Below, one piece after another: positions 1-64,000 of a stretch of DNA of 64,000 nt. A model generated the notes under the pieces. The model searched no databases. It worked only from the letters and a program-made list of their open reading frames with translations, and was not told the origin of the DNA. This DNA is from Perkinsus chesapeaki ATCC PRA-425 (lineage: Eukaryota > Protista > Perkinsozoa). The stretch lies in contig JAAPAO010000126.1 of NCBI GenBank assembly GCA_013115145.1, positions 3,918-67,917 of the forward strand, in the 5' to 3' direction. Positions within the stretch are counted from its first letter, which is position 1. Each line of letters begins with the position of its first letter. Both the position numbers and the translations under genes were made by a program.

Positions 1-1142
1 GCCAGGTTCATGCGCACCCCTCAGGAAGGGCAACGCAAGACAGCTTTGGATCGTCTACAGGAGTTGGCCACCACTACCAGAGATGCGACTGCTCTGTAAG
101 CAGCTCGAACAGCTATCGGATGAGCTCAAACCTGTATAGATACTATTATGCAGCAGCCTTGGGGAGCAGCGGCCAAGGCGCCATGGGCGTTGTGGACGCC
201 ATCAACCTCACCAAGGAGTATGCTAGTCCAGAGATGATTGCCATTAGAACCTTCCTCGCTGTAATAGGGTGCGTATCAGTATCTTCGCCTGAGAGCTCTT
301 CGGCAGATATCAATTGACCGGCTTGATTTGGCGGATCGAGGGTTGAAGGAACTCGCTAAGATGTGTGCCGGGGACGAGCCTGGTGCCGCCAAGTACGCCA
401 ATGCAGCTTGTTCTATTATGAAGGGTGACAACGAGGAAGCATATCTTGTGTAAGTATCATCTGCCCCTTACTGGCTCATGGAGGCGGCGTGATCGCAGAG
501 TTGACGATGACCATCGAATGTTCCCACGTTGGATTGGTTCGATATTTCTTTTCGATCTCGGAACTATGGAGTATGAATCTCCGCATTACAAACACTATTC
601 GATCCCCGAGTTACACATTTCTTCGAGGCTAGACTGACCGGACTTAATACACTGTATAATTTTTTCTTCCTTCAGAATGACGGATCTTGGCTCCCAATAC
701 TCCTGTGATGAAATGAGCCCTGGTGGAACCGAGTCCATATTGCTCACCAACGGCAAGGCAGTTGCTAATCTTCAGCGAGGCATGTACCAGGAGGTAAGGT
801 GACCGTAAATGTGCTACTATTAAACCGGTCCTTGTTCAGGCTTATGATGACTTGGTGCGCGTGCTAGAACTCGACCCCAGGAATCCTGACACCCTCATTA
901 ACCTTGCCTGTGCGGCCACGCATCTTGGCAAGCTTGACGAGGCTCAGAAGTAAGGCTTGAATTGGAGCTGAATGCAAACCTCTGTCTCAGGTACAAGCAG
1001 ACCCTCCTCCAGCATCCTCACGTGGGAGCTGCTCAAGCGTGAGTTTCTGATCGCACTGCGGCTTATAGTTATCTCGTCTGGTAGGTATACGACTGGCCTG
1101 CAGAACTTGTCCAACAGTTTTTCTTCCTTCCGAGCCTCTTAA
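1..1142 (+). CDS. COPE: Coatomer subunit epsilon (TPR-like), multi-exon, 5' end outside window
   Basis: Spliced exons give ...SPEMIAIRTF..DINRLDLADRGLKELAKM..ILLTNGKAVANLQRGMYQEAYDDLVRVLELDPRNPDTLINLACAATHLGK..; spacing and motifs match epsilon-COP; stop TAA at 1140-1142. Confidence 0.8.
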
Positions 1143-1480
1143 GTGATGTGGATTGTTGCTGGCATTGTTACACTTATCACTGCTGCTGCTCCGGTTGGTA
1201 TATCCATATTTAAGCCAGTTGAATAGACTTGGGTTGTCAATACACTCTCCAGGCGCCGATAGCGAAGCTCGTATGTAAAGGTCAAGTTCCTTCCGGATAG
1301 TAAGCGATGCTTTCTTATCGCTTGATGGAGGGCTTGGTCCTTGCCGCTCGTATTGTATTTCATACCACACTTCCCTCAGATCACCTCCCTCATACCTCTC
1401 ATCCGCCTCTCCGTGTGATATACCACTGCCGATCGTTGGCTAGTTGACGTCTAGTGTGGCTGTCAGCTTCGATTCTGTCA

Positions 1481-3405
1481 ATGTTTATACCGCCAGGAGG
1501 GTACGGTTTCCAATTCAGTCGTTACCAGCAGCAACAGTACAATGGAGGGAAGCATCCTGCTGTCTCCTCGGCTGCAACTCAAAGGCTGTACGCATCACCT
1601 CGGGAGATGCTGCAAATGTTGCTTAGATTCTCCGCACCAATCACCAACAGTCAAACTGTCCGAACTACTGGAGGCCTCCCTATCGCACCATCACCGATGC
1701 CGCCTCCACCACCGTTCTCTCCGCCTGTCGGAGGATATTCGAACATAACGGCTAAAGCAGCTGCTCCCAGGCCGACCATCGTTCAACCCAGGACGGTGCA
1801 AGCTGCATCGCCATCTATTGGCACTCCGGACATTTTGAAGAACTATCCCTTGCCTGCTACCACCCCATCTAGTGCAGGGCCACAGTCAAGTTACAGCCCC
1901 GTGAGAACCCTGTATAGTAACACACCAACGCCTCTCGCGCCGATACAAGTACAAGTCGAAACCAAGCTACTGTCGGAAGCGACAGAAGTGGTGAAAACAG
2001 CTGTTGATGAACCTCGTAAGGATGTGGACAAGGTCCAAGTGCCAAGTAATGGCCTGGCGAGTAGGTGTCTCTGTAACGAAGTAAATGATTCCAGCTCAAA
2101 TCGGTGTTATCTTCTTAGGTCAACAGCCGGAGAGGAAAGTACAGCAGGACAGGCCGATTAAGCGCGCTGGACCGCCGAGGCCTTCAGATGTCCGAAGACC
2201 CTCTCAGAGCCGGAAATCATTGGTAAAGGCTGGAACGCCATCTACGGCAAAGGTCGCAGGGTCGTCTACGGCAAAGGTGGCAACACCGTCAACGGTGAAG
2301 ATTTGCCTTGCTGATCGTAGATGTACGCACTCCTCAGGATACCAAACCCCCACCACCTCGGGGGCGACAAGTGAATAAGCGAAGGTCCTCTGCCCTGATT
2401 CAGCTATCACCTCCAAAGAAGGAAGCTGGCAAGGCATTGCCAGCAGAAAGGCAGACTTCGGTGATAATCTGCTCCTCCGTGTTTGTACCAGTGGCCATGC
2501 TCAGCGCGTTCAGCAAAGCTCGACGGGCGACGCTCAGTTGGACAAACTAAAGAATGTCAGAAGAACAGCGCAACTGAGGAACGTCCCTGTCGGCGAAGCT
2601 ATGAGGTACCAGACTTCGCCACTATGAGTTCTGCGTGGTGCTCACAGGCACTTCCGTGATCATTGCAATAATAATGACATTCAAACAACGTAGGCTTTCG
2701 GATCTGTCCGCGATAGTGTTACTCGTACTAGGTTCACACTAGAGTCCTTTGGGGTAGCCTATCGCGGTTTGATGGAGTCTTGTGGAATAGCGCCGAGTGA
2801 AAGCGATGAAGACATCACCGGTGAGCCTCCGTTCCCGACAGAACCGTCCCACCTCATCGCTTTTCTATACTTGTCGTGGATTGAGTATTCGATGGTCAGG
2901 CGTCTTTGACGTTTTCGATCGAGATAGAAATGGTTGCCTCGATCTGATGGAGGTCGTGTGCGGCTTATGTTTGATATGCAGCGGAACAGAGAAGGAGAAA
3001 CTTCAGAGCGTTTTTGACGCATTTGATGCCGATGGAGATGGTCAGATTAGTTTAGAAGAGATGACGACGTTTCTTTGTTATGTGTATAGGATCGTAAGTC
3101 GGTACATTGCAAGTGAATGATAAACCTATCTCTGCAGGTCCTCACCAAAACTGTAATTGATAGAATGAAGGCGATTGGGGTGACGCTAACCAGTCCGGAA
3201 CGTTTGGCTTCTGTCACCGCCAAGGGGTGCTTTGCAAGTATCGATTGCAATCACGATGGTATGATAACGTAAGAGCGTCATTCCGCAAATCACACTGATG
3301 GGATATTTTATTGGTATCAGGTGCGATGAGTTCCATAATTGGTTCTGTGCACCTCAAAGGCAAGCGTTGTTTGTAGCAGGAACACTTGACGGTGTGTTTG
3401 TCTAA
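1481..3405 (+). CDS. Pro/Ser/Thr-rich N-terminus plus C-terminal EF-hand (calcineurin-B/NCS-like) protein, multi-exon
   Basis: EF loops DRDRNGCLDLME, DADGDGQISLEE and DCNHDGMIT in exons 2900-3270; low-complexity ORF 1481-2160 upstream on the same strand; linkage of the middle exons is approximate. Confidence 0.7.
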
Positions 3406-3529
3406 TCCGTATATTAAAGCATGATATTTCTGTACAATAACAGTTTGCGTTTTACACAGTTGTAAGCTGCTGAGTGGTGGAAGAACTACGGGCTAGTGTG
3501 CCTCTCCCAAGAACGAAACGCCATTGTAT

Positions 3530-3900
3530 CGCGTAGAAGGTTTGGGCCTACTTCAGTGTCATGTGGGAACATGAAGGTCTATAACAGGAAACGAGATAGA
3601 AGCGTGAATATGCGTACAGCAGTTCGGATGACGGCTGCGGCTGTAGATATGGCTAGCGGTCTTTGCCAGCAGGCTGCAGGAGCGCTGGAGTGCATGCTGG
3701 AGAGACTCCAATGAAGTCACTTCATCAATGATATTTGACCTGCTTGATTCAAGGAATGTGTGTAGCTTGGGTTGCGGCAGACGGCCCAGTAACACCCGAA
3801 GCATCCAGCACCCAGCATACCGCTGTCAATCACTTTGAGTCCGGTGAAGTTGTTGATGTGGGTTGATGGAGAGTAGAACAGGAATGTCTCCAATACGGCT
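3530..3900 (-). CDS. Possible small hypothetical protein (exon structure unresolved)
   Basis: Open frame 3559-3804 (KLHTFLESSRSNIIDEVTSLESLQHALQRSCSLL) with nearby splice-like sites; no family motif. Confidence 0.25.
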
Positions 3901-4263
3901 GATTCAAGCATGCGAAACGGAGTAGAACCATCAATACGATTAGTCAGTTCTACAAAGGATCATAGAGACAGGTCAATAGCGGCTTCTCCCGTAGCCGTCT
4001 CGTCTCTGAAATAATCGATGGCGTACGCGCGTTTAATTACGCGAAAAGTGGCCAGCGGAAAAGTAAGTGGCGTGCGGAACAGAAGTATGGCGGGCGAGAG
4101 TAGAGTGGTGCGAGACGTAGAAATTGGGCCTTACTTTCCCCTTCATCGTTGTGCCAAGTCGCTATGATACTCGCATTGACACTGTTCAACAGTGACTGTT
4201 AGACTGTCAATCAACTGATTCTCTAGGCTTTCGTATTATTATCCAGTGTCAAGAGTCACAGTT

Positions 4264-4523
4264 ATGAAGATCACCGCCTTCAACTGTTGCGCTTTGATAT
4301 TGTGCGTATCGGATCTGAGTTCGGCGATCTCCTTATGGCGTCGCAAAGTGGGAAAGTCTTTTAAGGGTAGGAGACTGTAATACACTACCGCATTGGCGGC
4401 CTTATCTTGATAGGTTTGACACGCAACGGCAGCAATACATCTTCCAAGGATAAATCAGATAACACTGCAGATGAATCCGCCGGTGTGGGATCAGCTGGAA
4501 AGGTACACCGCGTTACTGAGTAA
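4264..4523 (+). CDS. Small secreted-type protein, 2 exons (about 70 aa)
   Basis: MKITAFNCCALILCVSDLSSA (signal-like); 47-nt GT-AG intron restores the frame to GLTRNGSNTSSKDKSDNTADESAGVGSAGKVHRVTE*. Confidence 0.45.
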
Positions 4524-4927
4524 TTTGAATCGATGAGTCGAATATTAAACGCCTGTCTACTTTCCTAACTGTTTCCCATTCCCTCGGTGACCACAAATAA
4601 TTTCGCGCCGAAAATATTATCGATACTATTGTAGAATATTCGTATCATTATCCTTGTCTTCGTTCGTCTCCATTCCATCGCGCTGCATCTTGCTCAATTT
4701 TGAGGGCCTGTGACACAAGAAAAGCCTGTGATACCAGCGAAGCCTGTAATACAGCTAGCAAAGCCTGTGATACCTCATGCCTGCTTTAGTATCCAGAAGA
4801 GGGATGCAGGTTTCCGGATCGAAATGATTCACGTACTGCATTCTATGCTCATTACTGGGATGGTGCCGGTCCATTCACCGTGTTACAATGGGTCAACGTC
4901 TACTTAAACCTCAAGCTAATGTAGCAA

Positions 4928-5308
4928 ATGATGATGCACGCCACTCAACCCTGGAATTGCCGTCACGTTAGGTATCGCCCGCGGAGAGACTCGACGCTAA
5001 ATATTTTTCTTGGGGGCAAACTGTTCGAGTTTGGCAGCAAGGACACCATGCGCCTGGTTGATAAGTTCCCGGCCCTCCACGAGTTTTATGATGTTACAGA
5101 AAAGCTGTATCCAAAGCTGAAAGATGCTAAGAAGAACAACAGGGATCCGGATTGTGACGGCACTATATGGAACATTATTATGTTACGCGAGGATGGGTCT
5201 AGACGGCCGCGCAATTGGCCTCAGCAGATCTTGGAGTGGAACCAAAAGGAAATAGAAAATGAAATAAGGGAAATACATCGTAGTTCAGGAGTCCAAGTAC
5301 AATGGTAA
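4928..5308 (+). CDS. Hypothetical protein (probably a terminal exon)
   Basis: 126-aa ORF with globular composition; possible acceptor near 4970; no recognisable family. Confidence 0.35.
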   Translation: MMMHATQPWNCRHVRYRPRRDSTLNIFLGGKLFEFGSKDTMRLVDKFPALHEFYDVTEKLYPKLKDAKKNNRDPDCDGTIWNIIMLREDGSRRPRNWPQQILEWNQKEIENEIREIHRSSGVQVQW

Positions 5309-6331
5309 ATATGTTCAATCAAGCTTCGACGTCAGTACCTTCGATGTAACGCATGATGTTGTTTTGGAATCGATGTGGATGTTGATAAGTTGCTGTAGTG
5401 TTCACTAGTTGTTAAACTACTCCCGAGCACGTCAATGCAATTAGAGTGTGTGCTACTACTCTGAAAGCGTCGCACTATAGTCTCTCCCTTCGCATCACGC
5501 GAAAAGCGATGAAGTAGCGGACTCGTATGAGTGCCTGCAAGCAATACTATGGTAATGATTCAAGTCGTCGTAGAAGATGATGCACCACAAGATGTCTCTG
5601 GTAATTACCCAAATGCGTAGAACATCACCAACTCAATTCACTCATTTGTAAAGTAACCGACTTCTACGAAACGCGCGTCCGGCATAATGATAATACGGCA
5701 GTGGGGATCTAACACCTTGGAGGGATTCCTCTAGAGTTATTCTCTCGGCTCACTGATGCTGACATTCACACTTTTTCTGCGAGGATTGCAAAACTGAGGT
5801 GCTCTCTGGGATTACCAGGGGACTCAGATCGTATATTACTACGCTCCGTAGTCTCAGAAGCAGCTACGTGTTTAATTGAAAACTACGTTGGGTCTGTACG
5901 ACAAACAACTGCCATCGTTTTCAAGTTTGGCCGACTACCACTCTACCAGTTACCAATGGATGATCGGTTACTGCCGCGGGACTTCAGTATCGGTGAATAG
6001 GATCCACGCATTCATCGGTGAGTCATCGAGCTCCACCCAAATGAATAGAATACGTTTTAGTGCGGAGGAGATGTTAGGGAACTTGCGGTAGAAAATGTGG
6101 TCCTAGACCCAAAAGAAATATCAAATTCATTCCGTCTGGGCCGAACATCACCTGAAGTCCTTCATGATGATATTTCCGTACCCGTTGCGTGTACTGGAGC
6201 AGTATCGTTCTCCCTTACATGATTTAGTGGAAGGGGATTTCTGTCATTTACTACTCAAACGCAGATCGAACATACAGTGAAACCAGTGTTTTGTTCAACA
6301 GCAGCAGCACACACCACCCCACACTCGTAGA

Positions 6332-9300
6332 TCACTTTCTAGCGGCGTCTTGTTCCTCTGGTTGGTAATCTTTATTCTTCTTTATAATAACGAAACCTTC
6401 AATAACCTTAGTTACCGGTATGTACTCCTCAGTAGCCAGCTCAGCACGATCAGTGCACGACAACAATACCTAACCAACAGCAACAATCTACCATATCAAC
6501 GCTGCATTCTAGCCTACGGGAGTAGTATGGGTCTGGAAACCAGTGATAGACTTTGCCTGCTTACCAGCAATACCAGTAGTATCAACAGCTTGTCCAACAC
6601 GAACCTACATAGAGCCGATGGATGACGGATATGCCGCCGGTCGATCCGCAAACCTTACTGGGACGCTGATTGGCTCAGGCTCACTGCCGTCCTCCTTGTC
6701 CAACAGAGTCACCACCATACGAGGGTATCTAAGCAAAATGGATGGTGTAGGTAGTCGGACTGCTGGAATAAGTCCTACATGCATGGTATGAGATAATATA
6801 GCATAAAGTGGTATTGGGAACCGAAGAGCGTCTTATCGATGCTAAGGGCTCCTGCGTACAATACCACCAGCATTGATGCCAGTGAAGTTGGGTTAATGAG
6901 GTATCGGTCACTGTGAAGTGGGCTTAATGACACCAAACCCTTACCACAATATCTGATGAATGAAGTTTATTATAACAGCACATGACACGGCCTAAGGCTT
7001 ACAGCATTCCCTGAGCGATCCTCACTGCATAGAGGGCGTTGGGGCTGACGGAGTAGTATGCAGCAAGTTGACGGAGAAGCCCAGCTAGACGAGAGTTATT
7101 GGTACCGGCACCAACAATACCTAAGAAAGAGATGGATATGGAACAAGGGGAAGAGTTATACCCATGCTGAGGATGGCGCATTGGGCGACCTCCTCATCGG
7201 CGTCATGAGACAGCCTAGAGAGGGTATCAATAATAGTGTATCTGAGACCATATAAATTAAAGCAGCGAAACGAATAGCAACAACAACCTACTTGGGATTG
7301 CTGGCAAAAAGCATGGCCAAGGTAAGGGGCACACCTCGCTTGATAGATGCAGGACAATATCTATTATTATAATGACATACTTCATAACATTTGAACTTAC
7401 TGAAGGATGTTATCCATAGCCCTTACGGTCATCTCTGTACCAATCTCCTCACCGAGCGGTATGAGGCCAATACCGAGCACGGCAGCCACTTGATAGTATC
7501 GAGCAGCTCGCTCCGCATTCTGTTGCGCGCTCTCTGATTCATGTTAGCCATGCCAAACCCAACTGAAGCTTTGACCACCTCACCTTCGAGCTCATCATCC
7601 TCATTAGGTGAATTCTCGCCATCAGCCGCGGCAGCATCGGCCTGCTTGTCGTCGGCCACAGTAGGCTTCTCCGTAAGTAGGTGTAATAGCTCCTAACACA
7701 GTAATACAACCAACCATGTTGGTGAGGAGCAGGAGCAAGGGTGCCCACCTGGACCTTAAGCACGTCACCGCTGCCAGCATACCCACAGGACTTCACAACA
7801 ACAGTACAGAGATTGCCTACAGGGGCATGCACGGGGTTTACGGTGATGGAGACCTACGAAGCTTTTCCTCCTTTACACCTTGCTCTATCTCATCTAGCAG
7901 CTCATCAACAGGGTTACGGTCTGGCATACTCTTGTCTCCACCTTCAGCTGACATTGACTGAATACTAACCCAGTGGGTGACCTAAGACTCACCTGGTAGG
8001 ACTGAGCCGCACTGGAGGTAGAGGATACCCAAAGCTATTGCAAAGAAGCAGACGAAGACGTCCGATTCCGCGGAGAAGGTGGGCAACTGAAGCAGCAACA
8101 TTCTAAAAGCTTATAACAAGCCTTTGCCAATCACCTCTTGTCTCTCCTGTATGGTAGCCATAATGATGTCCTTTATATCGGTATTGCCGGTCCCAACAAA
8201 GACCAAAGCCAAGGATATGGACGCCAATGCAGATAGGGCTAAGGAACCTACACAACGGTCAATGTAGGCAGTAGCAGCCAACTGCTGATGATACACTACC
8301 AGCCTCGGTGTCGACTACTATGGGAGTGATGTTTTCTGCCAGATCTTCACGACGCGATCCAGAGTAGGCAAAACCAAGGCCCATAACAGCAGCCTGAGAA
8401 TGCCTCCCAGCAAGGTGTTGTCAAAGGTTGTCTCACCATTTTAACGAGGGGTTCGCTGCTGTCCAGTTGCTCGGCTAGAAGGGCCCATGCTGGATCGACA
8501 TCAGATGTAACACCAGTGGATGCCAAACCAAAACCGAGCATGGCGCCAGCCTTAACATTGACATTCTCAGACCATTGATATCTGAAACCCGATACCATCA
8601 TTCCCGTGGAGGTTCGATCCCCAGCAACAGCCGTTTACTTATCAATCTGAGCAAGTCCCTCATCGACATCCCAAAGCATAATAGCACCCAATGAAGCAGC
8701 AGCTGCCATCATACCTAGGCGGAGCGAAGCGTTTCATGAATAACTTTATATTTGCAGTAGATTCGCACGCCTCCTTATTACCTCTATCTTTGTTCTTATA
8801 AAGCCATTGACTCCCCTCCACCGTCATAAGTTTATCAGTACCGAAACCGACATTGACAAGAGCGTTGACATACGTCGAGGCAAGATTCTGCTTTGCTGAG
8901 TCAATAACCTAAGATACGATTCTCAACAGCTCGAATAGAAGAGCCCATAACACTACCGCAGCGCCAGGGTTCCTGCCTCTCTCTTCTAGGTGGGTCTTGT
9001 AGACATCCTCCGGCGCCTTAGCTGGAGTAAAGACGTGGAAAGGAAAGGTAATGGAGGCAAAACTACCTTCAACGACATCAAGGTCCTTGGCGAGGCTATG
9101 ATAAGTGCTGGACAAGCTCTCATTGGAGAGAATAGATATCTAAGCTTCAAGCATGCACTACATCCCTCCCAGGATTAGCGTACGAGATCGGAGTCCTCAT
9201 CCTCATCCAACCCCAACTCCTCTGCGGCCTGCAGCGCCCCTCCGCTGGCTCTCCCCGATGAACGGGCGTAGATATAGCAAAGCTGCCGAGCAATCGACCT

Positions 9301-10755
9301 ATAAAATGAGTAAGGGGCAGATGGTGAAGTGATAGTACTACCGATCCTCTTTAACAGCTATGGCAGCCTTCATGGTGTTGCGAACTCTACTGAAATCATT
9401 CATCCTCATGGCGATGCTGAGGAAGATACTAAGACAAGGAAAGGAGGCGATAGCCACTCACATGAGAGCGTTGGAAAGATCCTTCATCTGGGTAAAGATC
9501 TCATAGGTCACATTTAAGAGAACCCTCCTCTCCTCGGTATTGGCAGCAAAGTGGGCGAGCCCAACCAAGTACTGGCAGATCCTAGGCGCTGTGACGCTAT
9601 CGACAAGCTAAAGAAAAGGAGGATCCCAGGGCCATCTTAGAGCTGCTTACCTGAAGCAGCTTCGATATTCCGTCGGTCTCCGCTAGTAGATCCACCGCCT
9701 CGGTTTCGGCACTGTGACGGATATTATACGGGACCTGATTTGAGGAAGGAGCGGTATGAGCTAAATGAGCATATTGATTACTATTTGATCAACCAAATTG
9801 ATGAGCTCGGTGACATCCTGTCCCTCGGATATACGATTATGATATTCTGTGGCGATTTCACCAGATATGGTCCTATGGCAAGACCAACTCTCCAACGATT
9901 TGCACAATTCCTGTCCCGTTTATTATTACCTCATAAACTCCATACCCCACTTAGTTATATCTTTATTAGTACCGGCTAATCTATATCGCAGACTAGCTCC
10001 CTTTTTAACATGACCAACAGAAGGATGTTCTTCCTTCTTGCTTCCCTCAGCCGCAGCAGCCTCCTTGGCAGGCTCCTCAGATGAGGTTACAGAGGCAGCC
10101 GTGCCAGCAGCCTCGTCGCCGGACTTCTGCTCCTTATCCTTTGCCTTCTCCACCGGAATCGTTGTAGAGAGAACCTACATAAAATGCAAGGTAGACTCAG
10201 GCTCGATTCCCTCCTACAGCAAGGACATCAGCAAGCTCCTTCTTATTCTGGCCATCAGGCATAGCTTCATACCTGATACGGTAAATAAAGAAAGCCTTCC
10301 CTCGTCCTCTTACGCTGAAGCTAACACTGTGAAATGGGCCCTTAGGAACTTCAAGGGTTTCGGTACAGAGGTCATACTGAGGACGGTATATCACTACCAT
10401 TAACAACAACACCCCCTACCTGCTGGCAGCTGATCTCATTTCCTCCCCGATAGCTTGAATAGCTCCAAGGACATCACCCGCCCTAATAACATGAAATTGA
10501 AGCCGCCGAAGCATGGGAGTATCCTACCCAGTAGTGATCGTCTCGACTTGCTTCTCCAAAAGGCTTTTCAAATGTTGGTCCTCTTCAGACTAAACAAAGC
10601 CCGCAATGTCACGACGTCTTGATGGCGGATGCTACCAATTCCTTCTCTGCCTCCAACTTGCGCTTTTTCTCCTCCATAACACGCCTCCTCTCTTTCGCTG
10701 CTCGCTCTGCCTCATCAGCTGCATGTAGCGCTTTCTTATTATCGCCACTGGCCAT
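6332..10755 (-). CDS. RPN1: 26S proteasome regulatory subunit RPN1/PSMD2, many exons
   Basis: [23 protein letters not shown]; [28 protein letters not shown]; [13 protein letters not shown]; [17 protein letters not shown]; C-terminal [25 protein letters not shown]. Confidence 0.95.
8582..8638 (+). other. RPN1 intron carrying an antisense tRNA B-box-like motif
   Basis: 57-nt intron of the minus-strand gene; plus strand reads ggaGGTTCGATCCccagc at 8608-8625. Confidence 0.5.
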
Positions 10756-11213
10756 TTACAACAAGCAGGTTCGTTCAAAAACACTATTACTATATACAAT
10801 AATAACAACACTACTATCCATAACTATATCAACAACTACGACTACGCCTACATTGTTGACTTTGCCATTGGCGATAGCCTGCATACATCTGCTGCCGTAT
10901 ACAGCTTCACAGTGGTCAGCAAGGCGTCACTAAACTATATTTTACAAGTCATATATACAGATGACGATATCATAATAATGAGATCCTCACAGCGCAGAAT
11001 GATATAAACTAAAGACATTGCAGCCAGGATGAAGTAAGAGGAACCTCGATTGGAGACCTGACCTATATTTACTGCAGTATACTGGTAGTAAGTATTGCAC
11101 TTGCATATAATGCAAGTAGATTCCAACATACAGCTAAGAATTCTGTGAACACCTAAACTCGAGGCCAGCTACAAGAAAGTCAGAAACACTATTAACGCAC
11201 ATGCGGCCGAACA

Positions 11214-13266
11214 CTATCGACGCTCCCGACCAGTCCATCTCCCCGATGTCGATGGTTGACCAAAACCCCTTCCTGGTGCTGCAGGATTATACACCTATAA
11301 GAGGCAGTGCAGCGGTATCCGTATCTTCAGTGAGCCCTACTGTATAGGTACCACTAACCCTCTCTGGTTTAACACCATACGGCCATCTCTTACTTATCTG
11401 CTGCTTTACCTAATAAACTAATACTCAACGAACATTAAGGTATCTCCAACGTGCAGCACACGTATGGAGTAACAACGACGACAGCTTGGAAACTTGCTGC
11501 CGAGATATGCTACGAGACGTCTAGTAGTCCAGCATGCTCTTTGTTTGAGCCTCTTTATTGTAAGATTTAAACTGATAACCCTATAGTGGAGTGTTGAGAT
11601 AAGGCTCTATGTAACCCTATCTATAACTGATAACCCTATAGTGGAGTATTGAGATAAGGCTCTATGTCTATCCTATCTATAACTGATAACCCTATAGTGG
11701 AGTATTGAGATAAGGCTCTATGTCTATCCTATCTATAACTGATAACCCTATAGTGGAGTATNNNNNNNNNNNNNNNNNNNNNNNNNNNNNNNNNNNNNNN
11801 NNNNNNNNNNNNNNNNNNNNNNNNNNNNNNNNNNNNNNNNNNNNNNNNNNNNNNNNNTAGTATTGAGATAAGGCTCTATGTCTATCCTATCTATAACTGA
11901 TAACCCTATAGTGGAGTATTGAGATAAGGCTTTATGGCTATCCTATCTATAACTGATAACCCTATAGTGGAGTATTGAGATAAGGCTTTATGGCTATCCT
12001 ATCTATATTATCATTCCTATATAACACTTCCAACAGAGCACCCCACAATATTACCGCCACAGGCTTCCCAAAATTAGCAGGTGGAGGCTTAACAAGATGC
12101 CGGGTGTACCTATACTGTCATCCACCAAGCATGAGAGGATGACAGGAGCATCTCACCGAACAAGTTTGCCAGTCTGAGGATGCTTAACATTCCTTGGTCT
12201 ATATCTATGACGCCATAACCTTTGCTGCAGCATCCACTTAACTTTATCACCATCAACAGCAATAGCATTAACCGTCTGAACAATAAGCGTATCGATCCCA
12301 TCCCAACGTAGCCAGCCCTTTCCCACCTTAGAGGGGTCCTTAAGCGCCATATAATTGAATCTAATAAGCCTGAGGCCAAGCTGCTTGACCACCCATTTGT
12401 AAAGCTCAAAGTCTTTGATGAATAAAGCCTTCATTACCCGATTCCCTGTACTAGGTTCCCATACCTCCTCGGTGCACTGTCAGCTTACTTCGACAAAGTG
12501 CCATCTTTATAGCCTGCTTAGCTCTTGTATTTCTTTCCTGCAATATATTAGTTGCTCGCATATTAAGTATCCTCTCTGTTAATCTATCAACACTCTCTTC
12601 AACCTCCTATTATACCCCTCATTACATGGCTATTTTAACAGGCAAGCTCCCAGTGTCAAACGCAGACCTCTGGAACTTCTGCAGCAGCTGGTATCGTCGG
12701 AACCTAACCCCACAGCACTCCCCCACCACCACCATCTGCCCTACTTCGAGACTTGCTTCTCCGAGGCGCATGCCAACGACAGTGTCTGCCGTAACTCCGC
12801 TGGTGCTGCACTCAAATCATCTCCACTTAGGTTGTACCTATCAAGCCTCTCCTTTGATGTACCCCTTCCACCCTACACAAAGCCGGCCGGCCTTTGAGCT
12901 CTCATCAACAGGAATTCCTTCTCAGCCGACATCTACGCATTGCAAGCTCTACGGCCGAGACAATCCTCCTCCTACTTGGAAAAGCGTCTTTATTGGTGCG
13001 CATTTCTGTGCCCTATTTCCCGTGAAGCGGTGATACTCTAGCTTTGGCAGCTGGTATTTGTAGGGCATCGGCCCTTGATTAGGCGGCAGCTTCACTTTAA
13101 GGTATGGGTTCTTGGGGAAAAGATTCTTTTTCTTCAACTTCACCTTGGCGAACCCTCGCCTTTGCTGACCGCCAACGATCCACCCAGCTGAAGAGATAGA
13201 ACTACTACTAGCACAGATAGCCGATTGAAGGAGTAAGGGCAGTCCACCGACGCTCCGAGGAATCAT
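11214..13266 (-). CDS. MRPS15: Mitochondrial ribosomal protein uS15m with long extensions, multi-exon
   Basis: Presequence-like N-terminus; uS15 motifs FDTGSLPVKIA and KDFELYKWVVKQLGLR; 3' exons (WPYGVKPERVSGTYTVYNPAAPG..) below 11530 are tentative. Confidence 0.75.
11571..12007. repeat. Tandem repeat, unit about 56 bp, spanning an assembly gap; probably intronic in uS15m
   Basis: Unit actgataaccctatagtggagtattgagataaggctctatgtctatcctatctata, about 3.4 copies before and 2.7 after the N-run. Confidence 0.95.
11762..11857. other. Assembly gap (N-run)
   Basis: Run of N inside the tandem repeat. Confidence 1.
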
Positions 13267-13478
13267 ATTGAGAGATTTGAACTGAGCTAGGTATTGGACA
13301 ACTTCAACACCACAAAGAGTATCTACGGTCTCGACAGCCAGCCCAAACGCGGACGGGGATGTCAGACATGGTCATCAACATTGATCGCACAATATTACAG
13401 AAAGTAATGGTAACTATACAGCGGGGAGCATTGGCGGCGATCGAGGCTGTAAGTGCGGAAATGATATACATATACTCA

Positions 13479-14568
13479 TCAATATCTTATGCCAGCCTTC
13501 CCCATCTACAACAGGGCTTGCTTTCACCAAAGCGTTACTAACTCTATTCTGAAAAGCTTAAGAGTTATCACACCTCTCCCTTCCACTGCCTACTACCAGT
13601 CCGTACGCCAGGCTCTCCTGGAAGTCCATCAAGGTGGCCTCCTCATCCCTCACCATCTCAGTCCAATGGGAGTGCACTGCCATACAAGCTGCTGTAAACA
13701 GATCTTCGAACGCTCCTCCAGTCACAGCCATCGCAGAGGCGAAGACTTTCCTCTCGTAGCCAGTGGCCAGTATACCCTCTTTAGTGACTGGGGAAAACCC
13801 TAAGCCCGACAAATAAAGGCTGACCTCCGAGACCACTACTACCTCCTATGATACGCAAATAGTGCAGTAATATATAATGAACGTTGATAGCAGTAGCTGC
13901 AAAGGGATAGTGGAATCTATTGTTGAGGCTGCTGCCACTGTAGCCATCACTACCAGCCACCATCTCACGGAACTCCTATGACAACCAATAGCATTAAAAC
14001 ACTTCCAGAGCCTTACTGGTCCGTAGGCTCTAGCAGCCTGCACCATGCAAAGCAGCACATGCCCTCCTGTCCGGAAGTCTGTGCTTGGTCTGGCGCTCTG
14101 GAAACCCACCGACTTCCATCGTTCATCTCTGGGCAAGTTAGGTGCCAATGACCCATCAATCGCTACTAGCTTCCACCATTCAACCAGAAGCCTATTCATA
14201 GTCTCCTCAGTAAAGGTGTTCTCTACCGCAGCGCTGTGAGCCAGATCAGCCAGTAGACCCTCCTCCACTGGTGTCAGAGGGGCATAGGGCCTGACAGAGG
14301 CTATCCACCTCCTCACACAGTACGCTAATCTATCAAACCATCGCTTAATACACCGACAAAATCGCCGTAATGCACTATAGGCGCAGCACCTTTCCTTGAA
14401 GGCAGTGGATCTTCCCAAACAACCACAACTGGCCATCGAGGCAAAGATCTCCGGTGCTGATGGTGGAGGTGGATGGCGGCGTTGCTGTGGTGATGAATCC
14501 TCCATAGCCTTATAGCTAGTACTGGATGGTAGTAGTGGGGTTGGAGTAGGGGACGCCGGGGCAGACAT
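13479..14568 (-). CDS. ELMO/CED-12 domain protein (ELMOD-like, putative Arf-family GAP)
   Basis: WKSVGFQSARPSTDFRTGG and YPFAATAINV match ELMO-domain motifs. Confidence 0.85.
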
Positions 14569-14699
14569 AATAATAACAAACAAGTAAAATGGAGACTGAT
14601 GAAAGCAAATATAGATTGCTTCGCTCCGCTAAAAAACAGTTCACGTTTGACATTTTCAATAGTCACGCGCCACAAAACCTTCAAAACACGACAGAGAGG

Positions 14700-14885
14700 A
14701 CATTATGATAGGAACGTTATGCTGGATGATGATGACGATTCTCTTAGTTGTTGTTGTTGTTGTTGCCTTAATTGGCCACGATCATCATCATCAAGAGCAA
14801 TGGACAACAGTGGATTGTGGGGAGGATAATAAGGAAGGGGAAGAATTATTAACAACAACAACTGCTGCTGCTGCTGCTGCTGAGG
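14700..14885. repeat. Mixed trinucleotide microsatellites (gat, gtt, cat, aac, gct)
   Basis: Direct inspection; intergenic / 3' region of ABC-F. Confidence 0.8.
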
Positions 14886-14890
14886 CGACG

Positions 14891-17800
14891 TCACTCCCGA
14901 AGGGTCTTGATCCTTCCGCCACCGATAAGCTGCTTTTTGGCAAAGTCATCCTTAAGCATGTGTACATAATCTTCAAAGGTACCCTCAAATACAGTGACAC
15001 TACCTGTAATAGGGATGATAGAGATGGAATAGAAGAATGGCTTACCTGGACGCCAACCTGACTTCACAGTGCTGTCCTTTTTACCAGGCATCACCACCCA
15101 CAGCTCATCGGCAACCATACTAACCAACCGCTCGTCATGGGACACCAAAACCACACCACCTTCGAACCTATATAGGAAGGATAAGCTCTATAGGGGGAGG
15201 AGGGGAGATGACCTGTTGAGGGCGAGAGCGAGGCCTTCGATGGTCTCCAAATCGAGATGGTTAGTAGGCTCATCCATCAATAGCAGATGGGGATGCTTAT
15301 AGGCGATCTGGGCGAAGATGACTCGGGATTTCTGGCCTGCATTGAAATGATCTAGGGGAAGCTTGTCATCTCCCCTACCTCCACTGAGCGTCTCGATTGG
15401 CTGGAGAGCAAGATCGCCGGCGAGACCGAAGTGACCTGAGAATGCATGCAAAGGGACATATCTACCAAGTCATGTCATCGTAATCAGCCGTAAGGATCTT
15501 CCTCGTGCCCGCCAATAGCGGCTCTAATCTCCACAGTGTACAGTATCACAATCTTTATAAGTGACTCTTTAAAGCGAACGGTCTCGAGATATTTCAGAGC
15601 TCAAGGAGCGGCCATGATCTTACCTAGATATTTCCGACAGTTTTCGATCGATATTTCGGGGTCCATTCGACGCATTGTGGTAACGGCATCGACGGACAAG
15701 TCCAATGCATCGACATGATGCTGGGTAAACCTGATAAGTTAACAAGATAATCACGAGAGCGGTATGGCCGCTGCTGCTGCTGACCTAGCAATTGATAGCT
15801 TAGAGTGACGCCTTACTGCACCGTCTGTAGGGTCCAGTGAGCCGTCCAGTAACTTCAAGAAGGTAGATTTACCTACATAACACTTGAGCTATCAACACAG
15901 GGCCTGTAGACCTCCTACCTGCTCCATTCGGGCCCACTATAGCTACTCTGCTGTCACAATCGACACCAAAATTGAGATGCCTATAAAGTGGTTTGTCGGG
16001 ATTATAGCCAAACTGAAAACAGGGCAGCATCACTGATAAAGAACATTCGCTTGAAGCCACCGCAGGGAGGGTACCAGCTTTCCTGAGCAGCGGGAGACGT
16101 GCTCTAGATAATCGTGAGATGCAAGATAATTAAGAAACTTGAAGTTCAACAGTTGGGCTTATCAAGCGGCAATTGAACTGCATGTCTAAGTTACATACGG
16201 CATTCGCCATTCCCTTCCAGTTCCATCTGCCTAGCCCCCTTACCGTGGCATCAAGCACCGATATGCAGGGTGGTGGAAGAGGAGGGGCAGCTGGGAAGTT
16301 AAGCTGCAAATACGGATCATCGTAATCTGACAAAGTGACGTCACCAACTCCATTAAAGAAGACACAGCCTCCTTACCAACTTCAACGGCTTCATCTTGTA
16401 GTTTGGACAACATCTTCATCCTACTCTGAGCTTGCCGGGCCATCTTCTTATTACCATGTCCGAACCTGATACCTATCTCACCCCCATATGGCTTCACTAC
16501 CGCCTACCTCGCAATAAACTGCTTCAACTGAGCAACCCTTCGTTCCTGCACCCCGGCCATCACGGACTAAAACACCACCGGCGCTACAACACCTCCAACA
16601 GCAGGCCGCCGACGCCTCACCTGATTAGCTCGGTGCTCAGCACGCACTCTCAGGAAGGTATCATAGTTACCACCATAATACCACAGACGCTTGCGGTGGA
16701 GGAAGATAGTATGTGAAGTTGTCTGGACTGCGGATGGGAGGGAGGTGGAGCGCTGGAGCTGCCTACCTGGTTGAGGAACCCTCTGTCGTGACTGACTATA
16801 ATAACAGTCTTCTCCCAGGATGCAAGGAACTCTTCAAGCCATGTTAAAGCGGGAACATCGAGATGGTTAGTAGGCTCGTCCAACAGTAGCAAGTCTGGGG
16901 TCATAAACAGGGCCTGAGAAACAGGGCGATAGGAAGAAGAGGACGACGACGACAATCACGACCATCTCCAAAAGGCAGAGGGAATGTATACAAGTGAACC
17001 CTTAAATTGTACGTTCTACGAACTTTGAATACAAATGCACGAAGCTCACAATCTCATGACCAAAAGTGGAAGGTTCGGAGACCAAATGCGGTCTTTTTCG
17101 CCGCTCAGCCCAGTCTGTGATGAACTATACCAACTGTCACCAACTGTTGATGCCCGTGATTAAGCTGTAGATGATATAGTACCTGTGCTAGGGCTATACG
17201 CATCCTCCATCCTCCTGAGAACTCCTTAGTAGGCCTAACAACAGTATAATATCTTATCCTACCCGCCGCCCCTATTAACTAGTACTACCTCGCCTGCGCC
17301 TCGGCATCAAAGCCCAGACCAGCCAGGATGGTGGCTGCCCTAGACTCAGCGTTTTCGCTATCAAGCTCATCTAGACGCTCATACACCTCCATCAGATCGA
17401 TACCCATATACTAAACAAAGGTGGTGATGCTAGGAGATAACAGAAAGTAAGGTACCGTAGGCTGCTCAGTCTGGCCTTCCTTCACTTCGGTGTTCAGGAG
17501 CTTGTGCTCTGCTTTGAGCTAAGATACCACTAAACTCAACCAATCAACCTTCTGCTACTCACCAGCCACTCCCTTTCCTTATCAGCCTGCAGTACAGCTT
17601 TCAGCACCGGTGTGTCATCTCCAGTGATTTCCTGAGCACATCATCTCCACACCAAAGAGGGCCCACCCACCGCCTACCTGCTCGACATGCATTACGAAGA
17701 TGAAGTCAGGTATAACAACATCCTCATTAACGATAGCACGCAGCAGCGTCGACTTCCCGACTCCATTTCGCCCGACTAGACCGTACTGAAAGATACAAAG

Positions 17801-18156
17801 CCTACAGTAAATGAAGGAACACAGACGACGCCCAACCTTAAAGCCGTCGGCCAACCGGAGAGTGGCGCCGCTAAGTAGCTGTTGGCGGCCAGCGAACCTA
17901 CTTGGAATCTTCGCCAGCTGCTCTCCACGGCGCACCCAGCTTACATGTTGATATCGGTAACCTCTATATCCATATTCTGAGTCCTATTTCGTGGCGCATC
18001 CGGACCCGACCGGCTCACAAATCCGAGGACTTCACGGCTTGGTCGGCCACCAGTGTACTCGGCAGTCTTCTCATCGGCGCTGCTCTCAGCGGCTTCAGCA
18101 GCTTTAGCGGCGGCCTTGGCGCGTCGCTTCTCGGCCTTACGGTCCTTCTTAGCCAT
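14891..18156 (-). CDS. ABC-F family ATPase (ABCF/GCN20-like), multi-exon
   Basis: Two NBDs: [64 protein letters not shown]; no TM segments. Confidence 0.92.
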
Positions 18157-18534
18157 TATAGTAGAATACACAACTGCTGTGGGAGGCAGGTAGTGACCAG
18201 CTGCTACTGACTGCTACTGCTGCTCTAACGCGACGCTTAGAGAAATAACAAAACTTACGGCAACACGCGGTGGTGGGAGGGAGGGTGATGATGGTATTAG
18301 GGATATACTATCGATAAGAAGACGACGAAGGAGGGGCCTCAATTAGGGGAGGTTCGAGCCACTAGAGCCGTAGATGTTGTGGGACATGTTGTATGGTACA
18401 ATGCTTATTATTATTATTGCATACCACCTAGCCGCCGGCAATAATGAATACTGAAACACCTCTGCCACCACCACAAAGAAGAAGAAGCAGCAGCAGCACC
18501 AGTAGCTAATTTCATACCGCTCTTTCCACCAATC

Positions 18535-21500
18535 TTACCGTTCAATAGCCACCGAGAAGCTATACGGGAACCAAGCTGTAGAGCCTGTTTGAGGATGAGG
18601 GATATCCTAACACAAGATGCGATCATCATCACCATCACTGTCTTGCCCATTGCCTACCCTCCAATCCTCATCGACCCTCATCCCAGCTGCCCACCCACTC
18701 GCAGTTACCTCCAACACTCGCACCACGTCACCGGCACAGAGATCCAGGAAACTACCAGAATTACCAACGTTCATTGTCTCCGGATCCGGTCTGAAAATTT
18801 AAAAGATATTCTTCATAGTGCGCAACTGCACCTTACACAAAGTCATGCACTATACGCCTGTACTCATTAACAGCTCTAGTATCCGGCTCCGACTGCTGCT
18901 GCTGTTTTTGTTGTTGTTGCTGCTGATGATGATAGTGATGACTATCATACTCCCTGGTAGGATACTGATGTGCTGCTGTCGCCGCCGCGGCAATGGCCTC
19001 AAACTCCCTTCGCCGTCTAGAGGCTTCATCTTCGTAACCACCAGGCATAAAGTGCTGAGGTGCGGCTGCTGCTGCTGTTGCTGCCGGGCCTCCTCCCCCC
19101 ACGCCATTGAATTGATGGTAACCACCGTTATCATAATTCCCTTGATGGTGATGATGATCGTAGCCAGCAGGATAGGGCGGCATCTGATTGGAGTAGGAGT
19201 GTTGCTGTGGTGGTGGGCCAGTAACATAGTCAGAAGGTCCCATGGTCTGATGGTAAGACCGCTGCTGGGGCGGCAACAGGGGCGGTCCCTCGAGACGCTG
19301 GTCATAGAAATAGCCTTGACCATGCCGCTGCCCAGGAGGATGAACCTATCCAGCAGCAGGCACAATACCAACTTTAGTAACTTCCAGTGCTCCTCACCTC
19401 ACTACTGCTGGTGGCATACACCCCACGGTCCTCTTGTCGTAGAGGCGGTGGCATGCGTTCCATATACCCTTGTCTCTCCCCCCCATCATCACCTTCCCCC
19501 ATCCGACTCAGTGGCGTCATCGGTGGTTTGCTCCTCCGGGTGCTCGCTTTACTATTAGGTGACCAATCGCTGGTTGGTGGTAGCGTACCCGACTCCACCA
19601 GAGTATCATTGGCTCCCATAGCCATCGCCTCACTAAACGAACAACAACGTGCAGGTGGTCAACCTCTAGATCCCACTATCCACCTACTAGACTTTAGGTG
19701 CGCTGTTCTTCAACTCCCCCTCAACCGCTGCTGCTATGCTTGCCGCTGCCTCTATCATGCCCAAGGATGCCGTCGGCAATGGTCCAAGCCCGGCAATGCC
19801 CGGTGGCTCCGTTCTTGTCGTAGCAGTTGTGGTACTATCACTTGTCACATCTGCCGCCGCCGGCAGCATACTGCCTGCTTGCCGCCTCTGTCCACTAGAC
19901 GGAGACCCTGGCCCTTTATCTCTCAGTGCTGTAGGCGACACCACACCTCCACCGCTGCCTTGCTGCTGCGCTGCCGCCGAGGCTGATGGAGTTGAGCCAC
20001 CAACATTACTAGTAGCCGACTTGTTGCGCACGACCGATGCAAAGTCCGCTCGAGGAGCCATCTGATCTCGGACTATCTCCTCAACCTGAAGTACAGCAAA
20101 CCCTTCCATAACACCGTACCCGCGGGGGCGGTGCTGTCGGCGGTCCTACTTGACACTGATGGATATGAGCAGCGTACTCGGACACTGTTCCTTGCCATCG
20201 ACACTCTATTCCCAGTGCTGTCTTAACCAGTTCACTAGGAGGGTTTCCGCTGGCAGTGCTGCTTGAGCCCTTTCCCCCATCACCACCGCTCTCAGCAGCA
20301 CTGCGCTCCCCCGACCCCAAGGCACCCTCCGCCGCTGCCTTCTCAGCCAGGTACAACGGTGACACAAAATTGACCGGGTGATGTTTGCACCTACCAAACC
20401 AAGTCAGCAAACCTCCGGCATATCTTCCATTTCACCTGACTCTGGTCTGACGGTACTCTCGCAAAGTCTTCTCATCGAGCCCACCGACGTCGCTCCTGGC
20501 CAGGCCAAGATCACAGCTACAAAGATATCATTATTGATAAGTTAGAAGGATGGGCTACCTCGGACAGGGTATGCTCGTTACAGGCTGATTCTTCTGCTTG
20601 GCTGGAATGGTAAAACGCTCCTGAAGACACCTTGAGGGCCCCCCACAGTCTTAAGGAGTTCACGAAGGATACGGTATGGGTAGCAAAGCCGAGGAACTTA
20701 CCATGTGAGCTTGAAAGCAATTACGACAAAATCGATGTCTGCACGGTCTCGCCTGTATTGGGTCCTTTAATACATTGTTACATCTCCCACATATACAATG
20801 AGAGAGGTCGACAGCTTCCTCACTACAGTCGTTGGGTGGCAATAGATTTACCAATTGATATCTACAATTCAACCTCATTTAGGTAAACCCACCTCCAACC
20901 TAAGATACCCCTACCTATGGATCACCGTATCTGATGCCGGTCCAGAGGGCCTACTAGCCGCTGGCCAAGCTCCCTTCACAGTCCCACTAGAGGCTCCACT
21001 ACCAGCGGCGGTATTCACACCACCGCCGCCTGAGGGGCACCTCTTCCCCGTTTGTGTAGCGCCTGCATCCTCCAATGGAGCCAAATCCATACCGTACTTT
21101 CCCCTACTATGTGTTTGAGATGACGTCGCTCCACTTGTCAATGCAGCTGCATTGCCTCCTATAAAGGCCGAAAGTGCATTGGAAGCTGCCTGGGGCAAAG
21201 TGTGGCCGGAAATGCTCATCACCGGGCCCTGAGGCGTCATAGTGAATGCTTTGCGTTTTATCAAAAAGTTGGTAATAAATCGTACAACAGCAACTGCTTC
21301 TGGACTTACCGACTTCGGCGGTGGAAGCTTCTTTATCTCATCATAGCTTTTACATGACGCTATCTTGACCTGAAAATGCCATAAAACTGCAGCGGAGCGA
21401 AGCAGCAGCAGCAGCCACCGCGCCTCCTCACCATCTCCTCCTTGGACAGCAAGCCCTGTGGCGATGCATTAGGGTGGACATCGTACATATGAAGGTGTGC

Positions 21501-22853
21501 TATCGGGCTGGGCTTCTGCTCCTTGAAGGCATGAACACACTTTGATGGCCCACATCCGGACTTGTCATCCGCTATGCATAATATAAGCTGAAGCACAGAC
21601 GACACTCACGGATACTGAATACTATCCACCATTTCATTATTAATTCAGGAAATTGATTTTAGTTTCCATTGAATCCTACTGGAAATTTGGTAATTAAATA
21701 ACCCCATTTGGCTTTAACGAATAAGTCCAGCTCTTCATGAAGCTCCAAAATTAATAGTAACGCCTCTTCGAATGTGGTGAATTTTGTGATACACTATCAC
21801 TCCACAATAGTTCCTCCATTCGAACCCCACACCCCACCTTCCCAGTCTCCGTCAGCACTTCCAGCATTTCTTGTGGCTTGCTAATATTATTATTCTCCAT
21901 CCGTAGCCATGTCGGTTGATAACTACAACCATTCATCCCCTACCGCTCCTCTCACAACCCTCCCTACAATTGAGACTTAGCCTGCCATGGGTAAGCATGA
22001 TTTGGATGCAACGCAAAGGTCATGAGAAGCTGCATAATTCCCCGCTCTGAAAAGGACAGCTTCCCTCTGCCGCCTCCTCCCCCATCTCCCCACCTGTTAT
22101 CCGATTATTTGACAGATGAAGCTCCTCAATAGCTTCATTCTGATCCGCTAACATTTGCGATAACCGGCACACCGCAACATCATCAATGCAGTTACGGTAA
22201 AGTCGCAAGGCCTAAGCCACACCTCTGCCCAAGCCACCACCCCTCCCCCTCCTTACCTTGCACTGTACTTTATGTTGCATCAAAGTATTCAACATAACTA
22301 TACAGCCCGGAGACGTGAGCTGATTCTCAGCTGAAAGGATAGCACTGCCAACTACTACCCCCTGCCAGGTCCCTACCTAGCTCCACATTGGCGCACAATC
22401 GATATCGATACACGAAGGTCGGGTCGTTGGTGGTCGGCTGAGGCAGGCCACTTCATGGTTTATCCTGGTCCGAATTCCTACGCCAGGATTTGACTTCTTA
22501 TATTCCTTTTTATGGTCCTGTAAGAACTGTTCCAGCGCCGCACTGGCATCTTGGACCAACGCCCGATCAACACCGAGACGCTTGTTATTCAACTAAGGCA
22601 ACAGCAGCAGTAGCAGACAACTTCTCATACCATTCTTCCGCCAAATCATCCCTACTACTACCCTCACAGTAAGCCAATAGGTCCCGTCTGGCTTAGTCGG
22701 GGTTATATGGAAACAATTACGCCATTTAGTGTCGCCTTTTGTGTTGCTTGTCCCCGGCCCCTTAGCATGTAGTGGTGAGTACACTACACCGCCCCCGCCT
22801 CCACCATGTGGGTGGCGATGGTGATGATGATGAGAAGAAGATGTTGAGGTCAT
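18535..22853 (-). CDS. Multidomain protein: RNI-like LRR, RING, TRAF-type Zn finger, low-complexity linker, SH3 (putative E3 ligase)
   Basis: LRR: MRLYRNCIDDVAV..IEELHLSNNRIT. RING: CGRCNNVLKDPIQARPCRHRFCRNC. TRAF-like: CKHHP..CRWQGTVSEYAAHIHQC. SH3: HDFV..LDLCAGDVVRVLEVTASGWAAG..TAWFPYSF. A phase-0 intron near 21230-21310 links the LRR and RING parts. Confidence 0.75.
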
Positions 22854-23020
22854 AGCTGCTGCCCCTCTACACCCCAGAGCAGTGTAATCGGGTAGTCCTG
22901 TTGCACAAAGACTGTCCCCCTTCTGTTAGATACTAGTGACACAACATTGAACACGCACGCGAAACTAGTTTCCACTGCTGTCATCTTTCAAAGCCGCCGG
23001 CAATAAAAATTGACTTCCCT

Positions 23021-24120
23021 CTACTCCTTCGCCTCTGCTGCCTTCAAGCTGTCCAATAGCACCTAATAACACAAATTCTGTCCCCATTTTGTCACCCACT
23101 CCCCCATACCATGCGGCGCTCAAACAATGCTCTCGCCCTTCTATCAGCAATATCCTGGGCCAACAAAGCACTCTAAAACATCAGCACCACCTCTCAAACC
23201 TCTCCGGCCCTCCACCACCTACATTAGTAGCATCAGCCTGCTCCTTTATGATATCCTGTCTGCACTGGTCAAAGGCCTTAAACTCACCATCACATTCCGA
23301 GTCGACAGCAGGCGAGGCGAAGTTCGTGGACAGGCATCGGAAAAACGTCATACCTATCAGAAGAGCTCAAATACCTTAGACCATCAGACTCCTCCTCTTC
23401 CTCCGGACCCACCAGTAGGACGACACTTGTGATCATTATCCGTAGCACTGTCGAACATCCTAGTATAGAGATCAGCCTTGCGCTGTTTGCCGTCGACGGA
23501 TAAATCCTCCCCGGCCAAAGAAGGACGACCGGTGACTATATCCGACCACATAACCTACTGACCACTCCCCAACAGCGACGACCAGCCTTCGAGCCTCACC
23601 TTCTCCCTGACAGGAATGTCCTCCGGGGTGTTATTGCTGAGTCCAGTGAAGTTGTTGTCGTCAAGCTCCTTCTTGATAGCCAATGATCGCTCCATACGGA
23701 AGCGACGAGTAAGGAACCATTCCTAAACAGAATCACGCGAAGGAGCGGTATATACCACAACAACAACTGCAATTAGAAGGGGACGAAGGTCTGAACGCAT
23801 CAGCATCAATCCGATGCTGCTTCGAGGTAGTAACCCTCCCTCTCAACGCTGCGCATTCAACCCGTATGGTTAAAAATTAAAGCCGTCGGAGAGGTAACGC
23901 CACAGGAGTGATAGGGAAGCAATGGTTGTTCCGTTCCATAATATAAAGCTCCGACAGCAGCAGTGGTAGCAGCGGCAGGCGCTCTTCTATATCATCTCCC
24001 TACTACCTTGAGATCCCTTTCAATACCATTTAACTCCGAGGTGACATACGCCTGATACTTCTCAGTCTGTGTGGGGACATGGTTAGTGGGACCAGCAGTA
24101 GCAGCAGCGGTGGCAGGCAT
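23021..24120 (-). CDS. ATPTG8: Mitochondrial ATP synthase subunit, ATPTG8-like (myzozoan type)
   Basis: Spliced product ELNGIERDLKEWFLTRR..NNFTGLS..VMWSDIVTGRP..LSVDGKQRKADLYTRMF..CRPTGMTFFRCL..CDGEFKAFDQCR..QDIADRRARALFERRMVLLD is colinear with my recollection of Toxoplasma ATPTG8 (not database-checked). Confidence 0.8.
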
Positions 24121-24241
24121 GACTCTTAGAAGAAAACTTACAGCAATAGTGCTTCTAAAAAATAATAAGACACCAATGCCCCCTCCAACACAAGTCCGCG
24201 AACCAGCTGCACCACTAAGTCATTTATATCATGACATGGTT

Positions 24242-26893
24242 TTATCTTCCACACAGAGCCATCTCCTAACATCCATCATACCAGCACCGCCCCCACCAAA
24301 CCCTAATACCTCTTCTGTCTGCACCGTCCCCTTCGGTAGAAAGTCATATAGTTCCGCACCGTACTCGGCCAGGAGCCTCTTGCGCTCTTCAGCAATGACC
24401 TGCAAGGGAATACAATTAACAACCAGTTGGAGCCAACTCAGATGAGCACCTTCTCCCGAACCTCATCAAACTTGAGCAGCTCCTCGTACTCCTTCCGCTC
24501 CTTCTCCCTCTCCGCATCAAACTGCCTCTTCCTCTCTTCGACCAACCTACCATCACAATCTACCGTCACTGCGCCACAGAATTCCCATACCGGTCAACCT
24601 CTCGCTTGTGCTCCAACACCTTCATCCTTCTCCGCTGGGCATTCATCTGCTCAATCTTAGCATCCTAAGCCATCACCATCCCGCCAGCCACATCCCTTCT
24701 CTCCTACATTAGCGAACTTAGCCATCAACTGCTCCCTAAAGCGGGCCTCCTGCGCCTCCTCTTCCTGCCTTCTTTTCTAAACTTGCAAATCCCTCTGTAA
24801 CCCAATCCCCACAACTTCACCTCTTTCATCTCCATTTGATACTCATAAGCTGCCAACATGTCCTCTCGGTCCTTCGCCCTCTTAGCAGCTTCAGCCTAAT
24901 AACCACCACAGCAAAGACTAAAAGCAGCACTTAGCCACCAATACATAACAACTCTAAGAAATGGAATACAAAGCAAATATGAAATCCACAGATCCAGTTT
25001 GCTTCTCTAGGAGATGTTAACAAGCATCCACCAATGATGCTCAGCTGCCGCCAGTGATCCCCTCTTACCTTCTCTCTTTCCCTGCTCTTCTTTTCCAATT
25101 CCTCCCAAAATAACTCATTCCTATAGTACTCCAATTCAGCATCTTTAGATGCCTTTGCCGCTTGTTCGGCTACACCACCAAATCCCCCAACTCCCCCCTA
25201 CAAGAGCAGCATCAGCAACCCTACCCATCATCTTATCCAATATCCGCTTCTTCTCCTTCTCCTTAGCTGCCTTCTCGGCATCCAACCTACCAACGCCGCC
25301 GCTCCTACCCCACAGCCTGACCTCTACTCCTACCGCTCTTCCATCTCCCTCTTAGCTCTCGCATAGGCCTCAATCCTTGCCTCTTCCTCCCTGTCAGCCG
25401 CCTGCTGCTGCCGTCGCATCCTACCATCCAGCGTGACTCTCGTCCCCAGCCGCCATCAGCAATCACCTCGCTGCCTCCTCGGCGAACTCCTTCAGCTGTT
25501 TCTGCGTATCTAGCTGTTGCTGCCTCCTCCTTTCCATAGCGTCCATCTCCTCCTGATTAAACAAAGGAGTGGTAGACAGTAACTTCTTCAGCTCTAGTAG
25601 CCCGATATCAGTAAGATGCTATTGTGCACCCCTAACGAAATGCGCTCTTGCCGAATTTGCCGAACTTAGAGTCACCGATACTATTACATTTCACTTCAAG
25701 AGCCCTTTACATTTCGCCATACATAGCTTAACGTTATATACTATATCTAAGCTATCATATATGATATTATATAAAATGCTTTTATAGAAATTATCCCACC
25801 ACATTAACAGACTTGATTATTACGAATTGAGTAACAAGTCCATAAATATTGTATCCACGTAATATCAGTACAAACACCCCAGTGATGCTAACCAAAGTCT
25901 TACCTTCTGAATCCGCCTCACTACAGCGTCCACCTGAGCCTTCTCTCTAAGATGCTCCTTCAATGCCTTTGACACCAACGACACTGTTTGTTGAACAAAG
26001 GAAAATGCGTTACAATTTCACGCTGGAGTTCCTTTTCTTCGATCTGCTTCTGCTGCAGGTTCTTGGCATACTCTCTCTTCTCTTGCTACAAAAATACCCA
26101 ATAATCCTAGCGGAGCGATGCACATACCATGCCTACCACAGTGTACTCCTTCAGCTGCTCCTTCTCCAAATCTCTCAAACGTTCTGATTCAGCCATTACC
26201 TCCTGCTCTCCGCGACATCCCTACCGATTTCCAGCTGGGTCTCCAACTGTTCCTCCAATCGACGTTGCTCCTGCGCCCTATACTCCATATCCAACAACTG
26301 TGCTGCCCTCTCCCTATTGACCTACCCTTCCCTTATAAGCAATAACACCCCCTATTCCCATCCCCCCACCTTAGCCAGCTCTATCCTTGCCCTCAATTGC
26401 TTCAGTTCATCGCTTTCCTCGCATATCCTCCTTCTAAGCTGATCCTCCCTAACAGCCCTGGCCTGTCTTGCCTCCAGCTCTGCAGCTGCTGCCTCCTCCA
26501 TAGCCATTATCTACACCCCTCCTCCTCATCATCAACAACCACAGTGTAGTTAATACCGTCTTCTTAGTCTCCTTATGAGTGGTCTCTGCTAAATATTCAG
26601 CATCAGCTGTTCTCTCCCTTGCTATCTCATCCTGCCTGAGCGACACCACTAGCTTACCCCACATGACAGCTCCTTACTCTCTTTTCCATCGCTTCAACTC
26701 CACTCTCTTATCGCTCTTACTATGCCCACCTACGACACAATAAAGGAGACAGCAGCAGCAGCAGCAGCAGCTGCGCAATAACCTTACCAAGTATAAGCTG
26801 ATCCTTGAGCATCTTTCCCAAAGATTCATTCCTAGCTTCAACCTCCCGAAACTTCGCCAACTCCCTCTCTCTATACCGTCTTAGCTGTGCCAT
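24242..26893 (-). CDS. MNS1: Meiosis-specific nuclear structural protein 1 / axonemal microtubule inner protein (TPH domain), multi-exon
   Basis: Coiled coil with RICEESDELKQLRARI, FREQLMAKFA..IEQMNAQRRRMKVLEHKRE and IAEERKRLLAEYGAELYDFLPKG; start approximate. Confidence 0.8.
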
Positions 26894-28099
26894 ATAACCT
26901 ATCCCACCAACTCTCCTCCCCCCTGTAATAATAACACAACAGCGATAGCCAACTCCTTGAAAGTGCTGATATTAACGATGATCTACAAACCCTCGAAACT
27001 ACTAACTACACTTTCATATTCAGATAAGGTGAAAAATCATCAACCACCACCGCCACTGCTGCCGAAGCCGTATTGTTCGTCGGCGTCGGCAGTGGTGGTC
27101 TACACCACACCACAGTTCAGCATCATCGTTTATCGAATAACCGTCGCCTCAACCCTCCACACTTTTACCGCCACCACTACCACCGGAAGCATACTGTTGT
27201 AGTCTCATAACATCCTTCCATGCCCCCCGGAACATTATTAGCAATAAAAAAGCTTATCAACACCGAAAGATAACCTGTATCTAGTGGCTCATAATCCAAC
27301 TGCCATAAAACAATCTTTATTCACATTAATCTCGTTATTGGGGTATAAGGTAATACAATAATACCAAGGGACCAGTCTATTATATACATAAACAGTTAAT
27401 AAAGGTAGTACTGGTGTTGCGGACATATACAAGGCAGTAGTGGTAGTAGCAGTGGATAGTACGGTGATACAGTAAGGGAAGAAGGACTGGTAAGAACGAG
27501 AACTAATGAGAAGGCAATAATGAAACAGACTGAGACTACTACCATGGCGTGGTTTACCTTCCACCTAGCAACCGCCATGGTTCATCTTCTTGTTCTTGTT
27601 GTTGTAGTAGTAGTGTTGTTGTATATACAAAATTTAATAGAGCTTGAGGAGGAGGAGGAGGATAACAGGGAGAATGATATGTAATGTACAAAGTGATAAT
27701 AACATCATCACCATCCTACTCGAACACTATGATCCAAACATTAATATGACATAATCAACAACAACAACCGCCGCCGCCAACGTGGGCGAGAGTGATGATG
27801 ATGATGACGCTACAACCAGTGAGGCAGTTGCCTATAGTAATAAGAAGACAAAGAGGAGAAGACAAAGAGCAAGGAGAATGATTAACGAACGGCACCAACA
27901 ACTACTACTGCTTCAGTAGAAGCTGTCGTAGGAGCTGCTGCTAGATAATGAAATATAATAATGTATTGCGAATCTTGTCAACGATGATATTGTTCTTGAC
28001 GATAAAAAAGGCCTTCAGCTTGGGCCACAATGTCATACACATAAAAACATCACTGGCGGCCATGGCGACAAGCGACGCCAATCACAGCAATCAGTGAGT

Positions 28100-29168
28100 C
28101 AAAGCAGCAGCAGCCCATCGATTAGGCCTGTGTGCAGACCAAAGACCTATACCTGATTAACATGCATAAGACGACATAACATTACTGCCTCCTTTAATCC
28201 TACCCATGCTTAGCCTTAGCCTTACCAACAACATTACTAGACTGCTCTTGCTTTTGCATGCCTTGTCTAGCTTTCAACATTGCCCTTCTGGCAGCACATA
28301 CCTCCGAATACTGATCTATACTGGCAAGATCACCAGCTTCAGCAATCGAGTAATCATCAACACCACCATTATCACCATTTAACAACAACTCCGGGAGAGA
28401 GTGCAATAAATAAGTCTGAAAGATACATTCCGCTCTCTATCGACTCCCCCTCTCTACTACTACCAGCTCTCTCTCCAGCTCCAATGTAGTTGGAACTTCC
28501 TTCAACAAGCAGGTCTTAACGGAAACGTTAGGATAGAGCATGCGAAGAGTTTTCGCTGGCTCCACATCCCCTCTCATATTACCAATTAAAAGAATCTACC
28601 ACAGTTCCATATACCACAACAGCGACCCCCAATTCACCTGTGTTTCCACTGCATTGCCTGCTCCACTCGCCACATTACGGCAAAAGTCATTGCCCAACTT
28701 CACAATTGTCGGGCACTTTTGTCTAATGTATTGTCATCACCCACAAGTCCCATACTCACAACACCTTACTTCAGGCCTAGCTGGCGAGTCTCCTTAGGAG
28801 TATGAACTATTTGGGCCCGTTCTATTAGGGGGCGTAGTTCAGGGAAAAAGTTGTTGCAGCTCTGTCGAACCCATCCTTCGGTGCTAGAGCTCAGTATAAT
28901 TAATCCATTATCGGACGACAGGCTTAAAAGTAATTCAATTACAGTAGCAGCAACACTTACGTATCGCTGAGAGAGAGTAACCTACAACCAACTCATACCA
29001 ACTTTCCGACAAATCACAATCGCGTACCTTCCCACCGTGGCGGGCAATGTCCTTTGTTGGCAGGATTGTATCGTCCCAGTCTAGGATCGTAAGAAGACGA
29101 TGGCTGTTGGCACTGTTGCCGGCCGGTCCACCGTAAGCAGCTGAGAAATCATTTGTTGGAGTCTCCAT
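28100..29168 (-). CDS. HAD-like DWDDT-family protein, multi-exon, 3' end uncertain
   Basis: LTILDWDDTILPT (HAD motif I-like), then LIILSSSTEGWVRQSC..FFPEL. Confidence 0.65.
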
Positions 29169-29410
29169 ACCAGAGAGGAGGATGTCAAAAAACCTTTAAT
29201 AAGATATAATAAACCAACAACGACACAGTAGCTAGCGAAAAGCCAGCGGGAAGCTAGCGTAGGCTAACGAGCCATGGAGCAATACTATATACACCGAAGA
29301 GCCAGGGGGTAAGGAAGGAGCAATATCATGCAAGCAATTCCATCATAGATTGCGGGCTCGCTACGCAATGAGTAATTACGTCACAGCGGTGGTGAGGTAG
29401 CATTATCAGC

Positions 29411-29441
29411 GACCCGGGTTCGATCCCGGGTGAGGGCATTT
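29411..29441 (+). other. Orphan tRNA 3' end (T-arm, acceptor strand, discriminator, T-run); tRNA pseudogene fragment
   Basis: gacccgGGTTCGATCCcgggtgagggcA-ttt; no matching 5' acceptor strand or anticodon arm upstream. Confidence 0.55.
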
Positions 29442-31392
29442 ATCAAACATAGCAATTCCACATTATCTTTCTCCTGTATGCGTCAACTGAAAGGTGCGCA
29501 CACGTGGATTTAGAGAACCGCTTTGAAAGAAGCGATGAAGCGGCATAATGGCAGGCAGGAAAGAGCTCAACGAGTTTGCCCAACCCATCCGAAACTTGTC
29601 ATTATGCGCTTAGTGAACGCATGTGCACGAACACACGCGTACGGAGACAGAGTCTATCCTTTTTTACAGGACACTTGCATCTTCCTTTCCAGAGCACCAG
29701 GACCGTAAGCTATATAGGGAGGACAGGCTTTTATAAGAAGAAGATCAAGATTAAAAGAAGAAGCCTTCTTGAAGTTACACTGAGAGGAATAATGTGAGCT
29801 ATAGACTTTAGCCTATAGTCTTTCAGCTGCTTTCGATATCCCATGAACTGGCAGTACACACCACGGTGACATTCGCGACGCGATATGGGTCGACGCCGCA
29901 GCAGCAGATCTCCCACGCTTAACCTATTATATTATTGGCAATTACAACACAACAGAGATACATTAAGGATTTCATCATATTACTAGGAGACTTAAAGGGC
30001 AATGAAGTAGCATTGTCACGACCAGTAGAATAACATGGAAACAATGCTACCACCACCGTATAAGAAACCTTAACAACAACATCGTGATAACGTTACGAAA
30101 CAGGAAACTCTGAACATTCGTACAATGTTGAAACAGAGCACACGATGTTTGACCATATCATTGCATACATCAACATTGCCAACAACAACACTTAGAAACA
30201 CATCAATAAAGCGGTAAATACATAACCACTTGAATGAACCTTAGAGCACTTATATGGCTTGGATGTCGATAACATATTATTATTATCGGCTTCGAAAGCC
30301 ACATATCACACCACCGACGATAGTAGCAAAGGTCATTAAAGCAGAGTCGCATCAACGATTAACAGCGACAATAGCTTATAGCATTACAACAGACATGTAG
30401 TAGTACAGGAAGGCGGATAACATTCTAGAACATAATAGAACTAGACCTTTACAGTATATAATAACCCGTATCACAGTAGCAGGAGAAAATTAAAGCACAT
30501 TAATGGATGCCAACATAGAGAGCACTTTTACATCACTCCGCAATGGTACAGCCATTCTACAGTACAATACCCGCTATGTGAAGGGAAATACATGGCTGTT
30601 AAGAAAGCTTCGTTTATAAGAAGCGGAAAGGAAAATCACAAGTGAGCATTACTGCTCATAACCGTCTGCTATAATCGATAATCAAAATACAACGATACAG
30701 CGACAAGACTAACAACTGTTGCTGATGCCAACATCAGAACTGGCAAAGTTACACAGCCGATGACAACAGGTTTCGTTATCACCGAATTTGGCAGAACTTA
30801 GCCGCGCATGCGAAGGCAAGAACAACAGTAACCACGGAATTGGCCGCAACCAGATACCATAAGTTGTTTAGACAAATAGATGAAGCATAGAAATAAAGTG
30901 AACGATGAAAGGTATATCACAAGCTACTATCATTTACGTAGCCTTTATGGACAGCACATCACCAACAATGATATCACAACCTACAGCGAAGGGCAAATGC
31001 CGCAACACTGTAGCGGAGGCGATTTACATGAGGATGATGTTTCCGACAGCAACCATGGATAATGACAAGGAACGACTAAAGACCATATTGTATATAAGAC
31101 CATATACTCTTAATGAGTAGTAATTGTATGAATAGATAATAAGATAGTAAACTATTTCTTCTTGCTACAGCTTTTGTTATAGAATTACGATTACAAACTC
31201 ATTTGAGCACTCATAGGCGATGATGCCAATACGCTGTTACTATTGCAAGTGATAGTAGTACACAGCAATAACGATACGACATCCTCAAGAGGGTAAAAAG
31301 CATCGCAAAGCAGCATAGTACTCGCCTCCAGTGGTGGCGCACCGCAACAGAAACAGCAATATGTACACCGCTATAGTAGGAAAAACAACACC

Positions 31393-33021
31393 TCACGCCT
31401 GGGCCTCTAGATCATCAACAGGAGACTTAGAGTTCATCACGACATCCGACTTTGATGATTCGCCATCAAAGTCGTATGAGTCACTTTCCTTATTCTTCGA
31501 CGACTCTTTGTCGGCAACAGCCATGTTGGCCGCTGCAACCCTGTTGAAGTAGGGAATGAGAGCCAGACTACCGATGGCACCGAGAACACAGAAACCTATG
31601 AGAACCATATAGTAGTAATCGTAATGTGATCCGCCCCAAGTAGAAGGATCTTCGGGCTTGAAATCGGGTAACCAGGGAGAGCATACTTGGAATAAAACGG
31701 CCGAAAGCATAGAACCAAAGGAGAAGAATAGCAAGTTCAAACCAGAAGCACAGGCCTTCAACTGCCCAGGGGAATAGGTGAATGCAACCTCGTAAGAAGT
31801 AGCAAATAGGAAACATTCTCCCAGAGCAATTAGCCAGAACTGAGGAACCTGCCACCATGCCGAAACCGAGAACATAGGCTTGGCCATAACAACATACTCC
31901 AACCCCATAGCACAAAGGAGAGAGCAAGCGCCCGCAATGCAACCCATACAGAATCTTGCCAACACTGACGGGAACATGTTCTTCCTTTGGAGATAGGGGA
32001 ATATGACTTGATCCAAGATCAGCGAGTTAATGATAACCGCGAAAGGATCAACGTTCTGGAACATAGCTGCCGGCATATCCCAACCGAAGGTGTCTGTATC
32101 CATCTTAGTAGCCTGCGTCAGGTAAGCTGTCGTCATTTGGGTATACACCATTTGGAATGGTATCACAATGGTGAACATAGGAACCAAACGTAGCAAGCAC
32201 TTAGTATCTTCGATGAAGGAGTCATCGAACTTTCCACCTTTAGATTTCTTGCATTTCTCGAATGATAATTTAGTGCATGCTACACCGATCACCTCCACCA
32301 CTTGCAACACTGCTGAACCTTGCGGCTTTGGCTTAACGTAACGACCAAGCAAACCACCAGTAAGGAACACCACACAGGCACACAGGAACACAATCGTAAT
32401 AAATAAGAAGGCCACAAAGAAGGAGCATTCTTGGACAAGGATGGGAGAGACTATACCACCAATGATGCTACCTACATTGATAGTAGCATAAAAGTAGGTG
32501 TAATACCTTGTGATAAGGTCTTTATGATGCTCCGGATGGAACTGTTGAGCGCCCATAATGTTGACACAGCTTTTAATACCACCAGCACCAAGTGCAATCA
32601 GGAAAAGTAATGCCACATCAATCATCCATTGTTCAGAAATAGACTCGATAGCTGATAACGTTAATAGAATCAACCCGCAGGCATAGATCAGAGAGAACAC
32701 TACGATAGTAACGTATAGACCCAGTACTGTATCAGACAGAGCTGCTGACACTAAAGGGGTCAAATAAATAATCGAGTTGAAAATAGAAATGTACGAGTTG
32801 GCGCCGCTATCATCCATCCCAGCAAACTCCTTCAGAAAGGTCTGCAAGTTGGGTGTTAGACCATAGTATGCTAACCGTTCACAAAGCTCTTGACCAAGAA
32901 TAAAAACGACCGAACGTAAGAAAGGATGCTCGTAGTAATGATAGGTATTGCCAGAAGCATCGGTCCATGCTAAGGGCTTGCTGCTTTGAACTTCACTGGC
33001 TGCCGAGAAAATCCGGGGCAT
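31393..33021 (-). CDS. POT/PTR proton-dependent oligopeptide transporter (MFS), intronless
   Basis: 542-aa ORF; ELCERLAYYG (ExxERxxYYG motif), IALGAGGIKSCV, FYATINVGS, about 12 TM segments. Confidence 0.95.
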   Translation of the reverse strand: MPRIFSAASEVQSSKPLAWTDASGNTYHYYEHPFLRSVVFILGQELCERLAYYGLTPNLQTFLKEFAGMDDSGANSYISIFNSIIYLTPLVSAALSDTVLGLYVTIVVFSLIYACGLILLTLSAIESISEQWMIDVALLFLIALGAGGIKSCVNIMGAQQFHPEHHKDLITRYYTYFYATINVGSIIGGIVSPILVQECSFFVAFLFITIVFLCACVVFLTGGLLGRYVKPKPQGSAVLQVVEVIGVACTKLSFEKCKKSKGGKFDDSFIEDTKCLLRLVPMFTIVIPFQMVYTQMTTAYLTQATKMDTDTFGWDMPAAMFQNVDPFAVIINSLILDQVIFPYLQRKNMFPSVLARFCMGCIAGACSLLCAMGLEYVVMAKPMFSVSAWWQVPQFWLIALGECFLFATSYEVAFTYSPGQLKACASGLNLLFFSFGSMLSAVLFQVCSPWLPDFKPEDPSTWGGSHYDYYYMVLIGFCVLGAIGSLALIPYFNRVAAANMAVADKESSKNKESDSYDFDGESSKSDVVMNSKSPVDDLEAQA

Positions 33022-33916
33022 TTAACAACAAGAAACAGAGTAACTTAATAAAATTAAAGTGACATGAAATCTCTAAGGTCCACACTACACTATAGCTCTA
33101 GCCTAGACACATCACGCTTTAGTGTTCCTCAAATGGTCTCCCCAAAGCTAGTAATTCCATCTTGGCTGCCAGCGCACTAACGACATAATTTCTTCCCTCT
33201 CAGCATTTTCTCATTCCACTGTGCACTAGTGTAGCAAAGCTGAATGAGAAACCAAATCAAACCTGCGTAGTTATATATAATACGAAGGAACGTGACCTAC
33301 GCTAGCTGCATCAGAAATCACAGGTGAAGATTTCGAACGGAAAATGCGCGCGCCATTGTAATCGATTTAGAGAAAAACTCGCAAATCAATATTTTTGCTC
33401 TATTGGGGCCGGCCCTTCATCACTAGCACTAGTAACTCAGTAGACCTCTTCTCTTGGCATTCTTCGCACTTTCTAGAACCCCAGTTAACAAAATACTTGA
33501 GGAAGAGTATCCAAACACATCCGGTGTAGCGAAATGTACGAGTGGATCAATTCACATATAATAAAGGATATTCTCAATAACGCACTTATTGCACTTTAAC
33601 CCCCTACCCCGAATGAGCTAGAGGTGTGCCAATATGTTGGAAATGCTGCTGTCAACTATAACACAATACGGTACAGAATGAATGGGTAGCGATAAATGGA
33701 ATATATAATGTAGGAACGTAGGAAAGGGATAACCTTAAGTTCTTAATTCAATATTAAGTACGAGTACGAGTATTAAGATATGCCTTCGGGGCTAGTGACG
33801 CAACAGAGTAGGAGGCCAATACCACCACAGCAACAACACAACCAGCAGAATATTGCGTAGTTGTGCAGTAACAGCAATAGCATCAGCGATGGCGACCTGT
33901 CCCGTAGAATATACAG

Positions 33917-35491
33917 TCATGTGTCTGATGACGATGTTGTAGGCGTGTCGTGCTCTAGTAGGGGCGGCTTTGGTGTCGCATTAGATGATACGTCAGTCCG
34001 CTTGGTGTAGGTTATATACAGATAGGCCAATACACAAACAACAGGTGCCAAGAATACCCAACCATAGGGCTCTGGTACCTTAATTTGGTCTTGAGTAGTT
34101 GAACTGAATAATGCAGCTCCACCGCCTAACACCAAAGTAGCATCATAAGCCAAACCAAAGGCAACAATAGCAGCATAAAGGATAACCTTTGATAGCTTAT
34201 TGCGTGATGTATTGATTGCATACAAACGATAAGCTACATTAGCAATAAGTGGGGTTCTACAACCAAGCATTGTGGTTAATATAACCATATCTCTTACAGG
34301 TATCCACCACTGCTTAACAGGATTTAGCCCATTATATGACAGTAGAAATGCCAATCTTGGTAGACCATAGGCTATAAAGGGAGCTACCACAATGTAGACA
34401 CCTCGTCTACTTAGAGTCCATATAGGCATCTGTGTTGCGGCTATCTCATCCCAATGTGCTCGAAGATTCTCCTCGAACTCAGCTTCTGAGCCATACCATT
34501 GGGATATACTCTCCCTAATAAACGCACGGTCTTCCTGTAGAGTACACTGGGCGCTCGCCACAGTAAAGTTGGTGATCTGAGCTTGTAAGTTAGCCTTTGC
34601 CGGGATAAATATGAAGCAAACAATGGTACTTATAATAATAGTGACAGCGGCCTCGAGAACTAAATACAGAATAAGGGGAGTAAACGACTCAACTCGGCCG
34701 GCTACCACTGATAGATCGATCGACATCATTATGATCAAGATAGTCACTTCGCATGCTGCCACTAGTATACAGAATTTAGTCTGCATATTAGAAATGAAAG
34801 TGACTCCCCCTGGCTCATGTGTTCTCAAGAACCCTGCCAGTTCGAAGACACACCACAGTCTTGAAAAGTAGTCAGTCGACCAGAGTATGACAAGACCTTC
34901 GGAGCGGCTCAAGAAAGAGCTAATATGATGGATGCCGATATACTTCAGTTCTAAGTCATCTTGGGAGATACAACACTTGTCCAGAAACACTAGTTGATCT
35001 TTATGAAACAGCCTCATAGCAAGATAGCCAAGAGTAACACCTGCCGCCAAGGCAACAAGGCCGGACATCTCGACTATATAGGAGGCTATCTCACGGTCCT
35101 CTGGTAAGAAATATATCATAATCGATAACGATATTGATATTGTTAGCATGACTATATACCCTATATGAATATAATAGGCAGTTATCAGTGAGAGATGCTT
35201 CCAGAAGGCATTGGCGCCCCAAGAATGACTTATGAACAAATCCAATAGTTCCACAGGCTCGGATAGATTATACGTAGAATTAGTGCCTTTAGAACCCCAA
35301 AATATTGACCAACGTGCTGCAATATCAGATAATGATACCCCACGTAGGGCACTGTCTCGACGTTGTATTTGGTAATGGTTGATGATGTCACCGCCGCTCT
35401 CCGCCTTACCAGGATGATGTGGGATCTGTTGTAGTGTCTCCGAATCCATGTATTGGATCGGTTCCAGGTCCGTAAGCCCTAGGCCACCCAT
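33917..35491 (-). CDS. Multi-pass membrane protein with a TIR-like domain interrupted by TM helices, intronless
   Basis: 524-aa ORF; DLFISHSW, then 2-3 hydrophobic helices, then VFLDKCCISQ..LVILWSTDYFSRLWCVFEL; further TM helices C-terminally. Confidence 0.7.
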   Translation of the reverse strand: MGGLGLTDLEPIQYMDSETLQQIPHHPGKAESGGDIINHYQIQRRDSALRGVSLSDIAARWSIFWGSKGTNSTYNLSEPVELLDLFISHSWGANAFWKHLSLITAYYIHIGYIVMLTISISLSIMIYFLPEDREIASYIVEMSGLVALAAGVTLGYLAMRLFHKDQLVFLDKCCISQDDLELKYIGIHHISSFLSRSEGLVILWSTDYFSRLWCVFELAGFLRTHEPGGVTFISNMQTKFCILVAACEVTILIIMMSIDLSVVAGRVESFTPLILYLVLEAAVTIIISTIVCFIFIPAKANLQAQITNFTVASAQCTLQEDRAFIRESISQWYGSEAEFEENLRAHWDEIAATQMPIWTLSRRGVYIVVAPFIAYGLPRLAFLLSYNGLNPVKQWWIPVRDMVILTTMLGCRTPLIANVAYRLYAINTSRNKLSKVILYAAIVAFGLAYDATLVLGGGAALFSSTTQDQIKVPEPYGWVFLAPVVCVLAYLYITYTKRTDVSSNATPKPPLLEHDTPTTSSSDT

Positions 35492-36849
35492 AGAAGGACG
35501 GGATTAGTAGATATAACACAATTAAAAGAGTAACACAACGTAGCGGAACTGATACAAAAACCGATAAAACAAATGAGCCAAGAAATTGGAGAGATTATAG
35601 CATTTTAGAACACATCATTTTTCTCAAGACGAAATACTGTGAATGGATAATGACAGGATTAATAATATACCTAGAACACAAGGCTTCAAGAACCGTGTAG
35701 TAATATTCATATTGACAATGTAAATGAGGCAATATAATAATAAGAATTGACAGAAAAATGGTATAACGATTGTTACGCATATTAACCTTACACTAAGCTA
35801 AAGCTAGCGACAGCCATATACATTGGAAGGCCCGAATTTAACTACACCTTGGGACCGCATATCATTATTGGGATGAGTGCGTAATAAAGATGACATATAT
35901 ACACCTATCTGACGGATGCCAAAGCGAGTCCTATGTCCCCCACCGATGAAGCAGGACCGTTCACCTTGGAAATATATCGATTACTTGGGCGAGCGCTAAT
36001 TTCTTGAAAGTTAGGCCTCATGTTCATCTTGGCCTCGAACAGGGCGGATTTGAGTTAGATTGTTTAGTGAATGGTCACCGAAGTGGCCCATGCTCCCATC
36101 GATGATGTGACAAGAAGATTAAGCGGTGAAAATGGGCTTCCGGAGAAAGAGTTAATACAAATGTAGTAGTGGGGAGACAGGATATTGGGGAGGTTATGGG
36201 TTAGGAGTCCGCATACCATATCATCCGAGTTGAACCTGGATGAATCTAAATCTGACAATTACTCTGAAACGGACAAGCTTGGCGCTGGTAGGGTGTATTG
36301 GTATATGACAGTAATGTTATTCCTCCTATAGGGATAGTATGTGTTGAGTCATTAGCAGCTACCTTCCGTATAATGGAGAGAAGGAGGTTATTAAGGGTAG
36401 TATGAGGGGATACTACCTGCACGGTAGACTGCATATAGTCGAACTCTTCAAGCTGGCTTGAAAATGCCCCCAGTTAAAATATAGTTCCGCGTGGGGAATG
36501 TGTGAATACCAAATACCAGCTATAGTCTCCTAGGGGCAGTTTAATAAGCACCACGCATCTTTACACTAACACTTTGTATAAAACGTATAATCTAGGCAGC
36601 AAAGCTCCGCACAGAAGTACGAAAATCTCGAGGAGGCCTTTATGTTGGTATCATGCGCGCCGCATATTCTGAGCCAGAGAACTTTTATGCGTCTCGGGTC
36701 TATAATTTCTCTCCAACGCATGTGGCTGCTCTAGAAAGTGCTCTTCAAGTCTGATCCTTCCATTGCGTAGGTTCTTCACCGTCCGATCCGCGCTAGATCT
36801 GTTAGCCAGGGTATCCTACAGGCTGTATTAATATTCTGTCTCTTCATTG

Positions 36850-39679
36850 TGTTATGTCAGCAGTTAGGCCTCAACATAAGCTCCTCGGGGGTTACAAATG
36901 TAATACCAGCCTTCCCATTAAGGGTTCCTTATGCTTACTTAGCGTTGGGCTGTCCCCCTATGGGCACCTGTTGTGGTGACATGTCTGGTAGTAGTAGCAG
37001 CTTTGATGAGTGTAACACAATCTCAGCAGTTTGTTATACCTACCTTAATGCTTACTACACTGTAATAACCCTCCTATTAGCCTTACCATAATAGATCCAG
37101 GTACCTGGGCATGATGTGGTTGGCTTGGGTTTACGATCCTGACTCTGACAGGACACTCTTCTTCCTGCTCAGACCTACTAAGGTAGTCTCCTCTCGCCGC
37201 CTCCAGGCTGTCATTTTGCCATCCAGAGCGAAAGGCTTGTTCTAATACTAGTGATGTGCATTGAGCTGGGCCTGTTCCTGGCGTATTGTCTGCTCCATTG
37301 GCTATACCCTTTGTTGATTGATAGTATATCCGAGACATGGCTAGCGAAACACTGGTAGTAGCACTGCAGGTGGTGTTGGGACGAAATATGTCTTCGATTA
37401 GGTTTAGACTGCAGTATGAGGGTGATGGATGGTTCAGATACGTCCCTTATGGTATCTTTACACCACGTACCTGGAGGAGATGTCGGTATACTGGCTCAAC
37501 TGATAGGGAGGTAGTACAGGGTAATAGAGGATATGTACAAAGGGGAATGATGATAACTGTGCTACTCGGTTTCCTGGGACCAGTCTGGTTGGTTAGCTTT
37601 TCTCTGTTGAAAACTATGTTTTTTGGCCGAAAAATAGAGTAGAATACCTTTCTCAATATCATCATGGACTTCTTTCAAGCGGGGAGATGAAACCAAATAA
37701 TAAATTACTCAAATTGTAGCTATTGTCGGAGATAGGCTTGATTCGTGGACAAGGCGATGAGTGGGAGATAGGCTTGATTAGTGGACAAGGCGATGAGTGG
37801 GAGATAGGCTTGATTAGGGTCGCCCCCACGGCACCGGCGAGTGGCGTGATGACTCCTTCCACGGTGAGTGTTTGATGGGGAGGTTTTGCCATGGTGAGCC
37901 TGTGGGTCCATTCCGTGCCCGTGAGTTCGGCTCTGGATCACTATCAGTTCAAACATTTATAATGTAATATAAGGGTAGAGGAGGATAAGGTAGTCTTACT
38001 AAGTGTAGGTATGCTACTAGTAGGGCGGAGGAGGATATACGGGAGACACATTTCACACCTAGCCGGTCGATAGATGGTATGAGGTTTGGTGTAGTTGGAG
38101 TAGAGTGTTGCTCTGGTGGGGACTTCTATGCCCATCTACCGCAGGTAGTAACGTCTGGAAGTGATCCTTGGGGTGCATTTAACTACCGTTATTGAGCGAC
38201 AATAGTGAGAAGCGGGTTACCTTTCGTTGGGAACTGTTTGGGGTTGTTTTGGTGATGTACCGAGTCAGCACTACTGAGGAGCTACTTCGGGGAATGCTAG
38301 GAAATACATCAAAGTCTCTCTGCTTCCTCGTGTCAGCCGTGGCACTTCGGCCATGGCTTTAGAAGACAATACACAATTTAGAGATCTATGAATTATTAAA
38401 TGTTGCTTATTTTCTATTCAATAAGTTTATTATTATTAGTAACTTCATTATTAATGCATTACTATGCATCTGCCTGTAAAGTATCAATTCGGTATGAGGG
38501 AAACATATAACATCATTTCCCGGACTGCTTGTTGCCTTACCCCACCATGCGCTGTGATGTACATGGTGTTTAGGTTACTGATAGAGTAGGAGAGGAGACT
38601 AGAGATGTCTGCACGGCATTACGGACACTTAAGAGGAGCTTGACCAGTACAGATTCCGAAACCACCACCTTCAGTAGGTCTGAATCATTACTAACGTTAC
38701 TATAATTATAGGTGCATCATCACCGTCCCGTGGAGGGGGTAATACCCTTACGAGCCGTCTTGAGGATGAAGATAGGCGTGTCACCGCCCATCTCTGGCCT
38801 AATCGGGGTTTAGAGATCCATGGTGGTTACGAGTGCAATGCCCGAGTTAAAGTGGTGGGCCGCTCCGTTTTCTTATTGGAGCCGATACCTATGACCACAC
38901 CGTCCAGTGAGGCGTTGGTCTTTTTGCATGGCTACAATTGTCCGACCGAGTATGCCCTATTGCGGCTAGGACAGATGCTGGCTTTGGGTAGCTTTCCCGC
39001 TCATATCCATCCCTTTGTGTTTTCCCAAGCCACTGGGCAGACCTTCTCCTATATAAAGGCAAAGGAGTGTATTGGCCAGTTCGCTGGGGACCTTTTGGAT
39101 TTCCTATTGGACCTTCGAAGGCGAGGTTATCATCACGTCCACTGTCTGGTGCACAGTATGGCAGCACACCTGTTCTTCATGATGCTGGAGGAGTATGAGA
39201 ATCGTCGCTTGCTCGACCCGGAGTCCACCGAGATACTAAAGTTGGCCAACGTAGTCCTTATTAATGCAGATTTCCCCCTTACTAGTTTTGAAGAAGTGCA
39301 TGTCCCTCGGGTATTGGAGGTAGCAGACAGACTTACGATGTACTGTGATGACCGAGACTTCGCTCTGCTGTGCTCGGAGGTGTGCCTGCGCGATAAAGTT
39401 GTCGGGCGGAAGATTTGGCCGGTTTGCGCCCGGCCCAGCGGGTCTCTTCCGTACGGTAGGAGCCGGATAGACGTTATGGACTGCCGGCACATGCAGCAGA
39501 ACGTTCACTCTATTCGGCACAATTATTTCAATTTAAACGTACAAATTGTCAGTGATATAGCGGAGCTGGTGACAGACCATTGTGGGGCGGATCAACGGTT
39601 GACGAGAACGGTGCGGCAGGTGGCTGGGGAGAATGTCTTCAGTTTCCTCTGTCCGCCAAAGTATGTTAAAAATGAGTAG
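36850..39679 (+). CDS. TM segments, MORN-like motif and C-terminal DUF900-like alpha/beta hydrolase; multi-exon, 5' end uncertain (may extend to about 35900)
   Basis: TM exon (LVLILVMCIELGLFLAYCLLHWLYPLL); GRPHGTGEWRDDSFHGECLMGRFCHGEPVGPFRARE; last exon LVFLHGYN..VHCLVHSMA..NVVLINAD..RHNYF. Confidence 0.7.
37728..37817. repeat. 36-bp tandem repeat, 2.5 copies, intronic
   Basis: ggagataggcttgatt(c/a)gtggacaaggcgatgagtg repeated directly before the GRPHG exon. Confidence 0.9.
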
Positions 39680-39749
39680 CCAAGAAATTAGAGATTTTAA
39701 GTATTGTAAGTATTCTGATACTGTAAGCTCTCGTTGCCGATCATCGGCA

Positions 39750-40857
39750 TGTATACTGTCATCGTTGCTTTATTTTCAAGGCTCTTTCAGGGAAGTTGAG
39801 TTGCTCGTTTCTGGAGGTCTCGGTTCTCAGTATGCTTTGGAGTGGCTTCTTGCGAGAGGTCGCTGATGATGTCCGTGGCTTTGCCAGCCAGCTTCATCGA
39901 GATGTCTGCGGTGATCTAGACTACTATGGTGAAACGCCAAGTACTGATGACGCCTCAACCGACTCGGAAAGCCTAGAAGGGGACTGCATTTGGGAGGGGA
40001 TGTAGTATAAAGTAGAGGCATAGGGAAGGGTAATTTTGCCTTCTGGATAGGCCGTTCGGTGCTATCAATACAGTTGACGTATTGACGTGTCGATCAGAGG
40101 CTAAGTCAGGCTGTGTCCCCAAATGGAGGTACATGCAGCATAATGAAGAAGAGGAATTGACCGATTCGGAAGGGAGCAGCAGGTGGCGGCGGGGGCAAGC
40201 TTGTCCCAATTGTGTGCTCGTATCTTTTGTTAACAGGTCTACCTCTTTCGCGTCGTCCTGTAGAGCTGAAGCTACTGTGCAGACCGACGCTGGGTACGTG
40301 GAGGAGCTTGAGGAGACAGTAGCCGCCTTGGAAGTATCAGTTAGCTGGGCGGTTAGAGTAGGATAGTGAGCCTCAGGCGCAGATAGACGAACTAAGAAGG
40401 ATGCTCGGCGCCGGTAGTAACCAGGATGTGTTGCTAGGCGGCAGTGAGCAGCAGCCTCCTATACCCCTACTACCGATGTCCAACTCAATAAATGCCAATA
40501 GGGACGACCACCGCCATGATTCGCCTCGATCAAGTGTAATATGGCAGAGGGAGGCTTGTAGGAGATATACGCAAGGCCAATACGGTGGGATTATAGTAGG
40601 GTAAATTCACAGTGCGGGTAGTAGAAGTGATGGCTGTTGGGGGAAAGGAGAGAATATCTTTGGCGCTCTCAGTAAAATGGAATCTTAGACACCATTCAAG
40701 GTCTGAAGTGCGGTGTAAACTTATTAAGAATGAAACTCTAATGATGATTAGGTTTATGTAGGTACTGGGGAGCGGTAGCATACCAACAACCGAGAGCTTC
40801 ATAATATACTCCTCAGAGGACTTAGAGGGTTACTCCGACTTCGAGGACAACTCCTGA
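39750..40857 (+). CDS. Hypothetical protein with acidic stretches and a short coiled coil, multi-exon
   Basis: Consecutive exon-like frames EVADDVRGFASQLHRDVCG.., YVEELEETVAALE, QIDELRRML, ending SEDLEGYSDFEDNS*. Confidence 0.45.
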
Positions 40858-41005
40858 CAAGTTCATTTTGACAAGTGGAAATATCGGCATCTTTATTGGT
40901 GATTATTAACTCATATCAACTAGTGATTTAACCTCGCTTACCCGCTGAGCTTTGGGTTCTCGAGGAGTAGATGTCGACCTGTTAGCAGCTTGGCTTAGCT
41001 TTATT

Positions 41006-42631
41006 ATGACTGTCCCTCCACAGAAACTATCAACGCCAGAACCGACTAAGGTTATTAGTAGACAGGCACTCCGGAGCAAGTACAGGGAGATCAAGGCTTC
41101 AATCGATCAGACGATCGATTTGATACCGGCTCATCAGTATCTTCAAACAGTGACCTTCGGGGACTCTCCCCTGACTGTCCAGGAGGCAGGCTACCACAAT
41201 AGGCAGCTGGACCCTCGAGGGGTTAAAGGCACGTCCAAGGTGCTAGAGGAGGTGCTGAGTAAACGGAAAGCGGAACAGAGCAAAAGCGCGTCTAAGAAGA
41301 ACCCCGCGGCGGCGAAAAAGAAGAAGGCTAGTAATAATGGAGAGTGCCTCTGGTGGGTATGGCGGCAATGTGCTCAGAGGCGTCCCGTCCGGTGTCTGGA
41401 GCTGAGCTTCGGGAGAAGCTGCATGCTAAGATAGAAGCAATGAGGTGAGGGAAAGGGTATGCAGTGGGGGAATTGGAGACATTTTAGGGAAGCTAGAGAG
41501 ACCCAGAAAGAATGGAAAAAAGCTGCTAAGGAGAACGAGGAGGTAGTAATAAGGAGGAAGGGCTAGGAGAATGTTTGCCGTCATGTTGCTCCGAGAGGTC
41601 AGGGGCCGATTCACGGTGTGATTTAGCCTACTTGACGGACGTGTTTGGACTCACTTTGTGTCCAAACTCGAACTTGACTCAATTCTCCACACTTTGAAGA
41701 GTTACCCTTTCGGATTATAAGGATCGTCTACCAGAAATGTTTGAATGGTTTAAGTAGCACTATACTGTATAGTGATAACTGTACAACACCGATGCCTCAA
41801 CAGCAGTGCGAATGCTAGCTGTTGTTATCTATCCGAAATAGGACAGAATACGATGAATGATTGTATTTGATCAGAACGCAGTAGATGCCGGTGAGGCAAA
41901 GAGGCTCCGAAGGGCCAAGGAGAAGGCAGCAGCAGCTGAGAGAAGAAAGAAGGGGAAGAATGGTGGTAGAAAGAAGGGGGAAATGAAGGCAGCGGTGGCG
42001 GCTAAGAGGAAGGAGAGGGAGGCTGCTGCTGCCGCCGATGTAGAGGAGCAGGCTGCTACTGTCAAGGAGGATCTAGACTTCAGCTCCTTCAACTTTAAGA
42101 AGAGGGCAGCTGATGGTAATCGGAAGGGCGTGGGTTCGATCCTTGGCGATGGCATTCTTAGTGGAAGAGTATAAGGAGAAGAAGGTGTCTAAGCGACAGA
42201 GATTGGATAAGGAGATACAACAGGCCGAGAAGGAACAGCAGCAAATAGCTCAGGCGGCCACCGCTGAGGAGAGGGTTAAACTAAGCCAAGATAAGGCCAT
42301 AGAGAGGGTAGGTGTATGGGGGAGGGGGGTTGAACGTACGAGGAAATTTGGTATAGGCAATGAAGAGAGCAGCGGGAGAAAAGGTCCATGATGATGTACA
42401 TAAACTGAGGAAGGCACAAAAGACTATTGATAAAAAGAAGAACAAGTCTAGGGAGGAATGGTAGGAATATTAAATAGTAGATGGAATGAAGTATTGGTGT
42501 GTAGGGCTGCCCGCACTAGGGAAGTTAAGGATAAGCAAGCAGCTGAACAGGCTAAGCGAAAGGAAAACATACAGAAATACCGAGGAAAGAACGCACGGAA
42601 GTCTCTGGCGGAGAAGTCTAATGAAGCTTGA
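41006..42631 (+). CDS. SURF6: Surfeit locus protein 6 / Rrp14 (ribosome biogenesis)
   Basis: LREKLHAKIEAMR; basic C-terminus AAGEKVHDDVHKLRKAQKTIDKKKNKSREEW..QAKRKENI. Confidence 0.85.
42116..42161 (+). other. SURF6 intron consisting largely of a tRNA 3'-end-like sequence
   Basis: 46-nt intron gtaatcggaagggcgtgGGTTCGATCCttggcgatggcAttcttag; removal restores AADVEEYKEKK. Confidence 0.6.
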
Positions 42632-42852
42632 TACCAACTGATACACATCTCCTATTAACAACAATAGCTGATGCGTTGAGGGGAGGATGATGGCTCCGTC
42701 TATTACTCCGGTCGTTACCACCGTCTTTGAGTCTGATATTGTCAGATCTTCCGCGCGAAATTCCAGAGTTAGGGCCGAGGTCTATCGAGACTTCGCGAAA
42801 TCGATGGGGCATACGGGTGTAGCTAGAGGTGTCAGAATTTTACGTCCTATCA

Positions 42853-43340
42853 ATGTCTGGAGTATTGTTTTGTCCCACCTGCGGGAATTTACTAGTCTTA
42901 CAAGCTGGCCATGATACGATGAAGTAAAGCCACTGGTGACGCTGCTACGCTTACGAACGGTCCCGTAGGTACTGGTGTCGGACATGCCCTTATCTCTTTC
43001 CTATATCAGAGAAATTAACCCAAAAAGAAATACTCCACAAGGAAGGTACGGGTCGCAGGTTCGATCCCTGGTGAGGGCATTTTTCTCATTTCAGGTGGCC
43101 CTGTAGTGGAGGACGTTCTCGGCGGCCCTGACGCCTGGAAGGATGTCCAGCAAACCGAAGGTAACTCTCCCTGTTATTTTCAGCTATTATCACTGAGTCT
43201 CCTATTTAGCGGTGTGTCCGGCTGATGGATGTGATTCTAATAGAGCATACTTCAAACAGATGCAGATAAGAAGCGCCGATGAACCAATGACAACCTTCTA
43301 TCGATGCGTTAAATGTGGGAACATATGGCGCGGCGACTAA
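42853..43340 (+). CDS. RPC11: RNA polymerase III subunit RPC11 (C11/POLR3K), 4 exons
   Basis: MSGVLFCPTCGNLL..YWCRTCPY..VEDVLGGPDAWKDVQQTEAVCP..RAYFKQMQIRSADEPMTTFYRCVKCGNIWRGD*. Confidence 0.95.
43046..43094 (+). other. RPC11 intron 2, consisting of a tRNA 3' end plus T-run
   Basis: 49-nt intron gtacgggtcgcaGGTTCGATCCctggtgagggcAtttttctcatttcag. Confidence 0.7.
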
Positions 43341-43469
43341 CGTTTCTACTACTGTGGCTGTGTTGAGTGGTATCCCAGAGCTAGTTGAATCTTGCAATCT
43401 TGCATTTCCTCAACGATACTGTGATATGTGCCTTTTGCTAGTTAATATTTGTTGTTGTTATTATTTATA

Positions 43470-44159
43470 ATGAGTAGTTATCCATTAGAGTTGTCTGCAC
43501 AGGAGCAGGCCAAGGCCGATGGTGCCATGTGTGGCTCGGAGACCTATCACAAGGTTGTTGATTCAGAAGCATATGCCAAGACCAAGCAGGCTGCTGGCTA
43601 TGTCTGGGACAAGACCTGTCAGGGTTATGATTACCTGCTTACTAAGTCTGAAGAAGGCCTTGATCTGGATAGGGACGGCAAGTCCCAGCTGGGCAGGAGC
43701 TGGTCGGTGCTAAGTACAGCTACCGGTATAGTTTGGAGGAATACTCCACGTTATGTGAGGGAAGCTAGAGATATGGTACAGAAGACATGTGTTAGTAATA
43801 GCACTGATAAGGATGCTAATACGGAGCTTACCGGCAGCAGTGAAGCAGCGGAAGAGGCTCAGAAGGTGCCCATTGTGGATGACATCGAGAAGACCGGCAA
43901 TGTTACTGAGGTTACCGAGGCTCCTGCTAAACCTGTTGGTCTTATTAGGGAGAATGACACCAAGCCGGTGGGGCTTGTACAGGAAAACAGCAGAGTTGAT
44001 CCAGTTAAGGCTCATAATAGTGCTAGTGTACCACCAACACTACCGGGTGTCAACAAGAAGGTCGCTGATAACCGGAAGTCCTATGGTTCCAGCTCGGTCC
44101 CTACCAGTCGAGCTCCACCTACAGCTGCTGCCTACAAGTCCTCAGTGAGGGGACATTAA
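43470..44159 (+). CDS. Hypothetical protein, intronless, paralog 1
   Basis: Long ORF; N-terminal about 65 aa shared with 44351-44716 (KVVDSEA..WxKxCxGYDYLLTKSEEGL..SQLGRxW). Confidence 0.75.
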   Translation: MSSYPLELSAQEQAKADGAMCGSETYHKVVDSEAYAKTKQAAGYVWDKTCQGYDYLLTKSEEGLDLDRDGKSQLGRSWSVLSTATGIVWRNTPRYVREARDMVQKTCVSNSTDKDANTELTGSSEAAEEAQKVPIVDDIEKTGNVTEVTEAPAKPVGLIRENDTKPVGLVQENSRVDPVKAHNSASVPPTLPGVNKKVADNRKSYGSSSVPTSRAPPTAAAYKSSVRGH

Positions 44160-44350
44160 GCCTTAAGCATTGGTAAGTCTCTTGGATGAGATTGAACACT
44201 TGAAGGCTATTCCGTCTCCTCTTATTTGTGATTTGTATTTTACCAAGGCAATTTACACTTAAATCAGTTTCTTCGTTTACAACGGCTGTTGCGTCCCCCC
44301 AGTTGCCATCTCACGACGGCTTCGGCAGGTGTTAAAGATTTGTCAAAGTT

Positions 44351-44716
44351 ATGTCAGCTGTTGATCGGTCTATCTGTAATACCGATTTTCTGGATAAGGT
44401 CGTAGATTCGGAGGCCTTTGCGGTATGCAAACAAGTGGCCGGTTGTGTCTGGCAAAAGTCCTGTGAAGGGTACGATTACCTCCTTACCAAGTCCGAGGAG
44501 GGTCTGTCACTCCAACGTGGAGATAGGTCCCAGCTGGGTAGGACCTGGAACGTTACTAGTACAGCGACCTGTGCGGCTTATAATGGTACTAAGGATTTCG
44601 TCGAGGAGCACTTTACACCGGAACGGAGGGAGAAGGCCTACGCAGCACTAGACTCCGCAGGAAAGGCCGCTGGAGCTGCTGCAGGGGCTGCTTATAAGTC
44701 TTTGAGCAAGGATTAG
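44351..44716 (+). CDS. Hypothetical protein, intronless, paralog 2
   Basis: 121-aa ORF; differences from paralog 1 in the shared domain fall mostly at synonymous sites. Confidence 0.75.
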   Translation: MSAVDRSICNTDFLDKVVDSEAFAVCKQVAGCVWQKSCEGYDYLLTKSEEGLSLQRGDRSQLGRTWNVTSTATCAAYNGTKDFVEEHFTPERREKAYAALDSAGKAAGAAAGAAYKSLSKD

Positions 44717-45009
44717 GTGGCCCGTTGACGTTAGGGTAGTAATAGTAATAGAGTCTATAATTTGGCCAGGAAGAGCCGCCTTCTAATGCTGCTAACTAGG
44801 AGTAATTTCTGTACCACAGTTGTGTAGTGTTGTGAGTCTGTAGAGGTCCGTTTCCGGGCGTGGAAGGACTTTGCTGTTTTGAATGGATAAAAGCCGTTCT
44901 CGGTTAGTAGGGGGAGCAGCGGTGGTGCTGCTCTCGGGGGCAATAGGGCTGGCTTACCTCGTTAAAGAGCGTAAACGATATAATAAGGTAGGGCTGGTCT
45001 CTAGGTGAG

Positions 45010-46943
45010 GTATGCACAATCCCTTCAGTCATCATCACCAATCGCAGTAGCAATAGTTGGGGACAGTTTTTGTGACGTGATATGTAGACTGGAGAAGGAT
45101 GATCTACCACAATGGGGGGAGGATGTACTATACCGGGAGACGGCGTGGCTTCGGGAGGAGCTTGTACGGCTTTAGAGGTTGGCCAAGTCGGTGGATAGAC
45201 TAGCGGGAGGGTCGGCTCTCAACTGCGCGGTGTGGCTGCGGTACTGCAATCCTGCGGCCACAGTGAGCATTGTTAAAACCTTCGATGACGGGGATTTCGC
45301 GGGTAATAGTAAACGGTGTGCGGAAAGCCATGTTCCTGGTTATTAGGGCAAGTCTTGAAAGCCAGGTTGAACGAGAGTAGGGTGAAGGTGAGACAGGGGG
45401 ATAGGAGATCTAGCTCATACCACTCCTTCCCCAGATCCTACCATTAAGAGGCATCCAGCAGCAATATGACAGCGGAGTGTGTGTATGCTTGTCCGGTACT
45501 GAGGACCGTGCCTTCGTATCAAAGCGTAATAGTATGTTAAAAGGCTTAAGAGGAGCTGGTGAGGTCAGGCGGTACCATAGGAAAGATGAAGTCCAGCGAT
45601 ATAGACATCGACGCCTTCTTTGAGAGCATGTCACATGATGGTAACAACGCAAGCTCTACTCTGGCTTACAGAGTGTTCAGATACACCTATACGACATCTC
45701 CATTTGGCTGGTTATTACAATTGTGAGGGCCTTTGGGAGGGTGCAGTGGACCTTGTCAGTAGGGCCAAAGCGTAAGGTTAGGGTTGGTGGATCTAGGGTT
45801 TAGTCATCTTGCTCCGCAAAAACCTGCCCCTCAAAGATAAGAAACCGGCACAGAGTGTGCTCTTCGGGCAAATGAATTCTTCTTCTTCTTTTCTGAAAAT
45901 ATCTGTCGGCGCACGATGTCTCTCTGAGTTGGGTGATTATTATTGAGAGGCTAGGCTTTCGTACTGGGTGTGGGTCATTGAGGACCTAGGCATTATAGGA
46001 ACCCATCAGGCATGAATGGACTCCTATCCTTCATAGTTATACCGAGAATGCCACCATCATTCTTGCTCCCATGTTTAGGGGTGCTTCATCACTGTGTGCT
46101 CCATACGGGCAAGTTGCTCGGCTACTATCCACGTAGTGCCTTTAAGTTATATTTCTCGCCATCCTCGTTATTTATGATATATCAGTCTAGAGTGCCTCTT
46201 GTGGCGTGGAGCAGTTGAAGCACTTTCGGACGTTCCTCCTCCTTCAGGGCCAGCTGCACTGTATCCCTGTCACCTCAGTTCGATGCCACTGGTCAGTGGG
46301 ATGGTAACATAGGAGAACTCCTCGGCTTGATTGACCTGTTCATCTGCAATAACGAAGAGGCTTCCCACATCGCTAAGGCCTTGGGGGCCACCAAAGGAGG
46401 CAGAATCCACGTGCTGGTTACGTGCCTATCATAGCCTAGTCAGATTACGCCCCAGAAATCCTCCCATCGAGCAAGGAGGGTGTCGACGTGAAGGCGGAGA
46501 GAGACGCGAGCCACATCCTGTATCATGGGTTAGCATGCTGCTCTCATCCTAATAAGAGTAACACCCTTGCACTATGGAGAAGCTATAGAGGTTGTTCCGA
46601 CTGTAGATCTACAAGTTGTTGTCACTTTGTCTGAGAAAGGAGCCTTTGTGGTGTCGACTAGAGGGCTACACTACTGTTCAGCGGAGAAGGTAAGCCGGAA
46701 AACGGTATCGGGAGGACTAACGTCGCTTCGTCTCCCTCAGGTTGAGCTGGTCGATGCCTGTGGTGCTGGTGATGCTTTTACAGCCGCCTTTATAAATTCC
46801 TGGTTGAGTGACCGTTCCGATGAGTCCTCAGCTCTCCAGGCTGGCTGCCATGCCGGTAGGCTCTCACTAGATTTGGGGCTTCTCATGGTGGTCCTTCAGG
46901 TGCATTGGCAGTCGGAGTAGCTGGCGGATCTGTGACGCCGTGA
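45010..46943 (+). CDS. PfkB/ribokinase-family carbohydrate kinase, multi-exon (start approximate)
   Basis: VAIVGDSFCDVIC..LPQWGED; GGSALNCAVWL; EDRAFVS; HLHLAGYY; IDLFICNNEEA; DACGAGDAF (PfkB signature 2). Confidence 0.88.
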
Positions 46944-47084
46944 CGCGGCTAGCATTAGCTCTGTTAATCATATGTTACGATTCGCATCCTGTTCCTGTTG
47001 GGGTTGTTGATTAAATCTTGCGAGTGCGTTGCGATCGATGTGGAGGTCATGGGTTGTTGACAGCGTTTCGTTCTCGCAAAACTA

Positions 47085-47576
47085 CTATGGGCAATTTCTG
47101 CGATCGACCCACGGTAGCTAGCCCGGCCAATGACATCCTTACCGAGGAGGAGCACCGTTATATCTTCGAAAAGGGTAGGAGGGGAAAAGATTCCTCTGAG
47201 AACCTTCACAGTGCGCACCCTGTTCAGAGATGCAAGTTCAAGCGGCTAAGGCGATGCAGGAGGGAGGAGTCAAAGAGCTGCACTGTGGGGCTTGCGGGAA
47301 CACCTTCGTATCTATGTAGTTGTATCCAGTCGTGGGAAGGTCGCAGGTTCGATCCTCAGGTCCGGTACGTCTTTCTTCTGTCCTGTCTGCCGCCAGCAGC
47401 AACAATTCCAATCGCCCTTTTCAAGTGACCTGGCCACGAGCACGAGTGACTACATCATCGTCACGCAACAGTCGCCACAGTACCAACAACAGCACACTCA
47501 ACCGCAGCTGCTGAAACCTGGGCAAGAGGTCACCGTCACAAACAGCCCCCCTGTTCCGGGCTATTATGTCTCTTAG
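47085..47576 (+). CDS. Small Zn-ribbon protein with possible N-myristoylation (MG start), multi-exon
   Basis: MGNFCDRP..LHCGACGNTF..FFCPVCRQ (two CxxC) and Q/P-rich tail ending PGYYVS*. Confidence 0.6.
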
Positions 47577-47726
47577 TAATTTTTGAGTAGTTCCTCTTAG
47601 CATGGCAGTTATTATCGTTTAAAAAAGAGAATACAGTTAGTGTTGAGTTTATAAGTGGAGGGTGCGCCACGACACAAAAACTGTCCCCGAAGGGCCAAGA
47701 CGAACGAAGGGTTGTTGAGTGTGCCG

Positions 47727-50269
47727 ATGATCTGTCGTCTGAGGGCGCTGCATCCGTCAGCCAGCCGAGCATTGCTTTCACCTATACAACCGACAGGACC
47801 GATCTCATCGAACTTAATGTCTAATAAGCGGGTATTCAAAACAGTATTGAAGTCGCAGCAGTTGCCACAACAGACGGGCGATAGAGCAGCCGACTTGCCG
47901 TCTGATAGTGGGGAACAGTCGAATGCTCCCGAGGAGGCTCCTATAGCCAAGCGGAGACCCTCTGCGGAGAAGACAGGTGAAACCTGCTTGAAGGGGGAGT
48001 CGCGTGATGGTTGAATTGTAGATGACTTTGTTTCCGCTGCGGACCAGCTAACTGAAGAGCGATCAGCGATCTCTGAAGTAGAGGAAGCACCGGGGAAGTC
48101 GGGCGGTAAAGAAGGCCAACGGCCGATGCTGACTCACTTCGTTGCCGTACGTGCCGGGCTGGCTGGCTGGCTGTCTGAAGGGGGGACGACTGTTGTATCA
48201 GATTCGAGTTACAAACCCGAAGGTGCTGGACTATTGCGAAAGAGTGCAGAAAAGCGTCACTGAAGAGGCCCACGCGATAATGAAGGAGGCTTGTGTGAAG
48301 AGGGAGAAGGTGCATCTTTCGATGGCTGTTATGAGGTATGGAAGCATTACTGCTTGGCTAAGTGAAGGGAGGCAGGTTGGAGAGCAATGAGAGGGAGCAG
48401 GATGCCATCAATGCCATAAAGATCGCCACGAAGGAACTACTTGACGAGAAAAAGGAGATAAGGATTAGGCCAACGGAACTAGGGTGAGAGCTGGAGGCGT
48501 GATAGCGATAACGTTACCATCAGATCGTTCCCAGGCGTTCTTCATTTGAAGATGGATGACGATACGGCAACAGTCTTAAAGAGGTGGCGCAGGTTTCTGT
48601 TATTCCTAGGGATTTTTCGACTTATAGATATTACGAACTATTGTCTACCGAGTTGAGGAAGAGGAACATACAGATGGCCAAGGAGAAAAGTGAGGCTCCT
48701 AGAGCGCTACTGGAACACCGTCCCTTCGCCAGGCTCCGAATTCAAGCCACATGTGACGATCATAAAATCAGCACAGGGAATGAGGAAGGCCAGGGTAGGC
48801 TGACGCTGGGGGCAGTTCAGAGGATCTAAAGAAACTGTCTTCTCAGAAATTCCCGGAGTTGAAAAAGAAGAATAAGGAAGCCAAGGCAGCCTTAAAGATA
48901 CCATCAATTGATGACATCAAGCAGAAGCTGGGCGACGAGGCGGAACTTGTAAGTTGGATAAAGCTCACTGTGTGGGGCAAGGATCTTATTAGGGAGGCGA
49001 CACGGAGCAGAAAGTGGATAAGATTGAGTTATGTTCCATGCTGAGTAAGCCTCCGGCCTCTGTCTCGAACCCGGCGAGCTTTCTTGTTCGTAAACCATTC
49101 ATCCGTTATTAGAGGATAAACAAGCGGACGGCTTCTTCGCGGTCGATTACACTTTACCACTGGATGAGGATATCGAAATAACTGAGGACATGCGGAAGAC
49201 CGTAGCCCCTCCACCTGAGCCGGAAGAGACTAAAGCAAAGAAGGGGAATAAGGCGAATAAAGGTAGGCATCTTGGTGTATTGTGTAAGTGTATTTCTCCA
49301 TAGGAGGCAAAAAGGAGAAGAAGCAGAAAAAAGATACTTCTGATAACGGCCAAGGAGGCAGTTGCCGTCTTGAAGTATGCGTGGAGGGATTGAGAATCCC
49401 ACCGCCACCCTATCAGGTGCGGGTGACCTCGCCAGACTTCATGACTTTATGCGCGGATCTTCAAGATTTAGCAGTAAAGGAAGCTCCCAAGGAGGTTATG
49501 AGACAGGCGACTCTGAGCAAGGACAAGCTCCGTATAATACTGAATGATATAAAGTGAAACATCTCGCAACACTTATTTGCCAGTTGAAACGTTTTTTAAA
49601 ATAGGATACCATCAGAGAAGGTAGAGGATTGTGTGGCGGCGTTGAAGTCAAGAGCCGATGAATTTTTGAAACAACAGGGACAGTTCAAGTTAGCCGGGGA
49701 AGCTGTCAAGTAGCGGGATTCTTCTCGCTGATGCTAATCATAGATATCATAGGTGCATAGCCAAGGGCGTCACACTGCAGCTCGCCGCTCCTTCATCAGA
49801 AGTTATCAAGGGGTGGGTTACGAACACCGTCGTATTATTCATCTTTATTTCCATCTATCTCTTCCCTAGGTTGCGGTCTGCTCTCGATGATGCTTTGGTT
49901 CAGGAAGGTATCACAATCGATGACAAAGGTGTTCCCCTGGCTGCATTCAGTTCTCCCTTTCAACCCCATCTGTCAGGTGACTTCGAGCCTTCCATCCTAT
50001 TGGTAAGAACTCGAGGTTTGTCCAATAAGCTGGCAAGGCAGACTGAGGAGGTTTTCGCCGATACCGACGAAATCAAGTCGGAGATGGTGAGCTTCCTCTT
50101 GCATCATAGCGAGCCCTGATTAGTACTCAGGCATCCTCCTTTGCCACGAGCCTAGAGCTGCGACTCTTCACTATGATAGGTAGGCTTTCCACTGTCAAGA
50201 GGCCGCGTATTAGCTCATTCAGGTTCGGGTACAGTCCTACTGAGCATTCCTCTATTGTCCACTTCTTAG
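47727..50269 (+). CDS. AKAP7-like 2H phosphoesterase with two tandem domains (second degenerate), multi-exon
   Basis: Domain 1: LTHFVAIRV..KVHLSMAVM..EFKPHVTIIK..IELCSM. Domain 2: KLRIILNDIKIPSEKVEDCVAAL..DFEPSILLVR, lacking both His. Confidence 0.75.
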
Positions 50270-50460
50270 TGATTGATTATCTGTCTTGCTACACAATTGA
50301 TTTTATCAATGACTCCGTTTCCCTTCTTTTCTGTCGAGTTGGTGAGTTTCGATTCCGGATATACTTTCCCGGTTGTTACTAGATAACTCAACGTGAGCAG
50401 ATTATATAGAATATCACCATCATGCGAGTGCACAGTAGAAATGAGAAACTCAGTCTCTAC

Positions 50461-50860
50461 TCATTTAGTGTTCATGGCAAAATCAACATACTCAGGGAAG
50501 GTAACTGAACACCATTCACTCAACAACAGCGAGGCAATGCCACCACCTTACTCAAGCCATCTTGGTCGACATCCACTTCCCGAACCTAAAACAGGCAACT
50601 CGATTGCCATACAGCTTTCAGTCACGTACAAACTCGTGCAGGTCCTCTTCGTGGAGCGTGCCTGTGTAGACACTTCTGATCTCTTGAGCGTCGATGATAC
50701 CTGAGGAGGATACCTTATCAACTTCAAGTGTAGCGGAAGCCTTACCGTCACCGTCTTGGTCGAACTCCTCGAAGTCCCTCTCATAATCTGAATCATAGTC
50801 CAGTGCAGGAATGTGACCGAAGAGCACCATCACAGAGACGACAAGGCGAGCAGACCACAT
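50461..50860 (-). CDS. Small secretory-pathway protein with 2 EF-hands
   Basis: Signal-like MWSARLVVSVMVLFGHIPA; DQDGDG.IIDAQE and DVDQDGLITFPEY. Confidence 0.75.
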
Positions 50861-51039
50861 CAGAAGATGAAATAAAAAGACAAGTCTGAACTCGACGGGG
50901 ATTGACTTAGTGAACTCAAGAGGATGGGAAGAATGCCAAGACCCAGCAAAAACACATTTATAGAGAAGCAATAGCATAAGTAGTGTACGGACAGTCGTCA
51001 ACCATCTCCACTAGCAGCAGCAACAACAACGATAAATAC

Positions 51040-52952
51040 TTATAGGCCTTCCCACCAGTCAACATATTCCAACTTGGAGCTCATTTCCGCCCCTAAGAGA
51101 ATCACAGCAAATGAGCTTACTCAGATACCGAGAGCTTACGAAGTGTCTCTGTGGCACAGGCTAAGATCTGTCTCCGATGGAGGAAGTCCTCTGGCATCTC
51201 CCCGTTGAGAAGGCTATAGCATCCCCCAGCCTCAGACAGGATAAGCAGGCCGGCTGCGATGTCCCATTCCTTGATGCCCAACTCAAAGTAACTGAAACGG
51301 ATGCAATCAATGGCGGGTTTGAAGTTGAGAAGGATGATTATTATAAAATGAAGGAACACGGGATGCCCAATGAGTTCTTGTCCAAATACTTTCAATCTCA
51401 TATCTAGCATTTAGTAACGGAACACATATCTACTGTATATCATTCTAGAGATCCAATACCTTCCGCTGTCCCGCCCCAGTATTCGAAGCTACCACCATCA
51501 CAGTCACCTAAAGCTTCATGAACGACGCTTCAGAGACAGGGATATACCCTTGTTGTGAAACGGTCGAAAGATTTTCTCTCACCAGTCTTCTCGGCCCATA
51601 GCAACGTAACACAGATCGATGGCTGCACTGCCAACCCTTCTGATATCCCTTGAATTATACCTGAGCATGCCAATAAAGTACTATACTCTGACAACGAGCC
51701 TGGCAGCTTACATCAACATACGATGATTCTTGCACACAGCATCAGCGATGCGCTTGGCACCTGGAAAGGAAAGACCTTCGAGGAGACAGTTAAGCCCCTT
51801 TAGATGTGCACAGAGAATAATTGCACGGTTGTTTATCCGGATAAAGCGTAATATTGTCGGTACCGATATATTTATCGCTTCTAATCATGTTTAATAATTT
51901 TCATCTTATCAAACTCATCGGCAGATATCCCCGCACCTACGTTCAGTGTCCTTTTGATCGCTTCTTAACAGAGGCACGTTGTAGCCCAAACCTGAGGAGG
52001 TATGTCGGCAACCTCGTACAACTCTACCAACCCAGCTTACTAACAAGAGCATCACCAAGCTGCTCCCTGCCGGAGGTTTGAATCCTGACAGGCTCGGAGG
52101 AGTCGGGCGAAATGTAGTAAGATCCTTCCCCAATGGATGCATACCACGACTGTGAAACAACAAACTAGTCGTATATCAGAAAAGTCACGCGCCGCAAAAT
52201 ACCTCATTCGTGATCGGATTGTGTATACATGCAAGCTTGATCTCTTTGTCAACCGCATAGGCGATAGCTGAAAAATCCAAGTCGATAAAACTCACCGAAG
52301 CATCATCATTATGAGACTTACAAGATGCACATTGCGGAAAAGTGCACACGAAGTTGGTGGTGCCTGAGCCAGAAGTGAGGAGTTGATGACTGGAGGCGGC
52401 CTACCATCGATTGGGTCAATGATCCATGTTGGATAGGAGGACAACACGTCCTCATCCTGAGCCGACTCCTCCGCCAAAAACTTGTGACTGAAAATATCTC
52501 ATCAAGGAAAGTGGGCAATTTGAGGCTCACTTCGGAAAGGATTCGGAGATGGTGTTGATGAGGAACTTCTCCACACTAACATCGGTCTCCGTCACCTGAA
52601 CGACACATTGCTCGGTGAAGCCTGTCGGGAAACGAACCAAAGGAGTCTCAACGAAGTCAGCACATGCTGTCTACCGGATACGAAACAAAGCATTCCCTGA
52701 CGGACTGCCAATCCGGGGGACAACACACAATTATGTGGCGCGTGAAACTTAGGTGCGTAGTTGTCACAACGAGGCAAATGAATGAGTTAAATAATAAACG
52801 GGCATCCAAGCTACCAGATCGGCCGCCGAGACTTTGCAATCGATGTGCTTGGTCCTGTGAAAACCTTCTTTTATCAGCTTCCCTGCCTCCCGTGATATCT
52901 GTATAACATAATCGATCGTTGGCTCGGCGGCAGCAGCGGAGGAAGCTGGCAT
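51040..52952 (-). CDS. IMPA: Inositol monophosphatase
   Basis: AADLVTETD, FLAEES, TWIIDPIDGTTNF, EWDIAAGLLILSEAGG. Confidence 0.95.
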
Positions 52953-53420
52953 TGGGACAGGAAAAGAAAATCTACCATGAAGAGCAAACTGCAACTGGGA
53001 GCAACCACTCAACGGTGCACATGAACCTAAACCAAGTGGCCCACCTGAGGTTACTGCAATGGAGGCTCTCCTGAAAATTGGTGTTATCGGGATTTAGATA
53101 CGTGAATCACGGTGAGCCGCTAGAGCTAAGACAACCTTCGTTGAAGATTAAGTCACAGTAGTTGCCAGAGCTGCAGAGTTAATCTGCTGAACTGAGCCCA
53201 GTCATGGGACGCTCATGCAAGATAGATTGATCCGAGCTCAACAGGTGATACATTATACAGTATGAGACATTATTATTATCAATGTTTATAGTCAGTATAG
53301 AACTTGCACAGATGGGTTCAGGGCAGAAAACGAGGAGAAGGCGACTATGGCGGTAGAATTGATAGTAAAATGGACTTTTGGTGATGACTTATCAATCCAA
53401 CCGGCAGAGGTCAATGCACG

Positions 53421-56400
53421 TTAAGATGAAGACATCCCTCGGTGGAAGTGTGGCTGACTGTCAACTTCTTTCTGGGTCGGCATTCGCTCGTTTTCAAGGT
53501 CCATCGATCGGGCCTCGGCAAATTTCTGCAGTTCATTCTTCAAAGCATCACGACCAGATAATAATAAACCCGGTGCTAACCTGGTAATATAAATATAATT
53601 AATATCAATAAATATATTATAACCTATGTCCTGGGCATACACCTTTAAGATTGATAATAGTCTCATTCTCTTCTCTAAGGGTTTTAAACATAAGCATCAT
53701 TCTACTTACCTAAATTAATAATATTAATAACATCATATATACTGTTACAGTCTGTATCTTCTTCCTCATACGGTCTGCCTTCTCCTTAGATATAGCCTTT
53801 CCACTAGCTTCAGCTTCTCTACCTAAACCATATCAGCTCCACCCCTCTCCTACCAGTCAGCACCAGCAGCACCAATCCTCCAACTACTACCTCTACCATT
53901 AGTACTACTTTTCTCAATAGCTTTGGCCCCCTCGGCCATCATATGTTGATGAAGGCGTGCTGCTAGCGACACGGATTTATTCTGACAACAACGGCACAAG
54001 ATTCCACAGCCCGATTACGTACACCCGAGATCCACCAGTAGCTTATTCCAGTCCGACTGCCCGAGCCAAACCGCAGGGCAATCTTTAATGCTCATACCAA
54101 ACGAGATGACTACGTTCCCTGTACTGTGCCCTACACAGTACTGGTTTACCATACAGTAGAAAATGTAAAACCGTACCACTGGATACTATAAATTCCGTCT
54201 GGGCTTCCGGTCTCTGTGTAGTTTCCACTATCAGTTAAGTTGCACTAGTACTACTACTACCACGACGACCGGTACAACTCTATGATGCCTCATAAGCCCT
54301 ATAACCTTATTACTTGCTCCTCCGACAAGCTTGCCAATCGCGCAAGTTTGAGCTGTTGGAGATCGGCCTGTGGCAGTTGAGGGAGTTCCGCGTCAGCTAC
54401 ATCGGGAGCACGAGCGTACTGAGTAAGGAACAGCGTGAGTGTTCATGGAAAGTATTGAATAGCTACATCTCCTGACTCGTTCTGAGGATTGAGGATGTAG
54501 AATAACATCTCAGTTATCTTTTCCGCTACAAATGGCATAGACCAGGCAAATACATCCATAAAGTTAGGTAGATGATATCTATTTAATAATAATCATTAAT
54601 TATAATAATAATATCACTTACGGATGCTTAGTGAAGTTGAATTGTAATATGTTCAAAGTATTATTTTCAAACTTCAATACCGCTCCCTAAAATAATATTA
54701 TATTTTATATTTATAATATATATTACCTTATTATTATAAACATCACAATAATTAGGTGCTGAGAATATAGTAATAACAGATGGGAATCCTGTTGCCTCAT
54801 TCGTTCCTGAATAGAGGTCACTACAGTAAAGCGATTAACACTAGTCAAAGCTTTCCTCAGTAAAATCACAGTTCAGACGAGGGTGTCTCACTGACGAGGA
54901 GACCACCGTGCTCTTTCGATAAGGCCACTCTCTGGGCGCTGCTACTGATCTGGTCGATTATATAGTCATTTCGGCACAGACTTTCCGGAGACCGACGCCA
55001 AGAGACCTAGTCTATATTAAACCACTTTGGTTCATGTTTACCATAAGTAACTCATCACCTTGGATGCGCAAGTTGAGCTCTAAAATATCTTTATCCCGCC
55101 TCCCCTATTATTACTATGCATTTTATATCCCTCCAACTGTGCCTCATGTGCTCTAATAACTGACAATAATCTGACCAGCGAATCCCCATCCACTTTACAC
55201 TCCACAAATCGTACGAATTTTTCCCTAAGAACTTCGTCGCGGCCTCATAAGTGTAAAAGAAGCTGCAACCACGGACCTACCAACAGCGGAATGATATCAC
55301 TGCCGCCAGCACTACTACGTCATTTGGAACGAAGGATTTCTCCTTGGACCTAAATGCTACTGGGCCTTCCTTCTCCTCCTCTGGATCGCTCCACAATATA
55401 TCACTAGGGTAATTAGTAAGGGAGAGACAAGGCTTTATGAAATAGTACCAAAAAAGACCTTGTCGAGGAGGCTCTTGAAATCGGTTAATATTGTTGAAGT
55501 CATTAAGGGTATTCAAATCAGGTGACAAACCGCCGTGGATACAGAGGAATTTCCCTGAAGGGTCAACGATAAAAGGCTGAGAGGAGTAAGGCGCTACCGT
55601 TGACAACAGCAGCAAGCGGCAGACTATCGAAGGACTCCATAAACAACTCGTAGACAGTTAGGTTGTACTTGTATCTGCAAATCGATCAGATGGCACGCCT
55701 ATCAACCTTGTGAGAATCTTTAGACGCACCAATGACGGATATAAGATTCACAGACTTAGGAAGTCGAGTCTCAACCGCTGGTTACCCTTTTACTCGCATT
55801 CATCCCGAAAGTTGAAAAATGCAGTCATTTGGCGACATTCATGATTCCCACGTAATAATGTTATCGTTTTAGGATAATTAATCTTTAATGCGTACCTATT
55901 ATAATATTAAATAATAATATATATAATTATTACAATAATAATAACACTTCAACACTAAAACTACCTCTATCAACATAATCACCAAGGAAGAGATATCTAA
56001 TCAACAACAAATTAATGATGATGAGTTAATAATAATACCGTACTGTGTTGTAGATGGATCACCTCCAACATCCAACAACTTCATTAAATCATAATATCTA
56101 ATAATAATATTATTTATTAATTTATTAATTATTATTACTGTCCATGTATATCCCCAACAACTGTTATTGGATCTTTAAGTTTAACCATATTAGGTTCGGC
56201 TGCACAAAGCTCAGAACACCATTTAACTATTCTATTAATTGATTCAATATACAATCTTCCTTCACCAAACTAATAATAATATAAATAATATATTATTATA
56301 TATATAACTTACTAAATGCTTTTTCAAACATCGCCAATCTGGTGGGGATGTCTCACCACCTGGGAATAGTAACTCTGGTGACAGGGGCTGACAACGAACC

Positions 56401-56499
56401 TCATCTCCTTCCGCGCATACATATCGTTATTACTGCTCTCGGTGGTGGACTAACACTTCTTATCGGTCGATCGTGGAGAGGATCCTTCAATGGTTCCAT
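53421..56499 (-). CDS. CNA: Calcineurin catalytic subunit A (PP2B), tandem copy B, apparently intact
   Basis: [12 protein letters not shown]; GDIHGQ, GDYVDRG, LRGNHE, HGGLSP, SAPNYC; CaM-binding RKKIQT..; autoinhibitory DLENERMP. Confidence 0.93.
55780..56389. repeat. Near-identical AT-rich block shared with 59076-59685 (exons plus introns of calcineurin A)
   Basis: About 610 bp with only a handful of substitutions or indels; similar pairs at 53514-53789/56826-57101 and 54500-54798/57462-57760. Confidence 0.95.
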
Positions 56500-56708
56500 T
56501 CTACTCTCGAAAATAGTACCCAAACTACAGATAACATCTTTTCCCCTTTCCGATGAGCCTCCAAGTCCCCCTGACTTGACAAAATCCCAAACCTTAAGGG
56601 GAATAGTATTCTTTATAACACGACATTTGCTGTATATTAATAATGGATCATCATGGACTACACAATAGCAGAAATCACACATGGTGATGGTGGTGCGAAT
56701 AAAGTGTA

Positions 56709-59700
56709 CTAGGGCGATAGGGTCGGTGAGGCAGGGGACGATCCACCATGCTGGTGAAAGTGAGGTTGACTATTCACTTGTTCTTGGGTCGGCATTCGCT
56801 CGTTTTCGAGGTCCAGATTCTTGACCTCGGCAAATTTCTGCAGTTCATTCTTCAAAGCATCACGACCAGATAATAATAAACCAGGTGCTAACCTGGTAAT
56901 ATAAATATAATTAATATCAATAAATATATTATAACCTATGTCCTGGGCATACACCTTTAAGATTGATAATAGTCTCATTCTCTTCTCTAAGGGTTTTAAA
57001 CATAAGCATCATTCTACTTACCTAAATTAATAATATTAATAATATCATATATATCATTACAGTCTGTATCTTCTTCCTCATACGGTCTGCCTTCTCCTTA
57101 GTCGATTCCTTCACCGGTGACTCAGCCTCCCGACCTGCCTCATACTACCAAATATACCCCATAAACTAGCATTACCTTCCTCAACAACCTTAGCAGCTTC
57201 CGCCATCATATGCTGGTGTAACCGCGCCGCCAATGACACCGATGCATTCTGAGGTTCTCTCCATTCCCAACAGAGACCCAACCCACAACTACCTGCTCCT
57301 CAGAAAGACTTGCAGATCTCGCCAAGTTGAGCTGCTTCACATCAGCCTGTGGCAAATCGGGCAGTTCTAGCTCGGATACCTCAGTGTCTTGGGAGCCCTG
57401 CTGGAACCGTGCAACGGTAGAGGAAAAACAAGGCCACTACAGCCTGTGGCTTCAGTAGATGGAATAACATCTCAGTTATCTTTTCTGCTACAAATGGCAT
57501 AGACCAGGCAAACACATCCATAAAGTTAGGTAGATGATATCTATTTAATAATAATTATTAATTATAATAATAATATCACTTACGGATGCTTAGTGAAGTT
57601 GAATTGTAATATGTTTAAAGTATTATTCTCAAACTTCAATACCGCACCCTAAAATAATATTATATTTTATATTAATAATATATATTACCTTATTATTATA
57701 AACATCACAATAATTAGGTGCCGAGAATATAGTAATAACAGATGGGAACCCTGTTGCCTCTATCTTTTCTAAATACAAGTAATACACTAACTACATCCAC
57801 ATGTGCTTCCCAAATACATGCTATCTGCCACTCGAGAAAGCCATCTTTCGCCCAACCACTACGGAAAATATCCACTTAGATTCTAGAAGCTACAAATGGC
57901 GACGAGACTCTCGTGAAATGCGCGAAGATTTTTCATTTCTTATCAACAGAAGGAGGCATCCACAGGCGTGGCCCAAATAACCACTGATAAATCACTTCAC
58001 TTGGTTAACCACTTTGCAATCGTGTATCGTTTATATGTAGGCTAATAGGATTATATTATTGAACAAGAGATCTAGCCATCACTTGGCTAGCAAGTAAAGT
58101 GCGGCTCGAACCGTTTGCCGTCTTGGACCGAGTCGTAGCGTGAAGTCGACATGTGAACTAGAGTCTATATTTCCTCAACGAGTTAATATAGATTGTAAGT
58201 AGCTCCTTCCAAAGTAAGCCACCGAGTTGCCCAAAGTCAATGATGATCGAGAGCTCCCTACTGACCCCCCTTTATTATTACTATGCATTTTATATCCCTC
58301 CAACTGTGCCTCATGTGCTCTAATAACTGACAGTAATCTGATCAGCAAATCCTGTAAATAGTGAAGGGACAACTAAGGAGTAGCTACGAGTTCTTCCCTA
58401 GGAATTTACTAGTGCCGTCAAAGGTGAAGAAGTAGCTACATCCACGCACCTAGCATCAGTAGCACAGTAACCAAGGCTAAACCCATTGAGCTACGTCGTT
58501 GTGGACGAATGGTACTTCGTGCCCTTTCGATGATGCTCCCTCGACTTGCTCCTTCTCAGGGTCACTCCATAGAATGTCACTAGTAACACTATAACGGTAG
58601 TAAAACCAAGTGTTCTAGTACCAAACGATTCCCTGTCGAGGAGGCTCTTGGAATCTATTTATATTATTGAAGTCACCTAGACCACTGAGCTCCGGGGATA
58701 GGCCTCCGTGAACACACAAGAATTTGCCTGGAAAATACCTGTATCCTGTATCGGTGGCGTCTTACACTACCGTTAACAACAGCAGCAAGGGGCAGGTTGT
58801 CGAAGGACCCCATAAACAACTCGTAGACACTCATATTGTGCTTGTACCTGGTCAGAGAAGCATCCAATCCGAGGTTCCTCAAAAATGGCATCTCCGTAAT
58901 GAGAAGGTGCAATAGGAAGTTTAATAGGAAATCGGAATCTCCTGCGAACAGTTGACGTTCCTCTATGACCCCCTGTACGTAGTGGCTTGGGTGATCGATA
59001 CAAACAACGTTATTGATGGTCCATTGCGAAGACCGCGAGATCTATCCCACATCGGCCGACCGGACATCAGCCGCAGGTTACCCTTTTACTCGCATTCATC
59101 CCGAAAGTTGAAGTATGCAGTCATTTGGCGACATTCATGATTCCCACGTAATAATGTTATCGTTTTAGGATAATTAATCTTCAATGCGTACCTATTATAA
59201 TATTAAATAATAATATATATAATTATTACAATAATAATAACACTTCAACACTAAAACTACCTCTATCAACATAATCACCAAGGAAGAGATATCTAATCAA
59301 CAACAAATTAATGATGATGAGTTAATAATAATACCGTACTGTGTTGTAGATGGATCACCTCCAACATCCAACAACTTCATTAAATCATAATATCTAATAA
59401 TAATATTATTTATTAATATATTATTTATTATTACTGTCCATGTATATCCCCAACAACTGTTATTGGATCTTTAAGTTTAACCATATTAGGTTCGGCTGCA
59501 CAAAGCTCAGAACACCATTTAACTATTCTATTAATTGATTCAATATACAATCTTCCCTCACCAAACTAATAATAATATAAATAATATAATATTATATATA
59601 TAACTTACTAAATGCTTTTTCAAACATCGCCAATCTGGTGGGGATGTCTCACCATCCGGGAATAGTAACTTCGGTGACAGGGGCTAACATTGATCGAATG

Positions 59701-59796
59701 AGTGCCGGGAGCAGACCTTGTCATTATTACTGCCCCAGGAGGTGCACTGACTGATGCAACTGGCCGATCGCTTAAAGGGTCCTTTAAGGGTTCCAT
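56709..59796 (-). CDS. CNA: Calcineurin catalytic subunit A (PP2B), tandem copy A, apparently intact
   Basis: [12 protein letters not shown]; same catalytic, CaM-binding and autoinhibitory motifs and same intron positions as copy B. Confidence 0.93.
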
Positions 59797-60734
59797 TTAA
59801 CCAAAGTCACTATGGACCATTTATCGATTCGGCGAAGCTTGTCCCCAGGGCAAGTGAAGACTGATAAACTATCACAGTGGGGAATATATGGAAGATGATA
59901 TATTTCATATCGGGATTAGCATTCGTCAAGGACTTCCCCGAGTTGTTATTCGGAAAGTTAGGCTCCCTAGTCACTTCACTTTCGAGCCACTAAAGCTGCT
60001 ACACAGGGCGAGCGAGGGTTATTCTGCGCAAAGTTCAACAACCTTGGCCCAAGATGCCGCCTATTGCCTCCGCATCAAAGCTTTCAATCTTGACTTCGTA
60101 GCTTAAAATATACCTCTGGGACAGAGCACGATATTGCAGTAAAGTCTGGACTGTATGTCGCTCGCACAACTGTTGCGCTGCGCCTTCCCGATGTAGTTTT
60201 AACAGACCTGCCGTAGGTCATCTAAACCGCAAATCTCCAATGGTTATCTCAGTCATCTCGTAACATAGTCCCTAATGCTTGCCTGAAGGGCTCTCTTATG
60301 TGAATCTGCACGCGTGCGCAGTTGCAGGAAGGTTTGTGGCTGAATATCTGAGGTCGACCCACGGCTCTAGACCCATGTGTGTTAGGACGTCCCATATCCT
60401 TTCCTCAGGTTCGTAACACATTGAACGCCCTAACGTATTGAACTCCTAGCTTAGGAGCTCCAAGGGTTTCAGGAACCTTGTCGAATGGTCCCCTTCCCAG
60501 GTCGCTTGGACTAGTATCTAAAATCTATGCGTGGAGCGTAACCTCTGTAAACCCCGAAAGCCGAAAACCACAATAATAAAGCTGAATGGGCTTCTTGAAG
60601 AATAGTGCGCTTTGAAGTCTGAGCTGAATTCCATCGTTTTCGGTGCTACTAACCGATTTGGTGAAGTCTAATGCTGGACAGTAGCGTTCAAGTTGCTGAG
60701 AAAATGGGTTGAGTGTCAGGTTTTACCCCCCTCA

Positions 60735-61877
60735 ATGGCAGCATTACTACGCACTATTGGGGCAGCTGTAGCGGCTTTGGCTGCTATATTTTTCGGCGTG
60801 TGCTTTACCTTCGACATGGAGGCATCTCGTGGGTATTTGCCTATCCTGTGGAGAGCGGTGTTGAATAGTTGTCGCTCCTGCAACCGAGCTCATGTAGAGG
60901 ATTACACCCAATATGATATCCCATCTAATCTATCTGATAAGGTTATTCTTATTACAGGAGCATCAAGTGGTATTGGTTATCAATCTGCTAAGTTATTATC
61001 ATCTCGTGGTGCTAAAGTTATATTGGGTATCAGAGGTACAAGACAAAGATTAGATAATATAACACAATCTATACCTGGTCAAGTATTAGCTCCAGCACCT
61101 TTGAATCTGAGTGACTACAGCAGTATAAGGGATTTCGTCAAAGCCTTACCCACGGCCGATATCAACCATCTCGATATCCTCATCCTGAATGCCGGCAAGA
61201 GGGCCATGACATTCACTACTAACTCAGATGGCGTTGAATGGATGCTCGCCGCACACCATCTTGGTCATGCCTATCTTTTCGAGCTTCTAACACCTTTGGC
61301 ATTGCGCGCTCCTGGAGAAGTCCGCGTCGTCCTGACTGCGAGTGTTGCACATATGTGGCCTTATCCCGAGGGAGTTCGCTATAAGGACACTGAGGAAGGC
61401 TTCAAGTCAAACAACGCTTATGGGACCAGTAAGCTGGCGAATATCTTGTATGGCCGCGAACTGGCCAAGCGTATGGAGAAGGCACATCCTCACAAATTTG
61501 TGGTCGCCTCTGCTAACCCAGGAGCGGTCCATACCGAATTCTCCGACATGGTTCGTAATTTCCCCAACTGGGTGGCATACAACGCCAGTGTGGGGGCGAT
61601 GCCGGTCCTCAGGGCAGCAGTCGATGCAAATGTCACCACAGATGGGTGAGTTTAACTGCGCTGCATTTTCTTCAGGTCGGCCTATATTGGTGGTAGGTAC
61701 TATGTCCCAGTGGGACTGCGAGCCGACTGGAGACGCGATACTGCATACTGGTGGACTTGTAACGAAACACTGCGAGCTGAGTTATGGGAATGGACGCAGA
61801 AGATTCTTTTGAGAACTCACCAAACCGTTGGGGGTGCCGTCCCCGTGAAAGGCTCGCTCATGCTAAGCGACGTGTGA
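60735..61877 (+). CDS. Short-chain dehydrogenase/reductase (retinol dehydrogenase/WWOX-like) with N-terminal anchor, copy 1, 2 exons
   Basis: [28 protein letters not shown] (YxxxK), ANPGAVHT. Confidence 0.92.
60929..61103 (+). repeat. 175-bp AT-rich coding block shared by three SDR paralogs (also 62508-62682 and 63870-64000)
   Basis: Identical except two C/T differences in copy 2. Confidence 0.97.
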
Positions 61878-62316
61878 ATGGCACTACGCTGTAGCCTTTG
61901 TTTTCCTCGTTTAGAGACCATGACAACCAGTCCCCTAGCGATACTTGTTCGTAGTTAGGCGGCTGTCTATTATTTCATTTATTTCTATATATGTGACGTG
62001 TTGCGTTGAGATAGATGCTCTACAAGCTAACCAGCACTCTAAAGATGGTACAACATGCCCGACTGTGATGCCATGTACTCCTCCTCTGCACATCTTACCT
62101 GGTAAAGTTGCTAGGTTGGTCGGTGGTCGTCACCAATCAGCTGCAGCAGGGCCCCTGAAACTCATATTACTCTGTTATTGTTGCTTGCCTATCGTGGTGT
62201 ACACAGCAAATGTGATAACTCTGCACGTAGAGGTTTTGCTACATGACATAAATTATACTATTCACCAAGTATCCTAGTCGTAACTCCGTCCCTTCAATTA
62301 GCGGGTTAATCTTACC

Positions 62317-63466
62317 ATGTCATCCCTCCGCACCATTATAACGTCGCTTCCAGCTATTCTCGGTACCAGTTGGAAGTACCTCTCGGCTCTATTTGGGTAC
62401 GATATTCTCCACGGAGGACTTTTCCTTCTCCGTCAAATGCTCACAACATTTCCCTGCCTTAATTTCTGGCACTATAACGACTACGCCGAGCGGAGGCTCC
62501 CCAGAGATCTATCTGATAAGGTTATTCTTATTACAGGAGCATCAAGCGGTATTGGTTATCAATCCGCTAAGTTATTATCATCTCGTGGTGCTAAAGTTAT
62601 ATTGGGTATCAGAGGTACAAGACAAAGATTAGATAATATAACACAATCTATACCTGGTCAAGTATTAGCTCCAGCACCTTTGGAGCTATCAGATTTCGAT
62701 AGCGTTCGTGAATTCGCCGAGTCCCTCCCCAAAGCTGGTATTGATCATTTGGATATCGTTCTGCTTAATGCTGGTGGAATGGTCGAAGAGTATCGTACCA
62801 ACAAGGAAGGTATCGAATCCATGCTGGCTGGTCATCATCTTGGTCATGCGTATCTCCTCGACCTTCTCATGCCCCTGCTACTACGAAGCTCGTGGAAAGT
62901 TAGAGTTGTAGTCACCAGCAGCCTTGCCCACATTTTCTCATTTCCGGAAGGTGTCCGATATCACATAACGAAAGCCGACTTCTCACCATTTGTCGGATAC
63001 TCTAACAGCAAGCTCGCCAACCTCCTTTATACCAGGGCTCTATCAGCTCATTTGGATATCTCCTATCCGGGCAAGTTTAAAGTCAATGCCGTACATCCCG
63101 GATTTGTTAGAGTTCCTTTAACGGAGAACATGGCCCCTCGTTTTCTAATGTATAACCCCTTAACTGCGGCGCTGACAGTTCTTAGACCAGCATTCGGCGA
63201 AGATGATGAGGAAGGCGACGGGTAGGTTGGATGGACTCTCTGACGGTATCTTCTGGTGGAACGCTCCCTCGGGAGATGGAAGTTAATTGAGTTAAGTCAG
63301 ATACTATCTACCAGTTGGATATCGTGGTGATTGGTATAAAGATTCGGCGTATTGGTGGACATGTAATGATACTATGATAAATGATTTATGGCAATGGACA
63401 AGAAATATTATTAAACAAGTTCATGATAATAGACAAGTACCTCAAGGTTCATTGATGCTGGATTAG
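62317..63466 (+). CDS. SDR paralog copy 2, 2 exons
   Basis: [28 protein letters not shown]; last exon YYLPVG..WWTCN..LWQWT. Confidence 0.92.
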
Positions 63467-63696
63467 GGAGACCACCTGCAACTCTTCATACAGGGGACTC
63501 CTCCTAGTCTCTCTCCTTTTGTGTTTGCCCTCTCCCTCCTTTCATGTGTCCTGCAGTCACATACCATATTCTCACACCAACTCGATACGTGATTCCCACC
63601 ATGAGGCGCAAGACTTTCTAGGATTGCTGTAGTTGTGGAGTTACTAGTGCAGCCAATTCCGTCTTATGCTGCTGTCCCTTAGCTCCAGCCTTTCCT

Positions 63697-64000
63697 ATGA
63701 GGTGCTGCGGGACTTTGTCATTGCTTATCATATCCATTGCTATTGCTTTCGCAGCGATTCTGGTGCCATGGAGACCTCTGCAATATCATTTTCGCCAACT
63801 CACTCACTCTTTTCCGATTTTGAATATCTGGCACTATAACGATTACACTGAATATGATATCCCATCTAATCTATCTGATAAGGTTATTCTTATTACAGGA
63901 GCATCAAGTGGTATTGGTTATCAATCTGCTAAGTTATTATCATCTCGTGGTGCTAAAGTTATATTGGGTATCAGAGGTACAAGACAAAGATTAGATAATA
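63697..64000 (+). CDS. SDR paralog copy 3, truncated by window end
   Basis: [55 protein letters not shown]. Confidence 0.88.

What the first reader, a model, noticed from the sequence alone, without database searches (positions are those of the whole stretch)
53421..59796. Calcineurin A tandem copies: homogenised blocks are AT-rich, diverged blocks have normal GC
Seen: three blocks (about 280, 300 and 610 bp) plus a short one are nearly identical between copies, including introns made almost only of A/T. The intervening exons and introns are strongly diverged and about 45-50% GC. In a shared exon (FGEGRL..DIHG) 7 of 43 codons end in G/C, versus 17 of 25 in a diverged exon (YKHNMS..VVN, copy A). 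Both frames stay intact. Established: fungal RIP and methylation-driven deamination make duplicated DNA AT-rich, while ordinary gene conversion is usually GC-biased. Inference: a homology-sensing C-to-T process (RIP/MIP-like, or AT-biased conversion) acts on repeated segments, filtered by purifying selection. I know of no such system described in alveolates.
Basis: partly seen in the sequence, partly recalled or inferred. Interest (0 to 1): 0.8.

Follow-up and report, generated by a model that had tools for sequence, protein, structure and literature searches.

The report
AT-driven gene-conversion tracts in calcineurin pair
Two neighbouring calcineurin genes of a Perkinsus shellfish parasite keep three to four stretches nearly identical by copying from each other, and only in this species have those stretches turned almost wholly to A/T at every free position, the reverse of the usual GC pull of gene conversion.

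Summary
Two tandem calcineurin A genes on the minus strand (59796-56712 and 56499-53421) share four blocks that are 93-99% identical. These blocks are about 28% GC, against about 47% elsewhere. Five of their eight introns have 0-1 G/C outside the splice signals.

Orthologous loci from P. olseni and a third Perkinsus species show three things:
- The duplication is older than the species.
- The same blocks are homogenised independently in P. olseni, which is concerted evolution.
- The strong AT shift occurs only in the window's species. GC3 in blocks versus outside is 0.27 vs 0.51 here, 0.57-0.60 vs 0.53-0.64 in P. olseni, and 0.57 vs 0.58 in the third species.

A second family in the window, the SDR trio, repeats the pattern.

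The RIP/MIP reading is not supported. G:C-to-T:A transversions outnumber transitions at four-fold sites, RIP indices are normal, and the copies stay near-identical and open.

Best reading: recurrent inter-paralog gene conversion coupled to a strong G/C-to-A/T drive. That drive could be AT-biased mismatch repair or mutagenic repair synthesis; the data do not decide between them.

The parts
56712..59796 (-). Calcineurin A (PP2B catalytic subunit) copy A, about 19 exons
   Evidence: Exon cores were located by translation, and every intron has a GT-AG solution. The motifs GDIHG, GDYVDRG and RGNHE are present. The exon at 57539-57453 matches the calcineurin B-binding helix of human PPP3CA residues 341-369 (E=4e-10).
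53421..56499 (-). Calcineurin A copy B. It is the ortholog of the P. olseni downstream copy and of locus L001.
   Evidence: Exon mapping is and synteny with L001 and L003. Outside the blocks it groups with OB and XB (0.91-0.92 identity at codon positions 1+2, against 0.82 to copy A). Intron 11 has only a GC-AG solution.
59085..59690 (-). Block 1 in copy A (exons 2 in part to 6, introns 2-5). Its twin in copy B is 55789-56394.
   Evidence: 606 aligned nt with 13 mismatches. Core GC is 0.28. Introns 2, 3 and 5 have no G/C outside the splice signals. Exon GC3 is 0.15-0.36, against 0.35-0.58 in P. olseni.
57450..57780 (-). Block 2 in copy A (exons 12-14, introns 12-13).
   Evidence: About 96% identity. 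Introns are 5-9% GC, against 44-66% in the relatives. GC3 is 0.13-0.45, against 0.57-0.77.
56790..57101 (-). Block 3 in copy A (exons 17, 18 and the start of 19; introns 17-18). Its twin in copy B is 53478-53789.
   Evidence: 98% over 277 nt. Introns are 12-17% GC, against 43-54% in the relatives. Exon 18 GC3 is 0.31, against 0.73-0.77. Exon 17, at the block edge, keeps GC3 0.69.
58266..58352 (-). Short block in copy A (3' end of intron 10 plus exon 11). Its twin in copy B is 55099-55185.
   Evidence: 93% over 87 nt. GC3 is 0.27-0.32, against 0.42-0.50 in the relatives.
60915..61094 (+). Homogenised, AT-shifted tract of SDR paralog 1 (codons 61-120). Its twins are 62494-62673 and 63841-64000 (cut by the window end).
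   Evidence: 83-100% identity among the three window paralogs, against 35-76% outside the tract. GC3 is 0.00-0.27. The same tract is homogenised in P. olseni and P. marinus but has GC3 0.20-0.67 there.

Best explanation
Two tandem calcineurin A genes arose by a duplication older than the split of the sampled Perkinsus species. They keep exchanging sequence by short-tract inter-paralog gene conversion in the same three to four segments. These segments are runs of short conserved exons and short introns, bounded by long, indel-rich introns and by diverged exons.

In the window's species, conversion is coupled to a strong drive from G/C to A/T. Earlier scan notes call this species P. chesapeaki; I only showed that it is a Perkinsus that is neither P. 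olseni nor P. marinus. New G/C-to-A/T changes in one copy tend to spread to the other, while the reverse changes do not persist. As a result every unconstrained site has gone to A/T: intron interiors, synonymous third positions, and synonymous first positions of Arg and Leu. Protein sequence and GT/AG splice signals are held by selection.

Shown: the conversion, its confinement to fixed blocks, the limitation of the strong AT shift to this species, and the non-RIP spectrum. Inferred: that conversion causes the shift, and how. I slightly favour AT-biased repair of heteroduplex mismatches. The alternative is G/C-to-A/T-prone repair synthesis or damage to single-stranded intermediates. The data do not separate these two.
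For: (1) Concerted evolution. In block exons WA-WB identity is 0.99-1.00 at codon positions 1+2 and 0.86-1.00 at position 3. OA-OB is 0.92-1.00 at positions 1+2 and 0.74-1.00 at position 3. Outside the blocks the genes group by copy type: WB-OB 0.92, WB-XB 0.91, WA-WB 0.82.

(2) The shift is limited to this species. GC3 in block versus non-block exons is 0.28/0.53 (WA) and 0.27/0.50 (WB), Fisher p about 1e-6. It is 0.57/0.53 (OA), 0.60/0.64 (OB) and 0.57/0.58 (XB), all non-significant. Block introns are 5-26% GC here and 38-66% in the relatives.

(3) Neutral sites are almost saturated: 13 G/C among 267 intron-core positions, and five of eight introns have 0-1.

(4) P. olseni converts the same blocks (98% and 94% identical) with only a 4-point GC drop. 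Homogenisation therefore does not require AT-rich DNA.

(5) The effect is graded. Block margins are 92-96% identical but 46-52% GC, and edge exon 17 keeps GC3 0.69. This fits an effect that accumulates with the number of conversions.

(6) Copy-specific differences inside the blocks, polarised by the relatives, are mostly G>A at silent sites (4-5 G/C-to-A/T against 1-2 the other way).

(7) At third positions where the relatives agree, G/C-to-A/T is 51/85 and A/T-to-G/C is 5/59 in blocks, against 20/51 and 6/21 outside.

(8) The SDR trio replicates the pattern independently.

(9) Contigs from two separate sequencing studies hold 91-92% of the sampled 31-mers of the region.
Against: The link between conversion and the shift is a correlation.

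The window's species is the earliest-branching of those sampled (OB-XB 0.95, against 0.91-0.92 to WB). Parsimony alone therefore cannot say whether it gained the AT state or the others lost it.

The contig comes from a scaffolded assembly with an N gap at 11762-11857. Paralog-specific SNPs inside the blocks could be mis-phased and identity mis-estimated.

No known repair pathway is documented to favour A/T this strongly in a nuclear genome.

Sample sizes for the substitution spectrum are small, about 35 four-fold sites.
Confidence: 0.7

Rival explanations
1. A RIP/MIP-like genome defence. A homology-sensing enzyme deaminates (methyl)cytosines in duplicated DNA, and selection removes damaging changes.
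For: AT-richness is confined to the segments that share homology. The few recent copy-specific changes are G>A transitions.
Against: Transversions are at least as frequent as transitions at four-fold sites (C>A 9, G>T 9, against C>T 6, G>A 2.5). RIP dinucleotide indices equal background. The copies are 96-99% identical instead of independently mutated. There are no nonsense mutations. Earlier notes report intact multi-copy retrotransposons in this genome (unchecked). No note in the scan mentions a DNMT, which is weak evidence.
Confidence: 0.06
2. Reverse causality. The segments were AT-rich first, for example as fragile or nucleosome-free DNA, and AT-rich DNA attracts breaks and hence conversion. 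Composition would be the cause of homogenisation, not its result.
For: AT-rich low-complexity DNA can be recombinogenic. Block limits are the same in different species.
Against: P. olseni converts the same blocks at normal GC. P. olseni and P. marinus homogenise the SDR tract at GC3 0.2-0.67. Block margins are converted but not AT-rich. This reading leaves the origin of all-A/T introns unexplained.
Confidence: 0.08
3. Ancestral state, later lost. The AT-rich blocks are old in Perkinsus and were eroded back to normal GC in the P. olseni, P. marinus and third-species clade. The drive would then be ancient rather than special to this species.
For: The window's species branches first among those sampled, so polarity is open. 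P. olseni and P. marinus tracts show a weak shift in the same direction.
Against: The AT segments match this species' own present tract limits. Block 1 starts in exon 2 here but in mid-exon 3 in P. olseni. Block 2 is 96% identical and AT-rich here, but 78% identical and GC-normal there. Copy-specific changes still run from G/C to A/T. This rival changes the timing, not the mechanism.
Confidence: 0.1
4. Assembly or polishing artefact: repeat collapse or copy-paste gap filling created blocks that are falsely identical.
For: The assembly is scaffolded and has an N gap. The repeats are 300-600 bp.
Against: The blocks differ at 1-4% of sites. Each copy needs these exons for an intact phosphatase. 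An artefact cannot create AT-richness. 91-92% of sampled 31-mers are present in contigs of two separate studies. The same kind of tract is seen in P. olseni and P. marinus assemblies.
Confidence: 0.03

Closest known systems
GC-biased gene conversion (gBGC) between paralogs; I recall mammalian histone and hsp70 genes as examples (own knowledge). The general account is cited in PMC10463633.
   Same: Recurrent conversion between duplicated genes changes base composition in the converted tracts only, at silent and intronic sites, independently of selection on the protein.
   Different: The polarity is reversed and the effect is far stronger. Tracts go to about 0-5% GC at free sites in a 47% GC genome, rather than being enriched in GC.
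AT-biased gene conversion reported for organelle genomes (angiosperm plastomes, yeast mitochondria; discussed in PMC4524490 and PMC7846184)
   Same: Conversion is associated with a bias towards A/T.
   Different: Those cases concern organelle DNA with its own repair systems. Here the tracts are nuclear, in spliced protein-coding genes with intact introns.
Repeat-induced point mutation (RIP) of Neurospora and other fungi
   Same: Duplicated DNA becomes AT-rich in a homology-dependent way.
   Different: RIP makes only C>T/G>A transitions with a CpA preference, makes copies diverge, and inactivates them. Here transversions are as common, dinucleotide indices are normal, the copies stay near-identical and the genes stay open.
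Mutagenesis associated with mitotic gene conversion and break-induced replication in yeast (own knowledge)
   Same: Repair synthesis and single-stranded intermediates raise the mutation rate inside conversion tracts. This could supply the G/C-to-A/T changes.
   Different: In yeast this is known as a rate effect in experiments. It is not known as a force that recodes natural genes to A/T over evolutionary time.

Membership tests
Calcineurin A (PP2B catalytic subunit, PPP family) | PPP metallophosphatase motifs GDxHG, GDxVDRG and GNHE | tested here: met
   GDIHG, GDYVDRG and RGNHE are present in exons 3, 5 and 6 of both copies. The P. olseni orthologs carry PF00149 Metallophos. Exon 3 matches fungal calcineurin A chains (E=1e-4).
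Calcineurin A (PP2B catalytic subunit, PPP family) | Calcineurin B-binding helix after the catalytic domain | tested here: met
   Exon 14 aligns over all 29 residues to human PPP3CA 341-369. All 24 hits are calcineurin A chains or fusions containing it.
Calcineurin A (PP2B catalytic subunit, PPP family) | Calmodulin-binding and autoinhibitory segments | not tested
   The C-terminal exons 15-19 are conserved among Perkinsus species, but they were not compared with characterised segments.
Concerted evolution by inter-paralog gene conversion | Paralogs within a species are more alike than orthologs between species inside the tract, and the reverse outside it | tested here: met
   Identity matrices by partition; the same holds for the SDR tract.
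Concerted evolution by inter-paralog gene conversion | Sharp-edged tracts that include non-coding DNA | tested here: met
   Introns inside blocks are 96-100% identical, while introns outside cannot be aligned.
GC-biased gene conversion | Converted tracts enriched in G/C relative to flanks and orthologs | tested here: not met
   Tracts are 28% GC against 47% in the flanks. GC3 is 0.27 against 0.57-0.60 in orthologs.
RIP / MIP-like homology-dependent cytosine mutation | Changes are C>T / G>A transitions only | tested here: not met
   Four-fold sites: C>A 9, C>T 6, G>T 9, G>A 2.5. Synonymous CGA>AGA changes also occur. Later A/T interchange could blur an old transition signal.
RIP / MIP-like homology-dependent cytosine mutation | CpA/TpG depletion and TpA excess (RIP indices) | tested here: not met
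   (CpA+TpG)/(ApC+GpT) is 1.08-1.29 and TpA/ApT is 0.87-1.04 in the blocks. The values for the rest of the window are 1.20 and 0.93.
RIP / MIP-like homology-dependent cytosine mutation | A RID/DNMT-type enzyme in the genome, and 5mC on the repeats | not testable with these tools
   The whole genome and methylation data are not at hand. No scan note mentions a DNMT.
AT-biased gene conversion (biased heteroduplex repair) | Excess of G/C-to-A/T over A/T-to-G/C change in converted tracts relative to unconverted DNA | tested here: met
   Third positions: 51/85 against 5/59 in blocks, and 20/51 against 6/21 outside. Polarity rests on agreement of the relatives, not on a true outgroup.
AT-biased gene conversion (biased heteroduplex repair) | Direct bias in the transmission or repair of G/C versus A/T mismatches | not testable with these tools
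   Needs tetrads or mitotic conversion assays, or allele-frequency spectra.

The most novel reading that the evidence does not exclude
This Perkinsus lineage has nuclear gene conversion of reversed polarity, meaning mismatch repair in heteroduplex that favours A/T. It is strong enough to drive free sites in recurrently converted tracts to about 0% GC. Sister species that convert the same tracts show little or no such bias. That would be a natural switch in the direction or strength of biased gene conversion between congeners.
Probability: 0.35. Interest if true: 0.85.

Novelty: new variant of a known kind. Interest (0 to 1): 0.7.

Why it matters
GC-biased gene conversion is treated as a near-universal force shaping eukaryotic base composition. 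Here the same process, concerted evolution of paralogs, goes with the opposite and far stronger outcome. Congeners that convert the very same tracts without it serve as built-in controls.

This makes two questions directly testable in culturable protists: which repair step sets the direction of conversion bias, and whether the effect is a fixation bias or a mutation bias.

It also has practical consequences. These tracts distort codon-usage, GC3 and phylogenetic analyses of Perkinsus genes. All-A/T 40-nt introns are likely to trip gene predictors.

Tried and rejected
There is therefore no read-depth, phasing or splicing evidence. After that I sent neither these letters nor their near-identical twin in copy A (about 57650-57690) to any search tool. 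They were used only in local scripts on the closed machine (composition, alignment, and local BLAST with the copy as subject), and I did not print them.
- No RNA run holds the region.
- A full-length calcineurin query could not be built by reference, because the exons are short. The word search with the 89-aa 3' ORF gave one hit, which led to locus L001.
- The P. marinus locus next to the SDR array has a sugar transporter instead of the calcineurin pair, so there is no P. marinus calcineurin comparison.
- Two further contigs of the third species (L004, L005) hold SDR genes but no calcineurin.
- I did not run the big representative search because the protein's identity was not in doubt.
- Foreign or third-copy donor for the AT blocks: rejected. 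Intron positions and protein sequence are those of the Perkinsus orthologs.
- Special intron size class: rejected. Short introns of 42-56 nt are normal in this gene outside the blocks too. Block introns are only somewhat shorter relative to P. olseni (mean ratio about 0.74 against 0.88).
- Using the lowered A/T-to-G/C rate in blocks to separate fixation bias from mutation bias: rejected, because saturation makes both models predict it.


Full report
WHAT IS THERE. The minus strand carries two tandem genes, copy A (59796-56712) and copy B (56499-53421), each with about 19 short exons. They encode calcineurin A, the PP2B catalytic subunit. The PPP motifs GDIHG, GDYVDRG and RGNHE are present. The exon at 57539-57453 aligns over its whole length to the calcineurin B-binding helix of human PPP3CA (341-369), and all 24 hits are calcineurin A chains or fusions containing it. 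Exon 3 matches fungal calcineurin A. The P. olseni orthologs carry PF00149.

CHECK OF THE OBSERVATION. The repeat finder and a global alignment give four near-identical blocks:
- 59690-59085 / 56394-55789
- 57780-57450 / 54818-54488
- 57101-56790 / 53789-53478
- a short one at 58352-58266 / 55185-55099

They are separated by exons that are 50-88% identical and by introns that cannot be aligned. Alignment windows at >=90% identity average 28.4% GC; those below 70% identity average 46.8% (p=1e-7, and only 1 of 68 circular shifts is as extreme). Block introns are 5-26% GC and all other introns 36-55%. Outside the first six and last three bases, five of the eight block introns contain 0-1 G/C, and in copy A the total is 13 of 267. 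In the whole 64-kb window, six of the 11 stretches below 32% GC are these blocks. The rest are a 56-nt tandem repeat and what look like ordinary intergenic stretches.

The statement 'both frames intact' holds for copy A, which has a GT-AG solution for every intron. Copy B intron 11 has no in-frame GT donor, and only a GC-AG solution exists. Its acceptor and the following residues (TNE) match the relatives, so copy B is probably functional, but there is no RNA evidence.

RELATIVES. The best protein matches of the neighbouring SDR gene are Perkinsus olseni (69%) and P. marinus (66%). The window is therefore a Perkinsus that is neither of these. Earlier notes of this scan call it P. chesapeaki; I did not verify the species name.

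Two orthologous loci were fetched:
- L003 (P. olseni) has the same order: SDR array, two Metallophos genes in tandem, inositol phosphatase.
- L001 is a contig of run SRR12548988 from a third Perkinsus species, about 70% identical in DNA to both of the others. It starts at exon 6 of a calcineurin gene and continues into the same downstream genes as the window.

Outside the blocks the genes group by copy. At codon positions 1+2, WB-OB is 0.92, WB-XB 0.91 and OB-XB 0.95, but WA-WB only 0.82 and OA-OB 0.75. Inside the blocks they group by species: WA-WB 0.99-1.00 and OA-OB 0.92-1.00. So the duplication predates the species, and each lineage has homogenised the same segments on its own. This is concerted evolution by gene conversion. 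In P. olseni block 1 is 98% identical over 454 nt and block 3 is 94% over 365 nt.

THE AT SHIFT IS CONFINED TO THE WINDOW'S SPECIES. GC3 of block versus non-block exons:
- Copy A: 0.28 vs 0.53. Copy B: 0.27 vs 0.50. Fisher p is about 1e-6 for each.
- P. olseni copy A: 0.57 vs 0.53. P. olseni copy B: 0.60 vs 0.64.
- Third species: 0.57 vs 0.58.

The orthologous introns of the relatives are 38-66% GC. The P. olseni pair shows only a 4-point GC drop in its identical windows. Homogenisation as such does not need or produce extreme AT-richness in the sister species.

One caution on polarity: the window's species branches first among those sampled, so parsimony cannot polarise the change. I favour a process that is active in this lineage, for three reasons. 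The AT segments follow this species' own tract limits: block 1 starts in exon 2 here but in mid-exon 3 in P. olseni, and block 2 is 96% identical and AT-rich here but 78% identical and GC-normal there. Differences between the two copies, polarised by the relatives, are mostly fresh G>A silent changes (4-5 against 1-2). And the block margins are already identical but still 46-52% GC, as expected if the shift builds up with the number of conversions.

A SECOND FAMILY IN THE SAME WINDOW. Three intronless SDR paralogs share a tract (60915-61094, 62494-62673, 63841-64000) that is 83-100% identical, with GC3 of 0.00-0.27. The rest of the genes is 35-76% identical with GC3 near 0.5. P. olseni (five paralogs) and P. 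marinus (three) homogenise the same tract but keep GC3 at 0.20-0.67. A P. olseni paralog that escaped homogenisation has GC3 0.73 in the first 30 codons of the tract, where its converted sisters have 0.20-0.40. There may therefore be a weak shift in the same direction across the genus and an extreme one here.

WHAT KIND OF PROCESS.
- At four-fold sites where the relatives agree on C or G, the window has C>A 9, C>T 6, G>T 9 and G>A 2.5. Arg CGA has become AGA.
- RIP indices do not differ from background.
- The copies are near-identical and open.

These points argue against cytosine deamination of the RIP/MIP type, although later A/T interchange could blur an old signal. At third positions, G/C-to-A/T is 51/85 and A/T-to-G/C is 5/59 in blocks, against 20/51 and 6/21 outside.

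Two mechanisms fit. One is AT-biased repair of mismatches in the heteroduplex formed between paralogs, which is a fixation bias. The other is repair synthesis or single-strand damage that mainly produces G/C-to-A/T errors, which are then spread by unbiased conversion; that is a mutation bias. With saturated sites both predict the same pattern, so I cannot separate them. I slightly favour the first because free sites reach essentially 0% G/C.

RIVALS. The rivals I scored are reverse causality (AT-rich DNA attracting conversion), an ancient state lost in the other species, and an assembly artefact. The first is contradicted by the GC-normal converted tracts of P. olseni and P. marinus. The second changes the timing, not the mechanism. 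Against the third: the blocks differ at 1-4% of sites, contigs of two separate studies hold 91-92% of the region's sampled 31-mers, and an artefact cannot create AT-richness.

WHAT IS KNOWN. Four literature searches found no description of this in Perkinsus, and no AT-biased conversion between nuclear paralogs. 'AT-biased gene conversion' appears for plastids and yeast mitochondria (PMC4524490, PMC7846184). A paper on AT-rich mammalian tandem arrays explains them by lack of GC-biased conversion, not by AT-biased conversion (PMC10463633).

This scan has itself noted the same pattern in other families of this genome: transporters, ACSL, IDH, a RING cassette and others. These are unchecked notes, but they agree with what I tested here. 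This report adds:
- the intron evidence (free sites at about 0% G/C);
- the orthologous tandem pair of P. olseni, which converts the same blocks without the shift;
- the substitution spectrum and RIP indices;
- the graded margins.

I worked beside them and sent neither them nor their twin in copy A to any search tool afterwards. There are no reads, no RNA, no population data and no whole-genome test. Four-fold site counts are small.

VERDICT.

Noticed in passing
window 58271-58260 and 55104-55090 (just after exon 11), compared with L003 and L001: In the two P. olseni copies the exon-11 donor reads A|GTA directly after the MHS codons. The third species has no GT at that position. Both window copies read AAT there, so the GT donor seen in P. 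olseni is missing. Copy A has a GT donor further downstream; copy B has only a GC-AG solution. The AT drive may have destroyed a splice site.
   Followed up: partly
window 11560-12063: A 56-nt tandem repeat, about 30% GC, interrupted by a 96-N scaffold gap (11762-11857). This shows that the contig comes from a scaffolded assembly.
   Followed up: partly
L001:1815-2311, against window 57060-57019: Intron 17 is 495 nt in the third Perkinsus species, about 71 nt in P. olseni and about 40 nt (all A/T) in the window. Relative to P. olseni, block introns of the window are shortened more (mean ratio about 0.74) than non-block short introns (about 0.88). This hints at a deletion bias in the tracts.
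   Followed up: partly
L002 (P. marinus GG671079.1, 563307-584525): Upstream of the P. marinus SDR array lies a sugar transporter instead of the calcineurin pair, so synteny is broken there. The P. marinus calcineurin locus was not found.
   Followed up: no
L001 position 1: The contig of the third species breaks exactly at the 3' end of block 1 (exon 6). That is what a near-identical repeat between its two copies would cause in a short-read assembly, so block 1 is probably homogenised there too.
   Followed up: no
window 25676-25900, 31051-31250, 35576-35800, 38351-38525: Four stretches of about 30% GC. They appear to lie between genes, contain no exon-like open frame, and are much less extreme than the calcineurin blocks.
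   Followed up: partly

Follow-up and report, generated by a model that had tools for sequence, protein, structure and literature searches.

A/T-directed bias in gene conversion as a probable cause of AT-shifted homogenised blocks in a short-chain dehydrogenase array of Perkinsus chesapeaki

Three neighbouring short-chain dehydrogenase (SDR) genes of the clam parasite Perkinsus chesapeaki carry a nearly identical coding block in which most codons end in A or T, and this raises the question of what keeps the block so similar among the genes and what has shifted its composition away from that of the adjacent sequence. The genes lie on the forward strand at the end of the window, the stretch of 64,000 nt that was analysed. 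Copy 1 consists of a first exon at 60735–61645, running from the first ATG of its open frame to the GG preceding the intron (open reading frame and Pfam adh_short match, E 1.9e-20), a phase 2 GT..AG intron of 51 nt at 61646–61696, read by analogy with copy 2 and from the exon limits given by tblastn, and a second exon at 61697–61877. Copy 2 comprises a first exon at 62317–63221 (open reading frame of 302 aa; adh_short, E 7e-20), an intron of 79 nt at 63222–63300 and a second exon at 63301–63466, while copy 3 is represented by the start of its first exon (63697–64000), which is cut by the contig end. The exons were searched and aligned separately rather than as joined-exon proteins. The PF00106 adh_short scores of 73.6 and 71.7 bits lie well above the curated cut-off of 26.6, and the classical SDR motifs TGxxxGxG, NAG and the catalytic YxxxK (Y-x-x-S-K-L-A-N) are present in all aligned copies. 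The best named matches are Perkinsus 'DHRS12' and 'retinol dehydrogenase' and animal RDH12, at 34–39% identity. The Perkinsus genes resemble the RDH11-14 / DHRS12-like classical SDRs in the adh_short match and in the TGxxxGIG, NAG and YxxxK motifs, but differ from them in forming an expanded family, a tandem array of four to six genes, all of which have a hydrophobic segment at the N terminus and a second exon that is short and conserved.

At least five membrane-anchored SDRs of the classical type make up the tandem array to which the three genes in the window belong; it extends onto three small contigs (C1908, C2288 and C88) and is flanked by a calcineurin A tandem pair and a SET-domain gene. 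The calcineurin pair lies 1 kb upstream of the SDR copies, on the reverse strand at 53421–59796; it carries tracts of the same kind and supplied additional substitution counts and intron compositions. Syntenic SDR arrays were found in P. marinus and P. olseni, and the SDR duplications are older than the split of P. chesapeaki from these two species. Outside the block, copy 1 is the ortholog of the first gene of the P. marinus array (Pm1) and of the P. olseni array (Po1), and its second exon, which is not homogenised and has normal GC3 with mixed codon endings, is 65% identical to those of Pm1 and Po1 and 59% identical to that of copy 2.

The initial annotation had described a 175-nt block common to the three SDR copies, and this was reproduced, for copy 3 over the 131 nt (63870–64000) visible before both the window and its contig, C288, end. 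In copy 1 the 5′ AT-shifted block spans 60903–61103, with a core at 60929–61103 common to copies 2 and 3 and a part at 60903–60928 common to copy 3 only; in copy 2 the block lies at 62508–62682. Copies 1 and 3 are identical over the 131 nt and over about 26 nt further upstream that are absent from copy 2, the extension in copy 3 being placed at 63841–63869, so that the block of copy 1 is 100% identical to that of copy 3 and 98.8% identical to that of copy 2. The two differences between copies 1 and 2 are, as had been noted, both C/T at CpG: C at 62547 against T at 60968 (AGC-G/AGT-G), and C at 62565 against T at 60986 (TCC-G/TCT-G). A recount likewise returned the same codon endings, with G/C at 5 of the 56 codons from DKVIL to APL compared with 26 in the 40 codons of copy 1 that follow; in the 40 codons upstream of the block the count is 23, and the probability of five or fewer in 56 at p=0.5 is 6e-11. 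The block of copy 1 has a GC of 0.35 and a GC3 of 0.09, against a GC of 0.52 before it and 0.49 after it. The sharp switch reported at the block edge held as well: GC3 changes no more than one or two codons from the point where paralog identity ends, and at tract edges the sliding identity drops from 1.0 to 0.8–0.6 within a few codons.

A second AT-shifted homogenised block was identified by a DNA search of the genome against itself. It corresponds to exon 2 of copy 2 (63301–63466) and recurs at C1908:598–727 and C88:1–105 with 98% identity, nearly all of its codons ending in A or T. DNA and protein searches of the 41.7-Mb assembly returned only three copies of the 5′ block and only three of the exon-2 block, all in the SDR array. 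The assembly breaks at the blocks, namely at the end of C288, at both ends of C1908 and of C2288, the latter breaking off just where the exon-2 block begins, and at the start of C88; the order and linkage of the SDR copies are therefore less certain than their sequence. Immediately 3′ of the 5′ block of copy 2, a further stretch of 115 nt (62683–62797) is near-identical in copy 2, C1908 and C2288, but not in copy 1. By hand count its GC3 is about 0.39, so that it is homogenised yet barely AT-shifted.

Comparison of the three species accounted for the identity. Inside the block, copies 1 and 2 of P. chesapeaki are 98.8% identical, whereas copy 1 is only 70–72% identical to Pm1 and Po1; downstream of the block the order is reversed, at 52% between the two copies and 66–67% between copy 1 and its orthologs. 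P. marinus and P. olseni show this reversal as well, with paralogs closest inside the tract and orthologs outside it, and the same two segments are homogenised in both (94–97% and 99–100% identity, respectively). The homogenised DNA also includes non-coding sequence, namely the final ~18 nt of the copy 2 intron, which are common to C2288, and whole introns of the calcineurin tracts. Mosaic identity with discrete edges, and paralogs that exceed orthologs in similarity inside the tract only, are the marks of non-allelic gene conversion, and these results demonstrated that the Rossmann/TGxxxGIG block and exon 2 are kept near-identical among the paralogs, within each species, by recurrent conversion of this kind. 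The composition of the tracts differs among the species, the block GC3 being 0.09–0.12 in P. chesapeaki compared with 0.39–0.50 in P. marinus and P. olseni and 0.57 in the last, non-converting P. chesapeaki paralog. Since the two segments are homogenised in all three species and have normal GC in P. marinus and P. olseni, the conversion has a long history, and only P. chesapeaki has undergone the AT shift. In its tracts alone, nearly every silent site has become A/T, and several amino-acid sites have gone the same way (R to K, A to S, V to I, E to D and K to N).

The shift itself had been attributed in the initial annotation to CpG-targeted methylation and deamination of repeated DNA, and the closely related possibility is a RIP-like deaminase under which repeats decay by C-to-T change. 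Both differences between the copies are C/T at CpG, the genome encodes one C5 DNA methyltransferase domain, and the TpA/ApT index of the block is 1.10, all of which would agree with such a process. The polarity of the two differences, however, is the reverse of that assumed. Both variable sites are T (AGT and TCT) in each of the eight homogenised copies from P. marinus and P. olseni, so that T is ancestral, and copy 2 has gained the two C, creating the CpG. When the substitutions were polarised and tabulated by context, only 3 of the 41 G/C-to-A/T changes in the SDR blocks fell at an ancestral CpG, two of these being transversions, and the other 38 lay outside CpG; in the calcineurin genes the CpG share of such changes was no higher in the tracts (24/108) than outside (32/113). 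Only transitions are expected from a deaminase or from RIP-like decay, yet 16 of the 41 changes (39%) are transversions. The ratio of transitions to transversions among G/C-to-A/T changes was similar in blocks and flanks, at 25:16 and 92:42 for the SDR genes (p=0.45) and at 103:46 and 172:75 inside and outside the tracts when pooled with calcineurin (p=0.91). The second RIP index, (CpA+TpG)/(ApC+GpT), is 1.16 and not RIP-like, and other near-identical repeats of 120–1400 nt are untouched. The SDR blocks share with fungal RIP and methylation decay a homology-dependent AT enrichment limited to duplicated DNA; RIP, in contrast, is limited to C-to-T and G-to-A changes within a favoured dinucleotide and leaves diverging copies and destroyed frames, whereas the frames here are intact and the copies stay identical. 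Both CpG deamination and RIP were thus ruled out by polarity, context, the transition:transversion ratio and one of the two RIP indices, and as explanations of the shift they are highly improbable. Loss of UDG was also considered, the genome search having returned no match to UDG (MutS is present), and was rejected, as it would explain neither the transversions nor the restriction to tracts.

Substitutions were polarised by the agreement of P. marinus with P. olseni, a comparison that includes no true outgroup, and the shift is placed on the P. chesapeaki branch because of the composition of the flanks and of the old paralog. In the SDR genes, G/C-to-A/T and A/T-to-G/C changes numbered 41 and 5 in the blocks (a small sample of 46) against 134 and 110 in the flanks (p=5.5e-6), and with calcineurin pooled they numbered 149 and 21 inside the tracts against 247 and 188 outside (p=5e-14). 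Silent G/C-to-A/T changes occurred at 29 of 42 sites in the blocks and at 75 of 201 in the flanks, while silent A/T-to-G/C changes were about 20-fold rarer in the blocks (1/38 vs 52/119, p=3e-7), and composition-neutral changes were not raised (10/276 vs 79/1411). The two rate ratios, 2.5 and 0.046, bracket a bias of about 2–5, the rise of G/C-to-A/T changes giving ~2–3 and the fall of A/T-to-G/C changes ~4–5. The two unfixed differences in the 5′ block are both derived A/T-to-G/C changes; the contrast between polymorphism and divergence has too few sites and gave p=0.019 for the SDR genes and p=0.06 with calcineurin included, where the unfixed tract differences comprise four G/C-to-A/T and one A/T-to-G/C change and thus show no excess of the latter. 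The deficit of silent A/T-to-G/C changes, the unraised neutral changes and the direction of the unfixed differences together argue for a fixation bias rather than for mutation.

Comparison with the neighbouring calcineurin pair bore out the earlier remark that the SDR genes are a second family with its pattern, as in both families the AT shift is seen in the homogenised tracts, and GC is normal where the copies have diverged. The calcineurin tracts are 95–100% identical with a GC of 0.16–0.31, and the introns inside them have a GC of 0.00–0.08 (one, 0.25) compared with 0.33–0.54 outside, being almost entirely A/T except for the G of the splice sites. IDH, a third family, which lies on another contig, follows the same pattern, although the shift is patchy inside its tracts and AT-shifted sub-blocks sit within longer identical stretches. 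The shift was absent, however, from two conversion-like mosaic pairs of the same genome, an SDR pair on contig C652 and an EFL pair on contig C2848, and these pairs, together with the 115-nt stretch, rule out the rule that every homogenised stretch is AT-shifted. Because the two mosaics are unshifted and IDH is patchy, conversion alone is insufficient, and an explanation also needs the age or frequency of conversion, or selection acting against the shift. The EFL genes are highly expressed and have a GC3 of 0.65–0.68, so that A/T endings are not the preferred codons; translational selection for such codons was ruled out by this value and by the pure A/T introns of the calcineurin tracts, and the same two observations place the bias at the DNA level rather than at the codon level.

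Collectively, the AT shift is best explained by a fixation bias that acts at the DNA level and favours A/T in tracts where conversion between paralogs has long persisted, a reading that the substitution patterns suggest and to which we assign a probability of about 0.6. New G/C-to-A/T changes, transitions and transversions alike, would spread to the other paralog copies, whereas A/T-to-G/C changes would arise, as in copy 2, but be overwritten. The bias could lie in heteroduplex repair or, alternatively, in initiation, if the G/C-richer copy were cut more often and hence were more often the recipient; a scaled bias of ~3–5 would reproduce the observed rates. The shift would accumulate only under long-recurring conversion, which may be why recently homogenised stretches keep normal GC. 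A broader statement has roughly even odds, judging from the sequence comparisons: that P. chesapeaki, after diverging from P. marinus and P. olseni, has gained a strong AT-directed non-allelic conversion bias (scaled ~3–5) recoding every long-lived tract at all unconstrained sites, in exons and introns.

A conversion-associated mutagenesis without fixation bias is an unlikely account. Single-stranded DNA exposed during strand invasion or repair synthesis could suffer cytosine deamination and guanine oxidation, or an error-prone polymerase could act, so that the tracts would simply reach an AT-rich mutational equilibrium faster. Mitotic gene conversion is reportedly mutagenic in yeast, the shift is limited to conversion tracts, and the increase of both transitions and transversions from G/C to A/T is what damage to C and G predicts. 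Additional mutation of this kind, however, cannot lower the rate of A/T-to-G/C change and would sit poorly with neutral changes that are not raised; the same tracts are converted in P. marinus and P. olseni and show no shift there, and tract introns at 0–8% GC are, to our knowledge, beyond any known mutational equilibrium. Selection for A/T at the level of RNA or protein synthesis, for example for weak mRNA structure or slow codons, with conversion merely spreading the variants, is improbable. The A/T-to-G/C deficit is compatible with any fixation bias, selection included, and the unshifted EFL pair would fit codon selection opposing the shift there, but the pure A/T introns of the calcineurin tracts are hard to reconcile with it, as are the unrelated enzymes hit (SDR, calcineurin and IDH) in 5′ and 3′ segments alike, the normal GC3 of the orthologous segments in both sister species, and edges that track paralog identity rather than protein domains.

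Two further accounts concern the origin of the blocks rather than their fixation. They could have been pasted from an AT-rich donor, either an unassembled heterochromatic master copy or an introgressed relative, as their sharp edges, the sub-blocks of IDH and the fragmented assembly breaking at the blocks might suggest; but the searches of the whole assembly described above place the blocks only in the SDR array, which rejects a donor copy elsewhere in the assembled genome, at the amino-acid level the block differs from its P. marinus and P. olseni counterparts to a degree in keeping with the species distances, most replacements being A/T-directed, and a separate donor would be needed for each of several unrelated families, which makes this origin doubtful at best. 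Collapsed or chimeric repeats could likewise produce a false identity, and contigs do end in or at the blocks. Two copies of the block nevertheless lie within one contig, with unique flanks and two differing sites and in frame, NCBI gene calls exist on the fragments, and a collapse cannot create AT-ending synonymous codons, so an assembly artefact is very unlikely.

If an A/T-directed fixation bias in conversion is indeed responsible, strongly AT-biased gene conversion would be known for the first time from a nuclear genome, with the P. chesapeaki tracts as its example. The polarity of GC-biased gene conversion would also have been reversed naturally between sister species, and hence could change within a short span of evolution. 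Biased gene conversion is viewed as a near-universal pull towards G/C that shapes composition, mimics selection and confounds tests of adaptation. A P. chesapeaki lineage with the opposite bias would be informative because its two sister species convert the same tracts unshifted, and the three-species comparison could help to identify which factor of repair or break initiation determines the polarity. In practical terms, identical blocks recoded to A/T disrupt Perkinsus gene models and assemblies made from short reads, and they drive conservative amino-acid replacements in enzymes.

Among known systems, the closest likeness is to GC-biased gene conversion in tandem paralogs, where short near-identical tracts with sharp edges are likewise set in flanks that keep their orthology, and composition is changed inside the tracts only. 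Converted paralogs are reportedly usually GC-enriched or unbiased. The P. chesapeaki tracts show neither an excess of A/T-to-G/C changes nor raised GC; they differ in the reversed polarity, in the extreme size of the shift, down to the near-absence of G and C from calcineurin tract introns, and in having two unshifted sister species. An A/T-directed bias has been proposed before, and AT-biased gene conversion is said to have been put forward for the tobacco plastid and considered for mitogenomes of yeasts. Our literature search found nothing on gene conversion in Perkinsus or on nuclear AT-biased conversion between paralogs. AT-directed conversion bias has been described as exceptional (PMC4524490), and AT-biased conversion was not excluded for Saccharomycodes mitogenomes (PMC7846184). 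These precedents are organellar and concern few sites or indirect inference, whereas the bias suggested here would act in nuclear paralog tracts.

Three classical short-chain dehydrogenase (SDR) genes lie head-to-tail at 60.7-64.0 kb of the window (G000:C288:3918-67917 in the P. chesapeaki assembly of 41.7 Mb and 3544 contigs), the third being truncated by the contig end. Their Pfam adh_short matches score 72-74 bits, the N-terminus of each is hydrophobic, and [12 protein letters not shown] and YxxxK are present as sequence motifs. In each gene a single short intron (phase 2) separates a long exon 1 from an exon 2 of ~55 codons; the exons were aligned and searched one by one. The initial annotation had described an AT-shifted 175-nt block over the Rossmann TGxxxGIG region that is shared by the three copies, and recounting confirmed its positions, 60929-61103 (copy 1), 62508-62682 (copy 2) and 63870-64000 (copy 3, 131 nt visible), as well as its two C/T differences. 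Copy 3 is identical to copy 1 over the 131 nt visible, and copy 2 carries C at 62547 and 62565 where copy 1 has T at 60968 and 60986. The contrast in codon endings was reproduced, with only 5 of the 56 DKVIL-to-APL codons ending in G or C (5 or fewer has a chance of 6e-11 at p=0.5) versus 26 of the next 40, to which we add 23 of the 40 upstream. The sharp GC3 switch was likewise upheld, falling within one or two codons of where paralog identity ends.

Whole-genome searches extended the array onto contigs C1908 (727 nt), C2288 (605 nt) and C88, and a second shared block, exon 2 of copy 2 (63301-63466), has 98%-identical copies on C1908 and at the C88 start, with an AT shift equal to that of the 5′ block. 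Contig ends lie in or at the AT-shifted blocks for C288 (window position 64000), both ends of C1908 and C2288, and the start of C88; C1908 and C2288 both start a few bases before the 5′ block ends, and they stop, respectively, within the second block and at its very start. These repeats are therefore where the assembly breaks, and an array of at least five SDR genes is split across four contigs, with one 5′ gene part probably collapsed or missing; the sequence is trustworthy, the linkage of the copies less so. Copy 1 combines the 5′ block with a normal exon 2, a further 115 nt past the 5′ block (GC3 ~0.39, hand count) is common to copy 2, C1908 and C2288, and the last array gene, on C88, is an old paralog with both segments at normal GC (GC3 0.57), followed by a SET-domain gene. 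A separate tandem array of a 56-nt unit, with six overlapping 122-nt copies of 61-97% identity and a local GC dip, lies at 11560-12063.

The SDR array was compared with the syntenic arrays of P. marinus (locus L014; four SDR genes, then a SET gene) and P. olseni (locus L015; two calcineurin genes, six SDR genes, then a SET gene). Gene orthology between the species is evident outside the blocks, where the first P. chesapeaki gene (Pc1) is 66-67% identical to its P. marinus and P. olseni counterparts (Pm1 and Po1) and 52% to its neighbor Pc2. In the 5′ block the order is opposite, with identities of 98.8% for Pc1-Pc2, 100% for Po1-Po2 and 93.8% for Pm1-Pm2 versus 70-72% for Pc1-Pm1/Po1, and exon 2 displays the same reversal. 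Such a pattern, with paralogs more alike than orthologs inside the blocks and less alike outside, marks recurrent non-allelic gene conversion, whose action on these two segments is secure in each of the three species. Tract composition is GC 0.33-0.35 and GC3 0.09-0.12 in P. chesapeaki, and GC 0.48-0.51 and GC3 0.39-0.50 in P. marinus and P. olseni. Paralog identity correlated negatively with GC3 in all three species (rho -0.68 in P. chesapeaki, -0.31 and -0.32 in the others), with p-values inflated by overlapping windows.

The block differences had initially been taken to point to CpG-targeted methylation and deamination, a cause that is contradicted by polarity, sequence context and mutation type. 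Each of the eight homogenised copies in P. marinus and P. olseni has T at both copy-variable sites, so the C of copy 2 is a gain. Using positions with concordant P. marinus and P. olseni consensus bases as the reference state, we polarised the substitutions and tabulated their CpG context. The two SDR blocks showed 41 G/C-to-A/T (S>W) changes, of which 25 were transitions and 16 transversions, and 5 reverse (W>S) changes, versus 134 (92 transitions, 42 transversions) and 110 in flanks and non-converting paralogs; direction differed (p=5.5e-6), the transition:transversion ratio did not (p=0.45), and ancestral CpG accounted for just 3 of the 41. For the neighboring calcineurin pair (53421-59796, minus strand), comparison with P. 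olseni gave 108 S>W (78 transitions, 30 transversions) and 16 W>S changes in tracts versus 113 (80 transitions, 33 transversions) and 78 outside, the CpG share of S>W being no higher in tracts (24/108) than outside (32/113). Pooling both families left transition:transversion ratios of 103:46 and 172:75 (p=0.91) and a difference in direction at p=5e-14. The SDR family repeats the calcineurin pattern, as had been proposed, in its AT-shifted homogenised tracts; a CpG or methylation cause is not supported. A single C5 DNA methyltransferase domain, containing an in-frame TAG, lies at C138:655-1557 of the assembly.

A rival, less likely source of the AT shift would be additional damage to C and G within the tracts. 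At silent third positions, S>W changes rose to 29/42 in blocks from 75/201 in flanks (p=2.5e-4), which such damage could produce, but W>S changes fell to 1/38 from 52/119 (p=3e-7), a reduction that it cannot produce; composition-neutral changes were not elevated in blocks (10/276 versus 79/1411). The Poisson-corrected rate ratios, 2.5 for S>W and 0.046 for W>S, point to a directional fixation bias with a scaled strength of ~2-5 (~2-3 from the rise and ~4-5 from the fall). Introns in the calcineurin tracts (for example 59396-59433, 59197-59240 and 57543-57582) are A/T only except for the splice-site G (GC 0.00-0.08, one at 0.25), versus GC 0.33-0.54 for those outside, indicating that the force works on DNA rather than codons. 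Codons ending in A or T are not the preferred ones, since GC3 is 0.65-0.68 in the highly expressed EF-1alpha-like (EFL) genes. Amino-acid replacements in the blocks likewise tended towards A/T, with 12 A/T-ward versus 4 reverse changes at codon positions 1 and 2 compared with 59 versus 58 in flanks, but the difference lacked significance (p=0.11). The mechanism with most support is an AT-directed bias of conversion, although it is not proven. Among repair genes, MutS_V domains occur at at least four loci of the P. chesapeaki assembly; an exon-by-exon search of this incomplete draft (E<=1e-5) found no UDG domain (Pfam PF03167), which is weak evidence of absence given the intron-rich genes.

Other gene pairs delimit the rule. 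A second, distant SDR pair ~4 kb apart (L010/L011, G000:C652:12981-13607 and 9054-9530) forms a 73-100% identity mosaic, whose near-identical windows have a GC of 0.45-0.60 and whose conversion-like tract lacks the AT shift. The EFL tandem pair (L018/L019, G000:C2848:23236-23967 and 26197-26823; 94.9% identity over 1416 nt, an 87-100% mosaic) likewise shows no AT shift in its mosaic and a high GC3. In the IDH tandem pair, an independent family (L024/L025, G000:C2910:5790-6911 and 7941-9065), longer stretches of 98-100% identity contain sub-blocks with a GC3 of 0.05-0.20, and the remaining windows of these stretches have a GC3 of 0.40-0.55. The simplest account would be that the shift builds slowly in cores converted repeatedly since before the species split, while recent or longer conversion events may bring in normal-GC flanks and codon selection may oppose the shift in very highly expressed genes. 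The literature searched contained no account of gene conversion in Perkinsus, and AT-biased conversion appeared there only for plastids, where it is described and termed exceptional (PMC4524490), and for yeast mitogenomes, where it has been raised as a possibility (PMC7846184).
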